Shown: positions 1 to 64,000, counted from the first letter of the stretch. The stretch: DNA of 64,000 nt from Bacteroidales bacterium (GCA_040772125.1 JAXGYS010000004.1:184021-248020), one strand, 5' to 3'. Program-made: numbers and translations. Notes: a model not told the origin generated them from the sequence alone.

Positions 1-853
1 CGGGAAGTGAATCCGGGATATTTTTCATCAGTTCACTTACGCTCAATCTGCCTTGCGTGCTGCTGTCGTACCTTCCTGCAACAACGAAGGAGCCGTCAAC
101 GACAACTGCACTGTCGGTAAGCAGTGTTATCCCGGAGTTCCGGAAGAAAGCTCCGTCCTCATTGCGCGAATATCTTTCATGGTTGCCAAGAACCCCGTAA
201 GAGCCGTACCTTGTTTCAGTTCCGGAAAGGAGCCTTTCAAATTCCCTTATCCTTTCATCGTTACTATCGCCGTCGATTATGTCGCCTCCGTAAAGCAGTA
301 TGTCGGGACGAATACTGCTTATCTTCCTAACAAACTTTCCGACAAAACGGGTATTTACATCCCTGTGAAGATGAAAATCTGATACAAAGGCAATTGTAAG
401 ATGATCCTTCCCGCTTTGTTTCCCTTCAACCTCTATCCCGTATTCCCTTGTCCGGATAACATTGAAATTAATTATCCCGGCTGTCAGAACCACTGCTGAG
501 CAGAAGACAATCGCGGCGAAGACAACATTCCTGAAGCTGCGGCTTCTTATTTTTTCGCGGGGCACTGCTTTTAGAGGAATATTGATAAGCAGAAGCAAAT
601 CGTAAAGAAGCGTGAAAAGAAAAAGATACAGAAAGAACGGAAGCATGTAATCTGAAACGGACGACAGTAACTTTCCTGCTACGGGAGCAGCATCTCCGTC
701 GATAAGCCTGCTTGCAGGATAGATCATGAACAGAAGCAGGTAAACGGGAATGAAGATTTTAAGGTGCTCCTTCCTGATGAACAGCTGCATCAGCCTGGTA
801 AAAAGATAAATATTGGGAATTAAATAGGTGAGGGTGAGGATTGTATGAAACAT
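1..853 (-). CDS. Membrane-anchored metallophosphoesterase (calcineurin-like, YkuE-type); 3' end runs off the window
   Basis: Absent from the supplied ORF track because it is open to the window edge. My minus-strand translation from the ATG at 853 gives MFHTILTLTYLIPNIYLFTRLMQLF..., then hydrophobic segments, then ...DHLTIAFVSDFHLH...ILLYGGDIIDGDSNDE...YGVLGNHERY... These match the classic MPE motifs DxH, GDxxD and GNHE. Confidence 0.8.
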   Translation of the reverse strand, partial: MFHTILTLTYLIPNIYLFTRLMQLFIRKEHLKIFIPVYLLLFMIYPASRLIDGDAAPVAGKLLSSVSDYMLPFFLYLFLFTLLYDLLLLINIPLKAVPREKIRSRSFRNVVFAAIVFCSAVVLTAGIINFNVIRTREYGIEVEGKQSGKDHLTIAFVSDFHLHRDVNTRFVGKFVRKISSIRPDILLYGGDIIDGDSNDERIREFERLLSGTETRYGSYGVLGNHERYSRNEDGAFFRNSGITLLTDSAVVVDGSFVVAGRYDSSTQGRLSVSELMKNIPDSLP

Positions 854-880
854 GGCAGGAGTTAAGTTAGAAATTCTGGT

Positions 881-984
881 TGCTTGGTGCTTGGTGCTTG
901 GTGCTGGTTTCTGGGCACTGGGTGCTGGGTGCTCGTTGCTGGGTGCTCGTTGCTGGGTGCTGGGTGCCGGTGCTGGGTGCCGGG
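881..984. repeat. Tandem array of about 15 heptamers (consensus TGCTGGG; first three units exactly TGCTTGG)
   Basis: Read directly: tgcttgg x3, tgctggt, ttctggg, cactggg, then alternating tgctggg/tgctcgt, ending tgccggg. Confidence 0.9.
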
Positions 985-1062
985 AGAATTAATAAGAGAA
1001 ATCATAATACTTCTAATATTTATTGAAATAATACTTAAGGATCTATAATATTCATTATTATA

Positions 1063-1118
1063 CAACTAGCAACTAGCAACTAGTAACTAGCAACCAGTAT
1101 CCAGTAACCGACAACTCC
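1063..1118. repeat. Tandem array of 8 heptamers (CAACTAG x3, then TAACTAG, CAACCAG, TATCCAG, TAACCGA, CAACTCC)
   Basis: Read directly. The reverse complement CTAGTTG matches the rotated left-array unit CTGGGTG at 5 of 7 positions, so the two arrays are imperfectly inverted. Confidence 0.9.
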
Positions 1119-1410
1119 GGTTAACCAATAATTCAATATAAAGGATAAACATATTATCCGGCTCTTTGTTCCTGAAGTTCAGACAGGGCTGTAAAATTTT
1201 TTCAGCAACAGAAGGTAAAAATAATTTTTTTCTTTCTTATGGAATTCATAACTTTTTTCCCCGTTTGCCGGTCAGGTTGTAAAAGCCCTGGCTGACTGAC
1301 AGGACACAGTATTATAGGGAACGGGAAATAACCTGATGAAAATGGCCGATTCCTTTACAAAAATCATAGAGAATTATCTTATAACGTAAATACTGAAAAG
1401 GGGGTAAACC

Positions 1411-1593
1411 ATGAGAGGGAAAATGAATGAGAATGCATCAAGCAATGCCGTATATGGACTTGGTCTGATAGGCGCTGCAATCTATTACATCTCGGCTGCG
1501 ACCGGTTTCTGGGCCGGGGTCCTGGGTTTCCTGAAGGCGATAGTTTGGCCGGTCTTTCTTGTCTTTGAGGCTTTGAAGAGCCTGGGAGCCTGA
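1411..1593 (+). CDS. Small hydrophobic protein (60 aa, two predicted membrane segments), function unknown
   Basis: The ORF contains YGLGLIGAAIYYISAATGFWAGVLGFLKAIVWPVFLVF. It lies in an otherwise empty intergenic region. I recognise no family. Confidence 0.4.
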   Translation: MRGKMNENASSNAVYGLGLIGAAIYYISAATGFWAGVLGFLKAIVWPVFLVFEALKSLGA

Positions 1594-1672
1594 GCTTAAA
1601 CCCAGCGCTCAAAATTTCCATGCAGCCTTCAAATAACTACTGCCGTCATATTCATTCATATAGTTATATATG

Positions 1673-1680
1673 TATTTTTG
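1673..1680 (+). promoter_or_regulatory. Bacteroidota-type -7 promoter box TATTTTTG (TAnnTTTG)
   Basis: Exact TAnnTTTG match 23 nt upstream of the ATG at 1703. Confidence 0.4.
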
Positions 1681-1702
1681 TACTGAATAATAGAAATCAC
1701 AA

Positions 1703-2278
1703 ATGAAAAAAGCAATCTTTATTATAATCGCAGTTTTTGCTGTTGCTGCACTTAAGCTCCATGGTCAGCAGGGTTTATCGGTTGGAGACAAGGCCCCTGA
1801 ATTCAAGGCTATGGCCGATGACGGAACGGTATGGGATGCAAGGGACTATCTCGGGAAAAAATACATCGTGGCATATTTCTATCCCGCCGCGATGACAGGA
1901 GGATGTACAAAGCAGGCCTGTTCATACCGCGACCACATGGATAAGCTGCTTGCCGAAGGCGTGGTTGTTGTGGGTATCAGTGGTGACAAGGTGGAGAATC
2001 TCAGGCTTTTCAAACAGGCTGAAAATCTCAACTTCAGTCTCCTTTCCGATGACAGGGGTGACATTGCGAAAGCTTTCGGTGTTCCCGCCGGCGAGGGAGG
2101 AGCTATCAAACGCACTGTCGGAGGGATTGAGCACGAGCTTGTAAGGGAGCTTACAACGAAAAGGTGGACCTTCATTATCGGGAAGGACGGGAAGATCTTG
2201 TACAAGAATGACGCGGTTGACGCTGAAAAGGACACTGCTGAAGTCCTGGAATTCATAAAGCTTCAGGCTTCCAGATAA
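1703..2278 (+). CDS. bcp: Exported peroxiredoxin, Bcp/PrxQ type (AhpC/TSA family)
   Basis: N-terminal signal-like segment. The motif FYPAAMTGGCTKQACSYRD carries the peroxidatic and resolving Cys in CxxxxC spacing, typical of Bcp. Confidence 0.85.
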   Translation: MKKAIFIIIAVFAVAALKLHGQQGLSVGDKAPEFKAMADDGTVWDARDYLGKKYIVAYFYPAAMTGGCTKQACSYRDHMDKLLAEGVVVVGISGDKVENLRLFKQAENLNFSLLSDDRGDIAKAFGVPAGEGGAIKRTVGGIEHELVRELTTKRWTFIIGKDGKILYKNDAVDAEKDTAEVLEFIKLQASR

Positions 2279-2326
2279 GCGGTGTCAGGTTTCAGAACCG
2301 GTCCTGACGGCAATGCCAGGTAAAGG

Positions 2327-3196
2327 TCAGATCTTGCCTGCCTTTATTTCATTGTATATTGCTTCAACCAGGGTTGCCTGGTCGTTCCGGAACTCCTTTT
2401 TAATGCTTTCGAGATTGTAGTTGCTTCTTACATACCCTGCGACCTTGTTCTGCACTTCCTTCATTTCAGAGACATGCCCGGTTATATCTGCCCTGTTCAT
2501 CATCTCGCCGTGACCGCTGCAGAACTTTTGTGCATCAAGGGTTTTTAGCATAAGTTCAAGGGTCCTTACATGTTCAAAAGAGTTGCCTCCCTTGTAGGAA
2601 TGGATAAGCTGAACGCGTCCTTTGAAAACCTGGTCGCCGATAAAGGCTATCCTGTCTTTTGGGAAATACACAACTATATCGCCTTTTGTATGCCCTGTTC
2701 CGAAGTACCACAGTTCAACGGGATCGGGTCCCGGATAGAGGTCCATTTTAGTTGTGAAGGTTACCGAAGGAATGTATTTCGCCAGTTCCGGATCATTCCA
2801 TGAAGAGGGTTCGCCGTTTCTTCCCGGATGAAAGAATTCCTCGCGGCACTTTTCATGGGCCACGAAAACCACTGATTCAGGAAAGAATTTGTTTCCGTTT
2901 ACATGGTCTCCGTCGCTATGGGTATTGACCATGTACCTTATAGGTTTTTCCGTAAGCTTCCGGATCTCGGCGATAGTCTGATCGACCGATTCCTTATTCA
3001 TTTTAGCGTCGATAAGCAGGACGCCATATTCGCCTATGTAGGCTCCTCCGTTTGCTCCGCTTCCTCCCAGCACTTCATACAGATTGTCGCCGATCCTGTT
3101 AAGCGTTACAGGACTTGTTGCTCCCTGCTGGGCTGATGCACCGGCTGACAGCATCAGTGCTGCCAGACATACAATATTTCTTAAGGATATTTTCAT
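2327..3196 (-). CDS. Exported MBL-fold metallo-hydrolase
   Basis: Signal peptide MKISLRNIVCLAALMLSAGASAQQ. The metal-binding motif NTHSDGDHVNGN is HxHxDH-like. A downstream GTGHTKGD and CSGHG are also present. Confidence 0.85.
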   Translation of the reverse strand: MKISLRNIVCLAALMLSAGASAQQGATSPVTLNRIGDNLYEVLGGSGANGGAYIGEYGVLLIDAKMNKESVDQTIAEIRKLTEKPIRYMVNTHSDGDHVNGNKFFPESVVFVAHEKCREEFFHPGRNGEPSSWNDPELAKYIPSVTFTTKMDLYPGPDPVELWYFGTGHTKGDIVVYFPKDRIAFIGDQVFKGRVQLIHSYKGGNSFEHVRTLELMLKTLDAQKFCSGHGEMMNRADITGHVSEMKEVQNKVAGYVRSNYNLESIKKEFRNDQATLVEAIYNEIKAGKI

Positions 3197-3356
3197 TTTT
3201 TCTATGATTTACTTTAGTCCGACAATTAAAATTCCCGCTTTTCAGGCGATGCCTGCAGATTACAAAGATAGCCAATACAGGCAAACAGGGAGGGTTTATC
3301 TTATATATCCTGTTTTAACCTGAATAGAGGGTTGCTGAACATTAATAACAGGCAAA

Positions 3357-3370
3357 TGAGCATATGTCCA
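3357..3370. promoter_or_regulatory. Degenerate palindrome TGAGCATATGTCCA just upstream of the -7 box
   Basis: Matches 12 of 14 positions of TGAACATATGTTCA at 5075-5088. It sits at almost the same distance from the -7 box. Confidence 0.35.
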
Positions 3371-3379
3371 TATAAGTTA

Positions 3380-3387
3380 TAAATTTG
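3380..3387 (+). promoter_or_regulatory. Bacteroidota-type -7 box TAAATTTG
   Basis: Exact TAnnTTTG match 35 nt upstream of the ATG at 3422. Confidence 0.4.
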
Positions 3388-3421
3388 CAGTGGTACCTGA
3401 TTCTCCGTTAAAACCGACTCT

Positions 3422-3850
3422 ATGCCAAACCGAAGAAGATACAGAAAGATCAACCGGCCTCCCGGGATGGAAGGTTTCAAACCCTTTGGGATCCCGATGC
3501 GCGATCTTGAATCCGTTTATCTTCTCTATGAAGAGTTCGAGGCCCTGAGGCTGGCCGACTATGAGAACCTTACCCAGGCTGAAGCAGCCCAGAAAATGAA
3601 CATTTCACGACCCACTTTCACAAGGCTTTACGACAAGGCACGCAAAAGCGTTGCAAAAGCTTTTGTGGAGGGGAAGGCAATAGTTATTAGAGGAGGGACC
3701 TATGTTACCGATAACTTCTGGTACAGATGCGACGACTGTCATCAGACTATCGTGTCAGACCATCCCTTAAACCAGTGTGGCGAATGTGAATCGGGGAACA
3801 TAACAAATCTAAATGACGGCTGCCGTCACGAAAAAGATGATCAGAGTTAG
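3422..3850 (+). CDS. DUF134 (UPF0251) predicted DNA-binding protein with a C-terminal CxxC...CxxC zinc-ribbon extension
   Basis: FKPFGIP...LLYEEFEALRLADYENLTQAEAAQKMNISRPTFTRLYDKARKSVAKAFVEGKAIVI is the typical DUF134 HTH core. The tail is YRCDDCHQ...QCGECES. Confidence 0.85.
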   Translation: MPNRRRYRKINRPPGMEGFKPFGIPMRDLESVYLLYEEFEALRLADYENLTQAEAAQKMNISRPTFTRLYDKARKSVAKAFVEGKAIVIRGGTYVTDNFWYRCDDCHQTIVSDHPLNQCGECESGNITNLNDGCRHEKDDQS

Positions 3851-3990
3851 GGGACATCCTGCGGTATTGCTTCGTGACCCCTCGCTGAAAAGAGAGACAT
3901 GGGAAGATTTAAAAAGGTCTTCTTAAGGTACCTTTTGGAGATCGATCCCCGGCACTTTTCGTCGGACATAACAATTAAAGATCAACAAAT

Positions 3991-4536
3991 ATGATTAAAA
4001 AGCAGCTTATAATTCTTATCACATCATTAATGATTCTTACACCCGTGAAAGGACAGAAAGACAACCCGCAAACAATAACTTACAATGCCATAGGGTATTT
4101 CCGTACTCCTTATACTCCTGAGACGAGGGCTCCCCGCCAGGGAATCCTGAAACCTGATGTTAAGGCCAGAATCGAGATCCTGCCAAAATACAGGGAAGCC
4201 CTGCAATCGCTGGAACTGTTTGAATATATAATAGTCATTTATCACTTTGACAAGTCGGAGGGCTGGCATCCTGTAACAAGGCCGCCGGTATCGAATCCTC
4301 GCTATACATTCGGCCTGTTTGCTACAAGGAGTCCCAACAGGCCCAACCCGGTAGGCATTGCCGCTGTTAAACTTGAAAAAATCGAGGACGGTATTCTGCA
4401 TATTTCCGGAACAGATGCTTTCGACGGGACACCTGTAATAGATATAAAACCATACCTTCCCTCAATCGATGCAATAGATTCCCCGCAGAACTCCCTTCTG
4501 GAAAAGGAACTGGGACTCCCCGGCAAAACAAAATAG
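3991..4536 (+). CDS. TsaA/TrmO-like (YaeB, UPF0066) SAM-dependent methyltransferase-fold protein
   Basis: Motifs IGYFRTPY...APRQG...IIVIYHFDK...RSPNRPNPVGIAAVKLEKIEDGILHISGTDAFDGTPVIDIKPY. The start is ambiguous: M1 gives a signal-like hydrophobic N-terminus and M14 removes most of it. Confidence 0.8.
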   Translation: MIKKQLIILITSLMILTPVKGQKDNPQTITYNAIGYFRTPYTPETRAPRQGILKPDVKARIEILPKYREALQSLELFEYIIVIYHFDKSEGWHPVTRPPVSNPRYTFGLFATRSPNRPNPVGIAAVKLEKIEDGILHISGTDAFDGTPVIDIKPYLPSIDAIDSPQNSLLEKELGLPGKTK

Positions 4537-4552
4537 ACAGATATTTTATACC

Positions 4553-4589
4553 ATAACTTTCCCCTCCTTGCGAAGGAGGGGAAAGTTAT
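4553..4589 (+). terminator. Perfect 17-bp stem / 3-nt loop hairpin (ataactttcccctcctt-gcg-aaggaggggaaagttat) after the TrmO-like gene
   Basis: I verified arm complementarity base by base. It starts 17 nt after the stop at 4536. There is no U-tract, so terminator function is inferred. Confidence 0.5.
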
Positions 4590-4714
4590 GAAACTCAGAT
4601 ATCAGGTTGTTAATGAGTATTTTGTTTTTCATCAAGATAAAGTAAGATAAAAACTGATAAACCACCCCGGCCCGGAATCGAATTCCGTCCCGTACAAAAC
4701 CACTGTACGGGCCA

Positions 4715-4742
4715 CCCCTCCTTGGAAAGGAGGGGAAAGTTA
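4715..4742 (+). repeat. Second copy of the cccctcctt-NNN-aaggaggggaaagtta element (9-bp stem)
   Basis: It shares the stem and the 3' flank (gaaagtta, then a similar tcagata...tgttaa tail) with the copy at 4561-4589. Confidence 0.7.
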
Positions 4743-5072
4743 CGAGATCAGATAACTACCTGTTAAAGATACATTAAGTACCTGATTGGCACCAAAATCC
4801 TCTGAACTTATTCTAAAGTCGACATGCCTCTTTCAACAATAAACAGACTCCGCTTCTCCCCGGGAAAGAAAGATGGTTGAACCGTAAATACTGACTTTAT
4901 CTTTACCTTTCTTATACTGAGCTCAGGACAAAAATAAGCGTCAGTGCAGCAAAAATCAATTTTCAGATTTCTCAACATTCATATTTAGTGTGTTATAAAA
5001 TAAAACCGCACTAATTTAGCGAGACATCACAAGTCAGGACCGGATCAGCTTTCAGTAAATTTTTATTTATGT

Positions 5073-5090
5073 AGTGAACATATGTTCACT
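5073..5090. promoter_or_regulatory. Perfect 18-bp palindrome AGTGAACATATGTTCACT (core GAAC-N4-GTTC); candidate operator
   Basis: Read directly. It ends 9 nt before the -7 box at 5099, so it lies in the -33/-7 spacer region. Confidence 0.5.
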
Positions 5091-5098
5091 TTATTTAT

Positions 5099-5106
5099 TA
5101 TATTTG
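5099..5106 (+). promoter_or_regulatory. Bacteroidota-type -7 box TATATTTG
   Basis: Exact TAnnTTTG match upstream of the DUF5320 gene (ATG at 5191). Confidence 0.4.
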
Positions 5107-5190
5107 CAGGACAGCAATATAAAACCAGAAGGAAATCTGAAAAATACTGAAGTGTAAATAAGACAAGTTTAACCAAAATAAGAAATTATT

Positions 5191-5529
5191 ATGCCAGGAG
5201 GAGATCGCAACGGACCACTGGGACAAGGTCCCGGAACCGGAAGAGCATTAGGTTACTGTTACGGATATGATACACCGGGTTACATGAAAGGCCCGGGAAG
5301 AGGAATGGGCAGGGGAATGAGGCACGGAAGAGGATCAGGCTATGGATGGGGTTTTGGCCGTGGATTGGGCTTCTCCCGCTGTTATCCGGGCCAGGGGCCG
5401 GGATATCCCGGCATGCCTTCCATTAGCCGCGAGGATGAAATCAGGATGCTTAAAACAGAGGCTGACTCATTGAAACGCTCACAGAAGGATATCGAGAAAA
5501 GGCTTTCTGAACTGGAAAAAGAGGAATAG
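5191..5529 (+). CDS. DUF5320 domain protein (Gly/Arg-rich N-terminus, C-terminal coiled coil)
   Basis: MPGGDRNGPLGQGPGTGRALGYC... followed by EDEIRMLKTEADSLKRSQKDIEKRLSELEKEE. This is the characteristic DUF5320 architecture, and the family is commonly found near DUF134 genes. Confidence 0.8.
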   Translation: MPGGDRNGPLGQGPGTGRALGYCYGYDTPGYMKGPGRGMGRGMRHGRGSGYGWGFGRGLGFSRCYPGQGPGYPGMPSISREDEIRMLKTEADSLKRSQKDIEKRLSELEKEE

Positions 5530-5546
5530 TTTTTCAGGGGAACGGG

Positions 5547-6062
5547 TTATTTTATGGGGTCACCGCAGAATTTTCGCCTTTTGCAGTCCCTGCAGAATTT
5601 CCCCATCCATACCCCATCGAACTGATCCATGACAGTCCTGATCATCTCCGGATCTGTTGTAACGAATCCCGATTCGAAGTTGCGTGTATGCTGGCTTTTC
5701 ATTCCCAGACCAGCACCTGTAAGGTTTGCAGATCCCGAGTATGCATACTTTCCATCTATAATAATGTGTTTGAAATGGACTCTAGGGCATAACTGTCTTT
5801 CCATGTTTTCCCAGAGATACGGATACTTGTCAAAGCTGTTCCTGAAATTCACTCCGGGTTCCTTTGCATGAAGTAGTCTAACCGAGACCTTTCTCTTTAC
5901 AAGTTCATCCAGAACCGACAAAAAGGAGCGGACTGTTCCCTTGTGCTTTACATGAAGATCCTTGATATCGGCAGTGCCGATCCAGACAAAAGACCTGGCT
6001 CCCGCCACAGGTTCAATAGCCTGATGGTAAAGGTCTTCATTGGTAATGAATTTAATGCTCAT
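5547..6062 (-). CDS. Single-HKD phospholipase D / Nuc-like family protein with a C-terminal Cys cluster
   Basis: HKD motif HFKHIIIDGKYAYSGSANLTGAG. The C-terminus reads FCRDCKRRKFCGDP. Confidence 0.8.
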   Translation of the reverse strand: MSIKFITNEDLYHQAIEPVAGARSFVWIGTADIKDLHVKHKGTVRSFLSVLDELVKRKVSVRLLHAKEPGVNFRNSFDKYPYLWENMERQLCPRVHFKHIIIDGKYAYSGSANLTGAGLGMKSQHTRNFESGFVTTDPEMIRTVMDQFDGVWMGKFCRDCKRRKFCGDPIK

Positions 6063-6292
6063 CGCTATAATTATTTCCTGACGGAAAAATTAGTTGGTTC
6101 ATCCCTTTTTTCAGCTGATTTTATTTGCGAACATAAAGAAAATCATCTCAGGAAAGAATCATTATCCTGGGATTCTTACCATTTTTTTCATAACATTATG
6201 ATCCTGTTCTGAACCAGCTGTATATCCATCAAAAGGATCACCTCCTTTTAGTCTGCAGTTCAGGCGAAGGAAAAAGAAATAAAAAAACACTT

Positions 6293-7363
6293 ATGAGAAC
6301 GATCGTTTTACTTACCCTTCTTCTTGCTTGCTCTTCCGGCTGTTATTGCATTCAGGATTCTGCATCCCCTGACAGTACTTTTTCAAATCCTCTCTTCCCT
6401 TCAGGAGCTGATCCCTGGATCGTAAGGCACAATAACTACTATTACTATTGCAGTTCGTCAGGAAACGGGATCTCCATACGCAGGGGTGAAAACCTCAACG
6501 CTCTCAGCCAGTCGGAAGCCGTAAAGGTATGGACGGCCCCTGAGGGAACGATGTGGTCAAGGGAGATCTGGGCCCCCGAGCTTCATCACCTTAACGGGAA
6601 ATGGTATGTCTACTTTGCAGCCGACGACGGCAGGAACGTCAATCACAGAATGTATGTAATTGAGAACAGTTCTGAGGATCCCATTGAGGGTAACTGGATC
6701 TTCAGGGGCAAAGTCTCTGACCCTTCCGACAAGTGGGCCATCGACGGGACTGTTTTCAGCTACCGGCGCAAGCTGTATTTTGTCTGGTCGGGATGGGAAG
6801 GAGATGTTAACGGGCAGCAGAATCTGTACATAGCCAGGATGTCGGATCCCCTGACTATAAGCAGCGAAAGGGTTCTCCTGTCAGCTCCCGGACTCTCATG
6901 GGAAACAGTAGGCGATCTCAATAATCCCGATGATGTTCCACATGTAAATGTTAATGAAGGGCCAGCAGCACTAATAAGGAAAGGCAAGCTGTTCATAGTT
7001 TATTCCGGAAGCGGATGCTGGACGGATGCATATTGTCTTGGCATGCTGACCTTTAAGGGGGGAAGGGACCTGCTCGAAACAGGCGCATGGGAAAAAAGCA
7101 TGGAGCCCGTCTTCAGTGGAAAAGCGGAAGCAGGGGTTTATGCCACCGGGCATAATTCGTTTTTCAGATCACCCGACGGAAAAGAATGGTGGATTGTTTA
7201 TCACGCGAACTCTGCTCCCGGACAGGGCTGCGGCAGATTCCGGTCCCCAAGGGCACAGCAGTTCTACTGGGACAGTTCAGGAAAGCCGGTCTTCGGGGAA
7301 CCTGTAAAAGCAGGAATTAACTTAGGCCTTCCATCTGCAAAAAGAATCAACAGCCGCCGTTAA
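6293..7363 (+). CDS. Glycoside hydrolase family 43 lipoprotein
   Basis: Lipoprotein-like leader LLLACSSGC. GH43 hallmarks: GADPWIV...YYYYCSS, WAPELHHLNGKWYVYFAADDG, NEGPAAL, YHAN. Confidence 0.85.
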   Translation: MRTIVLLTLLLACSSGCYCIQDSASPDSTFSNPLFPSGADPWIVRHNNYYYYCSSSGNGISIRRGENLNALSQSEAVKVWTAPEGTMWSREIWAPELHHLNGKWYVYFAADDGRNVNHRMYVIENSSEDPIEGNWIFRGKVSDPSDKWAIDGTVFSYRRKLYFVWSGWEGDVNGQQNLYIARMSDPLTISSERVLLSAPGLSWETVGDLNNPDDVPHVNVNEGPAALIRKGKLFIVYSGSGCWTDAYCLGMLTFKGGRDLLETGAWEKSMEPVFSGKAEAGVYATGHNSFFRSPDGKEWWIVYHANSAPGQGCGRFRSPRAQQFYWDSSGKPVFGEPVKAGINLGLPSAKRINSRR

Positions 7364-7573
7364 GGCAGGCTAAAAGTTTAGCTTCACGGGTTTTTTTACA
7401 GTACACTATTCTTGTCCTTTTCAGGCCTCTAACATGAAAGAATTTCGAGGATTAATGGGGCATTAGCTTTGTCCGGGGGAAAGATTTATCCCGAATATAA
7501 TATTTGCAACTTTTTAGGAGAATATTTAGCTTTTGAATATATTGCATATACCTAATCATTACGACCTGTTCTT

Positions 7574-8860
7574 ATGAAACTAAAAGGAACCCCTTCCAGG
7601 GGATTGCTTGGAACCACGCTCGGATTCTTCTTCGGATTTGCCGCTGTTGCACTGTATGGTCCCACAGCATTGAAATTCAAGGAGGCAATGGACCTCACTC
7701 CGGCTCTTGTTGGATTGCTGATCGCCATCCCTTCCCTTTCGGGATCTTTGCTGCGGATACCTTTCGGAGCATGGGTCGACACCACAGGAGGCAAGATCCC
7801 CTTCCTTATACTTTTGATACTCAGTGCTGTCGGTCTTGGCGGCGTAACCCTTTTGCTTCATACTTCCTATCCCGAAGGCATGAAAGGCATGTACTGGCTT
7901 GTCCTTTTCTTCGGATTCCTGAGCGGTTGCGGCATCGCAACATTTTCTGTCGGTATAGCCCAGACCTCCTACTGGTTCCCGCGGAACAAACAGGGAAGCG
8001 CCCTTGGGACCTTTGGCGGCCTGGGAAACCTGGCCCCTGGTATTTTCTCGATCATTCTTCCCCTGTTCCTAACCCGGTTTGGTTTCATTTCGGCCTACTT
8101 TGCCTGGTTCCTTTTCCTTGTTTTAGGAACGGTGCTTTATGGCCTTATAGGTCAGAATTCGTACTTTTTCCAGTTCAGGAAAGCCGGCCTGTCGGTAGAT
8201 GAGGCAAAAGCGAAAGCTTCTGAACACGGACAGGAGATCTTTCCTTCGGGTGGGGTAAAGGAGAGCCTGCTTAACTCGGCGAAAATACCAAACACATGGG
8301 CTCTCGTGGCGTTGTATTTCACAACTTTCGGAGGCTTTATCGCACTTACGGCCTGGTTTCCAACGTATTGGAGCGAATATCAGCATTTTGAGCCGGTAAA
8401 GGCAGGTTTGTTCACCGCTGTATTCTCGATACTTGCTTCACTTATCAGGGTTTACGGAGGAAAGGTTGCCGACAAGTTCGGAGGGGAAAGGACTGTTCTT
8501 GTCTCAATGTCGCTTATCATGATTTCGGCAGCCATGCTCTCGTTCTCATCGGGAATTGCTGCAAGCATTATGATAGTGATCCTTCTTGCCCTCGGGATGG
8601 GGACCTCAAACGCAGCCATATTCAAGCTTGTCCCGGCCTATATCCCTAAAGCTGTCGGAGGAGCCTCAGGCTGGATCGGCGGACTGGGAGCATTTGGCGG
8701 ATTTGCACTGCCCCCTGTAATGGGTGCAATAGCAGGAAAATACGGTGCGGCAGGTTATGCAAGGGGATTCCTGGTCTTTGTTGCCCTTTCGGTTATCAAC
8801 CTTCTTATAATCTATGTTCTTATAAGGAACAGATCAAAAGCCGAACTAAGTCACAAATAA
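7574..8860 (+). CDS. narK: MFS nitrate/nitrite transporter (NNP family)
   Basis: Polytopic protein of about 12 TM segments with Gly-rich NNP-type segments. It lies 26 nt upstream of narG. Confidence 0.85.
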   Translation: MKLKGTPSRGLLGTTLGFFFGFAAVALYGPTALKFKEAMDLTPALVGLLIAIPSLSGSLLRIPFGAWVDTTGGKIPFLILLILSAVGLGGVTLLLHTSYPEGMKGMYWLVLFFGFLSGCGIATFSVGIAQTSYWFPRNKQGSALGTFGGLGNLAPGIFSIILPLFLTRFGFISAYFAWFLFLVLGTVLYGLIGQNSYFFQFRKAGLSVDEAKAKASEHGQEIFPSGGVKESLLNSAKIPNTWALVALYFTTFGGFIALTAWFPTYWSEYQHFEPVKAGLFTAVFSILASLIRVYGGKVADKFGGERTVLVSMSLIMISAAMLSFSSGIAASIMIVILLALGMGTSNAAIFKLVPAYIPKAVGGASGWIGGLGAFGGFALPPVMGAIAGKYGAAGYARGFLVFVALSVINLLIIYVLIRNRSKAELSHK

Positions 8861-8886
8861 AACAGAAACAACTTAATTTACAGGTT

Positions 8887-11800
8887 ATGAGTCTGTTAAA
8901 TAAACTGGTCTATTTCAGCAGAAGTGCTGAGAAAAGCGCCGACAAGCATATTGTCACGACCGGAGAGAAGCGCGGTTGGGAGGGATACTACAGGAGCCGC
9001 TGGCAATATGATAAAGTGGTAAGGTCAACTCACGGAGTCAACTGCACGGGATCTTGTTCGTGGAAGATCTATGTAAAGAACAACCTCGTAACCTGGGAGA
9101 TCCAGCAGACCGACTACCCCGAGACAAGGCCAGACCTGCCGAACCATGAGCCGAGAGGCTGCCCCAGGGGAGCAAGCTACTCGTGGTATCTGTACAGCAC
9201 GAACAGGATAAAGTATCCGATGATCCGCGGATCGCTTGTGAGGGCATACCAGAAGGCAAAAGCATCACATTCAGATCCGGTAAAGGCATGGGAAAGCCTG
9301 ATGAACGATCCCGATGTGACAAAGGATTACAAATCCGGGCGAGGCCTGGGGGGAATGATCCGTGCTCAATGGGATGAGGTAAATGAAATAATTGCAGCCT
9401 CAAATATTTACACAATAAGAAAATACGGACCCGACAGGCTTGTTGGTTTCACTCCGATACCAGCCATGTCGATGGTATCGTATGCATCGGGGGCAAGATA
9501 CATGAGTCTTCTGGGCGGACTGGTACTGAGTTTCTACGATTTCTACTGCGATCTTCCGCCGGCCTCACCGCAGACATGGGGTGAACAGACCGACGTTCCC
9601 GAGAGTGCCGACTGGTATAACTCCTCGTTCCTGATGCTTTGGGGCTCGAATGTTCCGCTGACCAGGACCCCCGACTCGCCTTTCTACACCCAGGTGAGAT
9701 ACAAGGGTACCAAGGTCATAAACATCTCGCCCGATTACAACGATGCCGCCAAATTCGCCGACCTCTGGATGAAGCCGAAACAGGGCACCGATGCAGCGCT
9801 GGGAATGGCAATGGGGCACGTGATCCTGAAGGAGTTTTACCTTGAGAAGGAAACACCCTGGTTTTACAAATATGCCATTCAGTATACCGATCTTCCCTTT
9901 CTCGTCAGGATTGAAAATAAAAACGGAAAAAATGTTCCCGGACGGATCGTAAGGGCATCGGACCTCGGCAATGATCTTGCAAAGGAAAAGAACGCGGAAT
10001 GGAAGCCGGTGATCTTTGACAAGACATCAGACGGCTTTGTGGTTCCCAACGGGACTATAGGATCGAGGTGGGATGAAAGTAAAAGATGGAACCTCGAACT
10101 TAAGGATTCGGTCAGCGGCAAGCCTGTTGATCCCCTTCTTTCCGTCCTCGACAGGAGGGACGATGTTGCTGAGGTCTCGTTCCCCTATTTCGGAGGACAG
10201 GCTTACAGGCACGAGCACTTCAATTCAACTGATCATCCCGAAATAATAACAAGGAAGGTCCCTGTTAAAAGATCCGCCGATGGAAATTTTCTATACTGCA
10301 CGGTATTTGACCTGATGGCAGCCGGTTATGGTGTTGACAGAGGACTCGATGACAGATATTCAGCAGCCGGCTATGAGGAAAACCTTCCCTATACTCCTGC
10401 CTGGCAGGAAAAGATAACAGGTGTTTCTGCATCGCAGGTAGTTTCAACTGCAAGGCAGTTTGCAGAGAATGCGGCAAAGACTTCGGGAAGGTCTATGATC
10501 ATCATCGGAGCTGGTGTGAATCACTGGTTCCATACCGACATGATATACAGGAGCGCCATCAACATGCTCATGCTGTGCGGTTGTGTCGGTCAGTCGGGAG
10601 GTGGCTGGGCTCACTACGTCGGACAGGAGAAGCTTCGTCCCCAGACAGGCTGGCTTCCCCTCGCCTTTGCGCTCGACTGGAACCGGCCTCCCCGCCAGAT
10701 GAACACAACATCCTTTTTCTACATGCACAGCGACCAGTGGCGTTACGAAAAGGTAGGGCTTTCGGAGCTTGTCTCCCCTCTTGCCGACAAGGATGAATGG
10801 AGCAAGCTGTCGATGATAGATTGCAATGTAAAAGCTGAAAGGATGGGCTGGCTTCCCTCGGGTCCGCAACTGAGCGAAAATCCTCTTGAACTGTGCAGGG
10901 AAGCCGAAAAGGAAGGGCGTGATATTGAAGAATTCATCACGGCGAAGCTGAAGAAGAACGAGCTCACCATTGCCTCAGAAGATCCCGACAATCCCAAGAA
11001 CTTCCCAAGGAACCTTTTTGTCTGGAGGTCAAACCTTCTCGGGTCGAGCGCTAAGGGAATGGAATATTTCATGAAGCATCTTCTCGGGACACAGAATTCT
11101 GTTCTTGGTGAGGATCTTAAATCACAGGGAGGGCAGCTGCCCTCAGAAGTCATTTGGCACGAGAGGGCGCCTGAGGGGAAGCTTGATCTTCTTGTCACTC
11201 TCGACTACAGGATGTCGACAACCGCACTTCATTCAGACATAATACTTCCGGCGGCAACATGGTATGAAAAGGATGACCTCAGCACTTCCGACATGCATCC
11301 TTTCATTCATCCTTTCTCAAAAGCCGTTGATCCGCTCTGGGAATCGCGTTCCGACTGGGACATATTCAAAGGGCTGGCGAAAAAGTTCTCGGAACTGGCG
11401 CCGGGTCATCTCGGAAAGGAAAAGGACGTGGTACTGCTGCCGCTTCAGCACGACACTCCGATGGAACTGTCCGAAACCACCGGAGGCCATGACTGGAAGG
11501 AACAGGGTCTCGCGCCGAAACCCGGAAAGAACATGCCTAAGCTTATTCAGCTTGTGAGAGATTATCCCGAAACATACAACAGGTTCACAACCCTGGGTCC
11601 CCTGATGGAAAAAATCGGGAACGGCTCAAAGGGAATAGCATGGAATACGGTTGAGGAAGTAGGATTCCTGAAGAAGCTGAACACGACTTCGGCACATGAA
11701 GGAGAAACAGGCGGACTGGTAAAGATCGAAACCGATATTCAGGCTGCTGAAGTGATCCTTACTCTTGCTCCCGAGACCAACGGTCATGTAGCTGTCAAGG

Positions 11801-12615
11801 CATGGGAAGCTCTTGAAAAAACTACAGGACGGGGCCACAGGCATCTTGCCGAAGGCCGCAGCGAGGAAAAGATAAGGTTTGCCGATCTCCTGCGCCAGCC
11901 CAGAAAGATAATCACCTCCCCCATCTGGAGCGGTATCGATTCCGAGGAAGTGTCGTACAACGCCGGCTATACAAATGTTCATGAACTGATACCCTGGAGG
12001 ACGCTTACCGGGAGGCAGACCAGCTACCAGGATCATCCGTGGATGCAGGCTTTCGGAGAGAACCTTGTATGCTACAAACCTCCGATAAACACCAAATCGG
12101 TGCCCGGTGTCATGGATAAACTCGGCAGTACTGATAAATATCTCATTATAAACATGATGACGCCCCACAACAAATGGACTATCCATTCATCATGGTCGGA
12201 TAACCTTATTATGCTTACACTCGGGCGAGGCGGACCGGTGGCCTGGCTGAGCGAGACTGATGCGCGCAAGATAAACCTTGGCGACAACGACTGGATTGAG
12301 GTCTTCAACAGCAACGGCGCCTCGGTTGCGCGCCTTATTGTTTCCCAGAGGGTTCCGGAAGGCGCCCTGATAATGTACCACAACCAGGAGAGAACAGTCA
12401 ACATGCCTGTTAACCAGATTAACGGCAACCGGGGAGGGGTTCATAACTCCGTTGAACGGCTGAGCCTTAAGCCCACCCACATGATAGGAGGCTATGCCCA
12501 CCTGAGCTACGGATTCAACTACTACGGGACCATAGGTTCGAACCGCGACGAGTTCGTGATAATCCGCAAGCTGAAAAAAGCGGAATGGAACGATGAAGGT
12601 TACGAGGAAAAATAA
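8887..12615 (+). CDS. narG: Respiratory nitrate reductase alpha subunit (Mo-bisMGD)
   Basis: HGVNCTGSCSWKIYVKNNLVTWEIQQTDYPETRPDLPNHEPRGCPRGASYSWYLYS is near-identical to the E. coli NarG FS0 region. Length is 1242 aa. No twin-arginine leader is present. Confidence 0.97.
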   Translation: MSLLNKLVYFSRSAEKSADKHIVTTGEKRGWEGYYRSRWQYDKVVRSTHGVNCTGSCSWKIYVKNNLVTWEIQQTDYPETRPDLPNHEPRGCPRGASYSWYLYSTNRIKYPMIRGSLVRAYQKAKASHSDPVKAWESLMNDPDVTKDYKSGRGLGGMIRAQWDEVNEIIAASNIYTIRKYGPDRLVGFTPIPAMSMVSYASGARYMSLLGGLVLSFYDFYCDLPPASPQTWGEQTDVPESADWYNSSFLMLWGSNVPLTRTPDSPFYTQVRYKGTKVINISPDYNDAAKFADLWMKPKQGTDAALGMAMGHVILKEFYLEKETPWFYKYAIQYTDLPFLVRIENKNGKNVPGRIVRASDLGNDLAKEKNAEWKPVIFDKTSDGFVVPNGTIGSRWDESKRWNLELKDSVSGKPVDPLLSVLDRRDDVAEVSFPYFGGQAYRHEHFNSTDHPEIITRKVPVKRSADGNFLYCTVFDLMAAGYGVDRGLDDRYSAAGYEENLPYTPAWQEKITGVSASQVVSTARQFAENAAKTSGRSMIIIGAGVNHWFHTDMIYRSAINMLMLCGCVGQSGGGWAHYVGQEKLRPQTGWLPLAFALDWNRPPRQMNTTSFFYMHSDQWRYEKVGLSELVSPLADKDEWSKLSMIDCNVKAERMGWLPSGPQLSENPLELCREAEKEGRDIEEFITAKLKKNELTIASEDPDNPKNFPRNLFVWRSNLLGSSAKGMEYFMKHLLGTQNSVLGEDLKSQGGQLPSEVIWHERAPEGKLDLLVTLDYRMSTTALHSDIILPAATWYEKDDLSTSDMHPFIHPFSKAVDPLWESRSDWDIFKGLAKKFSELAPGHLGKEKDVVLLPLQHDTPMELSETTGGHDWKEQGLAPKPGKNMPKLIQLVRDYPETYNRFTTLGPLMEKIGNGSKGIAWNTVEEVGFLKKLNTTSAHEGETGGLVKIETDIQAAEVILTLAPETNGHVAVKAWEALEKTTGRGHRHLAEGRSEEKIRFADLLRQPRKIITSPIWSGIDSEEVSYNAGYTNVHELIPWRTLTGRQTSYQDHPWMQAFGENLVCYKPPINTKSVPGVMDKLGSTDKYLIINMMTPHNKWTIHSSWSDNLIMLTLGRGGPVAWLSETDARKINLGDNDWIEVFNSNGASVARLIVSQRVPEGALIMYHNQERTVNMPVNQINGNRGGVHNSVERLSLKPTHMIGGYAHLSYGFNYYGTIGSNRDEFVIIRKLKKAEWNDEGYEEK

Positions 12616-12626
12616 AAAACACACTC

Positions 12627-14111
12627 ATGCAGATACGTGCACAGCTGGCAATGGTTCTGAATCTGGACAAATGCATTGGATGCCATACTTGTTCAGTTAC
12701 ATGCAAAAACGTCTGGACTTCGCGGAAGGGAGTCGAATATGCATGGTTCAACAATGTCGAGACAAAGCCCGGCATAGGTTACCCCGATGAATGGGAGAAC
12801 CAGAAGCGATGGAAGGGAGGCTGGAAGCTCAGCAGGGGCAGGCTTATCCCGGCAGCAGGAAGCAAGGCAGGGATTATGAAAAACATCTTTGCAAATCCCT
12901 TCATGCCTCAGATAGGAGATTACTATGAGCCCTTCACCTTCAACTATTCAATCCTTCACAGCGGCTCGCGCTTCAGGACTCCCCCGTCGGCAAGACCATT
13001 TTCAGCTATTACCGGCAAGCCTATGAAGAAAATTGAAAAGACGGCCAACTGGGAGGACAACCTGGGAGGGGAGTTTTCCAGAAGGAGCAGGGAAACGAAT
13101 TTTGAGAATCTTGAAAAGAAGATCTACGCAGGATTTGAGAATTCCTTCATGATGTATCTACCGCGTCTTTGCGAACACTGCCTGAATCCGGCCTGCGTTG
13201 CTGCCTGTCCTTCGGGTGCGATCTACAAGAGGGAGGAAGACGGAATAGTGCTGATTGACCAGAGCCGCTGCCGCGGGTGGAGGCAATGCGTAAGCGCATG
13301 CCCTTACAAAAAGATATATTTCAACTGGGAGACAAGGAAATCGGAGAAGTGCATCCTGTGCTACCCGAAGACTGAAAACGGAGAACCCACCATCTGTTCC
13401 GAATCGTGTGTCGGAAGGATAAGGTACATAGGCATAATGCTGTATGATGCAGACAGGATTTACAGTGCGGCCTCGCAGGAAAATGAGAAATTCCTTTACG
13501 GCGACCATCTCGGCCTCTTCCCCGATCCCCGCGATCCGGAGATAATAAAGCTTGCCCTTGAACAGGGAATCCCGCAGAACTTTCTTGATGCTGCAGCCGC
13601 TTCACCGGTTTACAGGATGGCTGTGGAATGGAAGATCGCCTTCCCCCTGCATCCCGAATACCGGACCCTTCCGATGGTGTGGTATGTTCCGCCGCTCTCT
13701 CCGGTAATATCCGCTGCCAGCAGCGCCGGAAAAAGAGTGAACGGTATACTTCCCGATGTCGGAGAATTAAGGATCCCCAATAAGTATCTTGCAAACATGT
13801 TCACTGCCGGCGATGAAAAACCGGTTGCTGAAGCATTAAGAAAAATGCTTGCAATGAGGGCTTATATGAGAAGTAAAACTGTCGACAATGAGATAAACAC
13901 CGGTGTTCTGGAGGGAACAGGCCTGACACCTGAAGCAACGGAGGAGATGTACCGGCTAATGGCTCTTGCCCATTACCGCGACCGTTATGTCATTCCGACA
14001 TCACACAGGGAACATTCGGGCAATGCCTTTGAGGATAAGGCAGGATGCGGCTTTAATGAGGATCCGGGCTGCGGAACTGGTAAGATAAGAAATCTCTTCG
14101 GAGGGATATAG
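12627..14111 (+). CDS. narH: Respiratory nitrate reductase beta subunit (Fe-S)
   Basis: MQIRAQLAMVLNLDKCIGCHTCSVTCKNVWT... plus CEHCLNPACVAACPSGAIYKREEDGIVLIDQSRCRGWRQCVSACPYKKIYFNW. Confidence 0.97.
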   Translation: MQIRAQLAMVLNLDKCIGCHTCSVTCKNVWTSRKGVEYAWFNNVETKPGIGYPDEWENQKRWKGGWKLSRGRLIPAAGSKAGIMKNIFANPFMPQIGDYYEPFTFNYSILHSGSRFRTPPSARPFSAITGKPMKKIEKTANWEDNLGGEFSRRSRETNFENLEKKIYAGFENSFMMYLPRLCEHCLNPACVAACPSGAIYKREEDGIVLIDQSRCRGWRQCVSACPYKKIYFNWETRKSEKCILCYPKTENGEPTICSESCVGRIRYIGIMLYDADRIYSAASQENEKFLYGDHLGLFPDPRDPEIIKLALEQGIPQNFLDAAAASPVYRMAVEWKIAFPLHPEYRTLPMVWYVPPLSPVISAASSAGKRVNGILPDVGELRIPNKYLANMFTAGDEKPVAEALRKMLAMRAYMRSKTVDNEINTGVLEGTGLTPEATEEMYRLMALAHYRDRYVIPTSHREHSGNAFEDKAGCGFNEDPGCGTGKIRNLFGGI

Positions 14112-14112
14112 G

Positions 14113-14730
14113 ATGATAAAAACTTACAAGATACTGTCCTTATTCCTGTCATATCCCGGTCAGGACCTACAGGATTTCCTTCATGAGGCCGCAGCGGAAC
14201 TGAGACAGGAAGGCCTTCTTGACAAAAGTATCATTGATAAACTTGAAGAATTCGCTGATCATTTTTCCGGGATGGATATTATCGACTGGCAGGCTCATTA
14301 CGTCAGTCTTTTTGATATATCCCGGAACACATCTCTATACATATTCGAACACCTCAGGGGCGATTCGAAGGAAAGGGGACAGGCAATGGCCGACCTGCTT
14401 GATTTCTACCTGGAGTACGGATTTGAAATGAAAGAAGGAGAACTGCCCGACTACCTTCCTGCCTTTCTTGAATTCCTTTCTTCACTTGATAAACAAAAAG
14501 CATCTGAACTACTTTCCCAGCCCGTTAACATCCTCAACCGTATTTACATCATCTTCAGGGAAAAGAACAACATTTACAGGCATGTTTTTGAAGCCGTTAT
14601 TTCGCTTTCATCTGTCTTGCCTGACAATGAAGATACATACTCAACCGGCGACCTTATGAATGCCGGTTTTGATGAATTATACCAGGAACCCCCTGCCTTT
14701 TCAGGGGAACCGATTGAGCCGGATAACTAA
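14113..14730 (+). CDS. narJ: Nitrate reductase molybdenum cofactor assembly chaperone
   Basis: Its position between narH and narI, its size (205 aa) and the acidic helical sequence LSLFLSYPGQDL...YVSLFD... are typical of NarJ. Confidence 0.85.
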   Translation: MIKTYKILSLFLSYPGQDLQDFLHEAAAELRQEGLLDKSIIDKLEEFADHFSGMDIIDWQAHYVSLFDISRNTSLYIFEHLRGDSKERGQAMADLLDFYLEYGFEMKEGELPDYLPAFLEFLSSLDKQKASELLSQPVNILNRIYIIFREKNNIYRHVFEAVISLSSVLPDNEDTYSTGDLMNAGFDELYQEPPAFSGEPIEPDN

Positions 14731-14741
14731 ACAAAAGCGTC

Positions 14742-15425
14742 ATGGAAAATTACATCAACAATCTGTTGTTCACATATCTCCCTCATATTGCCTTTGCAGT
14801 TTTCTGGTTTGGACTGATAACCAGAATAGTATATGCCAACAGAAGCATTCAGGCACGGTCAACCCAACTGCTCGCCGATAAAAGGATCAGGCCGGGAAGC
14901 AACCTTTTTCATGCGGGCATACTTGCCGTTTTGCTTGGTCATTTTACCCTCCTCATCCCAGAAAGGCTTTATCACCTTATAATGACAACTGAAACGAAAC
15001 GGCTTATTGCCCTTTGCATGGGCTCATTCTTCGGGATACTGGCTATTGTCGGGATGACACTTCTTGTCTACAGGAGATTAAGTGTTAAGACGGTTAAAAG
15101 TACAAGTAATTTTCACGATTATTTTATTCTGATCCTTCTGCTTGCAGAAGCAGCCCTGGGAATGATATCAGTCGGGACAACGGCGTCAGGTACGGTAGAG
15201 CAGTATGCGGCCCTGGGCATCTGGGCCCAGAAGGTAATAACATTCCAGCCTGACGCAGGAGCGGTGATCGCATCCCATAGCATAATATACAAAATACACA
15301 TCGTCATCGGTCTTGTGGTCATAATGATATTCCCTTACACGAAACTGATGCATATGCTTGTAATGCCCCTTGTTTACTTTTTCAGGTCAGGATTCCTGCT
15401 TATAAGGAAAAGCATGAAATTTTAG
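14742..15425 (+). CDS. narI: Respiratory nitrate reductase gamma subunit (di-haem b membrane anchor)
   Basis: 227 aa and about 5 TM segments. Conserved His residues in TM segments (HIAFAVFWFG, FHAGILAVLLGHF, IHIVIG). Last gene of the operon. Confidence 0.9.
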   Translation: MENYINNLLFTYLPHIAFAVFWFGLITRIVYANRSIQARSTQLLADKRIRPGSNLFHAGILAVLLGHFTLLIPERLYHLIMTTETKRLIALCMGSFFGILAIVGMTLLVYRRLSVKTVKSTSNFHDYFILILLLAEAALGMISVGTTASGTVEQYAALGIWAQKVITFQPDAGAVIASHSIIYKIHIVIGLVVIMIFPYTKLMHMLVMPLVYFFRSGFLLIRKSMKF

Positions 15426-15534
15426 CCGCCTGTAAGATCAGCTGAGACATGCATTATGTTGGTTTTTTTTCCATATAACGCCTCTTATCCTCAAGGATCG
15501 GACTTGAAAGAACATGCAGGAAATCCCGGAATTG

Positions 15535-17250
15535 CTATTCTTTGCTGCGGTACTGGAGATGATTAATGATCATTTCTCCTGCTTCACGGATGCCTGCTTT
15601 CCCCGTTTCAAGGATCAACGCATTGTCGAGACCCCACTTCCGCGTTACATCTGCGGCGTAAGAATCTCTTACCGAGATCAGGAGGAGCTTTTCATTCCGG
15701 GATAACAATTCACCAATGGCAGGAGCCCATCCCCGTTCTTCGATTTCGAGCATACCCACTTCATCAATAATTACTATTACAGCTGACACCGATTTCAGGA
15801 TGGTCCTCCCCGCTTCGAGACCATCACTGCAGACATGGAAGCGTCCTATTCTTTCAGAACCTGCTCCACCGTTTTGCCTCAGGAATGGCTTTCTTTCCCC
15901 GGTTTCAATATTCACGACATCATATCCTGTCGTTATAGGCCCATCCTGTATCCGTTCTGATATAATTCCACCGGGATTGATCCCCTTTTGCCTGAGAAAT
16001 TCTATAATTCCCTTTAAAAATGTTGTCTTGCCTTCTCCCACCGATCCTGTGATCATGATCACTGCTGCTGCAGCTTTACTTTTACCTCTTATTTCTTCAA
16101 GCCTCCTTTCAGCCTGGGCCAGGATCTGGTAAAATATAGATACAGGGTTCTTTAGAAGGCTTTTAAGATCGGGGACCGATGCAATGAAAAAGGGAAGGCT
16201 TTCAGCTGAAAGCTCCAGTGCCAGGGGAAGGTTCTTAAAAGCTGTCTTCTGAAAATAATTCCTTATCCTGGGATTATACAACTCCGTACCCAGAACGGTG
16301 AAGCCGACAATTATTACAGCTGCCCTGAAATTCATCTGTATCCCTGTAAGCAGTCCCTGCTGCCATGAGATCTGACCGTTCTGCGCCCGCGAAAGAGCAA
16401 AGGCAGTTATGAGAGTGATAAAGACGAAGAACACCCAGAATTTTGGTCTTGAAAGCTGGCGCATGGCCCTTTTGTACCTTATTGACCACAGGATGATTAC
16501 AGATATTACCACTATGCTCCACACGACCCACGAAGTGTAGTTAAGAATGAAGAAACAACCGATCATAAGAATAAGGTCGGCAAGAAGCCATGGTATCGAA
16601 TGGTTAAAATCCCCTCCGGCTGAGCGACGGAATTCCTTAACGGAATTGCTGACCGGAGTTGCATTGTAATTAAGAGGCTGATTCTTCATTTTTCGTCCCA
16701 CGATGATCCCTGTCACTCCTGCAAAAAAGCCGAACAGTGCAAAAACGATCAGAAGGATGATTATTGGAATCCATACTATATCCGTCTGGATATTGAGCTG
16801 CCTCTGGGCCATCCCGAGAAGGTTGTTATAGACTTCTATTATATTTGCCCCGTAGAAGATAATATAGTTCGCTATTTTCTGAAAAAGGTTCCATGACATT
16901 GCCAGCACGGCTCCTGTCAGGTACCCGGCAAAAGTTCTGCCCATAAGCCTGACGGATGATTCAATAAGAAAAGCCTCGGCAAGGATCGCGATCATGGGCC
17001 CGAAGATCACAGCGCTTGGCGACATTGTCTTCATTAGGGCGCAAATAAGTCCGGCCCGCCAGATCAGTCCTCTTTCAGTCCAGATGTGGCTTATTGATAT
17101 CAGGATCACAATTCCTATGGCAGTGAGCACATTCCCGCTGAAAGGGACCTTAAGGTTATGAAGAAAGCTTCCCAGAACGATTTCAGATGCTGCCCATATC
17201 GTTCCGGTTATCGAAGCCTTTATCCATTTTTCGCTCAGGTTATTTTTCAT
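15535..17250 (-). CDS. Fusion protein: polytopic membrane domain of about 400 aa (9-10 hydrophobic segments) plus a C-terminal THEP1/DUF2478-like P-loop NTPase
   Basis: The C-terminus has Walker A (ITGSVGEGKTTF), GGIISERI...GYDVVNIETGER, RIGRFHV and Walker B (VIIDEVGMLEIEERGW). This follows the NTPase_1/THEP1 pattern. I prefer the start MKNNLSEKW at 17250 because ATGAAAAATAA overlaps the upstream stop. The track ORF extends to 17322. Confidence 0.75.
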   Translation of the reverse strand: MKNNLSEKWIKASITGTIWAASEIVLGSFLHNLKVPFSGNVLTAIGIVILISISHIWTERGLIWRAGLICALMKTMSPSAVIFGPMIAILAEAFLIESSVRLMGRTFAGYLTGAVLAMSWNLFQKIANYIIFYGANIIEVYNNLLGMAQRQLNIQTDIVWIPIIILLIVFALFGFFAGVTGIIVGRKMKNQPLNYNATPVSNSVKEFRRSAGGDFNHSIPWLLADLILMIGCFFILNYTSWVVWSIVVISVIILWSIRYKRAMRQLSRPKFWVFFVFITLITAFALSRAQNGQISWQQGLLTGIQMNFRAAVIIVGFTVLGTELYNPRIRNYFQKTAFKNLPLALELSAESLPFFIASVPDLKSLLKNPVSIFYQILAQAERRLEEIRGKSKAAAAVIMITGSVGEGKTTFLKGIIEFLRQKGINPGGIISERIQDGPITTGYDVVNIETGERKPFLRQNGGAGSERIGRFHVCSDGLEAGRTILKSVSAVIVIIDEVGMLEIEERGWAPAIGELLSRNEKLLLISVRDSYAADVTRKWGLDNALILETGKAGIREAGEMIINHLQYRSKE

Positions 17251-18091
17251 CCTCTCTGAGAATGCAGATTTTTTGGGCGCAATATTCAAAAAGATGATAG
17301 CCTGTGCCCCCCTCCCTGACAATACTGAAAAGGATATCAGGTTTTGTTATCCTTACTGTTCCCACAACACTGACCTTATTTTTAAAAAGAATGTCCGGAA
17401 GTATTCCACTTGAAGGCCCTGTTACAATCACCTGGCTTCCCGGTTTTACTGCCTCAAGAATGTCATCAATGGTATCGTTTACCAGGGTCTGCCCCGTGAT
17501 AATCACAATATCCGACTGCGGAAGGATCTTTTTGTATTCGTCGTGAGGCACGTAGAACTTCTTCTGTTCATCTGCAAGAGCATTTTCATTCATTTCAAGA
17601 ACAAGTAGCCTGTTCCCTGTCATTGAAATTTTCCTGATATAAGATTGAAATGCACCAACAACTGTTATGGTTTTATGTAAATTAAGGTCAAGAAGTTCGA
17701 CCGGATCGCAGTTTTCCAGTATCCTGTAAGCACCTGACGAGATTATTCTTGAAGAAAAGGCATTAAGTACAGCTGTTTTCAGAGACGATATCAAAGCTGA
17801 TTTTTTCTCTGTTGATAGGAGATCCAGAACCTTCCGGCCTGTTATTTTCAGGGGAGTGAAAGCTCCAAAATCCCTCGTATGTCTGGCACAGACGGGAGAA
17901 TCATCCCTTACAACAGAAGAAGTGCCTGTGCTCCCGTCTGAAAGCTTCACGGCAGTGAGGTACATTCCTGCTGCCGCATCGGTTATCGTAAGGCTTTCAA
18001 GTTCGTTGCCGAATCTGGTTTTAATGAGATCGCAGGTCCTGTCGATGATCATAAGGATTTCTTTTGCTTCTAAAATTATAATAATTTTCAT
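17240..18091 (-). CDS. DUF4213/DUF364 protein (putative heavy-metal chelation, Rossmann-like)
   Basis: N-terminal ...ITDAAAGMYLTAVKLSDGSTGTSS (DUF4213-like). C-terminal ...ITVVGAFQSYIRK...LLVLEMN...ILPQSDIVIITGQTLVNDTIDDILEAV...VIVTGPSSGILPDILF...VSVVGTVRI (DUF364-like). Confidence 0.85.
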   Translation of the reverse strand: MKIIIILEAKEILMIIDRTCDLIKTRFGNELESLTITDAAAGMYLTAVKLSDGSTGTSSVVRDDSPVCARHTRDFGAFTPLKITGRKVLDLLSTEKKSALISSLKTAVLNAFSSRIISSGAYRILENCDPVELLDLNLHKTITVVGAFQSYIRKISMTGNRLLVLEMNENALADEQKKFYVPHDEYKKILPQSDIVIITGQTLVNDTIDDILEAVKPGSQVIVTGPSSGILPDILFKNKVSVVGTVRITKPDILFSIVREGGTGYHLFEYCAQKICILREDEK

Positions 18092-18170
18092 CCCTGCGGC
18101 TTTTCATTTGCAATAATTCAATAGCGGCTGAGATTCCGGCCTTATGAAAAGGCCGGTGTATATTTTTTTC

Positions 18171-18178
18171 TATATTTG
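18171..18178 (+). promoter_or_regulatory. Bacteroidota-type -7 box TATATTTG
   Basis: Exact TAnnTTTG match 42 nt upstream of the lemA start. Confidence 0.4.
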
Positions 18179-18219
18179 AATACCCGGCTTTTCGGGGAAT
18201 TATCCAACAACAGAAAATA

Positions 18220-18768
18220 GTGGGTTTAATTATCATTGGAATAGTAGTAGTATGCGGGGGATTTTTCCTTTTCGTGTACAACAGGCTTGTCCGTCTCGTA
18301 AATTATGTGAGGGAGGCCTGGAGCGGAATCGATGTTCAGCTTAAAAAGAGGCATGACCTGATCCCCCTTCTTGTGAACACTGTAAAGGGTTACGCTGATC
18401 ATGAGCGAAAGCTTCTCGAAGCTATCACTTCCCTCCGTACCAGGGGCATGTCTGCCTCATCAGTGAAGGAATCGGAAGAAGCCGAGGTGGGTTTGTCGAA
18501 AGCTCTTGGAAGGCTCTTCGTGGTAGTGGAGAACTATCCCGAGCTAAAGGCCAGCCAGAATTTTCTTGAGCTGCAGAGGGATATCTCGAAAGTTGAAAAC
18601 GACCTTCAGAAGGCAAGGCGTTACTACAACGGAACAGTACGTAACTACAACATTGTGATTGAACAGTTTCCCTCCAGTCTGGTGGCAAAAATAGCAGGTC
18701 ACCGCCAGAAGGAATTCTTTGATATAGGAAATGAATCGGAAAGGGCAGTACCTGACATTAAAATGTAA
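18220..18768 (+). CDS. lemA: LemA family membrane protein
   Basis: N-terminal TM segment, then YNRLVRLVNYVREAWSGIDVQLKKRHDLIPLLVNTVKGYADHERKLLEAIT...YNGTVRNYNIVIEQFPSSLVA. This is the canonical LemA sequence pattern. Confidence 0.9.
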   Translation: MGLIIIGIVVVCGGFFLFVYNRLVRLVNYVREAWSGIDVQLKKRHDLIPLLVNTVKGYADHERKLLEAITSLRTRGMSASSVKESEEAEVGLSKALGRLFVVVENYPELKASQNFLELQRDISKVENDLQKARRYYNGTVRNYNIVIEQFPSSLVAKIAGHRQKEFFDIGNESERAVPDIKM

Positions 18769-18870
18769 TATTTTACCTATGAAACCCACATGTATCAAAT
18801 GCACAAACACGGATTTTTATAAATTTCAGTCATGTGGGTTCCATCATACCATTAAAATCAAAATTATATT

Positions 18871-20565
18871 ATGATGAAAAGAGTCATAACGTTCCTTTTT
18901 CTGTTCCTTGCTGTGTTTTCGGCCAATTCACAGGAAAGGATCCTTTCGTATGATATCATTGCGGAAATTGAAAAGAACGGGGTACTGCTGGTCCGTGAGC
19001 AGATAAGGGTTGTGGCTGAAGGAAATGCGATAAAGAGGGGGATTTACAGAAGTTTCCCGACAAAATACAAAGACAGGCTCGGGAACCGCTTCAAAGCCGG
19101 CTTTGAAGTCACTGAGGTACTGAAAAACGGTGTTCCTGAGCCATGGTTCACAGAGGAAAGATCGAATGGCGTCGTTGTATACATCGGCGACAGCAACATT
19201 GAACTTGAACCTGGTATTTACAATTACAGCCTTTCTTTCAGGACAACGAGGCAGATTGGATTTTTTGATGACTTTGACGAGCTGTATTACAATGCCATCG
19301 GCGGCGACTGGGCTTTTTCCATCGAATCAGCCTCTGTCACGCTTAAGCTCCCTGAAGGATCGGTTGTTGTTCAGAAGGCAGCATATTCAGGTTATGCCGG
19401 GTCGACGGGCTGCGACTGTGCGCTCACTGAAAACGGAAATGTGGTAAGCCTTTCCACTACAAGGCCTTTGCAGCCTCAGGAGCAGCTTACCATTGCAGTG
19501 GCATGGCCAAAGGGGTTTGTTTCCCCCCCTTCGGCAATGGAAAAGCTTTCACTTTTCCTTAAGGACAACCTCTACATACTCTTTGTTCTTGCCGGACTTG
19601 CCGGAGTGATAATGCTCTACTTCAGGAAATGGAAGACTGCAGGCAAAGATCCTGCCCGGGGAACCATAATCCCTCTTTTTGATCCGCCCGAAGGATTTAG
19701 TCCAGCCGATACAGGATACCTGTCGGCTATGCGAATGAAAGAGGAGGTAATAACGGCCGCTCTTGTCAATATGGCTGTGAGCGGTTATCTGAAAATCATC
19801 CGTACAAAGAAAAAGTACTCGCTTGAGCTTGTTCCGGGTTCAGCCGCTTCGCTTACTTCCGAGGAAAAAGCTCTGGCTTCGGCTCTTTTTATGGGAGTAC
19901 AGGAAATAGACCTTGACAATAAAAATCATATGGTGTTTCAGAAAGCCAGGAGTGAGGCAGAGAAGATCCTTAAGGAGAAAATGATACCGGAGTTCTTCAA
20001 CCTCAACTCCAGACTTCTCCTTCCCGGAGTTCTGTCTTCAGTAGCTCTCGCTGTTCTCTCGTTTGTCATTTCTCCCTCTCCTGCCGTCCCTGTGATACTT
20101 ATCATTCTCCTTGTCGGGCTTGGCATTCTTTTTTCCTGGCTGATAAAAGCCCCGACGCCCAGGGGAAGGGCCCTTATGGATGAGGCAGAAGGTTTTAAGA
20201 TGTACCTCTCGGTTGCTGAAAAGGACAGGCTCAATCTGATGCACGAACCAGAGCTTACTGCCGAACGCTTTGAAAAACTCCTCCCATACGCCATTGCCCT
20301 GGGAGTGGAAAATGAGTGGGGTCAGAAATTTGAAAATGCACTTAAACGTTCTATGGAGGAAACAAAAAAATATCGCCCGGCATGGTATACCGGTACCGGA
20401 GCAGGACCAGCGGCATTCTCGCTGTCGAATTTCACCTCAACGATGGGCAGTAGCTTTTCTTCGGCTATATCATCTGCATCGACGGCACCAGGCTCGTCGT
20501 CGGGGAGCGGAGGAGGAGGAAGTTCAGGCGGCGGCGGCGGCGGTGGCGGCGGTGGCGGCTGGTAA
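18871..20565 (+). CDS. DUF2207 membrane protein with a poly-Gly C-terminal tail
   Basis: Signal peptide, an N-terminal extracytoplasmic domain (ILSYDIIAEI...GIYRSFPTKY), central and C-terminal TM segments, and the tail GSSSGSGGGGSSGGGGGGGGGGGW. It is the usual partner of LemA. Confidence 0.85.
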   Translation: MMKRVITFLFLFLAVFSANSQERILSYDIIAEIEKNGVLLVREQIRVVAEGNAIKRGIYRSFPTKYKDRLGNRFKAGFEVTEVLKNGVPEPWFTEERSNGVVVYIGDSNIELEPGIYNYSLSFRTTRQIGFFDDFDELYYNAIGGDWAFSIESASVTLKLPEGSVVVQKAAYSGYAGSTGCDCALTENGNVVSLSTTRPLQPQEQLTIAVAWPKGFVSPPSAMEKLSLFLKDNLYILFVLAGLAGVIMLYFRKWKTAGKDPARGTIIPLFDPPEGFSPADTGYLSAMRMKEEVITAALVNMAVSGYLKIIRTKKKYSLELVPGSAASLTSEEKALASALFMGVQEIDLDNKNHMVFQKARSEAEKILKEKMIPEFFNLNSRLLLPGVLSSVALAVLSFVISPSPAVPVILIILLVGLGILFSWLIKAPTPRGRALMDEAEGFKMYLSVAEKDRLNLMHEPELTAERFEKLLPYAIALGVENEWGQKFENALKRSMEETKKYRPAWYTGTGAGPAAFSLSNFTSTMGSSFSSAISSASTAPGSSSGSGGGGSSGGGGGGGGGGGW

Positions 20566-20639
20566 GCCTTCATAAGACGGAAGCATTAACCCAGACTCAG
20601 GCTGTATCAGCAGCAGCCTGATAAATAATTATAATTTCT

Positions 20640-21320
20640 ATGCCTTATTGTAAAAACTGTGGGGCTGAAATAAGTCCCGGCTCCAATTTTTGCGGAGCTT
20701 GCGGGACAAAAGTCTCGTCATCAGAAACAAAGAAGAAGAACCAGGTTGTCTCCCCTGCCGGTAAAAAGACAGATAAAGGGAAAAAAGGATGTAAAAAGGG
20801 ATGCCTCACTCCTGTACTGACCATACTCTTTATCATATTCATCGCCGGACTTTCCACTCTTTACTACTATAACTATGAAGACGGGGAGAAAAACCGCAGC
20901 ACAGGTAAGGAAACAGGTTCCGGACAAGCGGAAGAACCGCAGATACTGACAGGTACTGATATCCCTGGGATAGTTCCCATTGGAGATGACGGCGGTAAAG
21001 AGGATCCTGCTGTTAATGTGCGGCAGGTGGAGTCGGGAGACGTCCGGAAAGCTGCAGATCTGGTTGAAAAAGCCTTTACCAGAGCCGATACTGTTCTTCT
21101 CAAGCAAATACTGACCAGTGGCAGCCTTGAAGTTTATAACGGAGTCTTCAGAGAGATCAGTCCCTATATGAAAGATTATGCAAAAGCATTCAGGAGCAGA
21201 AAGCTGGTAATGTCAGGTCCGGTATATGCCCTGTACGAATTCAGTGACGGCTCAGGAAGGAAGTTTACTGCTGAGTTTACACTGGGCGATGACGGTAACT
21301 GGAAACTGGTAAGGTTTTAA
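20640..21320 (+). CDS. Zinc-ribbon domain membrane protein
   Basis: MPYCKNCGAEISPGSNFCGACGTKV, a Lys-rich linker, one TM segment (LTPVLTILFIIFIAGLSTLYYY), then a C-terminal domain of about 130 aa. Confidence 0.6.
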   Translation: MPYCKNCGAEISPGSNFCGACGTKVSSSETKKKNQVVSPAGKKTDKGKKGCKKGCLTPVLTILFIIFIAGLSTLYYYNYEDGEKNRSTGKETGSGQAEEPQILTGTDIPGIVPIGDDGGKEDPAVNVRQVESGDVRKAADLVEKAFTRADTVLLKQILTSGSLEVYNGVFREISPYMKDYAKAFRSRKLVMSGPVYALYEFSDGSGRKFTAEFTLGDDGNWKLVRF

Positions 21321-21333
21321 AGCGAAAGTCCTT

Positions 21334-23460
21334 ATGGAAAAAAATAAAATACCAGCAGCTGCCATAATTATAATCCTTGCGCTGGGATTCTGGATCCTTC
21401 TGACGGGCTACGGGAATACCAAGAATCATCCTACCCTTAACACATTTATTGTGAAACATTTCACAGCAAAAAACAACAAGGGAGGGTTTTCAATGAACAA
21501 GTTTAAGAACTATGAGTTCGATTTTAACCGGGTAAAGCTCAGAGGCAATTTCATTACCGACCCCGGGCTTTTCAATCCCTCGGAGATTGATCGTTTTCAT
21601 GAAGAGCTGGCTTTCTGGGCTTCGGAAAAGATATATGGGAAAGCTACCTTCACTGAGGAGTTACGTGAAAAGACTCCAATGGAATGGATATCTCACGGAG
21701 GCTTTTCTGCTGATGTACCCGAAGTACCGGCGAGCCTGCGCCACTTTTATGATCCGACAAGGCCGGCCGGGAAACGGTACCTCACCGACGATGTAAACGG
21801 AAAGCTTCTAAGCTGGATCCAGTCGAAATTCAGAAATCCTGAAACTGACGGGGTGGAATGGGCTCTGGGACAGGCAGGATCGTTCGGTGCACTTGAGCAT
21901 AACTATACCTGGGAAAATGGCAAGCAGTTCATGAAGGGCGCCCTTGAAGAAGCTGATCCAGGCAAACGTCGCGAAATGATGGCCCGGGTATGGCGATCGC
22001 TGGGCGAAACCCTGCACATGATCGCTGATAACGGATGCCCGTCGCACGTCAGGAACGACGCCCATCCCTCAGTACCGGTGCCTCTTATGTCATACTTCGG
22101 AAATCCCGATACCTACGAGGAAATGATGGACGATTTCCAGAAGAACGATGACAGCGCACTTGATAAATTCCTCACAGGAAGCGTTGACCCGGCATTGGTC
22201 GCAAAGCTGGAAAAAGCAACAACAGTCAATGAACTGGCCCATGAACTGGCCCGTTTCACCAACGAGAGCTTTTTTACGGGAGAAACCATTTCGGGAAAGG
22301 ATTGGAAAGGCAATGAGATCAGACCCATAGCCCATCCCGAACATGTCTATGCCTCTCCCAAAATAAGTTCAGGCAATTATTCAGACAACTACTACAGGAA
22401 AAAAGTAGCCGGACAGGAAGTTCTTTTATGCACCGACACATGGTTCTTCTCGGACTATCCGGTTTCAAAGACCTTTCCCTACCTTGACAAAAAATGTGTG
22501 GAATCGAATGCCAGGATCCTGGTTCCGGCAATAAGGGAAACCGGGATGCATGCCATGAAACTTTTCATCCCCGCACTGAGCGTAAGGATATCATCCCTTG
22601 CAGACGACGGAACCATTACCGGGGAAGTGGTTCATCTTCCCGATAAGGAATACAAGCAACAGATCCGATACAATGGCCCTGTACTCATAAAGACAGCCAC
22701 ACTGGATGAATTGGGTAATTTAATGGCTAAAAACGGTAAATTCTCAGGAAAGATAAGGATGGAGGAAAATGCCGTTATAAATGCTGAGATTGAATTTGGA
22801 GGCATAACAGTTAAGTCTGATCAGAAAACTATAAAAGCAGCTCCCAAAAAGGTTGCTGCACCTGCAGCGGCCAACTTTAACATTCACTTCAGGATTTCAG
22901 TGCATGCAACTTATACGGCGGGTTACCGGGATCAGAACCAGTCGTTTCCGAGAAGTGATTACTTTGTCTATGAAAGTCCGAATTTTGGAACAATGTATGG
23001 CGGATTCGAGATATCAAGGGGAGGTACATTCTCCGGAAGAATTAGCTCACCGTCGAGAGAAGCCACGATTGAAGGCCAGCGGAGTGATGACAGGATAATC
23101 CACATGACAGTCCGGATGCATGAGAAATGGAGGAGAGGGCAGAACGATCCGCCATACCGTGAAGAATGGACTGATATTGAGCTGCGGAATATTCCCCTGG
23201 CATCAGACGGAAAAGGAGAATATGGTATCCGCTATCACAGGGACGGATGGGATTGTGTAAAGCTGCAACCAGATCCCGAATTCAGCAATAGTATCATGAA
23301 ACTGGAACACCGTGTAAAATTCTATCCTTCGAATGAGGAAATATCACTTTTAGACATCAACTATACAAAATCGGAGTATGAGGCCTGCAAGAACTGGGAA
23401 AACATTCTGTTCCCAAGGTCTTATATAACTGTAAGCGTTTCATATAATAACAATCGCTGA
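21334..23460 (+). CDS. Membrane-anchored protein with a zinc-dependent phospholipase C / P1-nuclease-like N-terminal domain and a C-terminal region of about 430 aa with unknown function
   Basis: N-terminal TM segment. LRHFYDP and LGETLHMIADNGCPSHVRNDAH parallel the Bacillus cereus PC-PLC motifs SHFYDPD and LGLSLHYLGDVNQPMHAAN. Confidence 0.6.
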   Translation: MEKNKIPAAAIIIILALGFWILLTGYGNTKNHPTLNTFIVKHFTAKNNKGGFSMNKFKNYEFDFNRVKLRGNFITDPGLFNPSEIDRFHEELAFWASEKIYGKATFTEELREKTPMEWISHGGFSADVPEVPASLRHFYDPTRPAGKRYLTDDVNGKLLSWIQSKFRNPETDGVEWALGQAGSFGALEHNYTWENGKQFMKGALEEADPGKRREMMARVWRSLGETLHMIADNGCPSHVRNDAHPSVPVPLMSYFGNPDTYEEMMDDFQKNDDSALDKFLTGSVDPALVAKLEKATTVNELAHELARFTNESFFTGETISGKDWKGNEIRPIAHPEHVYASPKISSGNYSDNYYRKKVAGQEVLLCTDTWFFSDYPVSKTFPYLDKKCVESNARILVPAIRETGMHAMKLFIPALSVRISSLADDGTITGEVVHLPDKEYKQQIRYNGPVLIKTATLDELGNLMAKNGKFSGKIRMEENAVINAEIEFGGITVKSDQKTIKAAPKKVAAPAAANFNIHFRISVHATYTAGYRDQNQSFPRSDYFVYESPNFGTMYGGFEISRGGTFSGRISSPSREATIEGQRSDDRIIHMTVRMHEKWRRGQNDPPYREEWTDIELRNIPLASDGKGEYGIRYHRDGWDCVKLQPDPEFSNSIMKLEHRVKFYPSNEEISLLDINYTKSEYEACKNWENILFPRSYITVSVSYNNNR

Positions 23461-23493
23461 TAAGTAATATATTACATTTCTAAGGGTCTGCAA

Positions 23494-24249
23494 ATGGATA
23501 AATCTATAAGTAACGGTATTCTCAAACCGGTAAAAAACAGAGAGCGGTCTGCTGCACGCTTTTTTGCCGTTTTTGGAATTATTTCGCTGTTAGCGGCAGC
23601 TGCAGCCTTATCGGAAAATACCTTCCTGTCGGGAATCTGGCCGGTCGGTTTTCTGGGAATTTTTGCCGGGGCTGCATCACTGGTAACAATTATTATCCTT
23701 AATAAAAGGGCGAAAAAAATGGACCGCCTGATCACGGGGGAAAAGCTTATTGCCGGCTGGATAATGACGGAAGATGAAAGGAAGGCCTTCTCAGACAATC
23801 TGAAAGTCACATCCCGGGGCAAGAATAAGGCTGTAATGTTAGTGGTTACTATTTTCTTTGTGGTGATAACACTTCCTTTCCTTTTCTTCCTTGAAAGGGA
23901 TGAATCAGTTGGCTTTATGCTTATCATGGGAGGCATCTGGCTTATAGTCCTGATCTTTTCATGGTTCATGCCTTATTATTATCATTACAGGAATCTGAAA
24001 GGAGACGGTAAGATACTTATTGGATCACAATACGCTTATATAAACGGATACTTTCACAACTGGGATTTCCCTCTTTCAGGCATCAGGAGCCTGAAAAACA
24101 TAAAGGAGCCTTTCAGGGGGATCATGCTGAAGTATTATTATACCGACCGTACCTGGACCAACGAGCATGCTCTTTATATCCCCGTCCCGGATTCAATTAA
24201 CATTGAGGAGCTTATCGGCAGCATCAGAAAGGAGAATCCGGCAGTATAA
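23494..24249 (+). CDS. Hypothetical polytopic membrane protein
   Basis: About four hydrophobic segments. It follows the previous gene after 33 nt on the same strand. I recognise no family. Confidence 0.5.
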   Translation: MDKSISNGILKPVKNRERSAARFFAVFGIISLLAAAAALSENTFLSGIWPVGFLGIFAGAASLVTIIILNKRAKKMDRLITGEKLIAGWIMTEDERKAFSDNLKVTSRGKNKAVMLVVTIFFVVITLPFLFFLERDESVGFMLIMGGIWLIVLIFSWFMPYYYHYRNLKGDGKILIGSQYAYINGYFHNWDFPLSGIRSLKNIKEPFRGIMLKYYYTDRTWTNEHALYIPVPDSINIEELIGSIRKENPAV

Positions 24250-24262
24250 GCGACCCGGTCGC

Positions 24263-24802
24263 TCACTTCAAAAGCGGACAGCCGCAATTGCGGCAGTATT
24301 CATCGCTTATCTCGTGCATAAAGGCGCAGGCATTGCAAAAGATGATCTCATCCTTCGATTTGTCATACTTCTCGAATGAGTGCAGACGTCCATGAAATCG
24401 TACCTTCTCTCCCTCGTGGTAATAATCGTACAATGTGGGATCGTCTTCTGATTTTATTTCATGTATCCTGTTTTTCCCATCTGAAATCATTACCACATAT
24501 TCCAGCTTCCCCCCGGCCTGCCTTTTCTTTTTCCCGGTTACCACACCGTCCCATGTAAGAGTGGGTTTGACCGACCTGGCAGAAAAGAATCCTATCAGAA
24601 CAAACATACCTCCAATGGCAAGGCCTATGTATAAAGCCTCAGGATTATCCATCTCGTCGCTGAAATGTCCGTAAAGAAAAAACCCTGCAATTGCTGCAAA
24701 CGCAAGCGCAAAGGAAAACTGCAGCCTGTAGTTTTTTGTATTTCTCAGGTATCTTTCAAAAGCAGGGTCATTAATCTTTTCCGAATAAGCCATCTGATGC
24801 AA
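24263..24802 (-). CDS. Hypothetical membrane protein with a C-terminal zinc ribbon
   Basis: Two TM segments (FALAFAAIAGFFLYG, LAIGGMFVLIGFF) and FCNACAFMHEISDEYCRNCGCP. Confidence 0.5.
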   Translation of the reverse strand: MHQMAYSEKINDPAFERYLRNTKNYRLQFSFALAFAAIAGFFLYGHFSDEMDNPEALYIGLAIGGMFVLIGFFSARSVKPTLTWDGVVTGKKKRQAGGKLEYVVMISDGKNRIHEIKSEDDPTLYDYYHEGEKVRFHGRLHSFEKYDKSKDEIIFCNACAFMHEISDEYCRNCGCPLLK

Positions 24803-25248
24803 TATTATGTACCGAATATATTATGCTTTTCCATTACATAAAAACCTTAGGCCATGAAATTCTCTTCATCTATTTTAGAAAAACCCCGGCAGCAGATCAG
24901 GGGCTGTTTAGATACACTGTAAGGATTAGTCTGATAATAAAAATGCTTCACTGCTATGAAGCTGAAATGAATGGTTTAAAATATCCTGTGCCGCAAAATA
25001 GAACTGTCGTGAATTCCGTTATCTTTGAGAAGGAATTAACAAAAAGAGAGTTGGAGCGACCGCTTAGATATGTCAGGGTGAATACCCGTACCGTGGTTGG
25101 GACCAGGGAAGATCTCTCCGATGATGAGGTCAGGAAAAGGTTTAATGATAACCTGAAGCTCTCACCCTACTTCAATCCGAAAAAATTCTTCGTTCTCAGC
25201 AGGGGCCGCTGGCAATAATTCATCTGCGGCTTCAGAAAACCACTGTAA

Positions 25249-25617
25249 TTATCCTTTCTTTTTTGAACTGGTTCGTTTCATAATGGAGTTTTCGTTCACC
25301 CTGAAACGGACTATCCTGGCAATAAGGTCCAGAGGCAAAGGCTCATCAACAGGAAACTGAACAGAACCCTTCCCCTGCTTATACTTTGACAGTTCGGCGG
25401 CAAATTCTGAATGTCCCGTGGGCGTCGCATAGAAGCCAATATGCCCGGGATAAGCGGCAAAATATACAAGTGGTTTCCCATTTGTCCGGTAAGCAGGCAT
25501 CCGGTAGGCAATACCTTCTTCAGCCGAGGGAGCATTAAGCTTTATGGTATTCCTTAGCTGCCTGAGAAGGATCCGGATCTTTTCGGGAAATGAATCTATA
25601 TATTCATCAACAGTCAT
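25249..25617 (-). CDS. DUF1801 (YdhG-like) domain protein
   Basis: MTVDEYIDSFPEKIRILLRQLRNTIKLNAPSAEEGIAYRMPAYRTNGKPLVYFAAYPGHIGFY...GKGSVQFPVDEPLPLDLI. I chose the start at M14 of the track ORF. Confidence 0.8.
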   Translation of the reverse strand: MTVDEYIDSFPEKIRILLRQLRNTIKLNAPSAEEGIAYRMPAYRTNGKPLVYFAAYPGHIGFYATPTGHSEFAAELSKYKQGKGSVQFPVDEPLPLDLIARIVRFRVNENSIMKRTSSKKKG

Positions 25618-25721
25618 AATGCCATTTTTTCCGGGTGATTTCTTCCACCCGTGCAAAAGACCTACAATCCTCCAGGCAAAGGCCGGAGATTCATTTTAAA
25701 TCTGACCAGGCCTCTGTACTA

Positions 25722-26345
25722 TCAGCAACCCCCTGAAGGTTTCTTTTTTGCTTTGGCGGTAACCGGCGGTTTAACAGCCTTCACTGCTGGAGCTGCCTGG
25801 TCGGTAGTTACAACACCTCCTCCACCGAGAGCTGCAGCTGCGCTTTTCCTGAAGTCGTATTTCGCAAATTCCTCGTTTGGACTTGTCTCCGAAGGGGCTT
25901 CCGGGGACAATATGTTACCGAACCAGTAATTCAATCCTCCCTCAAGGACAAAGTTATTATCATATCCCAGCTGCCTGGTAATCATCCATGCCTGGTTCGC
26001 ATAAACCGATCCGTTTGAATAAAAGACATTGACATAGGCATCCTGGTTCAGGATATCGGTGTATTCATCAGCCAGAAGGTTGCTGAGCGGTATGTTCAGG
26101 GCTCCGGGAAGGCTGAAGGCATCAAATTCCTCAGGTGTTCTGACGTCGATCAGACGGAGTGACGGATTCTTCTGAACGAGAAGATCGGCAACTGCATCCG
26201 GAGCGATGAACTGCATCCCGGCTCCGGCTTCCTGCAGAAGTTCATGAGGAGTAAGGCGCGACTGGCTGACCCTGTCGGCCGGGACTGCTGCAATAATTAT
26301 CCCGAGGGGAATAACTATGAGTGCGAGTAATTTTAGTTGTTTCAT
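25722..26345 (-). CDS. Exported or anchored rhodanese-like domain protein lacking the active-site Cys, with an Ala/Pro/Lys-rich tail ending in GGC
   Basis: Rhodanese fold signatures LRLIDVRTPEEFDAFSLPGALNIPL and LEGGLNYW. The active-site loop reads VFYSNGSVYANQA and has no Cys. The only Cys in 207 aa is the final residue (codon 25725-25727). Confidence 0.85.
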   Translation of the reverse strand: MKQLKLLALIVIPLGIIIAAVPADRVSQSRLTPHELLQEAGAGMQFIAPDAVADLLVQKNPSLRLIDVRTPEEFDAFSLPGALNIPLSNLLADEYTDILNQDAYVNVFYSNGSVYANQAWMITRQLGYDNNFVLEGGLNYWFGNILSPEAPSETSPNEEFAKYDFRKSAAAALGGGGVVTTDQAAPAVKAVKPPVTAKAKKKPSGGC

Positions 26346-26368
26346 AACTGTATATTATTTGTTTTAAT

Positions 26369-26959
26369 TTAATATTCTTCTCTTGCGAACTTCTTCTCAG
26401 CCCATTCTGCAACAATAAACATGCCGATTGCAGCCATTATAAGAAGCAGGCCGAAGAGACCGTCCGACATACCCAGTTTCTCACTTACCTTAGGCTCACC
26501 GAGGTACTTCGCAAGATACAGTTTCTCCCACCATCCGTAGGTAAAGGCAAAGCCGTATACTCCTATGAAAAGACCGGCGATGAAGACCATGGCATCTATC
26601 TTTCCTATTGCAGCTCCGCAGAAGCTTGTCCCGGGGCAGAAGCCTCCCATTATGAATCCTGCTCCCATAACAACTCCTCCGACGATGGCTGATGAAAGAA
26701 ATGTCGGGTTCACGTAAACAAGATCGAGGTCGATCCACCCGAAGAGGCTCATGAAAAGCAATCCGAGCATTGCTGTTATTGCAGCGGTAAAAAACACTTT
26801 CAGCACTACGGTATCATATCCATAGAATATTCCTGCCAGTTTCCGGCTTGACGAAAAACCCGAGCTCTCAAGAACCCATCCGAAGCCTATGCCTATAAAA
26901 AAGGCGATCAGAAAATTGGTGTTTTCCGATATTATTTCATTTGGTGCAAGTGGTCCCAT
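26369..26959 (-). CDS. YeeE/YedE family sulfur-compound transporter half-protein
   Basis: Polytopic protein with the conserved GGFCPGT motif. Confidence 0.85.
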   Translation of the reverse strand: MGPLAPNEIISENTNFLIAFFIGIGFGWVLESSGFSSSRKLAGIFYGYDTVVLKVFFTAAITAMLGLLFMSLFGWIDLDLVYVNPTFLSSAIVGGVVMGAGFIMGGFCPGTSFCGAAIGKIDAMVFIAGLFIGVYGFAFTYGWWEKLYLAKYLGEPKVSEKLGMSDGLFGLLLIMAAIGMFIVAEWAEKKFAREEY

Positions 26960-26971
26960 TTTTCCTCCTTT

Positions 26972-27508
26972 TTATATCCAGTTTCTCCTGAAGAAATAAG
27001 CAAGTGCGAAGGCTGTGCCGAAGATAGCCATCATGGTAATGAATCCTCCGAGCGAGAGAACTGCCATACCGCTGAGTGCCGAACCGCTTGTACAGCCTCT
27101 TCCCAGCTGGGAACCGAAGCCGAACAGAACTCCTCCTGCCAGAGCGAAGATCAGTCGTCTTCGTGAGGTTATTTTAGGGGAATGCTCAACCTTGAGCTTA
27201 AGGCGTCCGGCAAAGGCCCCGGAAAGAAAACCTCCCACTATCACTCCAAGCATCTGAAAAACAAGCCACGATTTCATTGGACTTCCGCTGTGCGATTCGG
27301 CATATTCTGCCATAAACGGCATTGTGCTGAAAGAATCCTTGTCGACCGTCTCAATAGTAGTGGCAACGACACTTTTTATTGCACCGCTTGCCCCCAGGCC
27401 TCTTCCGGAGACATAATTGGCAGCAAGCAGCACGAGTCCCAGAAGAACCCCTCCGAGATAGGGATTCAGGTATTTCCTGCTTCTGCCTGTAGTTGAATTA
27501 CTGTTCAT
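26972..27508 (-). CDS. YeeE/YedE family sulfur-compound transporter half-protein
   Basis: Polytopic protein with the conserved GRGCTSG motif. It pairs with the adjacent half. Confidence 0.85.
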   Translation of the reverse strand: MNSNSTTGRSRKYLNPYLGGVLLGLVLLAANYVSGRGLGASGAIKSVVATTIETVDKDSFSTMPFMAEYAESHSGSPMKSWLVFQMLGVIVGGFLSGAFAGRLKLKVEHSPKITSRRRLIFALAGGVLFGFGSQLGRGCTSGSALSGMAVLSLGGFITMMAIFGTAFALAYFFRRNWI

Positions 27509-27530
27509 ATAGATGTTTTTATTGTTGTTT

Positions 27531-28472
27531 TCAATATAACCACCGGCTTACCTGGCCGGCAAAAACAAAAACAAAGCGGAAGACAAGGCTTCCCATTATT
27601 ACAAGCAGTCCAGGTATAACTGCCGGAATATGGTAACCCTTCAGTTCCATTAGGTCGAGAATGGCGGGAATAATAATCCCCAGCATAACGACAAAAATCC
27701 AGAAGACCATCGTATAGGGTCCTCCGAGAAACAGTCCTGCAGCTTCTATCTGTACCTGCGTGCTTGCGAGAAATCCCATGAACATATGCACAATCAGGAA
27801 AAGTTCTGTTCCGAGGATGATAAGATCTATCTTTGTGAATAGAAGCCTTTCGTGTTTGTTTTTTGATGCGAGTACAACCGATGCGGCTCCTGCCGAAAGG
27901 CCAGAGGCAAGAAAGAGGGGACCCAGCACTGAAGTGTTCCAGAGCGGCCTGGCGTTGAATGCCGAAAGAAGAATTCCGGTATACACCCCTGTTATTATCG
28001 CAAAAACCAGCATTACCCATGCCAGCGGCCTCTTGTATCTGTTGAAGAAACTCTCAAGTTCTTTAAGCCAGTTGTACCTCCAGTCCCATTTCGGGAAAAA
28101 CTCCCTGATATGAAGCGCGCACCAGATAAAGGAAACTGTTGTTATTACAAGCAGTGTCCAGGCTCCCCACGACATGGGCGATTCGAGCCTTATCGTAGTA
28201 TAAAGCTGCCAGAAGTAGGCCTTATGCCGGAGGTCGATGAAAAGTGCAGCCAGGCCTATTACAAGGGCTGCCGGTGCCAGGAAGGGCACGCGGCGCACTG
28301 CTGTACGGAAATTTTCTTCTTTCCCGAGAAGATAGTAAAGGGCGGCAAAGAAGAGCACTCCTGCCGCAAGTCCTCCAAGAAAAAGGTAGAGTGGTATGGG
28401 CCAGTGCCATATATGAAGCTGCGGATCAACCATCAGGTTCTCTCTTCCGCTTATGATTAGCTCTTCGTTCAT
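27531..28472 (-). CDS. NrfD/PsrC-type polysulfide-reductase-like membrane anchor
   Basis: 313 aa, about 8 TM segments. N-terminal HIWHWPIPLYLFLGGLAAG is typical of the NrfD family. It lies downstream of the Fe-S subunit. Confidence 0.85.
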   Translation of the reverse strand: MNEELIISGRENLMVDPQLHIWHWPIPLYLFLGGLAAGVLFFAALYYLLGKEENFRTAVRRVPFLAPAALVIGLAALFIDLRHKAYFWQLYTTIRLESPMSWGAWTLLVITTVSFIWCALHIREFFPKWDWRYNWLKELESFFNRYKRPLAWVMLVFAIITGVYTGILLSAFNARPLWNTSVLGPLFLASGLSAGAASVVLASKNKHERLLFTKIDLIILGTELFLIVHMFMGFLASTQVQIEAAGLFLGGPYTMVFWIFVVMLGIIIPAILDLMELKGYHIPAVIPGLLVIMGSLVFRFVFVFAGQVSRWLY

Positions 28473-28479
28473 TTCATTT

Positions 28480-29013
28480 TCAGATAAGGAAATATAAATG
28501 AGGTTTGGTCCCTGCCTCGGGAATAAGGGTCTTGAATTTTCTTTTCTTAAGCACCCTGCTTACATCACTGTTCGGATCGTCAAGATCGCCGAAGTACATG
28601 CACTTGGTCGGGCATACTGCTACACAGGCAGGCTGCATTCCCAGTCTTACCCTGTGTATGCAAAAGGTGCATTTGTCGACATAGCCTTTAGGATGAGGAT
28701 AACGTGCATCGTAGGGGCATGAGGCAATGCAGGCTCCGCAGCCAATGCATTTATTGGGTTTAACAAGAACCACCCCTCCTTCAACGACATGGCTTGCTCC
28801 GGTGGGGCAGCATCTTACGCAGGGAGGATTCTCGCACTGATTGCATCTCTCCGACCTGATCTCGACCTCAAGCTGAGGATAGGTGCCGTCAATAACCTCA
28901 ACAACCCAGTCGCGGCAGAAGCCAATGGGAACATCGTTTTCAGTCTGGCAGGCAACAACGCAGTCGCTGCATCCGACGCATTTCTTTGTATCAACAGCCA
29001 TTGCATATCTCAT
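28480..29013 (-). CDS. 4Fe-4S ferredoxin-type electron-transfer subunit (PsrB/PhsB-like)
   Basis: Four Cys clusters: CVGCSDCVVAC, CNQCENPPCVRCCP, CIGCGACIASCP, CTFC...CVAVCP. Its ATGA start overlaps the stop of the upstream gene. Confidence 0.9.
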   Translation of the reverse strand: MRYAMAVDTKKCVGCSDCVVACQTENDVPIGFCRDWVVEVIDGTYPQLEVEIRSERCNQCENPPCVRCCPTGASHVVEGGVVLVKPNKCIGCGACIASCPYDARYPHPKGYVDKCTFCIHRVRLGMQPACVAVCPTKCMYFGDLDDPNSDVSRVLKKRKFKTLIPEAGTKPHLYFLI

Positions 29014-31247
29014 GATGCCACCTCCTTTCCGCTGAGATCAGTGATAAAGGTCACGAAGTTGCCTCTCATTCCCGTACCTCCCATAAGGGGATCGACAAGA
29101 ACTTTGGTTATCAGGTTTGTATCGCTGGCTCCCTTGCCGTAGCACCTCCTTAGCTTCTTCTGGTCGTGACCAAAGCCATGGACCATGTAAACGGAGTCCC
29201 ACCTGATACGTTCTGTCACTCTCACTTTAATGGGAAACTCCGATTTCTTTCCATCCTGGTTTACCAGATGAACATATTGCCCGGTCGACAGGCCCCACTC
29301 TTTTGCAACACGCGGATTAACCCACAGAGTATTTTCATCCATCAGATCAGTGAGGTTGGGATTGTTGGATGTACGGCTGAAGGTATGCATCGGAGCCCTT
29401 CCGTAGTTAAGTCTGTAAAATCCCGGAGGGGGTTCCTCGTGATGAGTGTACTTTGGAAGGGGATCAAATCCGGCTTCCTCGAATGTGGTTGAATAGAGCT
29501 CAATTTTTCCTGTCGGGGTGTAAAACTCCACATCCTCTCCGGGTGCAAAATAAAGATCCTCATATTGTCTGTCAAAGGTCTTTACCCCGAGTTTCATCAT
29601 CTCATCGAGGCTGCTTCCTGCCTGTTTCAGCTGCCAGTCGAGCTGGTCCTCGATCCTTTCAAATGGGAAGTAATCTATAACTCCCAATCTTTTTGCCAGT
29701 TCCCTGGCCATCCAGAACGATGGCTTTGTGTTGTACATCGGTTCTGCAGCAGGTGCCCTGAGTGCTATCTGGGGCTTGCGGTGCGGCCCGGTCCTTATAT
29801 CATCAAAGCGCTCAAGATAGGTGCATTCCGGAAGGACCACATCTGCCCAGCCTGTTATCTCCATTGGCATTGTGTCTATTACAACAAGAAGCTGAAGGGC
29901 CTGTATGGCCTTGAGGGTATTTTCCTGGTTGGGCAGGGTCTCAATAAGATTTGTTCCGTTAACTATCCATCCCTGAAACTGGCAGTGCCGGCTGGGGTCA
30001 GGAACAGTGGCATCGCAGAGTCCGTTAGCCAGTACCGAATCGGCAAGCTTGTACAGGTCGGGAAACTCTGTTCTCCATGATCTCTTTGGCTCCGGAAACG
30101 GAGGATGCGGAGGTTCGGGCAACTCAAAAATCTCGGGTCGGTAGAACCCACCTCTTCTTCCCCATGAGCCCAGTAGAGCGTTGAGGATTGCCACAGCCCT
30201 CAGCCTCTGGGTATCGTCGCCGTACCAGGTGACATGGCGTCCCGGGTGAATGATGACAGCGGGCGATGCATTGGCCATTTCGCGTGCCGTTTCACGGATA
30301 ACTGTGGGGTCAATGGTTGTTATCCCGTAAGCCCATTCAGGAGTCATGCTCCTTACATGTTCCCTTAAATAATCCAGTCCGAAGGTATATTTTTCGACAT
30401 AGGGTTTGTCGTACAGTTCTTCATTTATTATGACATTGATCCATGCCAGCAGGAGAGCCAGATCAGTTGCCGGCTTTATCGGAAGCCAGTATTTTGATTT
30501 TCCGGCAGCGGTTGAGTAACGCGGATCGACTGTTATAATGGTTGCCCCCTTGTCGATGGCGTCAGACATTTCCTGGACCTGGCCGTTGTGCATGTTCTCT
30601 CCGATATGGCTTCCTATCAGAACAAGGCATTTTGTATCACGGATATCCGTCCTTTCAGGACTCTCTATTGTCTCGCCGAAAGTACCCTGGAACGCAACTT
30701 CGCGCGGACCGCGGCATTGTGCATACGAAGGGGCGGCAACGTGAGGTGAGCCAAGGGCACGGAGAAGGGTAGAGAAATATTTTCCGCCCGAACCGTGGGT
30801 GAAAAGGGCCAGGCACTCGGGGCCATGTTCTGCAGAGATCTTCTTTATCTTTTCGGCAATGTAGTCGAAGGCTTCCTCCCATGTTGCCTCCCTGAAACTC
30901 TGCTGCCCGCGCTCCTCGGTACGGATGAGAGGAGTCCGCAAACGGTCGTCGTCATAGTACATTCCTATTCCTCCTGTCCCGCGCGGACAGAAGCGACCGT
31001 TGCAGTTAAGGTCCTCATTGTTGCCAACTATCTTCTTGATTGCTCCTTTGTCGTCTCTGTAAACCCATCCCGCGCACTTCCAGAAACACACCTCACAATA
31101 AGTGGGAATTCGTCGAAGCATCTCACCTGCAGATCCGGAAAGGGCCTTACCCGGTTCGGGTGCCATAAGCCTGAAACCAGCTGCGCCGGCTAAAACGGCT
31201 CCAGCTCCAACAGCTGAAATTCTTATAAATTGCCTTCGTGTTGCCAT
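29010..31247 (-). CDS. Tat-exported molybdopterin oxidoreductase catalytic subunit (PsrA/PhsA-like; substrate not assignable by eye)
   Basis: Twin-arginine leader MATRRQFIRISAVGAGAVLAGAAG. N-terminal Fe-S motif CEVCFWKCAGW...CPRG. 745 aa with molybdopterin-family architecture. Confidence 0.9.
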   Translation of the reverse strand: MATRRQFIRISAVGAGAVLAGAAGFRLMAPEPGKALSGSAGEMLRRIPTYCEVCFWKCAGWVYRDDKGAIKKIVGNNEDLNCNGRFCPRGTGGIGMYYDDDRLRTPLIRTEERGQQSFREATWEEAFDYIAEKIKKISAEHGPECLALFTHGSGGKYFSTLLRALGSPHVAAPSYAQCRGPREVAFQGTFGETIESPERTDIRDTKCLVLIGSHIGENMHNGQVQEMSDAIDKGATIITVDPRYSTAAGKSKYWLPIKPATDLALLLAWINVIINEELYDKPYVEKYTFGLDYLREHVRSMTPEWAYGITTIDPTVIRETAREMANASPAVIIHPGRHVTWYGDDTQRLRAVAILNALLGSWGRRGGFYRPEIFELPEPPHPPFPEPKRSWRTEFPDLYKLADSVLANGLCDATVPDPSRHCQFQGWIVNGTNLIETLPNQENTLKAIQALQLLVVIDTMPMEITGWADVVLPECTYLERFDDIRTGPHRKPQIALRAPAAEPMYNTKPSFWMARELAKRLGVIDYFPFERIEDQLDWQLKQAGSSLDEMMKLGVKTFDRQYEDLYFAPGEDVEFYTPTGKIELYSTTFEEAGFDPLPKYTHHEEPPPGFYRLNYGRAPMHTFSRTSNNPNLTDLMDENTLWVNPRVAKEWGLSTGQYVHLVNQDGKKSEFPIKVRVTERIRWDSVYMVHGFGHDQKKLRRCYGKGASDTNLITKVLVDPLMGGTGMRGNFVTFITDLSGKEVAS

Positions 31248-31476
31248 TAATAAAGAGGAATATCTGAATGTATAAATATATGGAGAAATCTTTTTATTTC
31301 AGGGTGAAGCAAATAGAAAGATTTTTTTGTTTCGGGGAAGGAAATAATGATTTATACGATATTTCCGAATCTCAGAATCATGTGTCAGAAACCATTTAAG
31401 GCCGGAATGCCTGCCATAGGCAGCGACAGGCATTTACCGGCACATTAGTGTCTTAAGAATAAATTTCGTCTAATTA

Positions 31477-32961
31477 TCAGGCTGTTAATATCTCAGTTGC
31501 TGATCTCCGGCCAACTGTATCGACTGCTATTACCTTGAATTTTTCACCTGATACCACCTCGTACTTAAAAGGATCCTTTGTGATCTGGGGAAGATGCCTG
31601 ACTGTGCCTATTATCCTACCGTCGCTTTCGATCTCATAATGGGAAAGCGGTTCACTTCCGGCATAGCTGGTATCCCAGGTGAGCTGCATTTTTTCTGATT
31701 TTACTATCCTTGGATTTCGTGGAGGAGTCAGTCCGGAATCGGGAAGCTGGAAATAATTTGTTTCACCGTTGCGGGCTTTAGCTCCTATCTTTTCAATTTC
31801 ACGTCTCTGGTCTTCATTGAGGGCATCCGGAGCGATCTGTGAGGCATAGTAATTCTGAACCAGCTGACATTTAAGCGGATCGTCGTCTATGTGACCGGTT
31901 CCTATGATAAGGGTATGTATCCCCGGTGTGGTAAGGACATATTCTATCAGCGGCCGGCTCGGGACTGTTTCTGTTCCGACAACTGTGACCACATGTTCCG
32001 GTTTGCTCGACCAGCCGGGTTCCTTCGTATACATTGTTCCGTCGGAGAAGACCTTCATGGCAATAATCCCAATATTTTTTGCCTGTGCCACCGGGATAAC
32101 ATTGTACTGCATATTAAGGTAACGCCTGTCGTTGGCATTGATCGCAACAAGCATTCCATCGAACAGATCCCACTTATCCCTCTGTATCATGTCGATCATG
32201 ACCGGGGCGCTGTAATGCCCTGAAAAGCCGATATGCCTTATCAGCTTCTCATTTTTAGGATTCAGGCCGGTAATATTGGTGCCGTCCCTGTAGTCACGGA
32301 GCGCAATAAGGGCTCCGAAATTATCATTAAGGTCGGGAGGTGTTTCAAGCCCCTTAAACACTACATCAACTTCTTCGGGGTTTGTTATATTATGGATGAG
32401 CATCATGTTCACATAGGCTCCTTCAGGATAGGTTCCGTCGTCGTTTCCAAACATTATTGAAAGGGAGCGCTTGAGATCTTCCACAGCCCCTCCTCCGTGA
32501 TCACCGTCAGTGCTGTTGCGCACATTATCAAGTTTGGGATAGCCTCCCTTTGCCCAGCGGATCATGGTCTTGGAGGTAAGGAAGATTGATTCCCTGAGTA
32601 ACTGATTATAACCTGGCTTACCGGGTATCAGATCAAGTTCCCTGAATGCCCTCCCATAATTCATCTGACTTGGACCGTATACGTTTGATGTGTCGAAGTA
32701 ATTTATTCCGAGCTCAAAGGCTTTTTTAATTATTTCAACGGGTTCAACACCCTCCGGAGTCCATTGAAGGGAAGACTGGCCGCCGAGACCCAGCGTGGTG
32801 ACATCAAAATTGATACGGCCGAAACGGCGTTTCATGGGGGAAGGGATAACGGCAGAGGAACAGGAAAACTGTGGAAGTAGCGTCACGCCTGCTGCTGCAG
32901 CGGCGGATAAACGCATAAATTCACGGCGCGAAAGCATGGTTTTTCTTTTGGGAGATGTCAT
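31477..32961 (-). CDS. Tat-signal aldo/keto reductase with a C-terminal extra domain
   Basis: LSRREFMRLSAAAAAGVTLL leader. AKR motifs GINYFDTSNVYG and IRHIGFSGH. The C-terminal extension is about 90 aa. The start may instead be at M9. Confidence 0.85.
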   Translation of the reverse strand: MTSPKRKTMLSRREFMRLSAAAAAGVTLLPQFSCSSAVIPSPMKRRFGRINFDVTTLGLGGQSSLQWTPEGVEPVEIIKKAFELGINYFDTSNVYGPSQMNYGRAFRELDLIPGKPGYNQLLRESIFLTSKTMIRWAKGGYPKLDNVRNSTDGDHGGGAVEDLKRSLSIMFGNDDGTYPEGAYVNMMLIHNITNPEEVDVVFKGLETPPDLNDNFGALIALRDYRDGTNITGLNPKNEKLIRHIGFSGHYSAPVMIDMIQRDKWDLFDGMLVAINANDRRYLNMQYNVIPVAQAKNIGIIAMKVFSDGTMYTKEPGWSSKPEHVVTVVGTETVPSRPLIEYVLTTPGIHTLIIGTGHIDDDPLKCQLVQNYYASQIAPDALNEDQRREIEKIGAKARNGETNYFQLPDSGLTPPRNPRIVKSEKMQLTWDTSYAGSEPLSHYEIESDGRIIGTVRHLPQITKDPFKYEVVSGEKFKVIAVDTVGRRSATEILTA

Positions 32962-32969
32962 GACAGATA

Positions 32970-32993
32970 GGTTTGAAGGTTTGAAGGTTTGAA
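32970..32993. repeat. Three exact tandem copies of the octamer GGTTTGAA
   Basis: Read directly. On the coding strand of the AKR gene this is TTCAAACC x3 followed by TATCTGTC and the ATG. Confidence 0.95.
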
Positions 32994-33139
32994 GCTAAAT
33001 ACAAATCTAAGAAAATCACTAAAATCCAGTACGAGTACTGCCAATTATCACTTTAATCTTTGATGGCCCATACCCCGCGAGAGAAAATTCGCCTCTTGAA
33101 TTAGCAAATCTGAGCTATCTTTAATAAAAATATTTCTAC

Positions 33140-34510
33140 ATGAAACGAGCGTTTTTTCTCCTTGCCATTTGCCTGATCATGTCGCAGACAGCATGCAGGA
33201 AAGGCACCACCGCAAAAGTTGATAACAAACAGGAAAATTCCGTTGCCCTTGTCAAAACCGACATCTTTCCTCTTCAGGAACAGCACTGTCATGGTTCAAC
33301 GGTTGTTGAGCTTCCGAATGGTGATCTCCTTGCTGCCTGGTTTCAGGGAAGCGGGGAGCGAAAATCAGATGATGTGATAATCCTGGGATCGCGGTTCGAC
33401 AAAAAAACGGGTATCTGGTGCGAACCCTTCCTGATGGCCGATACCCCGGACTTTCCTGATATCAACCCTGTCCTCTTCATCGATCCGCAAAACCGTCTCT
33501 GGCTTGTCTGGTACACGGTACTGGCATACCAGTGGGAATCTTCAATACTGAAATACCGGTTAAGCGATGATTACATGCAAAGTACCGGCGCTCCTGTCTG
33601 GAAGTGGCAGGACATGATCCATGTCAGGCCTGATCGCGCAGCTCCTGAAGGTATAGGGCGCAATGACGGATTTGTCAGTTTATTGAAAAAGAAGCTTGAG
33701 GATTACCATGTCAGTCTTGTCACAGACGGGTATATCAGGGAGGACGGCTCGGGAAGTGTCACGGAAGAGATGTGGAAAACTGCTGCCGGACATGTAATGG
33801 AAAGGGCAAAAGGGCTTAATCTCATACGAAGCGGAACTGACGTTAACGACAAGGGAGAAAGTGTGCCTGCCCAACTGGGTTATCCTCTTATGAGGAGGAT
33901 AGGATGGCAGACAAGGAACAAGCCGCTGATACTCGGCGACAGGATCCTGCTTCCCCTCTATTCCGACGGATTCGAATTCAGCCTGATTGCAATAACTGAC
34001 GATTGCGGCCTGACGTGGCATTTCAGTGAACCTCTGGTCGGGGCAGGATCCATCCAGCCGGCACTTGCTATGAACAGCGACGGATCAATAACTGCCTACA
34101 TGCGTGATAATGGGCCGGCTCCGAAACGGCTTCTGAAAAGCGTCTCGACCGACAGGGGAGAGAGCTGGAGTACGGTTCACGACTCACAGATTCCCAACCC
34201 GGGATCGGCAGCTGACAACCTTGTGCTTAAAAGCGGAAGTCTTGTCACCGTTCACAATGATACTGAAGAAGGAAGACACCGTCTCTCCGTCTGGCTCTCG
34301 AAAGACGAAGGAAAGACCTGGCCTTTCCGTAAAACACTTGTTGATGACGAACCGGGAGGCGAAACCAGGGCTCACTACCCTGCTATAATCCAGGGCAATG
34401 ACGGCCGTATTCATGTCACATTCACAAACCAGGTGCCCGGGCCGGAGGGACAGCCCCCGTTGAGGAATATTGTCCATGCAAGCTTCAGCGAATACTGGCT
34501 GACGGAATGA
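33140..34510 (+). CDS. BNR-repeat exo-alpha-sialidase-like lipoprotein
   Basis: Lipoprotein leader LAICLIMSQTAC. BNR/Asp-box motifs SVSTDRGESWS and LSKDEGKTW. Confidence 0.75.
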   Translation: MKRAFFLLAICLIMSQTACRKGTTAKVDNKQENSVALVKTDIFPLQEQHCHGSTVVELPNGDLLAAWFQGSGERKSDDVIILGSRFDKKTGIWCEPFLMADTPDFPDINPVLFIDPQNRLWLVWYTVLAYQWESSILKYRLSDDYMQSTGAPVWKWQDMIHVRPDRAAPEGIGRNDGFVSLLKKKLEDYHVSLVTDGYIREDGSGSVTEEMWKTAAGHVMERAKGLNLIRSGTDVNDKGESVPAQLGYPLMRRIGWQTRNKPLILGDRILLPLYSDGFEFSLIAITDDCGLTWHFSEPLVGAGSIQPALAMNSDGSITAYMRDNGPAPKRLLKSVSTDRGESWSTVHDSQIPNPGSAADNLVLKSGSLVTVHNDTEEGRHRLSVWLSKDEGKTWPFRKTLVDDEPGGETRAHYPAIIQGNDGRIHVTFTNQVPGPEGQPPLRNIVHASFSEYWLTE

Positions 34511-34681
34511 TGTACTGCCTGGCTTTCTGCAGCAATTATATTCTTTTGTTATACATATCTGTATTAATGACGGTTTAACCTGGCAATACTCCGAACAATA
34601 AACCAGAGATAAGCGTTTATCACAGGGCCATCTTTTTACAATAGCAGGAAACCGTGTTCCTGATATGAATAACAGTTATCA

Positions 34682-35455
34682 ATGGAAATATTAATTATTT
34701 CTCTTGCCGCTTTTGCAACAGCCCTGCTTACCTTCTTTTCAGGCTTTGGTCTCGGAACGATACTAATGCCAGTTTTTGCTCTTTTCTTTCCGGTCGAAGT
34801 TGCCATTGCCCTGACCGGAATAGTCCATTTTTCAAACAACCTCTTTAAAATTTCCCTTATCGGCGGAAAGGCCGACAGGGAGGTACTGATAAAATTCGGG
34901 ATACCAGCCGTGGCTGCTTCATTTGCAGGAGCCTGGTTGTTGCTGACAATTACTAAAATGCCTTCCATCCTTGAATATCAGATCGCCGGCAGGAACTTTG
35001 AGATTACTCCTGTAAAACTGACAATAGCCTTGCTTCTGATCATATTCTCACTGCTTGAAATAATGCCTTCTGTACAGAACATCCGGTTCAGCAGGAGCAA
35101 GCTCGCTTTGGGAGGAGTCCTCAGCGGCTTTTTTGGCGGTCTGACCGGGATCCAGGGAGCCATCCGAAGCGCTTTCCTTCTTAAGAGCGGTCTTGACAAG
35201 GAAGCCTTTATAGCAACGGGCGTAGTCATTGCCTGCCTTGTCGATTTCTCAAGGATATCGGTCTATGCATCCAGATTTAAGGAATCGAATCTGCAGGAAC
35301 ATCTGATCCTGGTGATTTCGGCAACACTTGCAGCAATTACCGGAGCTTTTCTTGGAAATAAAATGCTTAAGAAAGTAACGCTAAGGTCAATCCAGTTGCT
35401 CGTTGCCGTAATGCTTCTCCTGATCTCAATTGCCCTGGGAGCAGGATTTGTTTAA
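34682..35455 (+). CDS. TauE/SafE family sulfite/anion exporter
   Basis: 257 aa, about 8 TM segments. Motifs FFSGFGLGTILMPVFALFF and GFFGGLTGIQGAIRSAFLL are typical of TauE. Confidence 0.85.
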   Translation: MEILIISLAAFATALLTFFSGFGLGTILMPVFALFFPVEVAIALTGIVHFSNNLFKISLIGGKADREVLIKFGIPAVAASFAGAWLLLTITKMPSILEYQIAGRNFEITPVKLTIALLLIIFSLLEIMPSVQNIRFSRSKLALGGVLSGFFGGLTGIQGAIRSAFLLKSGLDKEAFIATGVVIACLVDFSRISVYASRFKESNLQEHLILVISATLAAITGAFLGNKMLKKVTLRSIQLLVAVMLLLISIALGAGFV

Positions 35456-35567
35456 AATCATAACTTAGAGCAATGTCCCCTTTCAGATTCCGGTCAAAGG
35501 CTGAATACGACTAAAAGGAATAACATAATTCCGCCGTGACATACTTGAACCTAAAAACCAAATTGAG

Positions 35568-36014
35568 ATGAGAAAACTTCAGGAATTGATTTTCAGGACC
35601 GTTGATGACAACAGGTCACTTCTGCCAAGACTGATCGTTGGTCTGGTTTTTCTTTCGGAAGGAATACAGAAATTCCTTTTCCCGGAAAGTGTGGGTGCTG
35701 GACGTTTTGAGAAGATAGGATTCTCAAATCCTGAATTTCTTGCTGCATTTGTGGCATCGTTTGAAATTGCATGCGGAGCCCTTATTCTGGTTGGCCTCTC
35801 AGTAAGGATAGCTGCTATACCTGTCCTGATAATAATGATAACAGCCATATCAACCACCAAAATTACGATACTGTCGGAGAAAGGGTTCTGGTCGATGGCC
35901 CATGAAACAAGAACAGACTTTTCAATGACCCTTCTTTCAGTTTTTATCCTCATCTACGGAGCAGGCCGCCTGTCGGTCGATCACTTCATTATGGAAAAAA
36001 TGAGAAGGAGATAA
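35568..36014 (+). CDS. DoxX family membrane protein
   Basis: LLPRLIVGLVFLSEGIQKFLFP...GAGRFEKIG; four TM segments. Confidence 0.8.
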   Translation: MRKLQELIFRTVDDNRSLLPRLIVGLVFLSEGIQKFLFPESVGAGRFEKIGFSNPEFLAAFVASFEIACGALILVGLSVRIAAIPVLIIMITAISTTKITILSEKGFWSMAHETRTDFSMTLLSVFILIYGAGRLSVDHFIMEKMRRR

Positions 36015-36134
36015 ATCCCCCTTCACTGTATTCCCATTGCATCGCATTAAGCCTGTCAGGCTCAATAGCCTCACAATCATGCTTTTTAATTAACCTGAAC
36101 AGTTGTAAAAAGCTATTGAATAATTTATGTAATA

Positions 36135-36713
36135 TTGAAGCCTCAAAAACAGATTGCCATGACAGAACAAATAAGGCAGATCGGAGCAAGGATAAGGGAA
36201 CTCCGTGATATTTCAGGAATAACGGCAAAAGAGCTGGCAGCAAAGCTGGGGCTTCCGGAAGAGCTGTATGTCAGATATGAAAGCGGTGAAGCCGACATCC
36301 CCGTGGGAGTGCTTTTCGAAATATCCGAGATGTTCAATGTCGAACTTTCGGTCCTGCTGGGAGGTGAGGGACCCAAACTCCACGTTTTCGGGATAGTGAG
36401 AAAGGGCAAGGGCCTGAAGCTTGAACGAAGGCAGCAGTACAAATACGAGAGCCTTGCCTGCAACTTTATACATAAGAAAGCAGAGATTTTCATGGTAACG
36501 ATCGATCCCAAACCGGCAGATACCCTGCTTGATTTCAATTCCCACCCGGGTCAGGAATTCAACTATGTAATTAAAGGATCGATGATGACTATCATCGATG
36601 GGCACGAAATAATCCTGAATGAGGGCGATTCGATCTACTTCGACTCAGGCTGCAATCACGCCATGAAAGCCCTTAACAATGAGCAGGTGAAATTTCTTGC
36701 AATGGTTTTATAG
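36135..36713 (+). CDS. XRE-family HTH transcriptional regulator with a C-terminal cupin domain
   Basis: IGARIRELRDISGITAKELAAKLGLPEELYVRYESGEADIPVGVLFEISEMFNV (HTH_3), then a cupin segment HPGQEFNYVIKG...GDSIYFDSGCNHA. Confidence 0.85.
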   Translation: MKPQKQIAMTEQIRQIGARIRELRDISGITAKELAAKLGLPEELYVRYESGEADIPVGVLFEISEMFNVELSVLLGGEGPKLHVFGIVRKGKGLKLERRQQYKYESLACNFIHKKAEIFMVTIDPKPADTLLDFNSHPGQEFNYVIKGSMMTIIDGHEIILNEGDSIYFDSGCNHAMKALNNEQVKFLAMVL

Positions 36714-36731
36714 TTAAAACGGATACTGAAA

Positions 36732-38387
36732 ATGCTTCTTGACAAATACCTTAAAAAGATTGATTTTAAATCATACCAGGAGTTTAAATCGGAATTTGAA
36801 GTAACGATACCCTCCGGATTCAATTTTGCCTTTGACGTGGTCGACGAAACTGCACGCATCAATCCTGAAAAGACTGCAATGGTGTGGTGCGATGACAAAG
36901 GCGGTGAAGCCGTTTTCACATTCGGACAGATGAAATATTTCAGCGACAAGGCTGCAAATTTCTTCATGTCGAAGGGCATCCGCAAGGGAGATCCGGTTAT
37001 GCTGATCCTCAAAAGACACTATACTTTCTGGTTCTGCACCCTCGGACTTAACAAGATAGGGGCAGTCACCATTCCTGCCACTCACCTGCTTTCAACAAAG
37101 GATATTGTATACAGGAACAACGCTGCCGATATTAAAATGATAGTCTGTGTTTCCGATCCTGATGTGATACAGCATGTTGAAGAATCCGAAAGCAGTTCGC
37201 CCTCCCTGAAGTGCAAAGCCCTGGTAGGACCGGGGAAAGATGGATGGATCGACTTTTCGAAAGGCATGGATGAAAGCCAGGAGGTATTCACCAGACCCTG
37301 TCCCGCCGGATCGGTAAGGAATGATGATACAATGCTCCTTTATTTCACTTCCGGCACAACCGGAATGCCAAAAATGGTGACTCACGACTTCACCTATCCT
37401 CTCGGACATATAGTTACTGCAAAATACTGGCAGTGCGTTCAGGACAACGGACTTCATTTCACCATAGCTGACACAGGATGGGCAAAGTCGGCATGGGGAA
37501 AAATATACGGTCAATGGATCGCGGGAAGTGCCGTCATGACTTATGATTACGACAGATTCGTCCCCAAAGATATTCTGCAGATAATTGAAAAATACAAGGT
37601 TACGACATTCTGCGCACCTCCTACGATTTACAGGTTTCTTATAAAGGAAGACCTTGGAAGCTATGACCTTGGCAGTCTGAATAACTGTGTTGTGGCAGGT
37701 GAGCCATTGAATCCCGAGGTGTTTAAATTCTTCCTCGAGAAAACAGGACTTAGGTTAATGGAGGGATACGGTCAGACAGAATGCACAGTCGCTCTTGCCA
37801 CCTGGCCGTGGATGACGCCCAAACCCGGATCAATGGGAAAACCGTCGCCGGGCTATGACATTGAAATTGTTGATGAAACGGGAAGCCCCTGCGAAATCGG
37901 ATATGAAGGAGAAATTGTAATTCATACTGACAGACGAAAACCGGTTGGCATGTTCAGGGGATATTACAGGGATGATGAACTTACAAAGAAGGTGTGGTCT
38001 GATGGTGTTTACAGAACCGGCGACATGGCCTGGCGCGACGAGGACGGATATTTCTGGTTTGTTGGCAGGGCGGATGATATAATAAAGAGTTCCGGTTACA
38101 GGATCGGTCCCTTCGAGGTCGAAAGCGCCCTCATCGAACATCCTGCTGTTCTTGAATGTGCGGTCACCGCTGTTCCCGACCCCGACAGGGGACAGATCGT
38201 AAAAGCGACAATAGTGCTTTCAAAAAATTACCAGCCCGGAGATGAGCTTGCAAAAGAGCTTCAGGAACATGTAAAGAAGGTCACAGCTCCCTATAAGTAC
38301 CCGAGGATTATCGAGTTTGTTTCGGAATTACCGAAAACTATCAGCGGTAAGATAAGGAGGGTGCAGTTAAGGGAGAAAGATAGATAA
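36732..38387 (+). CDS. AMP-forming acyl-CoA synthetase (medium-chain/ACSM-like)
   Basis: AMP-binding motifs [43 protein letters not shown] and [10 protein letters not shown]. Confidence 0.9.
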
Positions 38388-38445
38388 TTTTCACATTAAT
38401 CATCTGCGATACAATGAACAACAAAAAGGCCTCCTTGTTAATTAT

Positions 38446-39051
38446 ATGGACACCGGATCCCTGTACTCTCAAAAATATTCGCTCACCATGGAAGCTCATA
38501 ACACCCTGTCGACTGAAAAACGTGAGGAACTGCTCAGGATACTGAAAGACCGTTTTGAGAATAACATGAACCGTCATAAGGGTCTTGAATGGGCCAGTGT
38601 GCATTCGAGATTGAATGCCAGTCCTTCCAGGCTAAAGTCACTCTATGCAATGGAGCAAACCGGAGGCGAGCCCGATGTTGTTGACTATGACAGGGAAAAT
38701 GACCGGTATGTTTTCTTTGACTGTTCGCCTGAAAGTCCTGAAGGCCGCAGAAACCTTTGCTACGATCGCCAGGCCCTCGATTCAAGGAAAACAGCCAGGC
38801 CAAAAGACAGTGCCATGGATATGGCAGCCGCGATGGGCATCGGAATGCTTACTGAGGAACAATACAGCCAACTACAGAATCTTGGCAGTTTCGACACCCG
38901 AACCTCCAGCTGGTTAAAAACACCTCCTGAAATCAGGAATCTTGGAGGGGCCCTCTTTGGCGACCGCCGGTACGGACAAGTTTTCCTGTACCACAACGGC
39001 GCATCATCCTATTACAGCTCAAGGGGCTTTAGGGGATTTCTAACGGTATGA
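38446..39051 (+). CDS. DUF4256 domain protein (intact copy)
   Basis: MEQTGGEPDVVDYD...FFDCSPESPEGRRNLCYD...LTEEQYSQLQNLGSFDTRTSSWLKTPPEIRNLGGALFGDRRYGQVFLYHNGASSYYSSRGFRG. Confidence 0.8.
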   Translation: MDTGSLYSQKYSLTMEAHNTLSTEKREELLRILKDRFENNMNRHKGLEWASVHSRLNASPSRLKSLYAMEQTGGEPDVVDYDRENDRYVFFDCSPESPEGRRNLCYDRQALDSRKTARPKDSAMDMAAAMGIGMLTEEQYSQLQNLGSFDTRTSSWLKTPPEIRNLGGALFGDRRYGQVFLYHNGASSYYSSRGFRGFLTV

Positions 39052-39112
39052 ACAAGCAGCATTAACCAACTCCCCCGGCCTGAATCAAGGCATCTGACCC
39101 TGTCAACCAGCA

Positions 39113-40402
39113 TCAGAAGATGATCATCATTCCGCCTCCGCCCCCTCTGTTGCCGAATCTCGGATTAACTACATTATTATAGATCGATCCGAAAGTAAAG
39201 GTGAGGCCAAAGCTTGTGAAATACTGGAACTGGGTTTCAAGTTCCTTCCTTCTGAGCAGAACTTCTTCCTGAGTCGCCCCTCCTTTCACAAGACCGAGCT
39301 GGTCGTGGATCAGCGATGCTCCTCCTCCGAAATTCACCGACAAGCCCTTGAAGATCCTTACATCGACGAACCCATTTACCGACAGGTTGTTCATTGACCA
39401 GTCGTGCAGATAGTTGCTGTATTCCATATTAAGATCAATAGTGCCCCATTTCTGGACCACCTCGTAGGCCGCCTGAATCGAATGACGGAAATGACCTTCG
39501 TTCAGCTTATCGTAGATCGTGGAATCGTTATACTCAGCATATCTGTATCCTATTGAATACAGAAGCCTTAACTGCCTTCTGGTCGATTCATTATAAGGAA
39601 ATATATCGTACTCTATTCCGGGCATAAACTCGGTTGCAACCTTAAGATTGTTATAGCTCGAAGCTTCCAGCTCGAAAGAACCTCCGTAGGACCAGTGGTC
39701 TGAAATACTCCTGACGATCAGGGCATCAAAAGATTGTGAGTTGTTTGAACTTTCAATGAGGTCGTCATCGATCTCGAACTTATCATGACCGTAGTTATAG
39801 CGGGCTCGCAGGTCAATCTTCCAGTTTTCGGTTACCCTGCTTGCAGAGAAGTTGCCGCTGAAGTTCGCTGACTTTATGGATTGTTGTCCGTCGAGGAATC
39901 CGTTGAGCCTGGCCCTGAAAACCCAGCTGTTCCATTTATCAGTCGACACTGTTTCGGCAATCGGCTCGGTGAAGGAGATCTTTATGTACTTCCAAAGTGG
40001 TGTTTTCACCAGATAACGCATAAGCCCCATTTTAAGGACACTGACCTGATTCTCTCTTATTTCTTCCTGAGTGGCGTCAGGATTTGATGCAAAAGAAACG
40101 GTGTCGTTCATTCCTGCATATTCATGCTGCCCGAAAAAGAAATAAGAATACTCCCTTCCTCCTGATCCGGTAGGCTGGGATGTGGAAATTATGTAAACAC
40201 CGGCATCCTTCAGATCCCTTACATAATTTACATAGGGTATCTCCTTTTTTATGTAATCGGAGGCGTCCATAAATACATTGAGGGCGTCTTTTCTTAAAGA
40301 GTCAGGTTCCGGTGAAATACTCCCGGAAAAAGCAGGAATGCAGAAAAGAAACAGGGAGAGCAGAACAGCGAAATTTTTCATGGCTTCAGACAAGTTAGTC
40401 AA
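39113..40402 (-). CDS. Hypothetical outer-membrane beta-barrel protein
   Basis: Signal peptide. Alternating hydrophobic beta-strand pattern with an aromatic-rich C-terminal half. Gly-rich tail ending in F. Confidence 0.55.
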   Translation of the reverse strand: MTNLSEAMKNFAVLLSLFLFCIPAFSGSISPEPDSLRKDALNVFMDASDYIKKEIPYVNYVRDLKDAGVYIISTSQPTGSGGREYSYFFFGQHEYAGMNDTVSFASNPDATQEEIRENQVSVLKMGLMRYLVKTPLWKYIKISFTEPIAETVSTDKWNSWVFRARLNGFLDGQQSIKSANFSGNFSASRVTENWKIDLRARYNYGHDKFEIDDDLIESSNNSQSFDALIVRSISDHWSYGGSFELEASSYNNLKVATEFMPGIEYDIFPYNESTRRQLRLLYSIGYRYAEYNDSTIYDKLNEGHFRHSIQAAYEVVQKWGTIDLNMEYSNYLHDWSMNNLSVNGFVDVRIFKGLSVNFGGGASLIHDQLGLVKGGATQEEVLLRRKELETQFQYFTSFGLTFTFGSIYNNVVNPRFGNRGGGGGMMIIF

Positions 40403-40626
40403 GTTAGGGTCCGAATATACGACAAGGTATTTAACTGACTGATAACCTTAACATCAATTAACAAATCATTAACATGATCAACCTTAAATCCATCAGTCAC
40501 AATAGTCCCTGAATGTATTATTGAACCGATTTTTATGATGATGATTGCTGCAGGAATAACAACCTGAATAGTTCAATGCGGGAAACTGGTTACTTTTCCT
40601 TCAGGGCAGTGTTAAAGCAAATCCGT

Positions 40627-41241
40627 TCAGATTCCATCAGGGCTTAATAATGTTACGATAAAAACTCCGGCACCGCCCTCCACCCTTGAGCTTATCGTTA
40701 GTCCGGACTCTCCTGCCAGCCTCTGGATACCACCCCCTTCCATATATTTCCTGAAGCTGCGGTAATGGTCGCCCCCTGCTATCCATTCTATTCCCCATGC
40801 GAGCCATGATGCCGGACCGGGTCTCACAGGGCAGTTATAGTCGGCGATTATGATGCGCCGGGCAATGCGTTTCATTTCACGGAAAACCTTTATACCAGTT
40901 TCCGGGTCAAACTGGTGCATGGCGAGAGCTGAAACAGCCGTATCAAAGCTATGGCCCGGGTAGCAAGAAAGGTCGGTCGCGTCGAGAAGATGGAATGATA
41001 CATTGCCGGCTTTCCGCTTCTTCGCCATAATGATTGCAGTAGTAATCATGTCTTCCGACAGGTCGATGCCCGTGACATGGCCGGCACGGCCTGACATTTC
41101 CAGCGACAATGCCCCCGTTCCGCAGGCAATGTCGATAACCTTTTCTCCTGGCAGGATCATTGAGACCAAACGCTTTCTGAGTCCGGAGATAAGAGGGTCA
41201 ATGAATATCCGGTATATGAATCCTTTAAAAGAAAATTCCAT
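40627..41241 (-). CDS. Class I SAM-dependent methyltransferase
   Basis: Motif I VIDIACGTGALS. LLDATDL and ALAMHQF are also present. I set the start at MEFSFKG (41241) because a TATATTTG box lies 17-24 nt upstream. Confidence 0.85.
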   Translation of the reverse strand: MEFSFKGFIYRIFIDPLISGLRKRLVSMILPGEKVIDIACGTGALSLEMSGRAGHVTGIDLSEDMITTAIIMAKKRKAGNVSFHLLDATDLSCYPGHSFDTAVSALAMHQFDPETGIKVFREMKRIARRIIIADYNCPVRPGPASWLAWGIEWIAGGDHYRSFRKYMEGGGIQRLAGESGLTISSRVEGGAGVFIVTLLSPDGI

Positions 41242-41257
41242 GCAATGTTTTATGGTA

Positions 41258-41265
41258 CAAATATA
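41258..41265 (-). promoter_or_regulatory. Bacteroidota-type -7 box TATATTTG (minus strand)
   Basis: Plus-strand caaatata. It lies 17-24 nt upstream of the methyltransferase ATG. Confidence 0.4.
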
Positions 41266-41316
41266 GGTTATTCCCAACTTTTAATGGCCAGGCATGCTTT
41301 GAAGTATAGACCGTAA

Positions 41317-41769
41317 AACAATGTTCAGGCAAGGCTGGAATCCAATCCGGAAAAGCTGTGGTCATTGCATCAAATGGAACTAACCGGGGGCGAACCTGAT
41401 GTTGTCGGCAATGATGACATTACCGGAATTTACACTTTTTTTGATTGTTCACCTGAAAGTACGGCCGGCAGGAGAAATGTCTGCCATGACCGTGCCGCAC
41501 TGGACTCAAAAAAGACGGCAAAACCCAAAGGCAGCGCTGTTGATATGGCTCTCTCTTTTGGTATAGAGATTCTGACAGAAGAAGAATACCGGGAGCTGCA
41601 GAACCTGAGAAGTTTCGATACAAAAACCTCGAGCTGGCTGAAGACCCCACCCGGGATCAGGAAGCTGGGAGGTGCCATTTTCGGCGACCGCCGCTAAATT
41701 CATGTCTTCATTTACCACAACGGGGCCTCATCCAAAAGCTTCATCAGTTCAATCGCTCCGGATGCCTGA
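41317..41769 (+). pseudogene. Decayed DUF4256 paralog: N-terminus missing and an in-frame TAA where the intact copy has Tyr
   Basis: ...RLESNPEKLWSLHQMELTGGEPDVVG...SSWLKTPPGIRKLGGAIFGDRR*IHVFIYHNGASS aligns with 38446-39051 (GDRRYGQVFLYHNGASS). The stop is at 41695-41697. The tail overlaps the 3' end of the minus-strand gene at 41712-42692. Confidence 0.75.
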
Positions 41770-42692
41770 GACTTTTCATTGAACAGGTCATAGGGAAGGA
41801 CCTTCTGCAGCATACCGGTTACTTCGCCAGTTTCAGGATGAAAAAAATAAGCGGAGATCAATGAGGAACTGTCAATATTGAAAGCTTCAGGATTATATAC
41901 CGTTGATCCCGGATTAATTCCTGATGCCACTCCCATGATAAAATTGCCGGCAATCCTTCCCCCTGTAGGTTTTATTGTTCTGCAATGCAAAACAACCATT
42001 AACTGATTAACAGAATCGGCATTCCCTTCAACATATGGAACTTCAGTATTAAAACCCCTCTTATAATACTTGCCGACTGAAGGAGGTATTCCGTAGTATT
42101 TGATCAGATTGGGCTTTAACGAAAGCAGATATTTTATAACCTCCCCGGGTATCTTTGCATCACCGGAAGCATCAAACAAACTCTGACCATAGAGCCGGCA
42201 CTTGTCCTTTGCTGAAATGAATTCATCGTTCAGGAGATTTGTCATGAGGGCAGAGATTTTCTCAGAATCTTCGGCGGAAACTTCATACCTGTCGAGGTTA
42301 CCAACACCTTTATGCAGGACTGCCTCAACAAAAGGGGGCATGACCAGAAGAAGGGCATCCTTTCCGGCATTGCTGGCTTTAGCACTCGGTTCTACACCGG
42401 GTATTTTCTCAAGCCTGATTATTACATCAGCCGGTGAACCTTTTCTTATCCATACCGTGTCTTCCTTATATCCTCGTTTCATTGCCATGAAAGAAACACT
42501 GTCAGCTTTTCCAAAGAAGGTAACCTTACGTGTAATGCCTTCATTTCGTGATGTATCAACATCAATATATTCAATAATGTCTCTCTGCCTTATCAGACTT
42601 CCCTCAGGATATGCCTTAATATTGTAAACAGCAGATGAGCAGCCAGCAAGAACCATTAAAAGTATAAACAGGAAAGAAGCCAGGATTTTCAT
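41712..42692 (-). CDS. Hypothetical lipoprotein
   Basis: Lipobox leader MKILASFLFILLMVLAGCSS. I recognise no family. Confidence 0.6.
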   Translation of the reverse strand: MKILASFLFILLMVLAGCSSAVYNIKAYPEGSLIRQRDIIEYIDVDTSRNEGITRKVTFFGKADSVSFMAMKRGYKEDTVWIRKGSPADVIIRLEKIPGVEPSAKASNAGKDALLLVMPPFVEAVLHKGVGNLDRYEVSAEDSEKISALMTNLLNDEFISAKDKCRLYGQSLFDASGDAKIPGEVIKYLLSLKPNLIKYYGIPPSVGKYYKRGFNTEVPYVEGNADSVNQLMVVLHCRTIKPTGGRIAGNFIMGVASGINPGSTVYNPEAFNIDSSSLISAYFFHPETGEVTGMLQKVLPYDLFNEKSQASGAIELMKLLDEAPLW

Positions 42693-42872
42693 GGTGCAGG
42701 AGTATTAAGTTAATGACTGAAATAAGGAAATTCCAGGAGAATCGCTAAAAAAACAATACCAGATTTGTTTGTCTTCATACAACTAACGTTTCATTCGATA
42801 TGAAATGAGATCAATATCATTTTCGTTACAACTTAAGCACAGATTCAGAAAAAATCATTCATTTTGTAACAA

Positions 42873-43745
42873 ATGCTGCCGTTTGACCATATCAATGACA
42901 GCGATGAACATGATTTCGGTCATTTCATTGAATCGGTTTCGGGAGGTGATGCTTATGCCCTGAAGAACCTGAATTATGTTGTGATGTCGATGCTTAAGGT
43001 ATGGGCCAGGAGAGAGAGGCAGGAACTACGGTGGATAGCAGATGGCAGCAAATGCATTGATTACGGGGTTATAGTTAAAAAAATAATTGCAGACTACCTT
43101 GAAAAATACATGCATAATACTGTTGCACATTCATTTGCAGGATTCAGGGAATATGCAGTAAATGAATTCAGGATAAGGATAAGTGCCGGTTTTGCAGAAT
43201 TTCTGAAATTGCTGAAGGAAAACAACCATAAAGCCTGGAAGATCGTCTTTGAGGATCTTCAGTCAAGGTCAGCTTCATGGTTTTATAAGCGGAATCACTC
43301 CCTCAACGGCAGTGATTATTCAGTTTTTTCTTTGTCAATGGAGATTATCTATTCAAAGCTTATGGAAAACAAGGTCACGCTAAGTGATGCTGGTTCATTC
43401 AAGTCCTTTTTTTTCAGGATACTTGAAAACAAGGTTATGGAATCTCTCAAGGATCCGTTCCGCAAGCGGTTCGTCCCTCTTGAAGAAGCGGGAATAATTA
43501 GTATATTAAATCAGGAAAATGAATATTCAGTGTCAGATGATGAAAGCATTATCACCCTTAACGGCGCCATGAAAAACCTTAAGGATGATGAAAGGCTTAT
43601 TCTCGATGAATACTATTATGGGGGGAAAAGTCTTAAGGAAATAGCCGGTGAAACAAACCAGAGGGAAGAAAACGTTCGTATCAAGAAGTTCAGGGCTTTG
43701 AAAAAGCTTACGGTCTATTTTAAAAAAGCAGGCTATGGATCATAG
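42873..43745 (+). CDS. ECF-like sigma-70 family factor with an N-terminal extension of about 110 aa
   Basis: Region-2-like segment (AWKIVFEDLQSRSASWFYKR...SFKSFFFRILENKVMESLKDPFRKR). Region-4 HTH (ERLILDEYYYGGKSLKEIAGETNQREENVRIKKFRALKKL). An 11-nt overlap (ATGGATCATAG) links it to the next gene. Confidence 0.7.
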   Translation: MLPFDHINDSDEHDFGHFIESVSGGDAYALKNLNYVVMSMLKVWARRERQELRWIADGSKCIDYGVIVKKIIADYLEKYMHNTVAHSFAGFREYAVNEFRIRISAGFAEFLKLLKENNHKAWKIVFEDLQSRSASWFYKRNHSLNGSDYSVFSLSMEIIYSKLMENKVTLSDAGSFKSFFFRILENKVMESLKDPFRKRFVPLEEAGIISILNQENEYSVSDDESIITLNGAMKNLKDDERLILDEYYYGGKSLKEIAGETNQREENVRIKKFRALKKLTVYFKKAGYGS

Positions 43746-44505
43746 GGAAGCAGTCGACTGGAATATTGCCGAACTTTATTTGAGGCAGGAACTGTCGCCG
43801 GAAGATGAGGCGGCATTTGAGGAACATTTGCTTCATTGCGAAGAATGTCGTGAAGATCTCAATGAGCTTGAAGCTGTAATTGAATCCGTGGAAAGATACC
43901 ACAGAAACAGGTTTCAAAATGTTGCTGAAGAAAGCCCTTCCTTCAGGCGAAGCCTGATTTCCGGAAAGGTCTTTTTAAGAATTGCCGCAACCATATTGGT
44001 GATTGCCGGCCTGGCCGGTATTACAGACCTTCTGATTCGGGGCGACCAGTTTTCAAAACACTCGCCGGTTGCATTAGAAAGAGATGTTGAAAAGACAAAT
44101 GATACGGCATCAGTCCCTGAAACGAATGAGATCGCAGCCAGCCATGCCGTGAAAAACGTTCCTCAGCCTGATTCGCCTGGCCCTTATGACGGAAATTTCA
44201 CTCCGGACTCCTTTCTTGAAAGCATCATAAACAATAATTTGCGTGCAAATGATTTCAGAATCGTCCGTCCGTCAAATGATACTCTGACTGCAGTACCTGT
44301 TTTTGAATGGAACTACATGGAAAAAGAATTGCTGGTACTTGTTGTTTACAATAACAGGGAGCAGGAAATTTTTAAGAATTCTGTTGCCAATAAAACAAAA
44401 CCCCTATTGGAACTGGATCCGGGGCTGTATTACTGGCAGTTGCAGGACGAGGATGAAGTTCTGGCAACGGGCAGGTTCACCTATCTTCCGGCTGACGGCC
44501 AATGA
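43735..44505 (+). CDS. zf-HC2 anti-sigma factor, single-pass, with an extracytoplasmic C-terminal domain of about 150 aa
   Basis: HLLHCEECREDLNELE (zf-HC2), TM segment VFLRIAATILVIAGLAGITDLLI, and translational coupling to the sigma gene. Confidence 0.75.
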   Translation: MDHREAVDWNIAELYLRQELSPEDEAAFEEHLLHCEECREDLNELEAVIESVERYHRNRFQNVAEESPSFRRSLISGKVFLRIAATILVIAGLAGITDLLIRGDQFSKHSPVALERDVEKTNDTASVPETNEIAASHAVKNVPQPDSPGPYDGNFTPDSFLESIINNNLRANDFRIVRPSNDTLTAVPVFEWNYMEKELLVLVVYNNREQEIFKNSVANKTKPLLELDPGLYYWQLQDEDEVLATGRFTYLPADGQ

Positions 44506-47500
44506 CGGCAAAAGCTCCCCACATCAGGGGAAAAGATGTATCGGGATTGCCTATCATATCAAGCTTTACTTTTCTTAATGCAGTTTCAAAGTCATAGCCT
44601 GTAAATACATGACTGTAAAAGTCACGCATGAACATCATGGCATTCTTGTCCCCGACTTTCCAATAGGAGAACAATACATTTTTTGCACCTGCAGAAAGAA
44701 ATGCCCTTACCAGTCCGATGATTCCCTCTCCTTCCTCAAGCTTACCCATTCCTGATTCACAGGCGCTCATAGTAACCAGATCCGCGTCGATGCTCATCGG
44801 ATAGATTTCCCATGCATGCAGAATGCCCTCTACATTCCTGTCAGGCATATTGTCTTCTGATGTGCCGCCTTCCGAATAGTCTGAAAAAAGCAGTCCTGAA
44901 TATTCTGGCAGCGGATCATCATTTACCAGATGCGTGGCTATGTGTACGAACCTGTGATTTGCGATATTTTCCTTCAGGTTTTTCTCTGATGCAATCTGTC
45001 CGGTGTAAATATCAGCTCCCAGACCGTACCTTAGAGATAAGGCTTTCAGACTGTCAGTTTCTTCGAGTGAGAAGGGCAATTCGGCGTAGGACCTGATAGG
45101 ATCACGGTTGGAACTGTTCGTTTGACCTTTATAATCAGATTCATATATTGCCGCAGGTTTATTTCCGTCGTTCCCTGTGCTCCGGTAATTGAAAACAGGG
45201 GCAAAGGCAAGCAGGCGGTTATTTTCAATCTTCATTGGAGGATTGTCCGCTGCCCATAACCCTGCACTATAATGGTAAGTTATCCCGAAATCGTTGATCA
45301 GATAATCCTGATGACTGAAATCGCTGAATTTCCCCGCCGGTTTATATGTCCGGGCAAGCGTTTCAAATGGCAGATAAAGCAGAATCTTGTCGGGAATGAT
45401 TACAAGTTTTTCCTTGTCTTTCAGAACAGGTTCAATATCTCTGATTGCAAGGTTATAAATTTCATGTCCGAGTAAAGTCACCCTGTCTCGGTCATATTTC
45501 CTGAGTGCTGAAATATAGTCCTCAACCTTTTGTTTCAATGCTCCCGGCCGGTCCAGTCTGGTTTTTTTCAAAACCAGGGTGTCATCCGATATTACAAATG
45601 TGAACAGGGAAGTATCATTCGCGTAATAGCTTATCAGTGCTGTTCTTGGTCCGAGATTCCTGATGAGAGTATCATACAATTCCTTGCCTGACGGAAATGA
45701 CATCATCTTTTCAGTAACCGAATAATGGTTTATGGTATCATTGACCGCACGCAGGGAAATGAGAAGGCTGTCAATGCGGTACGGATGGATGCCTGATCCT
45801 GGTTTTTTCTGTTTATCCTGCATCCGCAGATAATCTATATAACCTGTAAGATTTCTTCTTCTGTACAGAAGCGAGTCTGGTATATCAGCATTCGTTTTGT
45901 CCCTGTACCTGAAAACAAGATTTTGAAGCAATGATGCTTTATTCAGTTCAGAAAACTCCAGGGCCTTGAACAGGTGTTCCCTGTTGCCCGATATCATGAA
46001 AAGCCTGTAAGCAGCATCCACACCGTAATATGTCTGAGCCGAAAGTTCGTTAAGCAGTCCTATCTTTGTTTCTTCAAGCAGAAAATCCGATACTGCAGAC
46101 TGCGTCAATGATTTTACAAGATCAAAATTAATAGTTATATCCCTTAATGCACTGATATTGCCGGTTTTCAGGTATTCGCCGTATTTAAGTCTGCTTATAT
46201 CAATAAGAGAAGATGCAAACAATGGTCCGTCTATGACCAATGATGTTTCAATTCCGTTGTTATCTGCTTCACCCTGATAGTTTGCCCATAATGATTTATT
46301 ATACATTATTGTTGCAGAATCCGGGTGACCAGTCCTTTCCAGAACAATTCCCATTTCTTTAAAGGCAGATGAAAGACCTGGATGACGGGAAGGATATATT
46401 GTTTTTTTTATTTCAAGGGCTCTTTTCATGAAAAATAATGCTGAGTCGGGATAAGGACCTGACAGCATGTTGTGTGCAATTCTTGTATAAAATCCGGCAG
46501 TCATGGGATGTGACTCTCCGTAGATCGTCTCTGACATTGCAAGGCCAGATTTGTAATCGTTTAGTTCCCGCACGTGATCATTCAGCTGTCCGTAAGCCAT
46601 TCCCCTGTTCAGAAAGTCTTCAACAACAGCGGGATTGTTCTTTTCAATGATGCAGGTATCGATATGAAGGGCCCTGTTATAATAGTACAGTGCAGTATCA
46701 TTTTGATCTTTAAGAAGAAATATATCTCCCATTTTCCGGTAGTTTGATGCCAGATCAGGATGCATCTCCCCAAAGGCTTTCCTGTTTTTTTCACGGCTGA
46801 TGCGATAATAGGCAAGTGCCAGATCGATATCACCCTTTTTCTTGTAGATAGTCCCTATATTATTGTACGATCTTGGAATTCCCGGAGCATCGGGTCCCCT
46901 GGCCAGTCTGAGCGAAAGGGCTTTTATAAGGTATTTAAGGCAGTTATTATAGTCACCGAGATCATCATAGCCGGCACCGACATTATTATATGCAGAAGCA
47001 GTGTAAGGGCTATCCTCTCCCAGCGTCCGTAATAGTATTTCAAGTGCTGCCCGGAAATAATCCAGGCCTTCCCGGTACCTTCCAGTTTCACGTAAGAGTA
47101 CCCCGATGTTAGTATAGCTCATGGCAATATCCGTATGATCTTCTGAGCCATGCAATGCCAGGCGGATATCAAGAGCCTTCCGGTGATGGGACAGGGCGGT
47201 TTCATTATCCCCCATAGCCATATATACATTGGCCAGGTTATTAAGGCTCAGGGCTATATCTTTATGATTCGGGGGCAGCCTGACAAGCCTTATTTCATAG
47301 GCTTTGCGGTGTAATATCATGGCTGTATCCCACATTGCCTTTTCCATGAACAGAACCCCAAGGTTATTGTAAGCTTCCGCTGTCAGAGGGTGAAACTTGC
47401 CACTGGTGTTTTCCCGTATGCGTGCCACCCTGCCAAAATAATACTCACAGCTGTCATACCGGCCAAGATGATACGCTATTGATCCAAGAGCATTGTAATC

Positions 47501-48109
47501 GGAAGCGAAATTGCCGTCCTCTGCCATGAAATAGTTTTTTCGAATGTCAATACTTCTCTCTATATTCTTCCTGGCTGAATCGAATAATCCTCTGTTACTT
47601 TGAATAATCCCGATACCGCGATAGATGTCGGCGACAGCAATGTTATCCGCGGTGTTCGGGTTCTTATATATATCAAGAGACTTTTTAAACCATATCAGTG
47701 CAGAATCAAGTTTCCTCTCTTCCAGATAAATATTTCCCAATTTGAAATAACATTCCCCCGTTGCGGATGACTTCTCTCCGAATTTATCGATGCTAAAAGC
47801 TATATTTTCTTTTGCCTCCCTGATAAGTCCTTCATTATAACCTGCATTGATTTTTGCCGAAATGATCCTGTTACTGCATTCAAGGTATTTCTTAAAGGAC
47901 CTTTTTTTGAGATATTCACGGCCAGCTGACTGGTAATAGAAGACAGCACTGTCATACACAGCTTCACGATCAAAATCCATAGCTTTTCTGAAGAGACTGC
48001 CGGCATACAGGGTATCTTTTGCATGAATTTTCATATCAGCCGCAGCTGCAATACCAATTGCCGGAAAAAGCAGAGTGGCTATGATTACAAAGACTGACCT
48101 GATGATCAT
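44477..48109 (-). CDS. Exported TPR-repeat CHAT-domain (caspase-like) protease, 1210 aa
   Basis: N-terminal signal-like MIIRSVFVIIATLLFPAIGIAAAA. About 700 aa of TPR-like repeats (recurring A..YNNLG..Y...G.Y..A...Y..AL.I). C-terminal CHAT domain with His (FVHIATH) and Cys (LVTMSACESG; Cys codon 44759-44761). Confidence 0.9.
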   Translation of the reverse strand: MIIRSVFVIIATLLFPAIGIAAAADMKIHAKDTLYAGSLFRKAMDFDREAVYDSAVFYYQSAGREYLKKRSFKKYLECSNRIISAKINAGYNEGLIREAKENIAFSIDKFGEKSSATGECYFKLGNIYLEERKLDSALIWFKKSLDIYKNPNTADNIAVADIYRGIGIIQSNRGLFDSARKNIERSIDIRKNYFMAEDGNFASDYNALGSIAYHLGRYDSCEYYFGRVARIRENTSGKFHPLTAEAYNNLGVLFMEKAMWDTAMILHRKAYEIRLVRLPPNHKDIALSLNNLANVYMAMGDNETALSHHRKALDIRLALHGSEDHTDIAMSYTNIGVLLRETGRYREGLDYFRAALEILLRTLGEDSPYTASAYNNVGAGYDDLGDYNNCLKYLIKALSLRLARGPDAPGIPRSYNNIGTIYKKKGDIDLALAYYRISREKNRKAFGEMHPDLASNYRKMGDIFLLKDQNDTALYYYNRALHIDTCIIEKNNPAVVEDFLNRGMAYGQLNDHVRELNDYKSGLAMSETIYGESHPMTAGFYTRIAHNMLSGPYPDSALFFMKRALEIKKTIYPSRHPGLSSAFKEMGIVLERTGHPDSATIMYNKSLWANYQGEADNNGIETSLVIDGPLFASSLIDISRLKYGEYLKTGNISALRDITINFDLVKSLTQSAVSDFLLEETKIGLLNELSAQTYYGVDAAYRLFMISGNREHLFKALEFSELNKASLLQNLVFRYRDKTNADIPDSLLYRRRNLTGYIDYLRMQDKQKKPGSGIHPYRIDSLLISLRAVNDTINHYSVTEKMMSFPSGKELYDTLIRNLGPRTALISYYANDTSLFTFVISDDTLVLKKTRLDRPGALKQKVEDYISALRKYDRDRVTLLGHEIYNLAIRDIEPVLKDKEKLVIIPDKILLYLPFETLARTYKPAGKFSDFSHQDYLINDFGITYHYSAGLWAADNPPMKIENNRLLAFAPVFNYRSTGNDGNKPAAIYESDYKGQTNSSNRDPIRSYAELPFSLEETDSLKALSLRYGLGADIYTGQIASEKNLKENIANHRFVHIATHLVNDDPLPEYSGLLFSDYSEGGTSEDNMPDRNVEGILHAWEIYPMSIDADLVTMSACESGMGKLEEGEGIIGLVRAFLSAGAKNVLFSYWKVGDKNAMMFMRDFYSHVFTGYDFETALRKVKLDMIGNPDTSFPLMWGAFAVIGRQPEDR

Positions 48110-48257
48110 TTGGATATGTTTTTAGCCTTATCTGAATTACACTAGGGCCCGGTACTGCAAAAAACAAATGGCTTTAACCAATCTGCCCCGGCAGGGCGAT
48201 CAGATAACCGTTACACTAAATTATAAAAAATATTGACCTCTAATGTGAAGAAAACAA

Positions 48258-48285
48258 CTATATCCTGCAGAATGGCAGGATATAG
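48258..48285 (-). terminator. Intrinsic terminator: 11-bp perfect stem (ctatatcctgc / gcaggatatag), 6-nt loop, U-rich tail on the minus strand
   Basis: I verified complementarity. It lies 31 nt downstream of the stop of the gene at 48316-49002. The minus-strand tail reads ttgttttctt. Confidence 0.6.
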
Positions 48286-48315
48286 ACTTCCGGGCGGAAG
48301 ATAGCCGAAGGGGAT

Positions 48316-49002
48316 TTAACGGGAAAGCTGGAAGAAGTAGCCTGCTGAGAGATAAATACCATAGGAAACTCCACTGAACTCAGGTTCGAGTGACGCCGGC
48401 TGTACGATTGCAGGTGATTTTCCAACCCTGATATTACCTGCTACTACATCCTCACTCATGGGTCCGAAATCAAGTCCCACAGGCACACTAAGTGTTATTT
48501 TTAGTGCATTGCTTAATGAATAACGCAAACGAGGTATTATATCCAATCCTATAATTCCGTAATAACCGCCAAGCCTGAGTTTAGTAACGTCATCCTGATC
48601 TTCAGGATTAAGATATATTGAAGATACATGAAAACCGAGTGCGCTTCCCGCTTCAATCTTTTCATTTAAAGAGAACTTGTATCCTATCCCTAAAGCATTG
48701 AAATCGAGAGCGTATGCTGAAGTATAATCAGAAAGGTCCTGTGTTGTTTCTCCGAGTTTGACATTACCTGTATTAAACAACATGGCAAGTGACAAATCGA
48801 AATAAAGCTTGTTCCAGGAGAGTTCACCGGAAATATACATACCCGTACCTGGAAAAGAAAGGCTTTGCTTTTCGCCGGATTGAGTGAAAGAGTGCGAAAC
48901 CTTCCCGATTCCTCCTCCTGCTGATAATCCCAGCACTGCCTGGGGGAGAGCCCTGTTTCCTGCAAATAAAACCACTATTACCGTCATGATGAGAATTTTC
49001 AT
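48316..49002 (-). CDS. Hypothetical outer-membrane beta-barrel protein
   Basis: With the start at MKILIMTVIVVLFAG there is a signal peptide. The sequence has an alternating beta-strand pattern and Gly/aromatic-rich strands. The track ORF extends to 49086. Confidence 0.55.
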   Translation of the reverse strand: MKILIMTVIVVLFAGNRALPQAVLGLSAGGGIGKVSHSFTQSGEKQSLSFPGTGMYISGELSWNKLYFDLSLAMLFNTGNVKLGETTQDLSDYTSAYALDFNALGIGYKFSLNEKIEAGSALGFHVSSIYLNPEDQDDVTKLRLGGYYGIIGLDIIPRLRYSLSNALKITLSVPVGLDFGPMSEDVVAGNIRVGKSPAIVQPASLEPEFSGVSYGIYLSAGYFFQLSR

Positions 49003-49475
49003 TAAACCCGGATCAGGTTTTAATGAAAATTTTTTGCCTTTTTTAATACTGAGTTTGTTTCCCGGCCTTTCAAATATGCATTCCATATGCCAAAAGAATT
49101 TAGTTTCCCTATGAAATGGATCAATTCCTTAATTTGTTACAATGCATAATGAAAAAATATACACCCTGTATCTGCAGAATACCAAGTCATTTGACAACAA
49201 AGGTCAGTAACCTGATTTACAACACACTGCAGGCAGGTTTGGGATATGCAGAAGCAACTGAAAAGTACGACATTGACGAGGAATCGTTCTCCGGATATGC
49301 TTTTGGAGGCGGTCTGGGTCTGGCTTATTTCATCACCGGAAATATTTCGATCGATCCTGGAATTCAAGTGACCAGTACAAAACTAACCTACTCGGAAGAC
49401 GCAAAAGTTCGGGTATCATACACGGCGACAATGTAGCCTGTTGTTTTATCTTCTCTTTCATGAACGCATAACAAT

Positions 49476-50423
49476 TCACCCCACAGGATACCATTTAATC
49501 ACAACCTTGCCCCGGGCATGACCTTCAGAGGCATATTGCATGGCTTCTGCTGTTTTTTCAGGAGGATAGTATTTTTCGATCACGGGTTTGATAATACCAT
49601 CCGATGCAAGGTTCAATAAATACTTAAGATCGCCGGAATTGGGTTTCGCAGCCAGAAAGAGCATTTTTCGCCTGCCAAGGGATAAAGGACGCCCCAAAAC
49701 AATCGACTTGAAAATCTGAGTCAGGGCACCTCCCACCAGCACGAATCTGCCATCGGGCTTCAGCGCTTTTCTGCACTTGAAAAAGGAATAATTCCCGTTA
49801 ACAGCTAATATCAGGTCGTATTTCCTCTTTCGGGCCGCAAAATCCTCTTTCGTGTAATCGATCACATGTTCTGCTCCCAGTAAAGCCGTCTGTTCAACAT
49901 TCCTGGTGCTGCAGACAGCTGTTACAACGGCACCGTAATGCCTGGCAAGCTGAAGGGCAAAAGTACCGACTCCGCCGCTGCTTCCCAGTATCAGTATCTC
50001 CTGGCCCGCCCGGATATTTCCCTTGTTCCTTAATGCCTGCAGTGCAGTAACTGAAGCCATTGGCATTGCAGCTGCCTCTTCAAATGAAAGTCCGGCAGGT
50101 TTCGGGACCAGAAACTTTTCAGATGAAACGGCGAATCCGGCAAAACCGCCAAATCCATAGCCTGCAAGATCTCCCGCAACCTCGTCCCCCGGTTTGAACA
50201 ATTTCACATTCCTGCCTGCAGTTTCCACAGTGCCTGAGATATCCGCTCCGAAGATCTTACGGGCGGGTATCATACCCATTTTCATCGAACGGTAATCGGC
50301 AGCATTGACCGCGACTGCATGAATCCTTATCAAAACCTCATTATCACCCGGGACAGGCTTGTCCACCTCGCAATAAACAAGTTTATCCGGTTTTGCTTTT
50401 TTATTATAAACGACCGCTTTCAT
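49476..50423 (-). CDS. MDR-superfamily NAD(P)-dependent oxidoreductase (quinone oxidoreductase/alcohol dehydrogenase-like)
   Basis: EVLIRIHAVAVNAADY, the Rossmann motif ILILGSSGGVGTFALQLA, and a C-terminal GHARGKVVI. Confidence 0.85.
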   Translation of the reverse strand: MKAVVYNKKAKPDKLVYCEVDKPVPGDNEVLIRIHAVAVNAADYRSMKMGMIPARKIFGADISGTVETAGRNVKLFKPGDEVAGDLAGYGFGGFAGFAVSSEKFLVPKPAGLSFEEAAAMPMASVTALQALRNKGNIRAGQEILILGSSGGVGTFALQLARHYGAVVTAVCSTRNVEQTALLGAEHVIDYTKEDFAARKRKYDLILAVNGNYSFFKCRKALKPDGRFVLVGGALTQIFKSIVLGRPLSLGRRKMLFLAAKPNSGDLKYLLNLASDGIIKPVIEKYYPPEKTAEAMQYASEGHARGKVVIKWYPVG

Positions 50424-50432
50424 CCGTATGAA

Positions 50433-50843
50433 TCACGCCTCCTTCGTCTTTCCCCAGGTGAGTGCAATGATCATACCCACCACTGCGAAAACTGCAGCAC
50501 TGACAAGGGTTTCGATCACTATCGGCAACAGGGAAAGGTACATGGTGGTCATCGAATAGAGTGACAGGTCGATGGTTCCCGTAAACAGAGCCCCGAAAAG
50601 TGCCCCGGTTTTCAGACCATCTGTTATCCTGCGGGCTCCTGACCACTTCAGCAACAGTGTAAGAAAAAGAGCGATGAGGAGATTTGAAAGGATCATTGCC
50701 CACCAGATCATTTCACCATCCGGACGGTTTGCACAATTATTCGTCATGGGTGAGAAGAAATTGTACAGCAGAACGCCGTAGACAAGCCAGCCGATCAGGA
50801 AGTACGCGACTCCACCGATTAATGTTCCACGTAAGATCTTCAT
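50433..50843 (-). CDS. Small integral membrane protein (4 TM segments), unknown family
   Basis: Four clear hydrophobic segments. It lies 9 nt upstream of the oxidoreductase gene on the same strand. Confidence 0.6.
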   Translation of the reverse strand: MKILRGTLIGGVAYFLIGWLVYGVLLYNFFSPMTNNCANRPDGEMIWWAMILSNLLIALFLTLLLKWSGARRITDGLKTGALFGALFTGTIDLSLYSMTTMYLSLLPIVIETLVSAAVFAVVGMIIALTWGKTKEA

Positions 50844-51041
50844 GTTTATCGTTTTTAAGTTTATGCTACAATTTATGAAGTATTTTTTAAAACAGTGATG
50901 AAAGGAAAGTAAAAATCAAGGGAGAAGTGGTTGTACCGATTCTGCCGGTCATGGGCAATCGACCGTCTTGCTGCCGGAGTGAATCAATATTGGTAACCTG
51001 TAAAACACATAACGGAAGTGAATATTGAATTTCACGGCTGA

Positions 51042-51470
51042 ATGAAGCTGAATGAACTTAACAATGGTTTAAATTCGTGGAATTTAAAAGTAACTCCATA
51101 TCCTGACATGATGATCAAATATCACATCACAGAAAAAGGCGTTTCGCTGGGGGAAATCCTGCCGGCATCAGAAATGATCAATTCATCGGAAGACATGCTC
51201 GATATAATGGCAGATGCCGGTTATAACGGATGTACCGGACTGATAATATATGCAGATACCCTGAACAAAGATTTCTTCGATCTTAAGACAAGACTGGCCG
51301 GTGATATACTTCAAAAGTTCTCCAATTACAGGATGAAACTAGCGATAATCGGCGATTTTTCAGATATCAAAAGCAAGAGCCTGAGGGACTTCATCAGGGA
51401 AAGCAATAAAACGGGAACGATAAATTTTGTCAGTTCGGTGGAGGAGGCGATGGCTAGATTGAATAAATAA
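51042..51470 (+). CDS. DUF4180 domain protein
   Basis: ...GLIIYADTLNKDFFDLKTRLAGDILQKFSNYRMKLAIIGDFSDIKSKSLRDFIRESNKTGTINFVSSVEEA is the typical DUF4180 pattern. Confidence 0.8.
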   Translation: MKLNELNNGLNSWNLKVTPYPDMMIKYHITEKGVSLGEILPASEMINSSEDMLDIMADAGYNGCTGLIIYADTLNKDFFDLKTRLAGDILQKFSNYRMKLAIIGDFSDIKSKSLRDFIRESNKTGTINFVSSVEEAMARLNK

Positions 51471-51520
51471 AACCGTGAAGGGTTTCAGACTTTGCTCACC
51501 GAAGCTTTAGCGTAGGTGAG

Positions 51521-51544
51521 GTTTCAGAGTTTCAGAGTTTCAGA
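51521..51544. repeat. Three exact tandem copies of the octamer GTTTCAGA, plus a solitary copy at 51482-51489
   Basis: Read directly. Confidence 0.95.
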
Positions 51545-51582
51545 CAGGTCTTTTGTTCCGAATATTTTCGTAACTTTATTTC

Positions 51583-51609
51583 CGATTATTTTCGTAACGA
51601 AAATAATCG
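51583..51609. terminator. Perfect 12-bp stem / 3-nt loop hairpin (cgattattttcg-taa-cgaaaataatcg) between convergent genes
   Basis: I verified complementarity. It lies between the DUF4180 gene (+, ends 51470) and xth (-, ends 51669). The AT-rich stem makes function uncertain. Confidence 0.5.
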
Positions 51610-51668
51610 TGAGGAGGTGGCTGAGGGAGAGGAGGAAAGCGTGACCTTCATGCATGCCGCGTACCTTT

Positions 51669-52436
51669 TTAAACATCCAGAATTATCCCCACCGGACAAT
51701 GATCCGATCCGGTTATCTCTTCATGGATAAATGCGTCCTTAACCTTTGGAAGGAACGACCGGCTCACCAGGAAGTAATCTATTCTCCAGCCTATATTTTT
51801 GGATCTTGCACCTGCCCTGAAGCTCCACCAGGAGTATCTTCCCAGGGAATCAGGGTAAAAATGCCTGAAAGTATCGGCAAGACCTCCCTGAACCAGCCTG
51901 TCCATACCGTCGATCTCCTCCTGCATATAGCCGGCAGCCTTGTTGTAGTTTTCCTTCGGTCGGGCGAGGTCAATACTTTTGTGAGCCACGTTAAGGTCAC
52001 CGCAAACGATGACGGGCTTATTCCTTTCAAGGTCCTTCAGATAACCGAAGAATGCCTTGTCCCATTCCTGTCTGTATGCAAGCCTGCCAAGCTCGGCTCC
52101 CGAATTGGGTACGTAAACATTCACAAGAAAGAACTGTTCAAACTCGAGGCACAGTACCCGGCCTTCGGTATCATGTTCCTTTATGCCAATGTCTTTCATA
52201 ACATTCAGGGGCTGGACCTTTGAAATAACTGCTGTTCCCGAGTAACCGGGCCTTTCGGCGGAATTTGAATAGATAAGGTTATGGTTTACTGACATCAGGG
52301 CTTCGGCAACCTGATCCTCCCGGGCTTTTGTCTCCTGCAGGCAGATTATGTCGGGATCCATCTGTTCAAGATCAGTAAAGAATGATTTCTTGGCTATTGC
52401 CCTTATGCCGTTAACGTTCCATGATATAAGTTTCAT
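51669..52436 (-). CDS. xth: Exodeoxyribonuclease III
   Basis: MKLISWNVNGIRA...DIICLQETK...YSGTAV...VNVYVPN...VIVCGDLNVAH...DTFR...YSWWS...GWRIDYF...GSDHCPV covers the full ExoIII/APE motif set. Confidence 0.95.
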   Translation of the reverse strand: MKLISWNVNGIRAIAKKSFFTDLEQMDPDIICLQETKAREDQVAEALMSVNHNLIYSNSAERPGYSGTAVISKVQPLNVMKDIGIKEHDTEGRVLCLEFEQFFLVNVYVPNSGAELGRLAYRQEWDKAFFGYLKDLERNKPVIVCGDLNVAHKSIDLARPKENYNKAAGYMQEEIDGMDRLVQGGLADTFRHFYPDSLGRYSWWSFRAGARSKNIGWRIDYFLVSRSFLPKVKDAFIHEEITGSDHCPVGIILDV

Positions 52437-52518
52437 TGCATCATATTTGAATATGTAAAAATAATAACTCCGCTGAAATGACAGGTGCGGAACAGAGTAT
52501 TTGAGAGAAGTAATCCGA

Positions 52519-52941
52519 TTAAAGTGTCTGTTTCCCCCGGATAAGCTGATCGGCTGAGTATTTTCCCGGACCGAATATCAGAACAGCAAGAAAGCCAGTC
52601 AGGTAGAGGAGGGCCATTTCCCTGCTGCCAAACGGATCTCCGGCGTGAACAATGAAAGCTGCAACGAACATAGCCGTTATTACCGGTATTGTCGCAAGGC
52701 GCGTCATGATGCCGGGAATGATCATGACCGGGGCCACCACTTCCCCTGTCACGGCAAGAACAAGGCTCAGGGTGCTTCCAATACCAAAAGGATCGGGAAA
52801 ACCTTCGGCATTCCCTTCGAGGAGGCGGGTTAATTTTGGTAATCCGTGTGTAAGCATGAATGCTGAAAGGGATACTCTCAGGATGAGCAGCCCCAGGTCG
52901 TTGAGGCTGCCGGGAGGCTTGACAGAAAATAAAATCCTCAT
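52519..52941 (-). CDS. DoxX family membrane protein
   Basis: LGLLILRVSLSAFMLTHGLPKL and four TM segments. Confidence 0.85.
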   Translation of the reverse strand: MRILFSVKPPGSLNDLGLLILRVSLSAFMLTHGLPKLTRLLEGNAEGFPDPFGIGSTLSLVLAVTGEVVAPVMIIPGIMTRLATIPVITAMFVAAFIVHAGDPFGSREMALLYLTGFLAVLIFGPGKYSADQLIRGKQTL

Positions 52942-53061
52942 TTGGTGGTGTATTAGTAATGCAAATTACAATTTTTCGGTATCACGTTCATCATCCCCTC
53001 CTGAAAAAGCCCGATATAAAACCATAGACTCAAATTAAAAGATAAAAAGGGAATTTATTCA

Positions 53062-53107
53062 ATTACGTAATTTATTACGTAATTAATTACGTAATAAATT
53101 ACGTAAA
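53062..53107. repeat. Four tandem 12-bp units, each with the 10-bp palindrome ATTACGTAAT (core TTACGTAA at 53063, 53075, 53087 and 53099)
   Basis: Read directly: attacgtaattt attacgtaatta attacgtaataa attacgtaaaca. It lies in the divergent intergenic region between the DoxX gene (-) and the DUF2807 gene (+). Confidence 0.95.
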
Positions 53108-53405
53108 CAGGCGGATAAAAATTAAGCCGGCTGGGATCCGCTGCATTGCCGAATCAGAAGGAAGAACACAGGAACGTGCCTGACAAATAATTGAACCAGC
53201 TCTTATTTTTTATATTGAGATTCAAATGGTGTTGATATAAAGGTATGATGCACCCGGTTGACAAGAATTGAGTATAATCTGATTTTTAACTGGAAATTTT
53301 GTATGTCTTCAGCACAAAACCGGGCCCCGGTTGTTATTCATGAATGAAACCTTTTGTCAGTTGTTTTCGTCTTAGCAAATCAGAGTTTAATTAATGTAAA
53401 TAGAA

Positions 53406-54182
53406 ATGAAAAAGGTTACTTTCATAATATTCATACTGGCCGTGTCAGCTGCATCATGCATCAGGGACCTGATCTGTATTGAAGGGAATAGGATCATTGA
53501 AACAGAATCCCGGAACACATCTTCATTCAACCAGATAGAAAACAGTACCGAAGCGGATGTTATTTACATCCAATCTGACATTGTGTCCATAACCGTCAGG
53601 GCCGAATCAAATTTGCTGGGTCATATTGAAACCGAAACCTTTAACGGTAAACTCAAAATAGGTACAGACAGACATGTCAACTGCATGGATTACAATGAAA
53701 GGCCCGTCATTACGGTAACATCACCTGAGTTGAAGAATGTTGAGCTGAGCGGATCGGGCAACCTTTTTGCAGATATATTGTCGGGCAACTCGGTAATTAT
53801 CAAGCTCAGCGGCTCCGGAGATGTTGTTGCTGAAAGCCTTTCATGCGACGACCTTTCCGTAGCGATTTCCGGATCAGGTGACATTGAAATTTCTGAGGCC
53901 TCATGTCAGGATGCGGATATTAACCTGAGCGGTTCCGGAGATATAGACATCACGGGAGAGAGTGACAGAGGCCATTTCAGGATTTCGGGAAGCGGAGATA
54001 TTAATTCCGGTGGATTTCAGCTTAATAATGCCACTGAAACTATTTCCGGATCAGGGAATATTTTCACCTGGGTAGTAAACAGCCTGACGGCTGTTATCTC
54101 AGGAAGCGGGAACATTTATCTCAAAGGAGATCCTTCCATAAATCAGAATTTATCCGGTTCAGGAAGAGTTATAAAATACTAG
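53406..54182 (+). CDS. DUF2807 / head-GIN-domain putative adhesin-like lipoprotein
   Basis: Leader ...LAVSAASC. Repeated LSGSGD/ISGSGD/ISGSGN beta-helix motifs occur throughout. Confidence 0.85.
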   Translation: MKKVTFIIFILAVSAASCIRDLICIEGNRIIETESRNTSSFNQIENSTEADVIYIQSDIVSITVRAESNLLGHIETETFNGKLKIGTDRHVNCMDYNERPVITVTSPELKNVELSGSGNLFADILSGNSVIIKLSGSGDVVAESLSCDDLSVAISGSGDIEISEASCQDADINLSGSGDIDITGESDRGHFRISGSGDINSGGFQLNNATETISGSGNIFTWVVNSLTAVISGSGNIYLKGDPSINQNLSGSGRVIKY

Positions 54183-55069
54183 ATTTTCATTTGCCAATTG
54201 CTGCTGATCCTTCTGTTCCTCTCTTCACTCCCGCCTATAGCCCTGTAAGTACTGCTTCGGTTCGCAAATTCCCATTCTCACATTCAGCCCGGATAACCGG
54301 CATCTTGTTGCCGGCTTCTGGCAGTCATTTCTAATGGAACAGTCTCCAGGTCAGCTGCTAACCGAAGCAAGGTTCATGGATTTTAAGGTTGGAAGAGGAT
54401 CGGGTATTTAGTCACTGATGTTCCGTTGCTTTGTGGTATTCTCAATTCTCAGGTTTCTGTTGTATGCCTGAAGCCTGAAAATGACAAAGGCCTTCTCGGG
54501 AGTGTCAGGATAAGTGATTATGGTTTTTCTGTCGACCTGCAGAGGTGGTGCCGGTTCGATGTTTGACACTTCGCTTACTGTCTGAAGCGCCACCGCTCTC
54601 AGTAGTTTTTCAGGCAGATCATGTTTTCTTATTCCCTGATATGATTAAAGGACCTTGTAAGGGATGCTGCCGGAGAAGTGCTCAAGTATTTCACTTACGG
54701 TACCCTGATTATTGAGAACTTCCGGGTATACTCCGTAAAGGATCCTCCTGTCCAGCTGTTAAAAGCTTTTCAGATGCCCAGAATTAATACTGTGTTCTGC
54801 CCAGCTCTGTTGGAATAAAAATAATATTCCCATTTTCTTTATTTACGTTACCGGGACCTTCAGCTTCCTTAACAAAGTTTAATGGCAGATCCGATGGGTG
54901 CAACCTTTGCCGGCCATTGTACCTTTTAACCGGTAAAAATGGGCATTCACCGACTTTTTTTTGTGTCAGGTGCCAGGAGAGACTACTTTCGTCGGGTATA
55001 AAAACAGTGAAAGAGAGTGATCAATGCTTATCATTCCAACCATACCGTTAGATATAAGTGGAACGTTAA

Positions 55070-55705
55070 ATGTCAATTAAACAATCAATTATGAAAACAA
55101 ATTTCGATAACAATCACAATGCAGTTTTTTCCTCTCCGCTTCCATTACTGTTAGTTCTGCTGGTGATATTCTTCGCATTTTCAGGTAAGCTTAATGCCGG
55201 AGAAAATTCAACGGATGCTGATAATGAATCTGTAACGGAACTCCATGCTTCGGAAAGAGGAATAGAGGACTTCCGGCAGGATACTGAGAAAGGCCACTAT
55301 GACAGGTATTACCGGACTCTGATCACCGATCCCGTTACCGGGAGGGAGAAGCTGGTGGAGCTGAGGTATACGAAAGACGAAAGGCTGATTGAAGTTCTTA
55401 TTGACAATGAAACACTGACCCGGGCTGAACGCAGGAAGAATGAGAAAATCATTAGAAAGGCTATGGTTGAGGAGAAAAATGTTGGGAAGGAAATAGATGA
55501 ACTGATTGATGAAATCGGGTATGCTATGGAGGAGATAATGGGAGTGATTTCAGATCTGTTTTCTTCGGACGTTGAGGGTAACTTTGATCCGGAAATCAGC
55601 AAGGCTGATTCCTCAATGGTTAGCACCCTGGCTGTGGCCCGCTGGAAAGACAGGGAAGAAAGGATCAGAACTCTGGAAGAACTGGAATCCGGCCAGATAA
55701 AATAA
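55070..55705 (+). CDS. Hypothetical signal-anchored, Glu/Lys-rich coiled-coil protein
   Basis: TM or signal segment PLPLLLVLLVIFFAFSG followed by highly charged helical sequence. I recognise no family. Confidence 0.5.
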   Translation: MSIKQSIMKTNFDNNHNAVFSSPLPLLLVLLVIFFAFSGKLNAGENSTDADNESVTELHASERGIEDFRQDTEKGHYDRYYRTLITDPVTGREKLVELRYTKDERLIEVLIDNETLTRAERRKNEKIIRKAMVEEKNVGKEIDELIDEIGYAMEEIMGVISDLFSSDVEGNFDPEISKADSSMVSTLAVARWKDREERIRTLEELESGQIK

Positions 55706-55713
55706 ATCTTTAT

Positions 55714-56154
55714 ATGGACCATGTTGTATATACTGACTTCAGAGCAGGTGAATTGAAAATGCTCCTGAGCGGAAAGAAAAAGATGATAGTCAGGGGAGCC
55801 GCCGGCCGGAAATTGCCTTATGGCAGAGTCAATAAAGGTGACAGGCTATACTTTATCAATAACAATGCAGAATCACATGTCAGGGGAGAAGGTATTGTGA
55901 GTAATGTGATCAATTCAAAAAAGATGACAGAAACAGAATCCCGTAGTTTTATTGAAAGCCACCAGGATATGCTGTTACTTACAGATGCCCAGCTGGCACG
56001 GTGGGGAGGAAAAAGATATATCGTGCTGATTGAGGTGACTGATGTGAGGGAGACTGACCCGTTTGGAATAGATAAAAGCGGGTATGGCAATATGGACGAC
56101 TGGTTGCCGGTAGGGAATATTGAATCTGTCAGACTTCGTAATGCCACGCACTGA
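55714..56154 (+). CDS. ASCH/PUA-like domain protein (tentative)
   Basis: LLSGKKKMIVRGAAGRKLPYGRVNKGDRLYFINNN...VRGEGIVSNV resembles the ASCH beta-barrel N-terminus. The assignment is tentative. Confidence 0.5.
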   Translation: MDHVVYTDFRAGELKMLLSGKKKMIVRGAAGRKLPYGRVNKGDRLYFINNNAESHVRGEGIVSNVINSKKMTETESRSFIESHQDMLLLTDAQLARWGGKRYIVLIEVTDVRETDPFGIDKSGYGNMDDWLPVGNIESVRLRNATH

Positions 56155-56209
56155 CAATCAGTTGACAACCTGCCAGTTCGAAGAAGGCACCTGAAAACTT
56201 CAATGCCTG

Positions 56210-57115
56210 ATGGCTCTCTTTGAAAAGACAGATACCATTATGAAAATATCATATAAATTAAGTCTCTTTCTGATATTCACTTTCGGAATAAGCTGGTCAC
56301 TTGCCATAGGTTATTCCATAGCGGGGGGGAATTTGTCCTCCGTTTCAACGGGGTTCTTCTTAATGGTCCTGGGGTTTATGCTCGCCCCAATGATAAGCGT
56401 CATTCTGGTTGAAAAACTTATTTTTAAAAGTCGCCTTAGAAGTGTGTACCCTCTAAATATCAGGTGGAACCGGTGGTGGTGGATTGCCTGGTTGTCACCG
56501 CTGGTAATTGTGCTGATCACATTCGGGGCCGGTCTGTGTGTTCCCGGGGTGGAATTTTCACCAGAGATGGAAGGGATGTTTTACAGGTTTAGTAATATCC
56601 TTACTCCGGAGCAGCTTGCGCAGATGAGAAATACATCAATGCCTGTTCATCCTTTCTTTCTTTCAATTATACAGGGACTCATTGCCGGAATAACCATCAA
56701 TACACTGGCAGGTTTTGGCGAGGAGCTAGGCTGGCGGGGCCTGATGCTTAAGGAACTTTCACACCTGGGATTCTGGAAAACATCATGGATCACGGGACTG
56801 GTCTGGGGAATCTGGCATGCACCGGTGATCATGATGGGACATAACTATCCCGATCATCCGATGGCAGGAGTGGCAATGATGACCATCTTCTGTATCCTCA
56901 TATCTCCGTTATTTACTCTTGTGGCCCTGAGAAGCGGGTCAACCATTGCAGCTGCAGTTCTTCATGGTAGTTTCAATGCACTGTCTGGTATTGCTGTTTT
57001 ATTGCTGAGTGGCGGCAATGACCTTCTCATCGGAGTCACCGGAACGGCAGGCATATCAGTGCTGGTTGTTCTGAACCTGGTCATCCTGAGATTTCTCAGG
57101 ACCGGAAAAAGCTGA
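56210..57115 (+). CDS. CPBP family intramembrane glutamic endopeptidase (CAAX/Abi)
   Basis: Motif 1 FGEELGWRG, motif 2 WGIWH, motif 3 HGSFN. Polytopic. Confidence 0.85.
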   Translation: MALFEKTDTIMKISYKLSLFLIFTFGISWSLAIGYSIAGGNLSSVSTGFFLMVLGFMLAPMISVILVEKLIFKSRLRSVYPLNIRWNRWWWIAWLSPLVIVLITFGAGLCVPGVEFSPEMEGMFYRFSNILTPEQLAQMRNTSMPVHPFFLSIIQGLIAGITINTLAGFGEELGWRGLMLKELSHLGFWKTSWITGLVWGIWHAPVIMMGHNYPDHPMAGVAMMTIFCILISPLFTLVALRSGSTIAAAVLHGSFNALSGIAVLLLSGGNDLLIGVTGTAGISVLVVLNLVILRFLRTGKS

Positions 57116-57174
57116 TTTTTTACCTGTGTTGTGCCGGTCGTATTTTTTGTATGTTAATGGCTTAAAAATAAATT

Positions 57175-58140
57175 ATGAAAATCAAACTTACACTCAAGTT
57201 ATGCTCACTCATATTATTACAATCCTGTTTCACTGGCTCCGGCAACGGTGAATTGCTCCTTACAGAAGCAAACCATACCGCGGGATTCAATTATTCTTAT
57301 TTCCTCTTTATCCCTGACGGAACTCCGTACGGCGAAGAGCTGACACTTATTGTAGAACCCGGTAATTCAGGCTTTGCTGATGATGATTATGGCAGACACC
57401 TGGAAAAAGGCCGGAGAACGGCTTCTCTCGATTTTTATGTTGGTAACTATATTGCGCGGGAACTGAACTATCCTCTCCTGGTTCCTGTTTTTCCGCGACC
57501 GGAAAGCGAATGGAAAATTTATACGCACATCTTTGACAGGGATGTGGCAATACAGAAGAATAACAGTCTCGAGCGCATTGACCTTCAGCTTCTGGCAATG
57601 GTTGAAGAAGCGCAGAACAAGCTCCGGGAAAGGGGATACAGGATTAGGGAGCAGATACTTATGGCCGGTTTCTCGGCTTCCGGATCTTTTGTAAACAGGT
57701 TTACCGCCATACATCCCGGGAAAGTAATGGCCGCAGCTGCCGGGGGTACGGGCGGATTGCTTATTTGTCCGGTTGACAGCCTGAAAGGAATTCCCCTTGG
57801 TTTTCCTCTGGGTACAGACGATTTTATTACTCTTTTCGGCCGGCAGTTTGACGCAGTTTCATTTTCCGATACGCCACAATATTACTATATTGGAGAGTTG
57901 GACACTAACGATGCAGTCCCTTATGAGGACGGGTATGATCAACATGAAAGACAACTGGTTTTTGAGTTGCTTGGAAAGGAAATTCACCCGGACAGATGGA
58001 TTAATTGTATGAAAGTTTACAGGGAGAACAACATAAGGGCACAGTTTAAAACTTATGAAGGAACTGGTCACGAAATTACAGATGAGATCAGGCAGGATAT
58101 ACTGAAATTTTTCAGGGAACAATTTAATCAGAACCCATAA
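57175..58140 (+). CDS. Alpha/beta-hydrolase-fold lipoprotein (tentative)
   Basis: Leader LCSLILLQSC. Nucleophile-elbow-like GFSASG. A late GTGHE is consistent with a catalytic His region. Confidence 0.6.
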   Translation: MKIKLTLKLCSLILLQSCFTGSGNGELLLTEANHTAGFNYSYFLFIPDGTPYGEELTLIVEPGNSGFADDDYGRHLEKGRRTASLDFYVGNYIARELNYPLLVPVFPRPESEWKIYTHIFDRDVAIQKNNSLERIDLQLLAMVEEAQNKLRERGYRIREQILMAGFSASGSFVNRFTAIHPGKVMAAAAGGTGGLLICPVDSLKGIPLGFPLGTDDFITLFGRQFDAVSFSDTPQYYYIGELDTNDAVPYEDGYDQHERQLVFELLGKEIHPDRWINCMKVYRENNIRAQFKTYEGTGHEITDEIRQDILKFFREQFNQNP

Positions 58141-58191
58141 CCTTGTTGTGCAATACATCGAACAGTAAACAACATAAAAAACTCCGACAGA

Positions 58192-59547
58192 ATGGAGATT
58201 AACAACTGGCATAAAAGCCTTGAACCAGGGCATATAAGGGAGGAGCAACTTAAGGGAGCCAGGATGTCGGTCTATTTCCGATGGACTTTTATTTTTCTTG
58301 TAACCTCACTTCTGATTGTCCAGCTTACCCTTGGATACCGGAAGGAATCAATCCATGCCTTTATACTGATCCTGTTATACTTCATTTCAAATACAGTATT
58401 ATGGTATGCAGTTATCAAACGATATAATCCCAGATACCTGGGATTCCTCAGCGCAATTCTTGACGTGGGTGTAATCTGTTCTCATCTTCTGATACTCAGC
58501 CTGAACCATGATCAGCTTGCAGTCACCTCCGCTGCAACCCTCTTTCTTATGCCGGTACTCTTTCTCCTCTATACATTCAGGCTTGACAGGCTGTTGATGG
58601 TATTCCTGATTGTTATTGCCCTTGCAGGCTTAAGCCTGGTATACTTCATAAATTTCTCACAGGATCCGGAGTTCTACAAACAAAGCATCTCAATCTCTCC
58701 CACATCACATTTCTTCAGGATTGCATATATCCTTTTCATAGGAATACTCTGTATTTACCTTCAGCATTTTATGTTTCATTTCATAGGCAAGCAGTTGAAA
58801 ATAGCCTGTGAAAAGGCTGATGCTGAACTGCAGATCAGGATGGAAGAGGAAAAGAATAATCATGCCCGGCAGCTTATTTCGCAGGAGCGGGCTCTGAACA
58901 AAAAACTTGAAAACGAAATAAAGGAGAGAACCCGTGAACTGACCGAGGCAAACACCAGGCTCCTTGAACTGCAGAAGACAAACCTCCAGTCGCAGTTTGA
59001 AGTTCTTAAACAGCAGGTGAATCCACACTTTCTTTTTAACAGCCTCAACGTCCTTGCCTCCCTCATCAAAGTTGATCCCGACCTGGCAGAATCCTTTACC
59101 GAGAAACTTTCCAAGGTTTACCGTTATGTCCTTGAAAACAAGGAAAAAGACATGGTGTCGCTGAGTACTGAAATTGACTTTATCAATTCCTATATCTTCC
59201 TTCTCAACATAAGGTTCAAGGGGAAAATATTCGTGAAAATCAACCTGGAGGATATTAAACCGGAAATGATGATCCTGCCGATGGCTCTGCAGATACTGGT
59301 TGAAAATGCGATCAAACACAACACTTTCTCCAGAACAGAACCGCTGCACATTGACATATCGGTAGACAGTGATAATTTCCTGGTTGTTACAAACAACCTC
59401 CGGCTCCGGGAGAGTTACGTCCAATCAACCGGCATTGGCCTGACCAATATTCAGAACAGGTATAAACTGATCACGGACAAAGAGCCTTTTTTTGAAAAAG
59501 CAGATAAAAGGTTTATTGCACGGATCCCCCTGATAATGGAGATCTGA
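58192..59547 (+). CDS. LytS/YehU-type sensor histidine kinase (His_kinase + HATPase)
   Basis: About 6 N-terminal TM segments, a coiled-coil linker, LKQQVNPHFLFNSLN (H-box of the LytS family), LVENAIKHN (N-box) and GIGLTNI. Confidence 0.85.
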   Translation: MEINNWHKSLEPGHIREEQLKGARMSVYFRWTFIFLVTSLLIVQLTLGYRKESIHAFILILLYFISNTVLWYAVIKRYNPRYLGFLSAILDVGVICSHLLILSLNHDQLAVTSAATLFLMPVLFLLYTFRLDRLLMVFLIVIALAGLSLVYFINFSQDPEFYKQSISISPTSHFFRIAYILFIGILCIYLQHFMFHFIGKQLKIACEKADAELQIRMEEEKNNHARQLISQERALNKKLENEIKERTRELTEANTRLLELQKTNLQSQFEVLKQQVNPHFLFNSLNVLASLIKVDPDLAESFTEKLSKVYRYVLENKEKDMVSLSTEIDFINSYIFLLNIRFKGKIFVKINLEDIKPEMMILPMALQILVENAIKHNTFSRTEPLHIDISVDSDNFLVVTNNLRLRESYVQSTGIGLTNIQNRYKLITDKEPFFEKADKRFIARIPLIMEI

Positions 59548-59595
59548 ACGGGTAGCATCCGGACCAATCCGGGAGAAAATTAAAACTATTACGAC

Positions 59596-60354
59596 ATGAA
59601 AGTAGTAATTATTGAAGATGAATCATTTGCAGCCCAGAGATTGAAGAAACAGATACTGGAGTACGACAGCGGTATAGAAGTAATTGCCGAACTGGAGTCG
59701 GTAGAGGAATCTGTAAAATGGTTCAGTAACAACAAGGAGCCGGATCTTATTTTTCTGGATATTCACCTTGAAGATGATCTTTGCTTTGTGATATTTGAAA
59801 AGGTAAACATTACCTGTCCGATCATATTCACTACGGCATTTGATGAATATGCAATAAAGGCTTTTAAGCTGAAAAGCATTGACTACCTTCTTAAGCCGAT
59901 AGTCCGTGAGGAGTTGATCTCTGCCCTCAGGAAATACCAGGAGATGATAGGCCATATCAGGTCAGTTGCTGATTTGGACTCACTTTACCGGTTAATTGTT
60001 GACAGGGCACCGGTGTACCGCGAAAGATTTTCAGTCAGCTTTGGCTCCAGAATTAAGACAATAAACGTTGACCAGGTTGCATATTTTGTAAGCGAGGAAG
60101 GATTTACATTTGCCTACCTGAAGACAAAAGGTTCTTACCCGGTAGATCTGAGTCTCGACAATCTGGTAACAGAACTGGATCCGAAGAAATTTTTCAGGGT
60201 AAACAGGAAGGCCATATTAGGTATAGACAGCATTTCGGAAATACACGTTTATCCTAAAAGTCGTCTTAAACTTGACCTTAATCCACAATATAACGGAGAA
60301 GTTTTTGTCAGCCTTGACAAGGTTACAGCCTTCAAACGCTGGCTTGACCGTTAG
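59596..60354 (+). CDS. LytR/AlgR-family response regulator (REC + LytTR)
   Basis: MKVVIIEDE...PDLIFLDIHLED...IIFTTAFDEYAIKAFKLKSIDYLLKP, then LytTR-type FFRVNRKAILGIDSI. Confidence 0.9.
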   Translation: MKVVIIEDESFAAQRLKKQILEYDSGIEVIAELESVEESVKWFSNNKEPDLIFLDIHLEDDLCFVIFEKVNITCPIIFTTAFDEYAIKAFKLKSIDYLLKPIVREELISALRKYQEMIGHIRSVADLDSLYRLIVDRAPVYRERFSVSFGSRIKTINVDQVAYFVSEEGFTFAYLKTKGSYPVDLSLDNLVTELDPKKFFRVNRKAILGIDSISEIHVYPKSRLKLDLNPQYNGEVFVSLDKVTAFKRWLDR

Positions 60355-60492
60355 AACAGCCCTGGAAAATACTGACCTGGATTCCATTCACGGGATGGAA
60401 CATGTCATTCATCCACAAAAACTTTCCATAACGGAGTGCTCAGTCTATCTTTGGAATTCAGGAGATTAATATCTTAAATTAAAAGAGCACTT

Positions 60493-62859
60493 ATGAGACT
60501 TCATTTCTTGACACTAATTGCAGTTTTCTTCCTGGTCAATATTTCAACTCCCGTGCAGTCTCAGGAGTTGACACAAATACTGAGAGGCCAGGTTATCGAT
60601 GCGTACACTGAACAGCCCCTGCAGTATGCGACAATCATTATCCGCGGCTCTGATCCTCCCAGAGGCACAGCCACTGACGCAGATGGTTATTTCATGTTCA
60701 GCAGCATTCCCCTTGGAAGGGTAGATCTTGAGGCAAGCCTGATTGGCTATAGGTCAGAGGTTAAGAATAATCTGCTGCTTATATCCGGGCGGGAGCTTGT
60801 GGTTGATTTCAGGTTGGAGGAGCAGGTGATAACCATAGAGGAAGTCGTGGTACGTCCTGATCCGCGCAAGGATCAGCCTTCCAATGAAATGGCATCAGTA
60901 AGCGCACGATCATTTTCAATTGATGAAACGGAGAGATATGCAGGCAGCCTTGGTGATCCTTCCCGTATGGCAACAAACTTTGCCGGTGTTTCGTCAGTTT
61001 CAGATCAGCGAAATGATATTGTAATTAGAGGGAACTCTCCCCTGGGGCTCCTCTGGTACCTTGAAGGGGTGGAGATACCCAATCCCAATCACTTTGGCTC
61101 ACTCGGATCAACCGGAGGACCTATAAGCATACTAAACAACAACCAGCTTGCAAACTCTGATTTTTATACTTCGGCCTTCCCCGCAGAATTTGGGAATGGT
61201 CTGTCGGGTGCCTTTGACCTGCGAATGAGAAATGGTAACAGCCAGCAGCATGAATTCCTGGGTCAGGTTGGATTCAACGGGCTGGAGCTTGGTGCAGAAG
61301 GCCCCCTTTCAATAAGAGATCATGCTTCATACCTGATAAATTTCCGTTACAGCACCCTTGAAATTCTGCACTCGCTGGGAATGAGCTTTGGTACCGGAGC
61401 GGCTATCCCCAGGTACAAGGATCTGTCACTGAAAGTGAATATTCCACAGGATAATGGCCGGATATCGATGTTTGCACTAGGTGGGAATAGTAGTATTGCC
61501 ATGCTCGACAGTGAAGGTGATGATGCACAATTCGGATTTTCCGGTACTGACACATTTTATCACAATAAAATGGGCGTTGCAGGTCTCAGTTATGTAAGAT
61601 ATTTTGGAGAAGATACCCGTCTTAGTAGCACAGTGGCAGTATCTGGAATCCAAGGGGTTGCAGAGATATTTGACCTGGGAGAGGACCTCCGCCAGCAGGT
61701 TATTGATGAAAATATGCGGGAGGTAAAACTTACTCTGTCAGGAAAATTCAGAAGGAGGTTCAATTCCCGGAACTACCTGAATACAGGTCTGGTATTTGAT
61801 CTCTATGATGTAAAATACAAAGGTGCTCAGTATCAGGAAAGCATCGGGGAGTTCATCCAATATCTGAATTCTGACGGCACCACCGGTTTTGCCCGCCTCT
61901 TCGGTGAGTGGCTGCACCGGTTTACGGATGAACTCACAGTTACCACCGGACTGAGTTCATCCTGGTTCCTGCTGAATGACAGCAAATCAATAGAACCAAG
62001 ACTTGGATTTAAATGGAGTTTTACTCCCGGACAGTCATTAAACCTGGGTGCAGGCCTGCATAGCCAGACCCAGATGAAAGCAGTCTACTTTAATCAGAGA
62101 CTGATTGACACCATCGACTGGTATTATGAAAAATCCAATAAGCATCTTGATCTCTCGAGAAGCCTTCATGTTGTTGCCGGATATGACCGCCTGCTCGGTG
62201 ACGGACACCGGCTTAAAGCTGAAATCTACTACCAGAAACTCTATAATATACCTGTTTCATGGCGCAGGCCAGAGTTTTCACTACTAAACCAGGGAGGGGC
62301 ATTTTCCTTCCTCGTTTATGACAACATGGAAAACACCGGAACCGGGGAAAACAAAGGGGTAGAGCTTACCCTGGAAAGATTTGTCCGCGAAGGATTCTAC
62401 TACCTGGCTACTATTTCCCTGTTCGATTCAGGCTACAGGGGATACGACGGTGTATGGAGGAATACAACATTTGACAATAATTTTGTATTCAATACATTGG
62501 CCGGATTTGAGTGGAAAACCGGCAAAAGGTCGCAGTTGTCAGCTGATTTGAAGATGGTTTTTGCCGGAGGCAACAGGTATCTTGAGATTGATGAAGAACT
62601 CTCCCTGGCCGAAGGTGGTTTACGATACAGGTGGGATCACGCATTTGAAAAAAGATACCCAGATTATTTCAGACTGAATGGCAGAATAACATTTCGTCTG
62701 GATATGCCAAGAGTCAATCATGAATGGGCCCTGGACCTGCAAAATATGACCAACCGCCGGAATATCTTTACAAGGAACTGGAATAATGTAACCAAAGAGG
62801 TGACAACATCCTGGCAGATGGGATTTATGCCGATGGTCACATACAGGCTTTACATTTAA
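60493..62859 (+). CDS. TonB-dependent receptor with an N-terminal carboxypeptidase-regulatory-like domain
   Basis: Signal peptide. LRGQVIDAYTEQPLQYATIIIRGS...TDADGYFMFSSIPLGRVDLEASLIGY (CarboxypepD_reg). A plug region (DIVIRGNSP), a long barrel, and a C-terminal ...MVTYRLYI. Confidence 0.9.
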   Translation: MRLHFLTLIAVFFLVNISTPVQSQELTQILRGQVIDAYTEQPLQYATIIIRGSDPPRGTATDADGYFMFSSIPLGRVDLEASLIGYRSEVKNNLLLISGRELVVDFRLEEQVITIEEVVVRPDPRKDQPSNEMASVSARSFSIDETERYAGSLGDPSRMATNFAGVSSVSDQRNDIVIRGNSPLGLLWYLEGVEIPNPNHFGSLGSTGGPISILNNNQLANSDFYTSAFPAEFGNGLSGAFDLRMRNGNSQQHEFLGQVGFNGLELGAEGPLSIRDHASYLINFRYSTLEILHSLGMSFGTGAAIPRYKDLSLKVNIPQDNGRISMFALGGNSSIAMLDSEGDDAQFGFSGTDTFYHNKMGVAGLSYVRYFGEDTRLSSTVAVSGIQGVAEIFDLGEDLRQQVIDENMREVKLTLSGKFRRRFNSRNYLNTGLVFDLYDVKYKGAQYQESIGEFIQYLNSDGTTGFARLFGEWLHRFTDELTVTTGLSSSWFLLNDSKSIEPRLGFKWSFTPGQSLNLGAGLHSQTQMKAVYFNQRLIDTIDWYYEKSNKHLDLSRSLHVVAGYDRLLGDGHRLKAEIYYQKLYNIPVSWRRPEFSLLNQGGAFSFLVYDNMENTGTGENKGVELTLERFVREGFYYLATISLFDSGYRGYDGVWRNTTFDNNFVFNTLAGFEWKTGKRSQLSADLKMVFAGGNRYLEIDEELSLAEGGLRYRWDHAFEKRYPDYFRLNGRITFRLDMPRVNHEWALDLQNMTNRRNIFTRNWNNVTKEVTTSWQMGFMPMVTYRLYI

Positions 62860-62884
62860 CATTCAAACCCGGACATCATTGGCC

Positions 62885-64000
62885 TTACTGCACTGAACTG
62901 CTCCTGGCACCCTCTTTCCACCGGTATGATTCACAGGATTTCATAAAATCCCTGAACCGGGGATCCTCTTTACCATATTTCAGGAATTTGATCAGAAGTT
63001 GATTATACAATCCCTTGCTCTTCAAAGATGTGAATGTATGATTGTCGTCGGCTATAAACAAATAGTGGTTCCTGTAAATCGATGCAAGAGCTATCTGCGA
63101 ACGGTAATCGGCTGTATGATCCCATCTTCCGCTAAGCACAAATACTTCTGTCTCCAGGAGATGCAAAGGCCTGTGATCGATCAGTACCGGTTCGATCTTG
63201 TTATTATTACGTGACTGGATTAATGGCAAACAGCTGAAATATAGGTTTTCAAGGTCAGGCTGGAACCTGTCTGACTCAATTTCAAAACAACCTGATAAAG
63301 GAACCATAAATTCAAACAGCCTGACTTTCACTGGAATACCGTCAGGGGAATCAATGAAGGCAAGGATATCCTTAATCTGATACTTAGTTAAATAGGTATT
63401 TATAACTGCCGTGTCATTCATTAACAGGTGATCAAGAAGTTTGTTTCTTTCGAAAAAAAGCCTGTCGGTCTGTACAAAAAAGTTTTGCCTCTGAAAGAGC
63501 ATTGCAATCAGTTCCCTCGGGAAAGTTTTCTTTTCCAGGAGAAGGGTAAATCTTTTTGCGAAAGATGGATCGCGTGCACAGGTCTCCATCCAGAACCTGT
63601 CATGGTTAATACCTGATTCGCTGTCAAGCGAATAATCGACTGAGGCCCCAGTAAAAGCCTTATCAACAAATTCTCCGTACTTGCTCAGATACTGATGTAC
63701 CAGCAATCCCCCGCCTGATTGCCCGTACAGGGAAATTTTTCCTCTTTCGCCCAATAGCTTCTTCCTGACGGCATCAATGTCATTCACGTATTGCAGCCAA
63801 GAGAAAATTTTACTTGCCTCTGGCCAGTTAATGGTTCCCGCAGCATCTGTTACCCGCCTTTTCAGGTCACTGTTGTTATTTCTCCCTATAATTCCGATGA
63901 CATTGAATGTGCTGTCGAACAGGGAGTTCTGCAGTTGACTCATGGCGCCCTTCCTGACATAGAATTGCTGGGCATCGGCAATAACAAAAACTGTCAGCTT
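62885..64000 (-). CDS. Alpha/beta hydrolase (peptidase/iminopeptidase-like); 5' end runs off the window
   Basis: Nucleophile elbow LYGQSGGGLL. The reading frame stays open upstream of the track Met (…KLTVFVIADAQQFYVRKGAMSQ…) up to position 64000. Confidence 0.6.
   Translation of the reverse strand, partial: KLTVFVIADAQQFYVRKGAMSQLQNSLFDSTFNVIGIIGRNNNSDLKRRVTDAAGTINWPEASKIFSWLQYVNDIDAVRKKLLGERGKISLYGQSGGGLLVHQYLSKYGEFVDKAFTGASVDYSLDSESGINHDRFWMETCARDPSFAKRFTLLLEKKTFPRELIAMLFQRQNFFVQTDRLFFERNKLLDHLLMNDTAVINTYLTKYQIKDILAFIDSPDGIPVKVRLFEFMVPLSGCFEIESDRFQPDLENLYFSCLPLIQSRNNNKIEPVLIDHRPLHLLETEVFVLSGRWDHTADYRSQIALASIYRNHYLFIADDNHTFTSLKSKGLYNQLLIKFLKYGKEDPRFRDFMKSCESYRWKEGARSSSVQ

Follow-up and report, generated by a model that had tools for sequence, protein, structure and literature searches.

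Proteases that join TPRs to a caspase-like CHAT domain have been tied to the release of sigma factors in two settings: biochemically for CRISPR type III-E systems and, as a proposal from structure, for DdvA of Myxococcus. In type III-E systems, the TPR-CHAT protease Csx29 cleaves Csx30 in a flexible loop, releasing an ECF-like sigma factor (PMC10028731). In DdvA, a ZAS domain, a transmembrane (TM) segment and a periplasmic TPR-CHAT region form one chain (PMC11506125). The TPR-CHAT region acts as a steric block to RseP until it is removed, and has an active site that is incomplete and at rest; CHAT has been proposed as the site-1 protease ahead of RseP, with the juxtamembrane linker as its target, and CHAT-mediated cleavage is a hypothesis in that work (PMC11506125). 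The DdvA mechanism is hard to test, as a single membrane protein contains both protease and substrate and its signal is not known.

Here, we describe a locus in a 64,000-nucleotide stretch of Bacteroidales DNA (the window; GCA_040772125.1, JAXGYS010000004.1:184021-248020). An earlier note on this DNA had described a sigma gene, an anti-sigma gene and a gene for an exported TPR-CHAT protease, all with coordinates and overlaps that stand, and had correctly stated the action of Csx29 on Csx30, a partner of an ECF sigma (PMC10028731). The unit is larger than that note recognised, comprising five genes with a common promoter-like motif (Table 1). The closest precedent, which it did not mention, is Myxococcus DdvA/DdvS, of which the window locus is a split version without defence genes. 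With a probability of about one half, we read the locus as a self-contained Bacteroidales envelope-signalling cassette, a two-gene DdvA in which a periplasmic TPR-CHAT protease would cut the anti-sigma and so free the sigma.

Table 1. Features of the locus, with positions counted from the first nucleotide of the window.
Feature	Position	Strand	Evidence
Entire five-gene cassette with its promoter-like motifs	41727..49240		identity and GC comparison
326-aa lipoprotein, divergent from sigma, putative regulon member	41712..42692	-	conserved lipobox, orthologues
Motif copy 1, TGTAACG-N17-CATTTCA, towards lipoprotein/small-OMP operon	42798..42834	-	PWM score 33, training member
Motif copy 2, TGTAAC-N17-CATATCA, towards sigma/anti-sigma	42861..42897	+	PWM 13.8, outside training set
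ECF-like sigma factor, 290 aa	42873..43745	+	Pfam/NCBIfam matches, alignments, AF2 model, Foldseek
Sigma N-terminal orphan domain, aa 1-117	42873-43223	+	alignments, AF2
Sigma2 domain, aa 119-193	43227-43451	+	alignments, AF2
Sigma disordered linker, aa 195-221 in AF2 model	43455-43535	+	AF2
Sigma4 domain, aa 222-285	43536-43727	+	alignments, AF2
zf-HC2 single-pass anti-sigma, 256 aa	43735..44505	+	Pfam, alignments, TM prediction, AF2
Anti-sigma domain	43735-43926	+	HLLHCEEC at 43825-43848
Anti-sigma TM	43957-44043	+	one TM segment predicted
Anti-sigma hypervariable disordered linker, residues 104-150	44044-44184	+	alignment, AF2
Anti-sigma Ig-like 'GLYYW' domain	44185-44490	+	alignment, AF2
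3'-3' overlap of convergent anti-sigma and TPR-CHAT genes, 29 nt	44477..44505		sequence
TPR-CHAT caspase-like protease, predicted exported, 1210 aa	44477..48109	-	Pfam, alignments, signal prediction
CHAT domain, aa 880-1204	44498-45472	-	PF12770
Catalytic Cys1117	44759-44761	-	dyad alignment
Catalytic His1060	44930-44932	-	dyad alignment
TPR matches, aa 71-524	46538-47899	-	Pfam/NCBIfam
TPR-CHAT signal peptide, aa 1-24	48038-48109	-	signal-like N-terminus
Sigma70-like promoter match ahead of CHAT gene	48249-48220	-	consensus scan only
Terminator-like hairpin (11-bp stem and T tract), 3' of OMP gene	48258..48285	-	consensus scan only
OMP-like beta-barrel protein, annotated 256 aa, putative regulon member	48316..49086	-	weak OMP_b-brl match, TDE1717-family match
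Motif copy 3, TGTAACAAA-N-CCATTTCA, directly upstream of OMP gene	49109..49145	-	PWM 15.6, outside training set

The anti-sigma matches zf-HC2 at residues 14-39 (PF13490, 30.1 bits against a cut-off of 22.2), with H31, C35 and C38 of its HxxxCxxC motif invariant in 14 anti-sigma sequences and its C-terminal domain conserved. By AF2, the helical anti-sigma domain has a pLDDT above 90, the linker about 30 and the beta domain 74-86. The roughly 150 residues that had been placed outside the membrane are there, and alignment and AF2 divide them into a disordered linker of about 47 residues and an Ig-like domain, called GLYYW, for which Foldseek returned only generic, non-specific Ig-like matches. 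Both gene overlaps are seen directly in the sequence. The first, of 11 nt with the sigma gene (ATGGATCATAG; 11-35 nt across 7 loci), suggests from gene arrangement that the anti-sigma is the putative binder and inhibitor of its co-transcribed sigma. The second, at the 3' end of the TPR-CHAT gene, leaves no space for a terminator, and no terminator-like site was found there by consensus scan; the equivalent overlaps are 14-41 nt in all 7 loci of the locus family and 21 nt in Flavobacteriaceae loci.

For the route to sigma release, we infer a chain of events that includes export of the protease, an envelope signal, anti-sigma cleavage and a site-2 step. At rest, the zinc-finger domain would hold the ECF-like sigma at the inner membrane, with the flexible linker and the small Ig-like domain on the periplasmic side. 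TPR-CHAT, secreted to the periplasm, would serve as sensor and site-1 protease in one: an envelope signal would bind the TPR array, and CHAT would then cut the periplasmic part of the anti-sigma, most plausibly in the disordered linker. This hypervariable segment between TM and Ig-like domain appears substrate-like and resembles the DdvA linker. The Ig-like domain may be a docking handle for TPR-CHAT, though not a universal one, since the Flavobacteriaceae anti-sigma partner has TPRs in its place. The remaining stub would be removed by a general RseP-type site-2 protease together with cytoplasmic proteases, leaving the sigma free to act on promoters of the form TGTAAC-N17-CATTTCA at its own operon, the divergent lipoprotein/small-OMP operon and the OMP gene. 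The analysis does not support the earlier idea of a pathway separate from the classical site-1/site-2 cascade. The DdvA precedent suggests that CHAT would stand in for the site-1 protease alone, with an RseP-type enzyme still required; no M50 protease is among the annotated neighbours of the window locus or related loci.

Comparison of related genomes supports the sigma/anti-sigma pair and TPR-CHAT as a real, evolutionarily conserved functional unit. Starting from the sigma (43-58% identity), the order sigma, anti-sigma and convergent TPR-CHAT was found in 6/6 non-redundant metagenomic loci, whose flanks are unrelated, and the same arrangement recurs in one locus found through a 28%-identical anti-sigma. 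A CHAT-based search yielded 15 species-representative genome loci from Bacteroidales and Flavobacteriaceae, 14 of them assessable; an anti-sigma homologue adjoins the CHAT gene in 13 and a sigma in 12, counts that are not independent events because many loci are related by descent. Gene order differs between lineages, being convergent, co-directional or divergent. Further afield, a KSB1 contig carries the triad and an Ignavibacteriaceae contig the CHAT/anti-sigma pair. When the search was reversed and made through the GLYYW domain only, a CHAT neighbour was present in about 14 of 21 non-redundant assessable loci, with no CHAT within 2-6 kb in the other seven or so, and a TPR-CHAT of Phaeodactylibacter has neither sigma nor anti-sigma as a neighbour. 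The linkage that the earlier note proposed to check is found in both directions, frequent but not obligatory.

By sequence identity, the five genes move together as a cassette. The 7.5-kb unit is 96.7% identical over 7516 nt to a MAG contig (L009), compared with 74-78% in the syntenic, partly rearranged flanks. Its GC content is 0.421 against 0.463 elsewhere in the window, the lowest of 226 same-size segments, which substantiates an earlier impression of AT-richness. The lipoprotein has no Pfam or NCBIfam match; its lipobox (LAGC/LSSC/FAGC/MVAC, then SS) is kept in the window locus (W), L001, L002 and L006, the last three having orthologues of 37-61% identity. The module is accompanied by orthologues of the OMP in L001, L002 and L004; the OMP itself likely starts at an internal Met that precedes its signal peptide MKILIMTVIVVLFAGNRALPQA. 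The bipartite motif TGTAAC-N17-CATTTCA, which we infer to be sigma-dependent, is common to the lipoprotein gene, the OMP gene and the sigma operon. In copy 1, the GAxATG and CGTTACA columns are invariant in 8 loci. Copy 2, aligned over 7 loci, is degenerate in the window's clade, where its reading as a promoter is weakened because the annotated sigma ATG, the only in-frame one in W and L001, falls inside the spacer. The OMP orthologues of L001 (PWM 14.1), L002 (36.6, training member) and L009 are likewise preceded by sites equivalent to copy 3.

Another explanation is that TPR-CHAT is an output or effector of the module: a periplasmic processing or quality-control protease for other envelope proteins, such as the co-encoded small OMPs and lipoprotein. 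Its proximity would then reflect co-regulation or co-inheritance, and the anti-sigma would be inactivated by another site-1 protease or by a conformational signal. We consider this rather unlikely. Several exported proteins encoded in the cassette are possible substrates, and GLYYW anti-sigma/sigma pairs exist without a CHAT neighbour, but the CHAT/anti-sigma pair stays constant across loci that differ in their lipoprotein and small-OMP genes, and the DdvA fusion ties TPR-CHAT physically to an anti-sigma and not to an output. In L021 and L023, the sigma/anti-sigma operon includes CHAT as its third gene, which fits a regulon member as well as a regulator, and the motif-bearing OMP gene lies upstream of CHAT in W, L001 and L002. 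Where the CHAT gene stands alone, however, the PWM scan found no motif copy ahead of it in five loci (L004, L006, L007, L008 and L013), and in W consensus scans place a terminator-like hairpin, then an independent promoter match, in the gap between the OMP and CHAT genes. Both observations point to CHAT as an upstream component.

Turning to the enzyme itself, its CHAT domain matches PF12770 at 153.7 bits (cut-off 24). TPR_12 was matched in seven stretches; the TPR region described earlier as about 700 residues does exist, but the hits span only about 450, and residues 525-880 are conserved yet match no family in Pfam or NCBIfam. The earlier note's intact dyad, with C1117 as the cysteine, is confirmed within HIATH (1056-1060) and SACESG (1115-1120). 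The His/Cys dyad is invariant in 7 orthologues and 16 relatives down to 24% identity, as is His1056, and this argues for retained catalysis in the putative protease. Such invariance of the dyad and its surrounding motifs across lineages also speaks against TPR-CHAT as a non-cleaving co-sensor or guard similar to RseB, whose TPRs would bind the periplasmic domain of the anti-sigma and control the access of another site-1 protease or RseP, with the catalytic site used for autoprocessing or not at all. TPR arrays do act as protein-binding scaffolds, and rseB occupies a similar position beside an anti-sigma gene. With the steric block and the resting, incomplete active site of DdvA (PMC11506125) also in its favour, this guard role is possible, and we judge it improbable.

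Our preferred reading, of a cleaving protease in the periplasm, places TPR-CHAT and the anti-sigma C-terminus in one compartment by predicted topology. All seven orthologues and the full-length Bacteroidota relatives begin with a basic n-region and then a hydrophobic core, with small residues at positions -3/-1, and the orthologues combine Sec-type signal peptides with no further TM, so that the signal-like segment noted earlier holds as a prediction and export is predicted for every orthologue. These N-termini are at odds with a cytoplasmic protease that cleaves either the N-terminal extension of the sigma, in the manner of BldN, or the cytoplasmic anti-sigma domain, as a cas-less copy of the Csx29/Csx30/sigma system. 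Processing of BldN-type pro-sigma factors is documented (PMC7826278, whose main text does not mention CHAT), and the window sigma has a conserved N-terminal domain that might be a target. It is an ECF (group 4) sigma in architecture, with sigma2, linker and sigma4 but no sigma3 or sigma1.1, and with residues 1-117 as an extra domain, slightly longer than the extension of about 110 residues first noted, as judged from alignment and AF2. Sigma70_r4 is matched at residues 232-279 (Pfam), and TIGR02937 (ECF superfamily) reaches 49.2 bits, above its cut-off of 42.9, in a match confined to residues 161-281; the Pfam/NCBIfam search did not detect Sigma70_r2, and no subfamily model came near its cut-off. 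The AF2 model has a mean pLDDT of 79, with about 90 in the N-domain, and Foldseek aligns sigma2 and sigma4 to the ECF sigmas SigL, RpoE and SigH. The N-domain was found in only 6 of 1.84e9 representative proteins, and the CHAT-linked sigmas of Flavobacteriaceae are without it. In one distant locus (L029), a sigma-like gene and a gene for an 87-aa soluble HxxxCxxC protein flank a CHAT gene whose product has no signal peptide. This would suit a cytoplasmic protease, a reading that we regard as very improbable here. The absence of cas genes reported earlier holds at the window locus and related loci: no cas families are among their neighbours, and neither the window nor the related loci contain Cas7-11, a CRISPR array or Csx30. 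At the window locus, a defence-system scan (PADLOC) matched only a generic TPR model.

Fortuitous adjacency, or a remnant of shared ancestry without functional coupling, is compatible with the common descent of many loci but is effectively refuted by comparative data, since the linkage outlasts full flank turnover and spans three phyla, three gene orders and two anti-sigma classes.

If TPR-CHAT does release the sigma from the anti-sigma, the locus may have a wider meaning, which we offer tentatively and at less than even odds. Bacteroidota, Ignavibacteria and KSB1 would possess an undescribed class of envelope pathway in which ECF anti-sigmas, many of them with the previously unrecognised GLYYW recognition domain, have a free periplasmic TPR-CHAT as their dedicated sensor and site-1 protease. 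The split module would be ancestral to the fused DdvA and the cellular counterpart of the CRISPR-linked Csx29/Csx30/sigma switch, and the 7.5-kb cassette, with its own regulon, would be mobile between species. The logic of a protease plus a sigma switch is apparently not limited to antiviral defence. Bacteroidota dominate gut and marine habitats, and we know of no canonical sigmaE/DegS pathway reported from them; the pathway described here appears widespread in this phylum and inherited both vertically and horizontally. The periplasmic GLYYW domain, the orphan N-terminal sigma domain, and the candidate promoter motif and regulon are also defined here. As protease and substrate are two genes, a simple in-trans cleavage assay is possible.

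Like DdvA, the anti-sigma of the window locus has an N-terminal HxxxCxxC anti-sigma domain, a single TM and, by prediction, a juxtamembrane linker that is long and flexible. It also resembles DdvA in that a TPR-CHAT bearing a His/Cys dyad is predicted to lie in the periplasm and the cognate ECF-type sigma is encoded next door. A CHAT profile reached only one PDB sequence, 8rot_B, through a weak match (E 0.011) that covers 80 residues in the vicinity of the catalytic Cys; 8ROT is a 991-aa CHAT-domain protein, which fits DdvA. A single-sequence search found nothing. Unlike DdvA, the TPR-CHAT here is a separate, predicted secreted protein, and the two genes lie on opposite strands; 0/84 retrieved TPR-CHAT relatives have a fused zf-HC2 domain. 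The anti-sigma bears the small GLYYW domain and the sigma an extra N-terminal domain. DdvA is from Myxococcota and controls a CBASS/type III-B CRISPR defence island, whereas the module described here occurs in Bacteroidota, Ignavibacteria and KSB1, with a predicted regulon of OMPs and a lipoprotein.

The type III-E craspase (Cas7-11/Csx29/Csx30/CASP-sigma) likewise links a TPR-CHAT protease to an ECF-like sigma and its inhibitor, and its sigma autoregulates the locus (PMC10028731); here, motif copy 2 points to the sigma operon and may depend on the sigma. Craspase is cytoplasmic and activated by RNA through Cas7-11 (PMC10028731), whereas the protease described here has a signal peptide, and the putative sigma inhibitor, a membrane ZAS anti-sigma, bears no relation to Csx30. 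In the PDB, the CHAT profile gave no match to Csx29. As in the sigmaE-RseA-RseB-DegS-RseP pathway of E. coli, a single-pass anti-sigma would hold an ECF sigma, a periplasmic protease would act as the trigger, the output would be envelope proteins, and an accessory periplasmic protein is encoded beside the anti-sigma. DegS is a PDZ serine protease; the candidate site-1 protease here instead combines TPR sensors with a Cys/His caspase fold, and its gene, unlike that of DegS, is genetically fixed to the sigma/anti-sigma pair.

The earlier note described overlapping genes for a sigma factor, an anti-sigma factor and a TPR-CHAT protease, and both their positions and their overlaps are borne out by the ORF listing and the sequence. 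The finding is real, and it is wider than that note had seen, as the three genes belong to a cassette of five that also includes a lipoprotein gene and an outer membrane protein (OMP) gene. The stop of the sigma gene and the start of the anti-sigma gene overlap by 11 nt (ATGGATCATAG), while the convergent anti-sigma and TPR-CHAT genes share 29 nt at their 3' ends. The anatomy of the module, its linkage, its predicted topology and its conserved catalytic dyad are directly supported.

Genes of the cassette and copies of the promoter-like motif in the window
Feature	Position	Strand or orientation	Length	Remark
Lipoprotein gene	41712-42692	divergent from sigma	326 aa	conserved lipobox
Motif copy 1	42798-42834	-		
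Motif copy 2	42861-42897	+		
Sigma gene	42873-43745	+	290 aa	ORF listing
Anti-sigma gene	43735-44505	+	256 aa	ORF listing
TPR-CHAT gene	44477-48109	-	1210 aa	ORF listing
OMP-like gene	48316-49086		256 aa	linked in the window and in loci L001, L002 and L004
Motif copy 3	49109-49145	-		

In the best model, to which we assign a probability of about 0.5, the secreted TPR-CHAT protein is both sensor and site-1 protease. It would sense an envelope cue and cut an exposed linker of the anti-sigma factor; a site-2 protease would act next, and the sigma factor so set free would transcribe the OMP and lipoprotein genes of the cassette. Within this scheme, we infer the signal, the export, the cleavage and the site-2 step. 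The main value of the system is that a caspase-like protease acting as an anti-sigma site-1 protease becomes directly testable.

The order of sigma and anti-sigma genes facing a TPR-CHAT gene is found in all metagenomic contexts recovered (loci L001, L002/L003, L004, L006, L007 and L008), where sigma identity is 43-58% and the genes flanking the triad are completely different from locus to locus. The same layout stands beside a trp operon at a locus found through a 28%-identical anti-sigma factor. An alignment of the CHAT half, run against a single genome for each GTDB species, yielded 15 loci, all from Bacteroidota. Of the 14 that could be assessed with family HMMs and Pfam, 13 have an anti-sigma homologue adjoining the CHAT gene and 12 have a sigma factor there. 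The genes are convergent with a 21-nt overlap in Ichthyenterobacterium, Winogradskyella, Psychroserpens and Kordia, co-directional (sigma, anti-sigma, CHAT) in loci L021 and L023, and divergent in L017. A KSB1 contig carries the triad, an Ignavibacteriaceae contig carries the CHAT/anti-sigma pair, and a Phaeodactylibacter contig has neither around its TPR-CHAT gene. At one Psychroserpens locus (L015, 7605-10655), a gene for a 1016-aa exported protein lies between TPR-CHAT and the anti-sigma/sigma pair, which are contiguous in relatives.

The reverse test was a metagenome scan seeded with the Ig-like GLYYW domain of the anti-sigma factor alone (a 10-sequence alignment), and it returned 44 loci. 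Of the 21 non-redundant loci having enough flank, about 14 encode a CHAT domain in a neighbouring gene, and none was found within 2-6 kb in the other seven or so, which argues for a coupling that is strong and ancient without being obligatory. In a distant GLYYW subfamily, an upstream protein of about 245 aa gives weak but consistent matches to TIGR02937, the ECF superfamily model, in 8/8 members. Comparison of this partner with the window's sigma family by hhalign was negative, as was a PDB profile search; on the TIGR02937 matches only, it may be called a very divergent ECF-like sigma factor.

The window's sigma factor itself scores above the TIGR02937 cut-off over residues 161-281 only and carries Sigma70_r4 at residues 232-279 (Pfam); none of the ECF subfamily models came near its cut-off. 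The AlphaFold2 model (mean pLDDT 79, from an input of 10 homologues) presents a well predicted N-terminal domain of four helices and a hairpin at residues 9-115, followed by sigma2 (119-193), a disordered linker and sigma4 (222-285). Foldseek aligns sigma2 and sigma4 with the ECF sigmas SigL, RpoE and SigH and offers no explanation for the N-terminal domain. Alignments show invariant Trp and Phe positions in this domain, and a phmmer search of 1.84 billion representative proteins gave six matches, essentially the same sigma family. The domain is an orphan by sequence comparison, and the sigma family is tiny, with 11 clusters among 5.8 billion proteins. Residues 21-55 of the domain are also matched by a giant protein (P0111, 3779 aa; E 1.7e-10), which may reflect a common short helical motif or be spurious. 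Separately, metagenomic locus L004 encodes a second, ordinary ECF sigma of 198 aa with Sigma70_r2 and r4 (11395-11991), about 1.1 kb upstream of its TPR-CHAT gene.

The anti-sigma factor, also from a tiny family (14 clusters), has zf-HC2 at residues 14-39 (Pfam), an invariant H31-x3-C35-x2-C38 motif and a single transmembrane helix at about 75-103. Beyond the membrane, a hypervariable stretch at 104-150 (pLDDT about 30) leads to a conserved C-terminal beta domain bearing the GLYYWQLQ...TGRF motif. No Pfam family was found for this domain, and Foldseek returned only generic Ig-like or T9SS-CTD-like matches to the model, the best with an E-value of 0.014. CHAT-adjacent partners fall into two classes with the N-terminal anti-sigma domain in common: those of class A end in the Ig-like GLYYW domain and occur in Bacteroidales, KSB1 and Ignavibacteriaceae, and those of class B end in TPRs and occur in Flavobacteriaceae loci and locus L022. 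Cultivable species with a class B triad include Ichthyenterobacterium magnum DSM 26283, Kordia aestuariivivens and Winogradskyella ouciana.

Eight loci conserve a bipartite element in the intergenic region between the sigma and lipoprotein genes, where it stands twice, in inverted orientation. In the window, L001, L002 and L009 (MAG contig CAYSBL010000044), the OMP gene is immediately preceded by a third copy, and a weight matrix run over the whole window gave one further match, probably by chance. A -35 of TGTAAC, N17 and a -10 of CAT(T/A)TCA is the only reading that aims every copy at a gene, and the placement of the copies suggests that the sigma factor autoregulates and drives the lipoprotein and OMP genes through this candidate promoter. 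In conflict with the promoter reading, the sole in-frame sigma ATG in the window and L001 falls inside the spacer of copy 2. Orientation 'Y' (-35 TGAAAT, -10 CGTTAC) was weighed because the window's sigma ATG would then fall downstream of a start site; it was rejected as a general reading, as transcription from copy 3 would then leave the OMP gene behind it in the window, L001, L002 and L009, and run antisense into a gene in L002. Across this clade, at 42865-42900 and in the L001/L002 equivalents, the sigma ATG so placed is abutted by a TCATTTTG box that resembles the Bacteroidetes housekeeping -7 element.

Between the lipoprotein and sigma genes, L001, L002 and L006-L008 each carry one or two small exported OMP-like genes (about 170 aa and about 200-240 aa), which are absent from the window and L009, with no remnants elsewhere in the window by tblastn. 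A 106-aa ORF (49116-49436, +) starts inside motif copy 3 and has OMP-like beta-strand motifs (GYAFGGGLGLAYF...) and no signal peptide; part of this stretch (49230-49405) has 92.6% identity with L009, and the ORF may be a gene remnant. A CHAT gene standing alone has no motif copy ahead of it, and the window's OMP and CHAT genes are kept apart by a terminator-like hairpin and a match to a sigma70-like promoter. The CHAT protein might instead be an effector of the regulon, a reading that is possible and on balance unlikely.

Turning to the TPR-CHAT protein, the CHAT domain (880-1204) scores 153.7 bits against a Pfam cut-off of 24. With HIATH at 1056-1060 and SACESG at 1115-1120, the catalytic cysteine is C1117, as the earlier note had it; its TPR stretch of about 700 aa did not hold, since recognisable TPRs cover only about 71-524 (Pfam, NCBIfam), with seven TPR_12 stretches in Pfam. 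The His/Cys dyad is kept in 16/16 relatives compared, and a non-cleaving guard role for the CHAT domain is a doubtful alternative. The protein and all six orthologues start with a basic n-region that leads into a hydrophobic core, with positions -3/-1 held by small residues, and no other hydrophobic segment is present, so that export by the Sec pathway is a straightforward prediction; a cytoplasmic pro-sigma protease is very improbable. At locus L029 (3408-7564), a 198-aa sigma-like protein is followed by a TPR-CHAT protein without a signal peptide, an 87-aa soluble HxxxCxxC protein and a 117-aa protein, with no cas genes within 4 kb, possibly a cytoplasmic variant of the protease/sigma theme. 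On metagenome contig L025 (1360-4560), the TPR-CHAT gene is in two ORFs (474 and 581 aa), by either a frameshift/pseudogene or a sequencing error; on another contig, L024 (1385-4543), it is intact at 1052 aa.

A block at 41727-49240 takes in exactly the five genes with their motifs and shares 96.7% identity with the 'Rikenellaceae' MAG contig L009, whereas identity drops to 74-78% in the syntenic flanks, which are partly rearranged; in L009 a methyltransferase gene is found on the other side of the cassette. Block GC is 0.421 versus 0.463 for the rest of the window, the lowest of its size in the window, which confirms an earlier impression of AT-richness. The simplest explanation is that the module as a whole was recently exchanged horizontally or recombined, although a chimeric MAG assembly may underlie the contrast in identity. 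At the borders, direct and inverted repeats are only short and chance-like and no mobility genes were found; therefore, no mobility mechanism can be named. Elsewhere in the window are heptamer tandem repeats of CTGGGTG (876-984, x 15.7) and CAACTAG (1063-1108, x 4.6), and 3.8 tandem copies of a palindromic 12-mer, AATTACGTAATT (53061-53106). These copies, which may form an operator array, precede a DUF2807 (adhesin head-like) gene (53406-54182) by about 300 nt. Scans with Rfam and PADLOC and for tandem repeats/CRISPR gave nothing relevant.

A literature search found no account of the split Bacteroidota arrangement, and no NCBIfam model names any part of it. The type III-E precedent cited in the earlier note is accurate in that Csx29 cleaves Csx30, an inhibitor of an ECF-like sigma factor (PMC10028731); the craspase differs in being cytoplasmic and Cas7-11-dependent. 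The closest known system is DdvA/DdvS of Myxococcus xanthus, of which the window's locus is a split form. DdvA combines a ZAS anti-sigma factor with a periplasmic TPR-CHAT, its CHAT is proposed to cut a flexible linker of the same protein ahead of RseP, and the authors report fusions of this kind solely from Myxococcota and a single Comamonas species (PMC11506125). Queried as a single sequence, the CHAT half had no match in the PDB, and the CHAT profile reached one PDB sequence only, from an entry that fits DdvA (a weak match, E 0.011). DdvA is without the 'three-helix motif'; a fused zf-HC2 occurs in 0/84 related TPR-CHAT proteins, and unlike DdvA, the window's locus has no defence context in the CRISPR/tandem-repeat and PADLOC scans. 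The split module is a variant within the known protease/sigma theme and not a new category.
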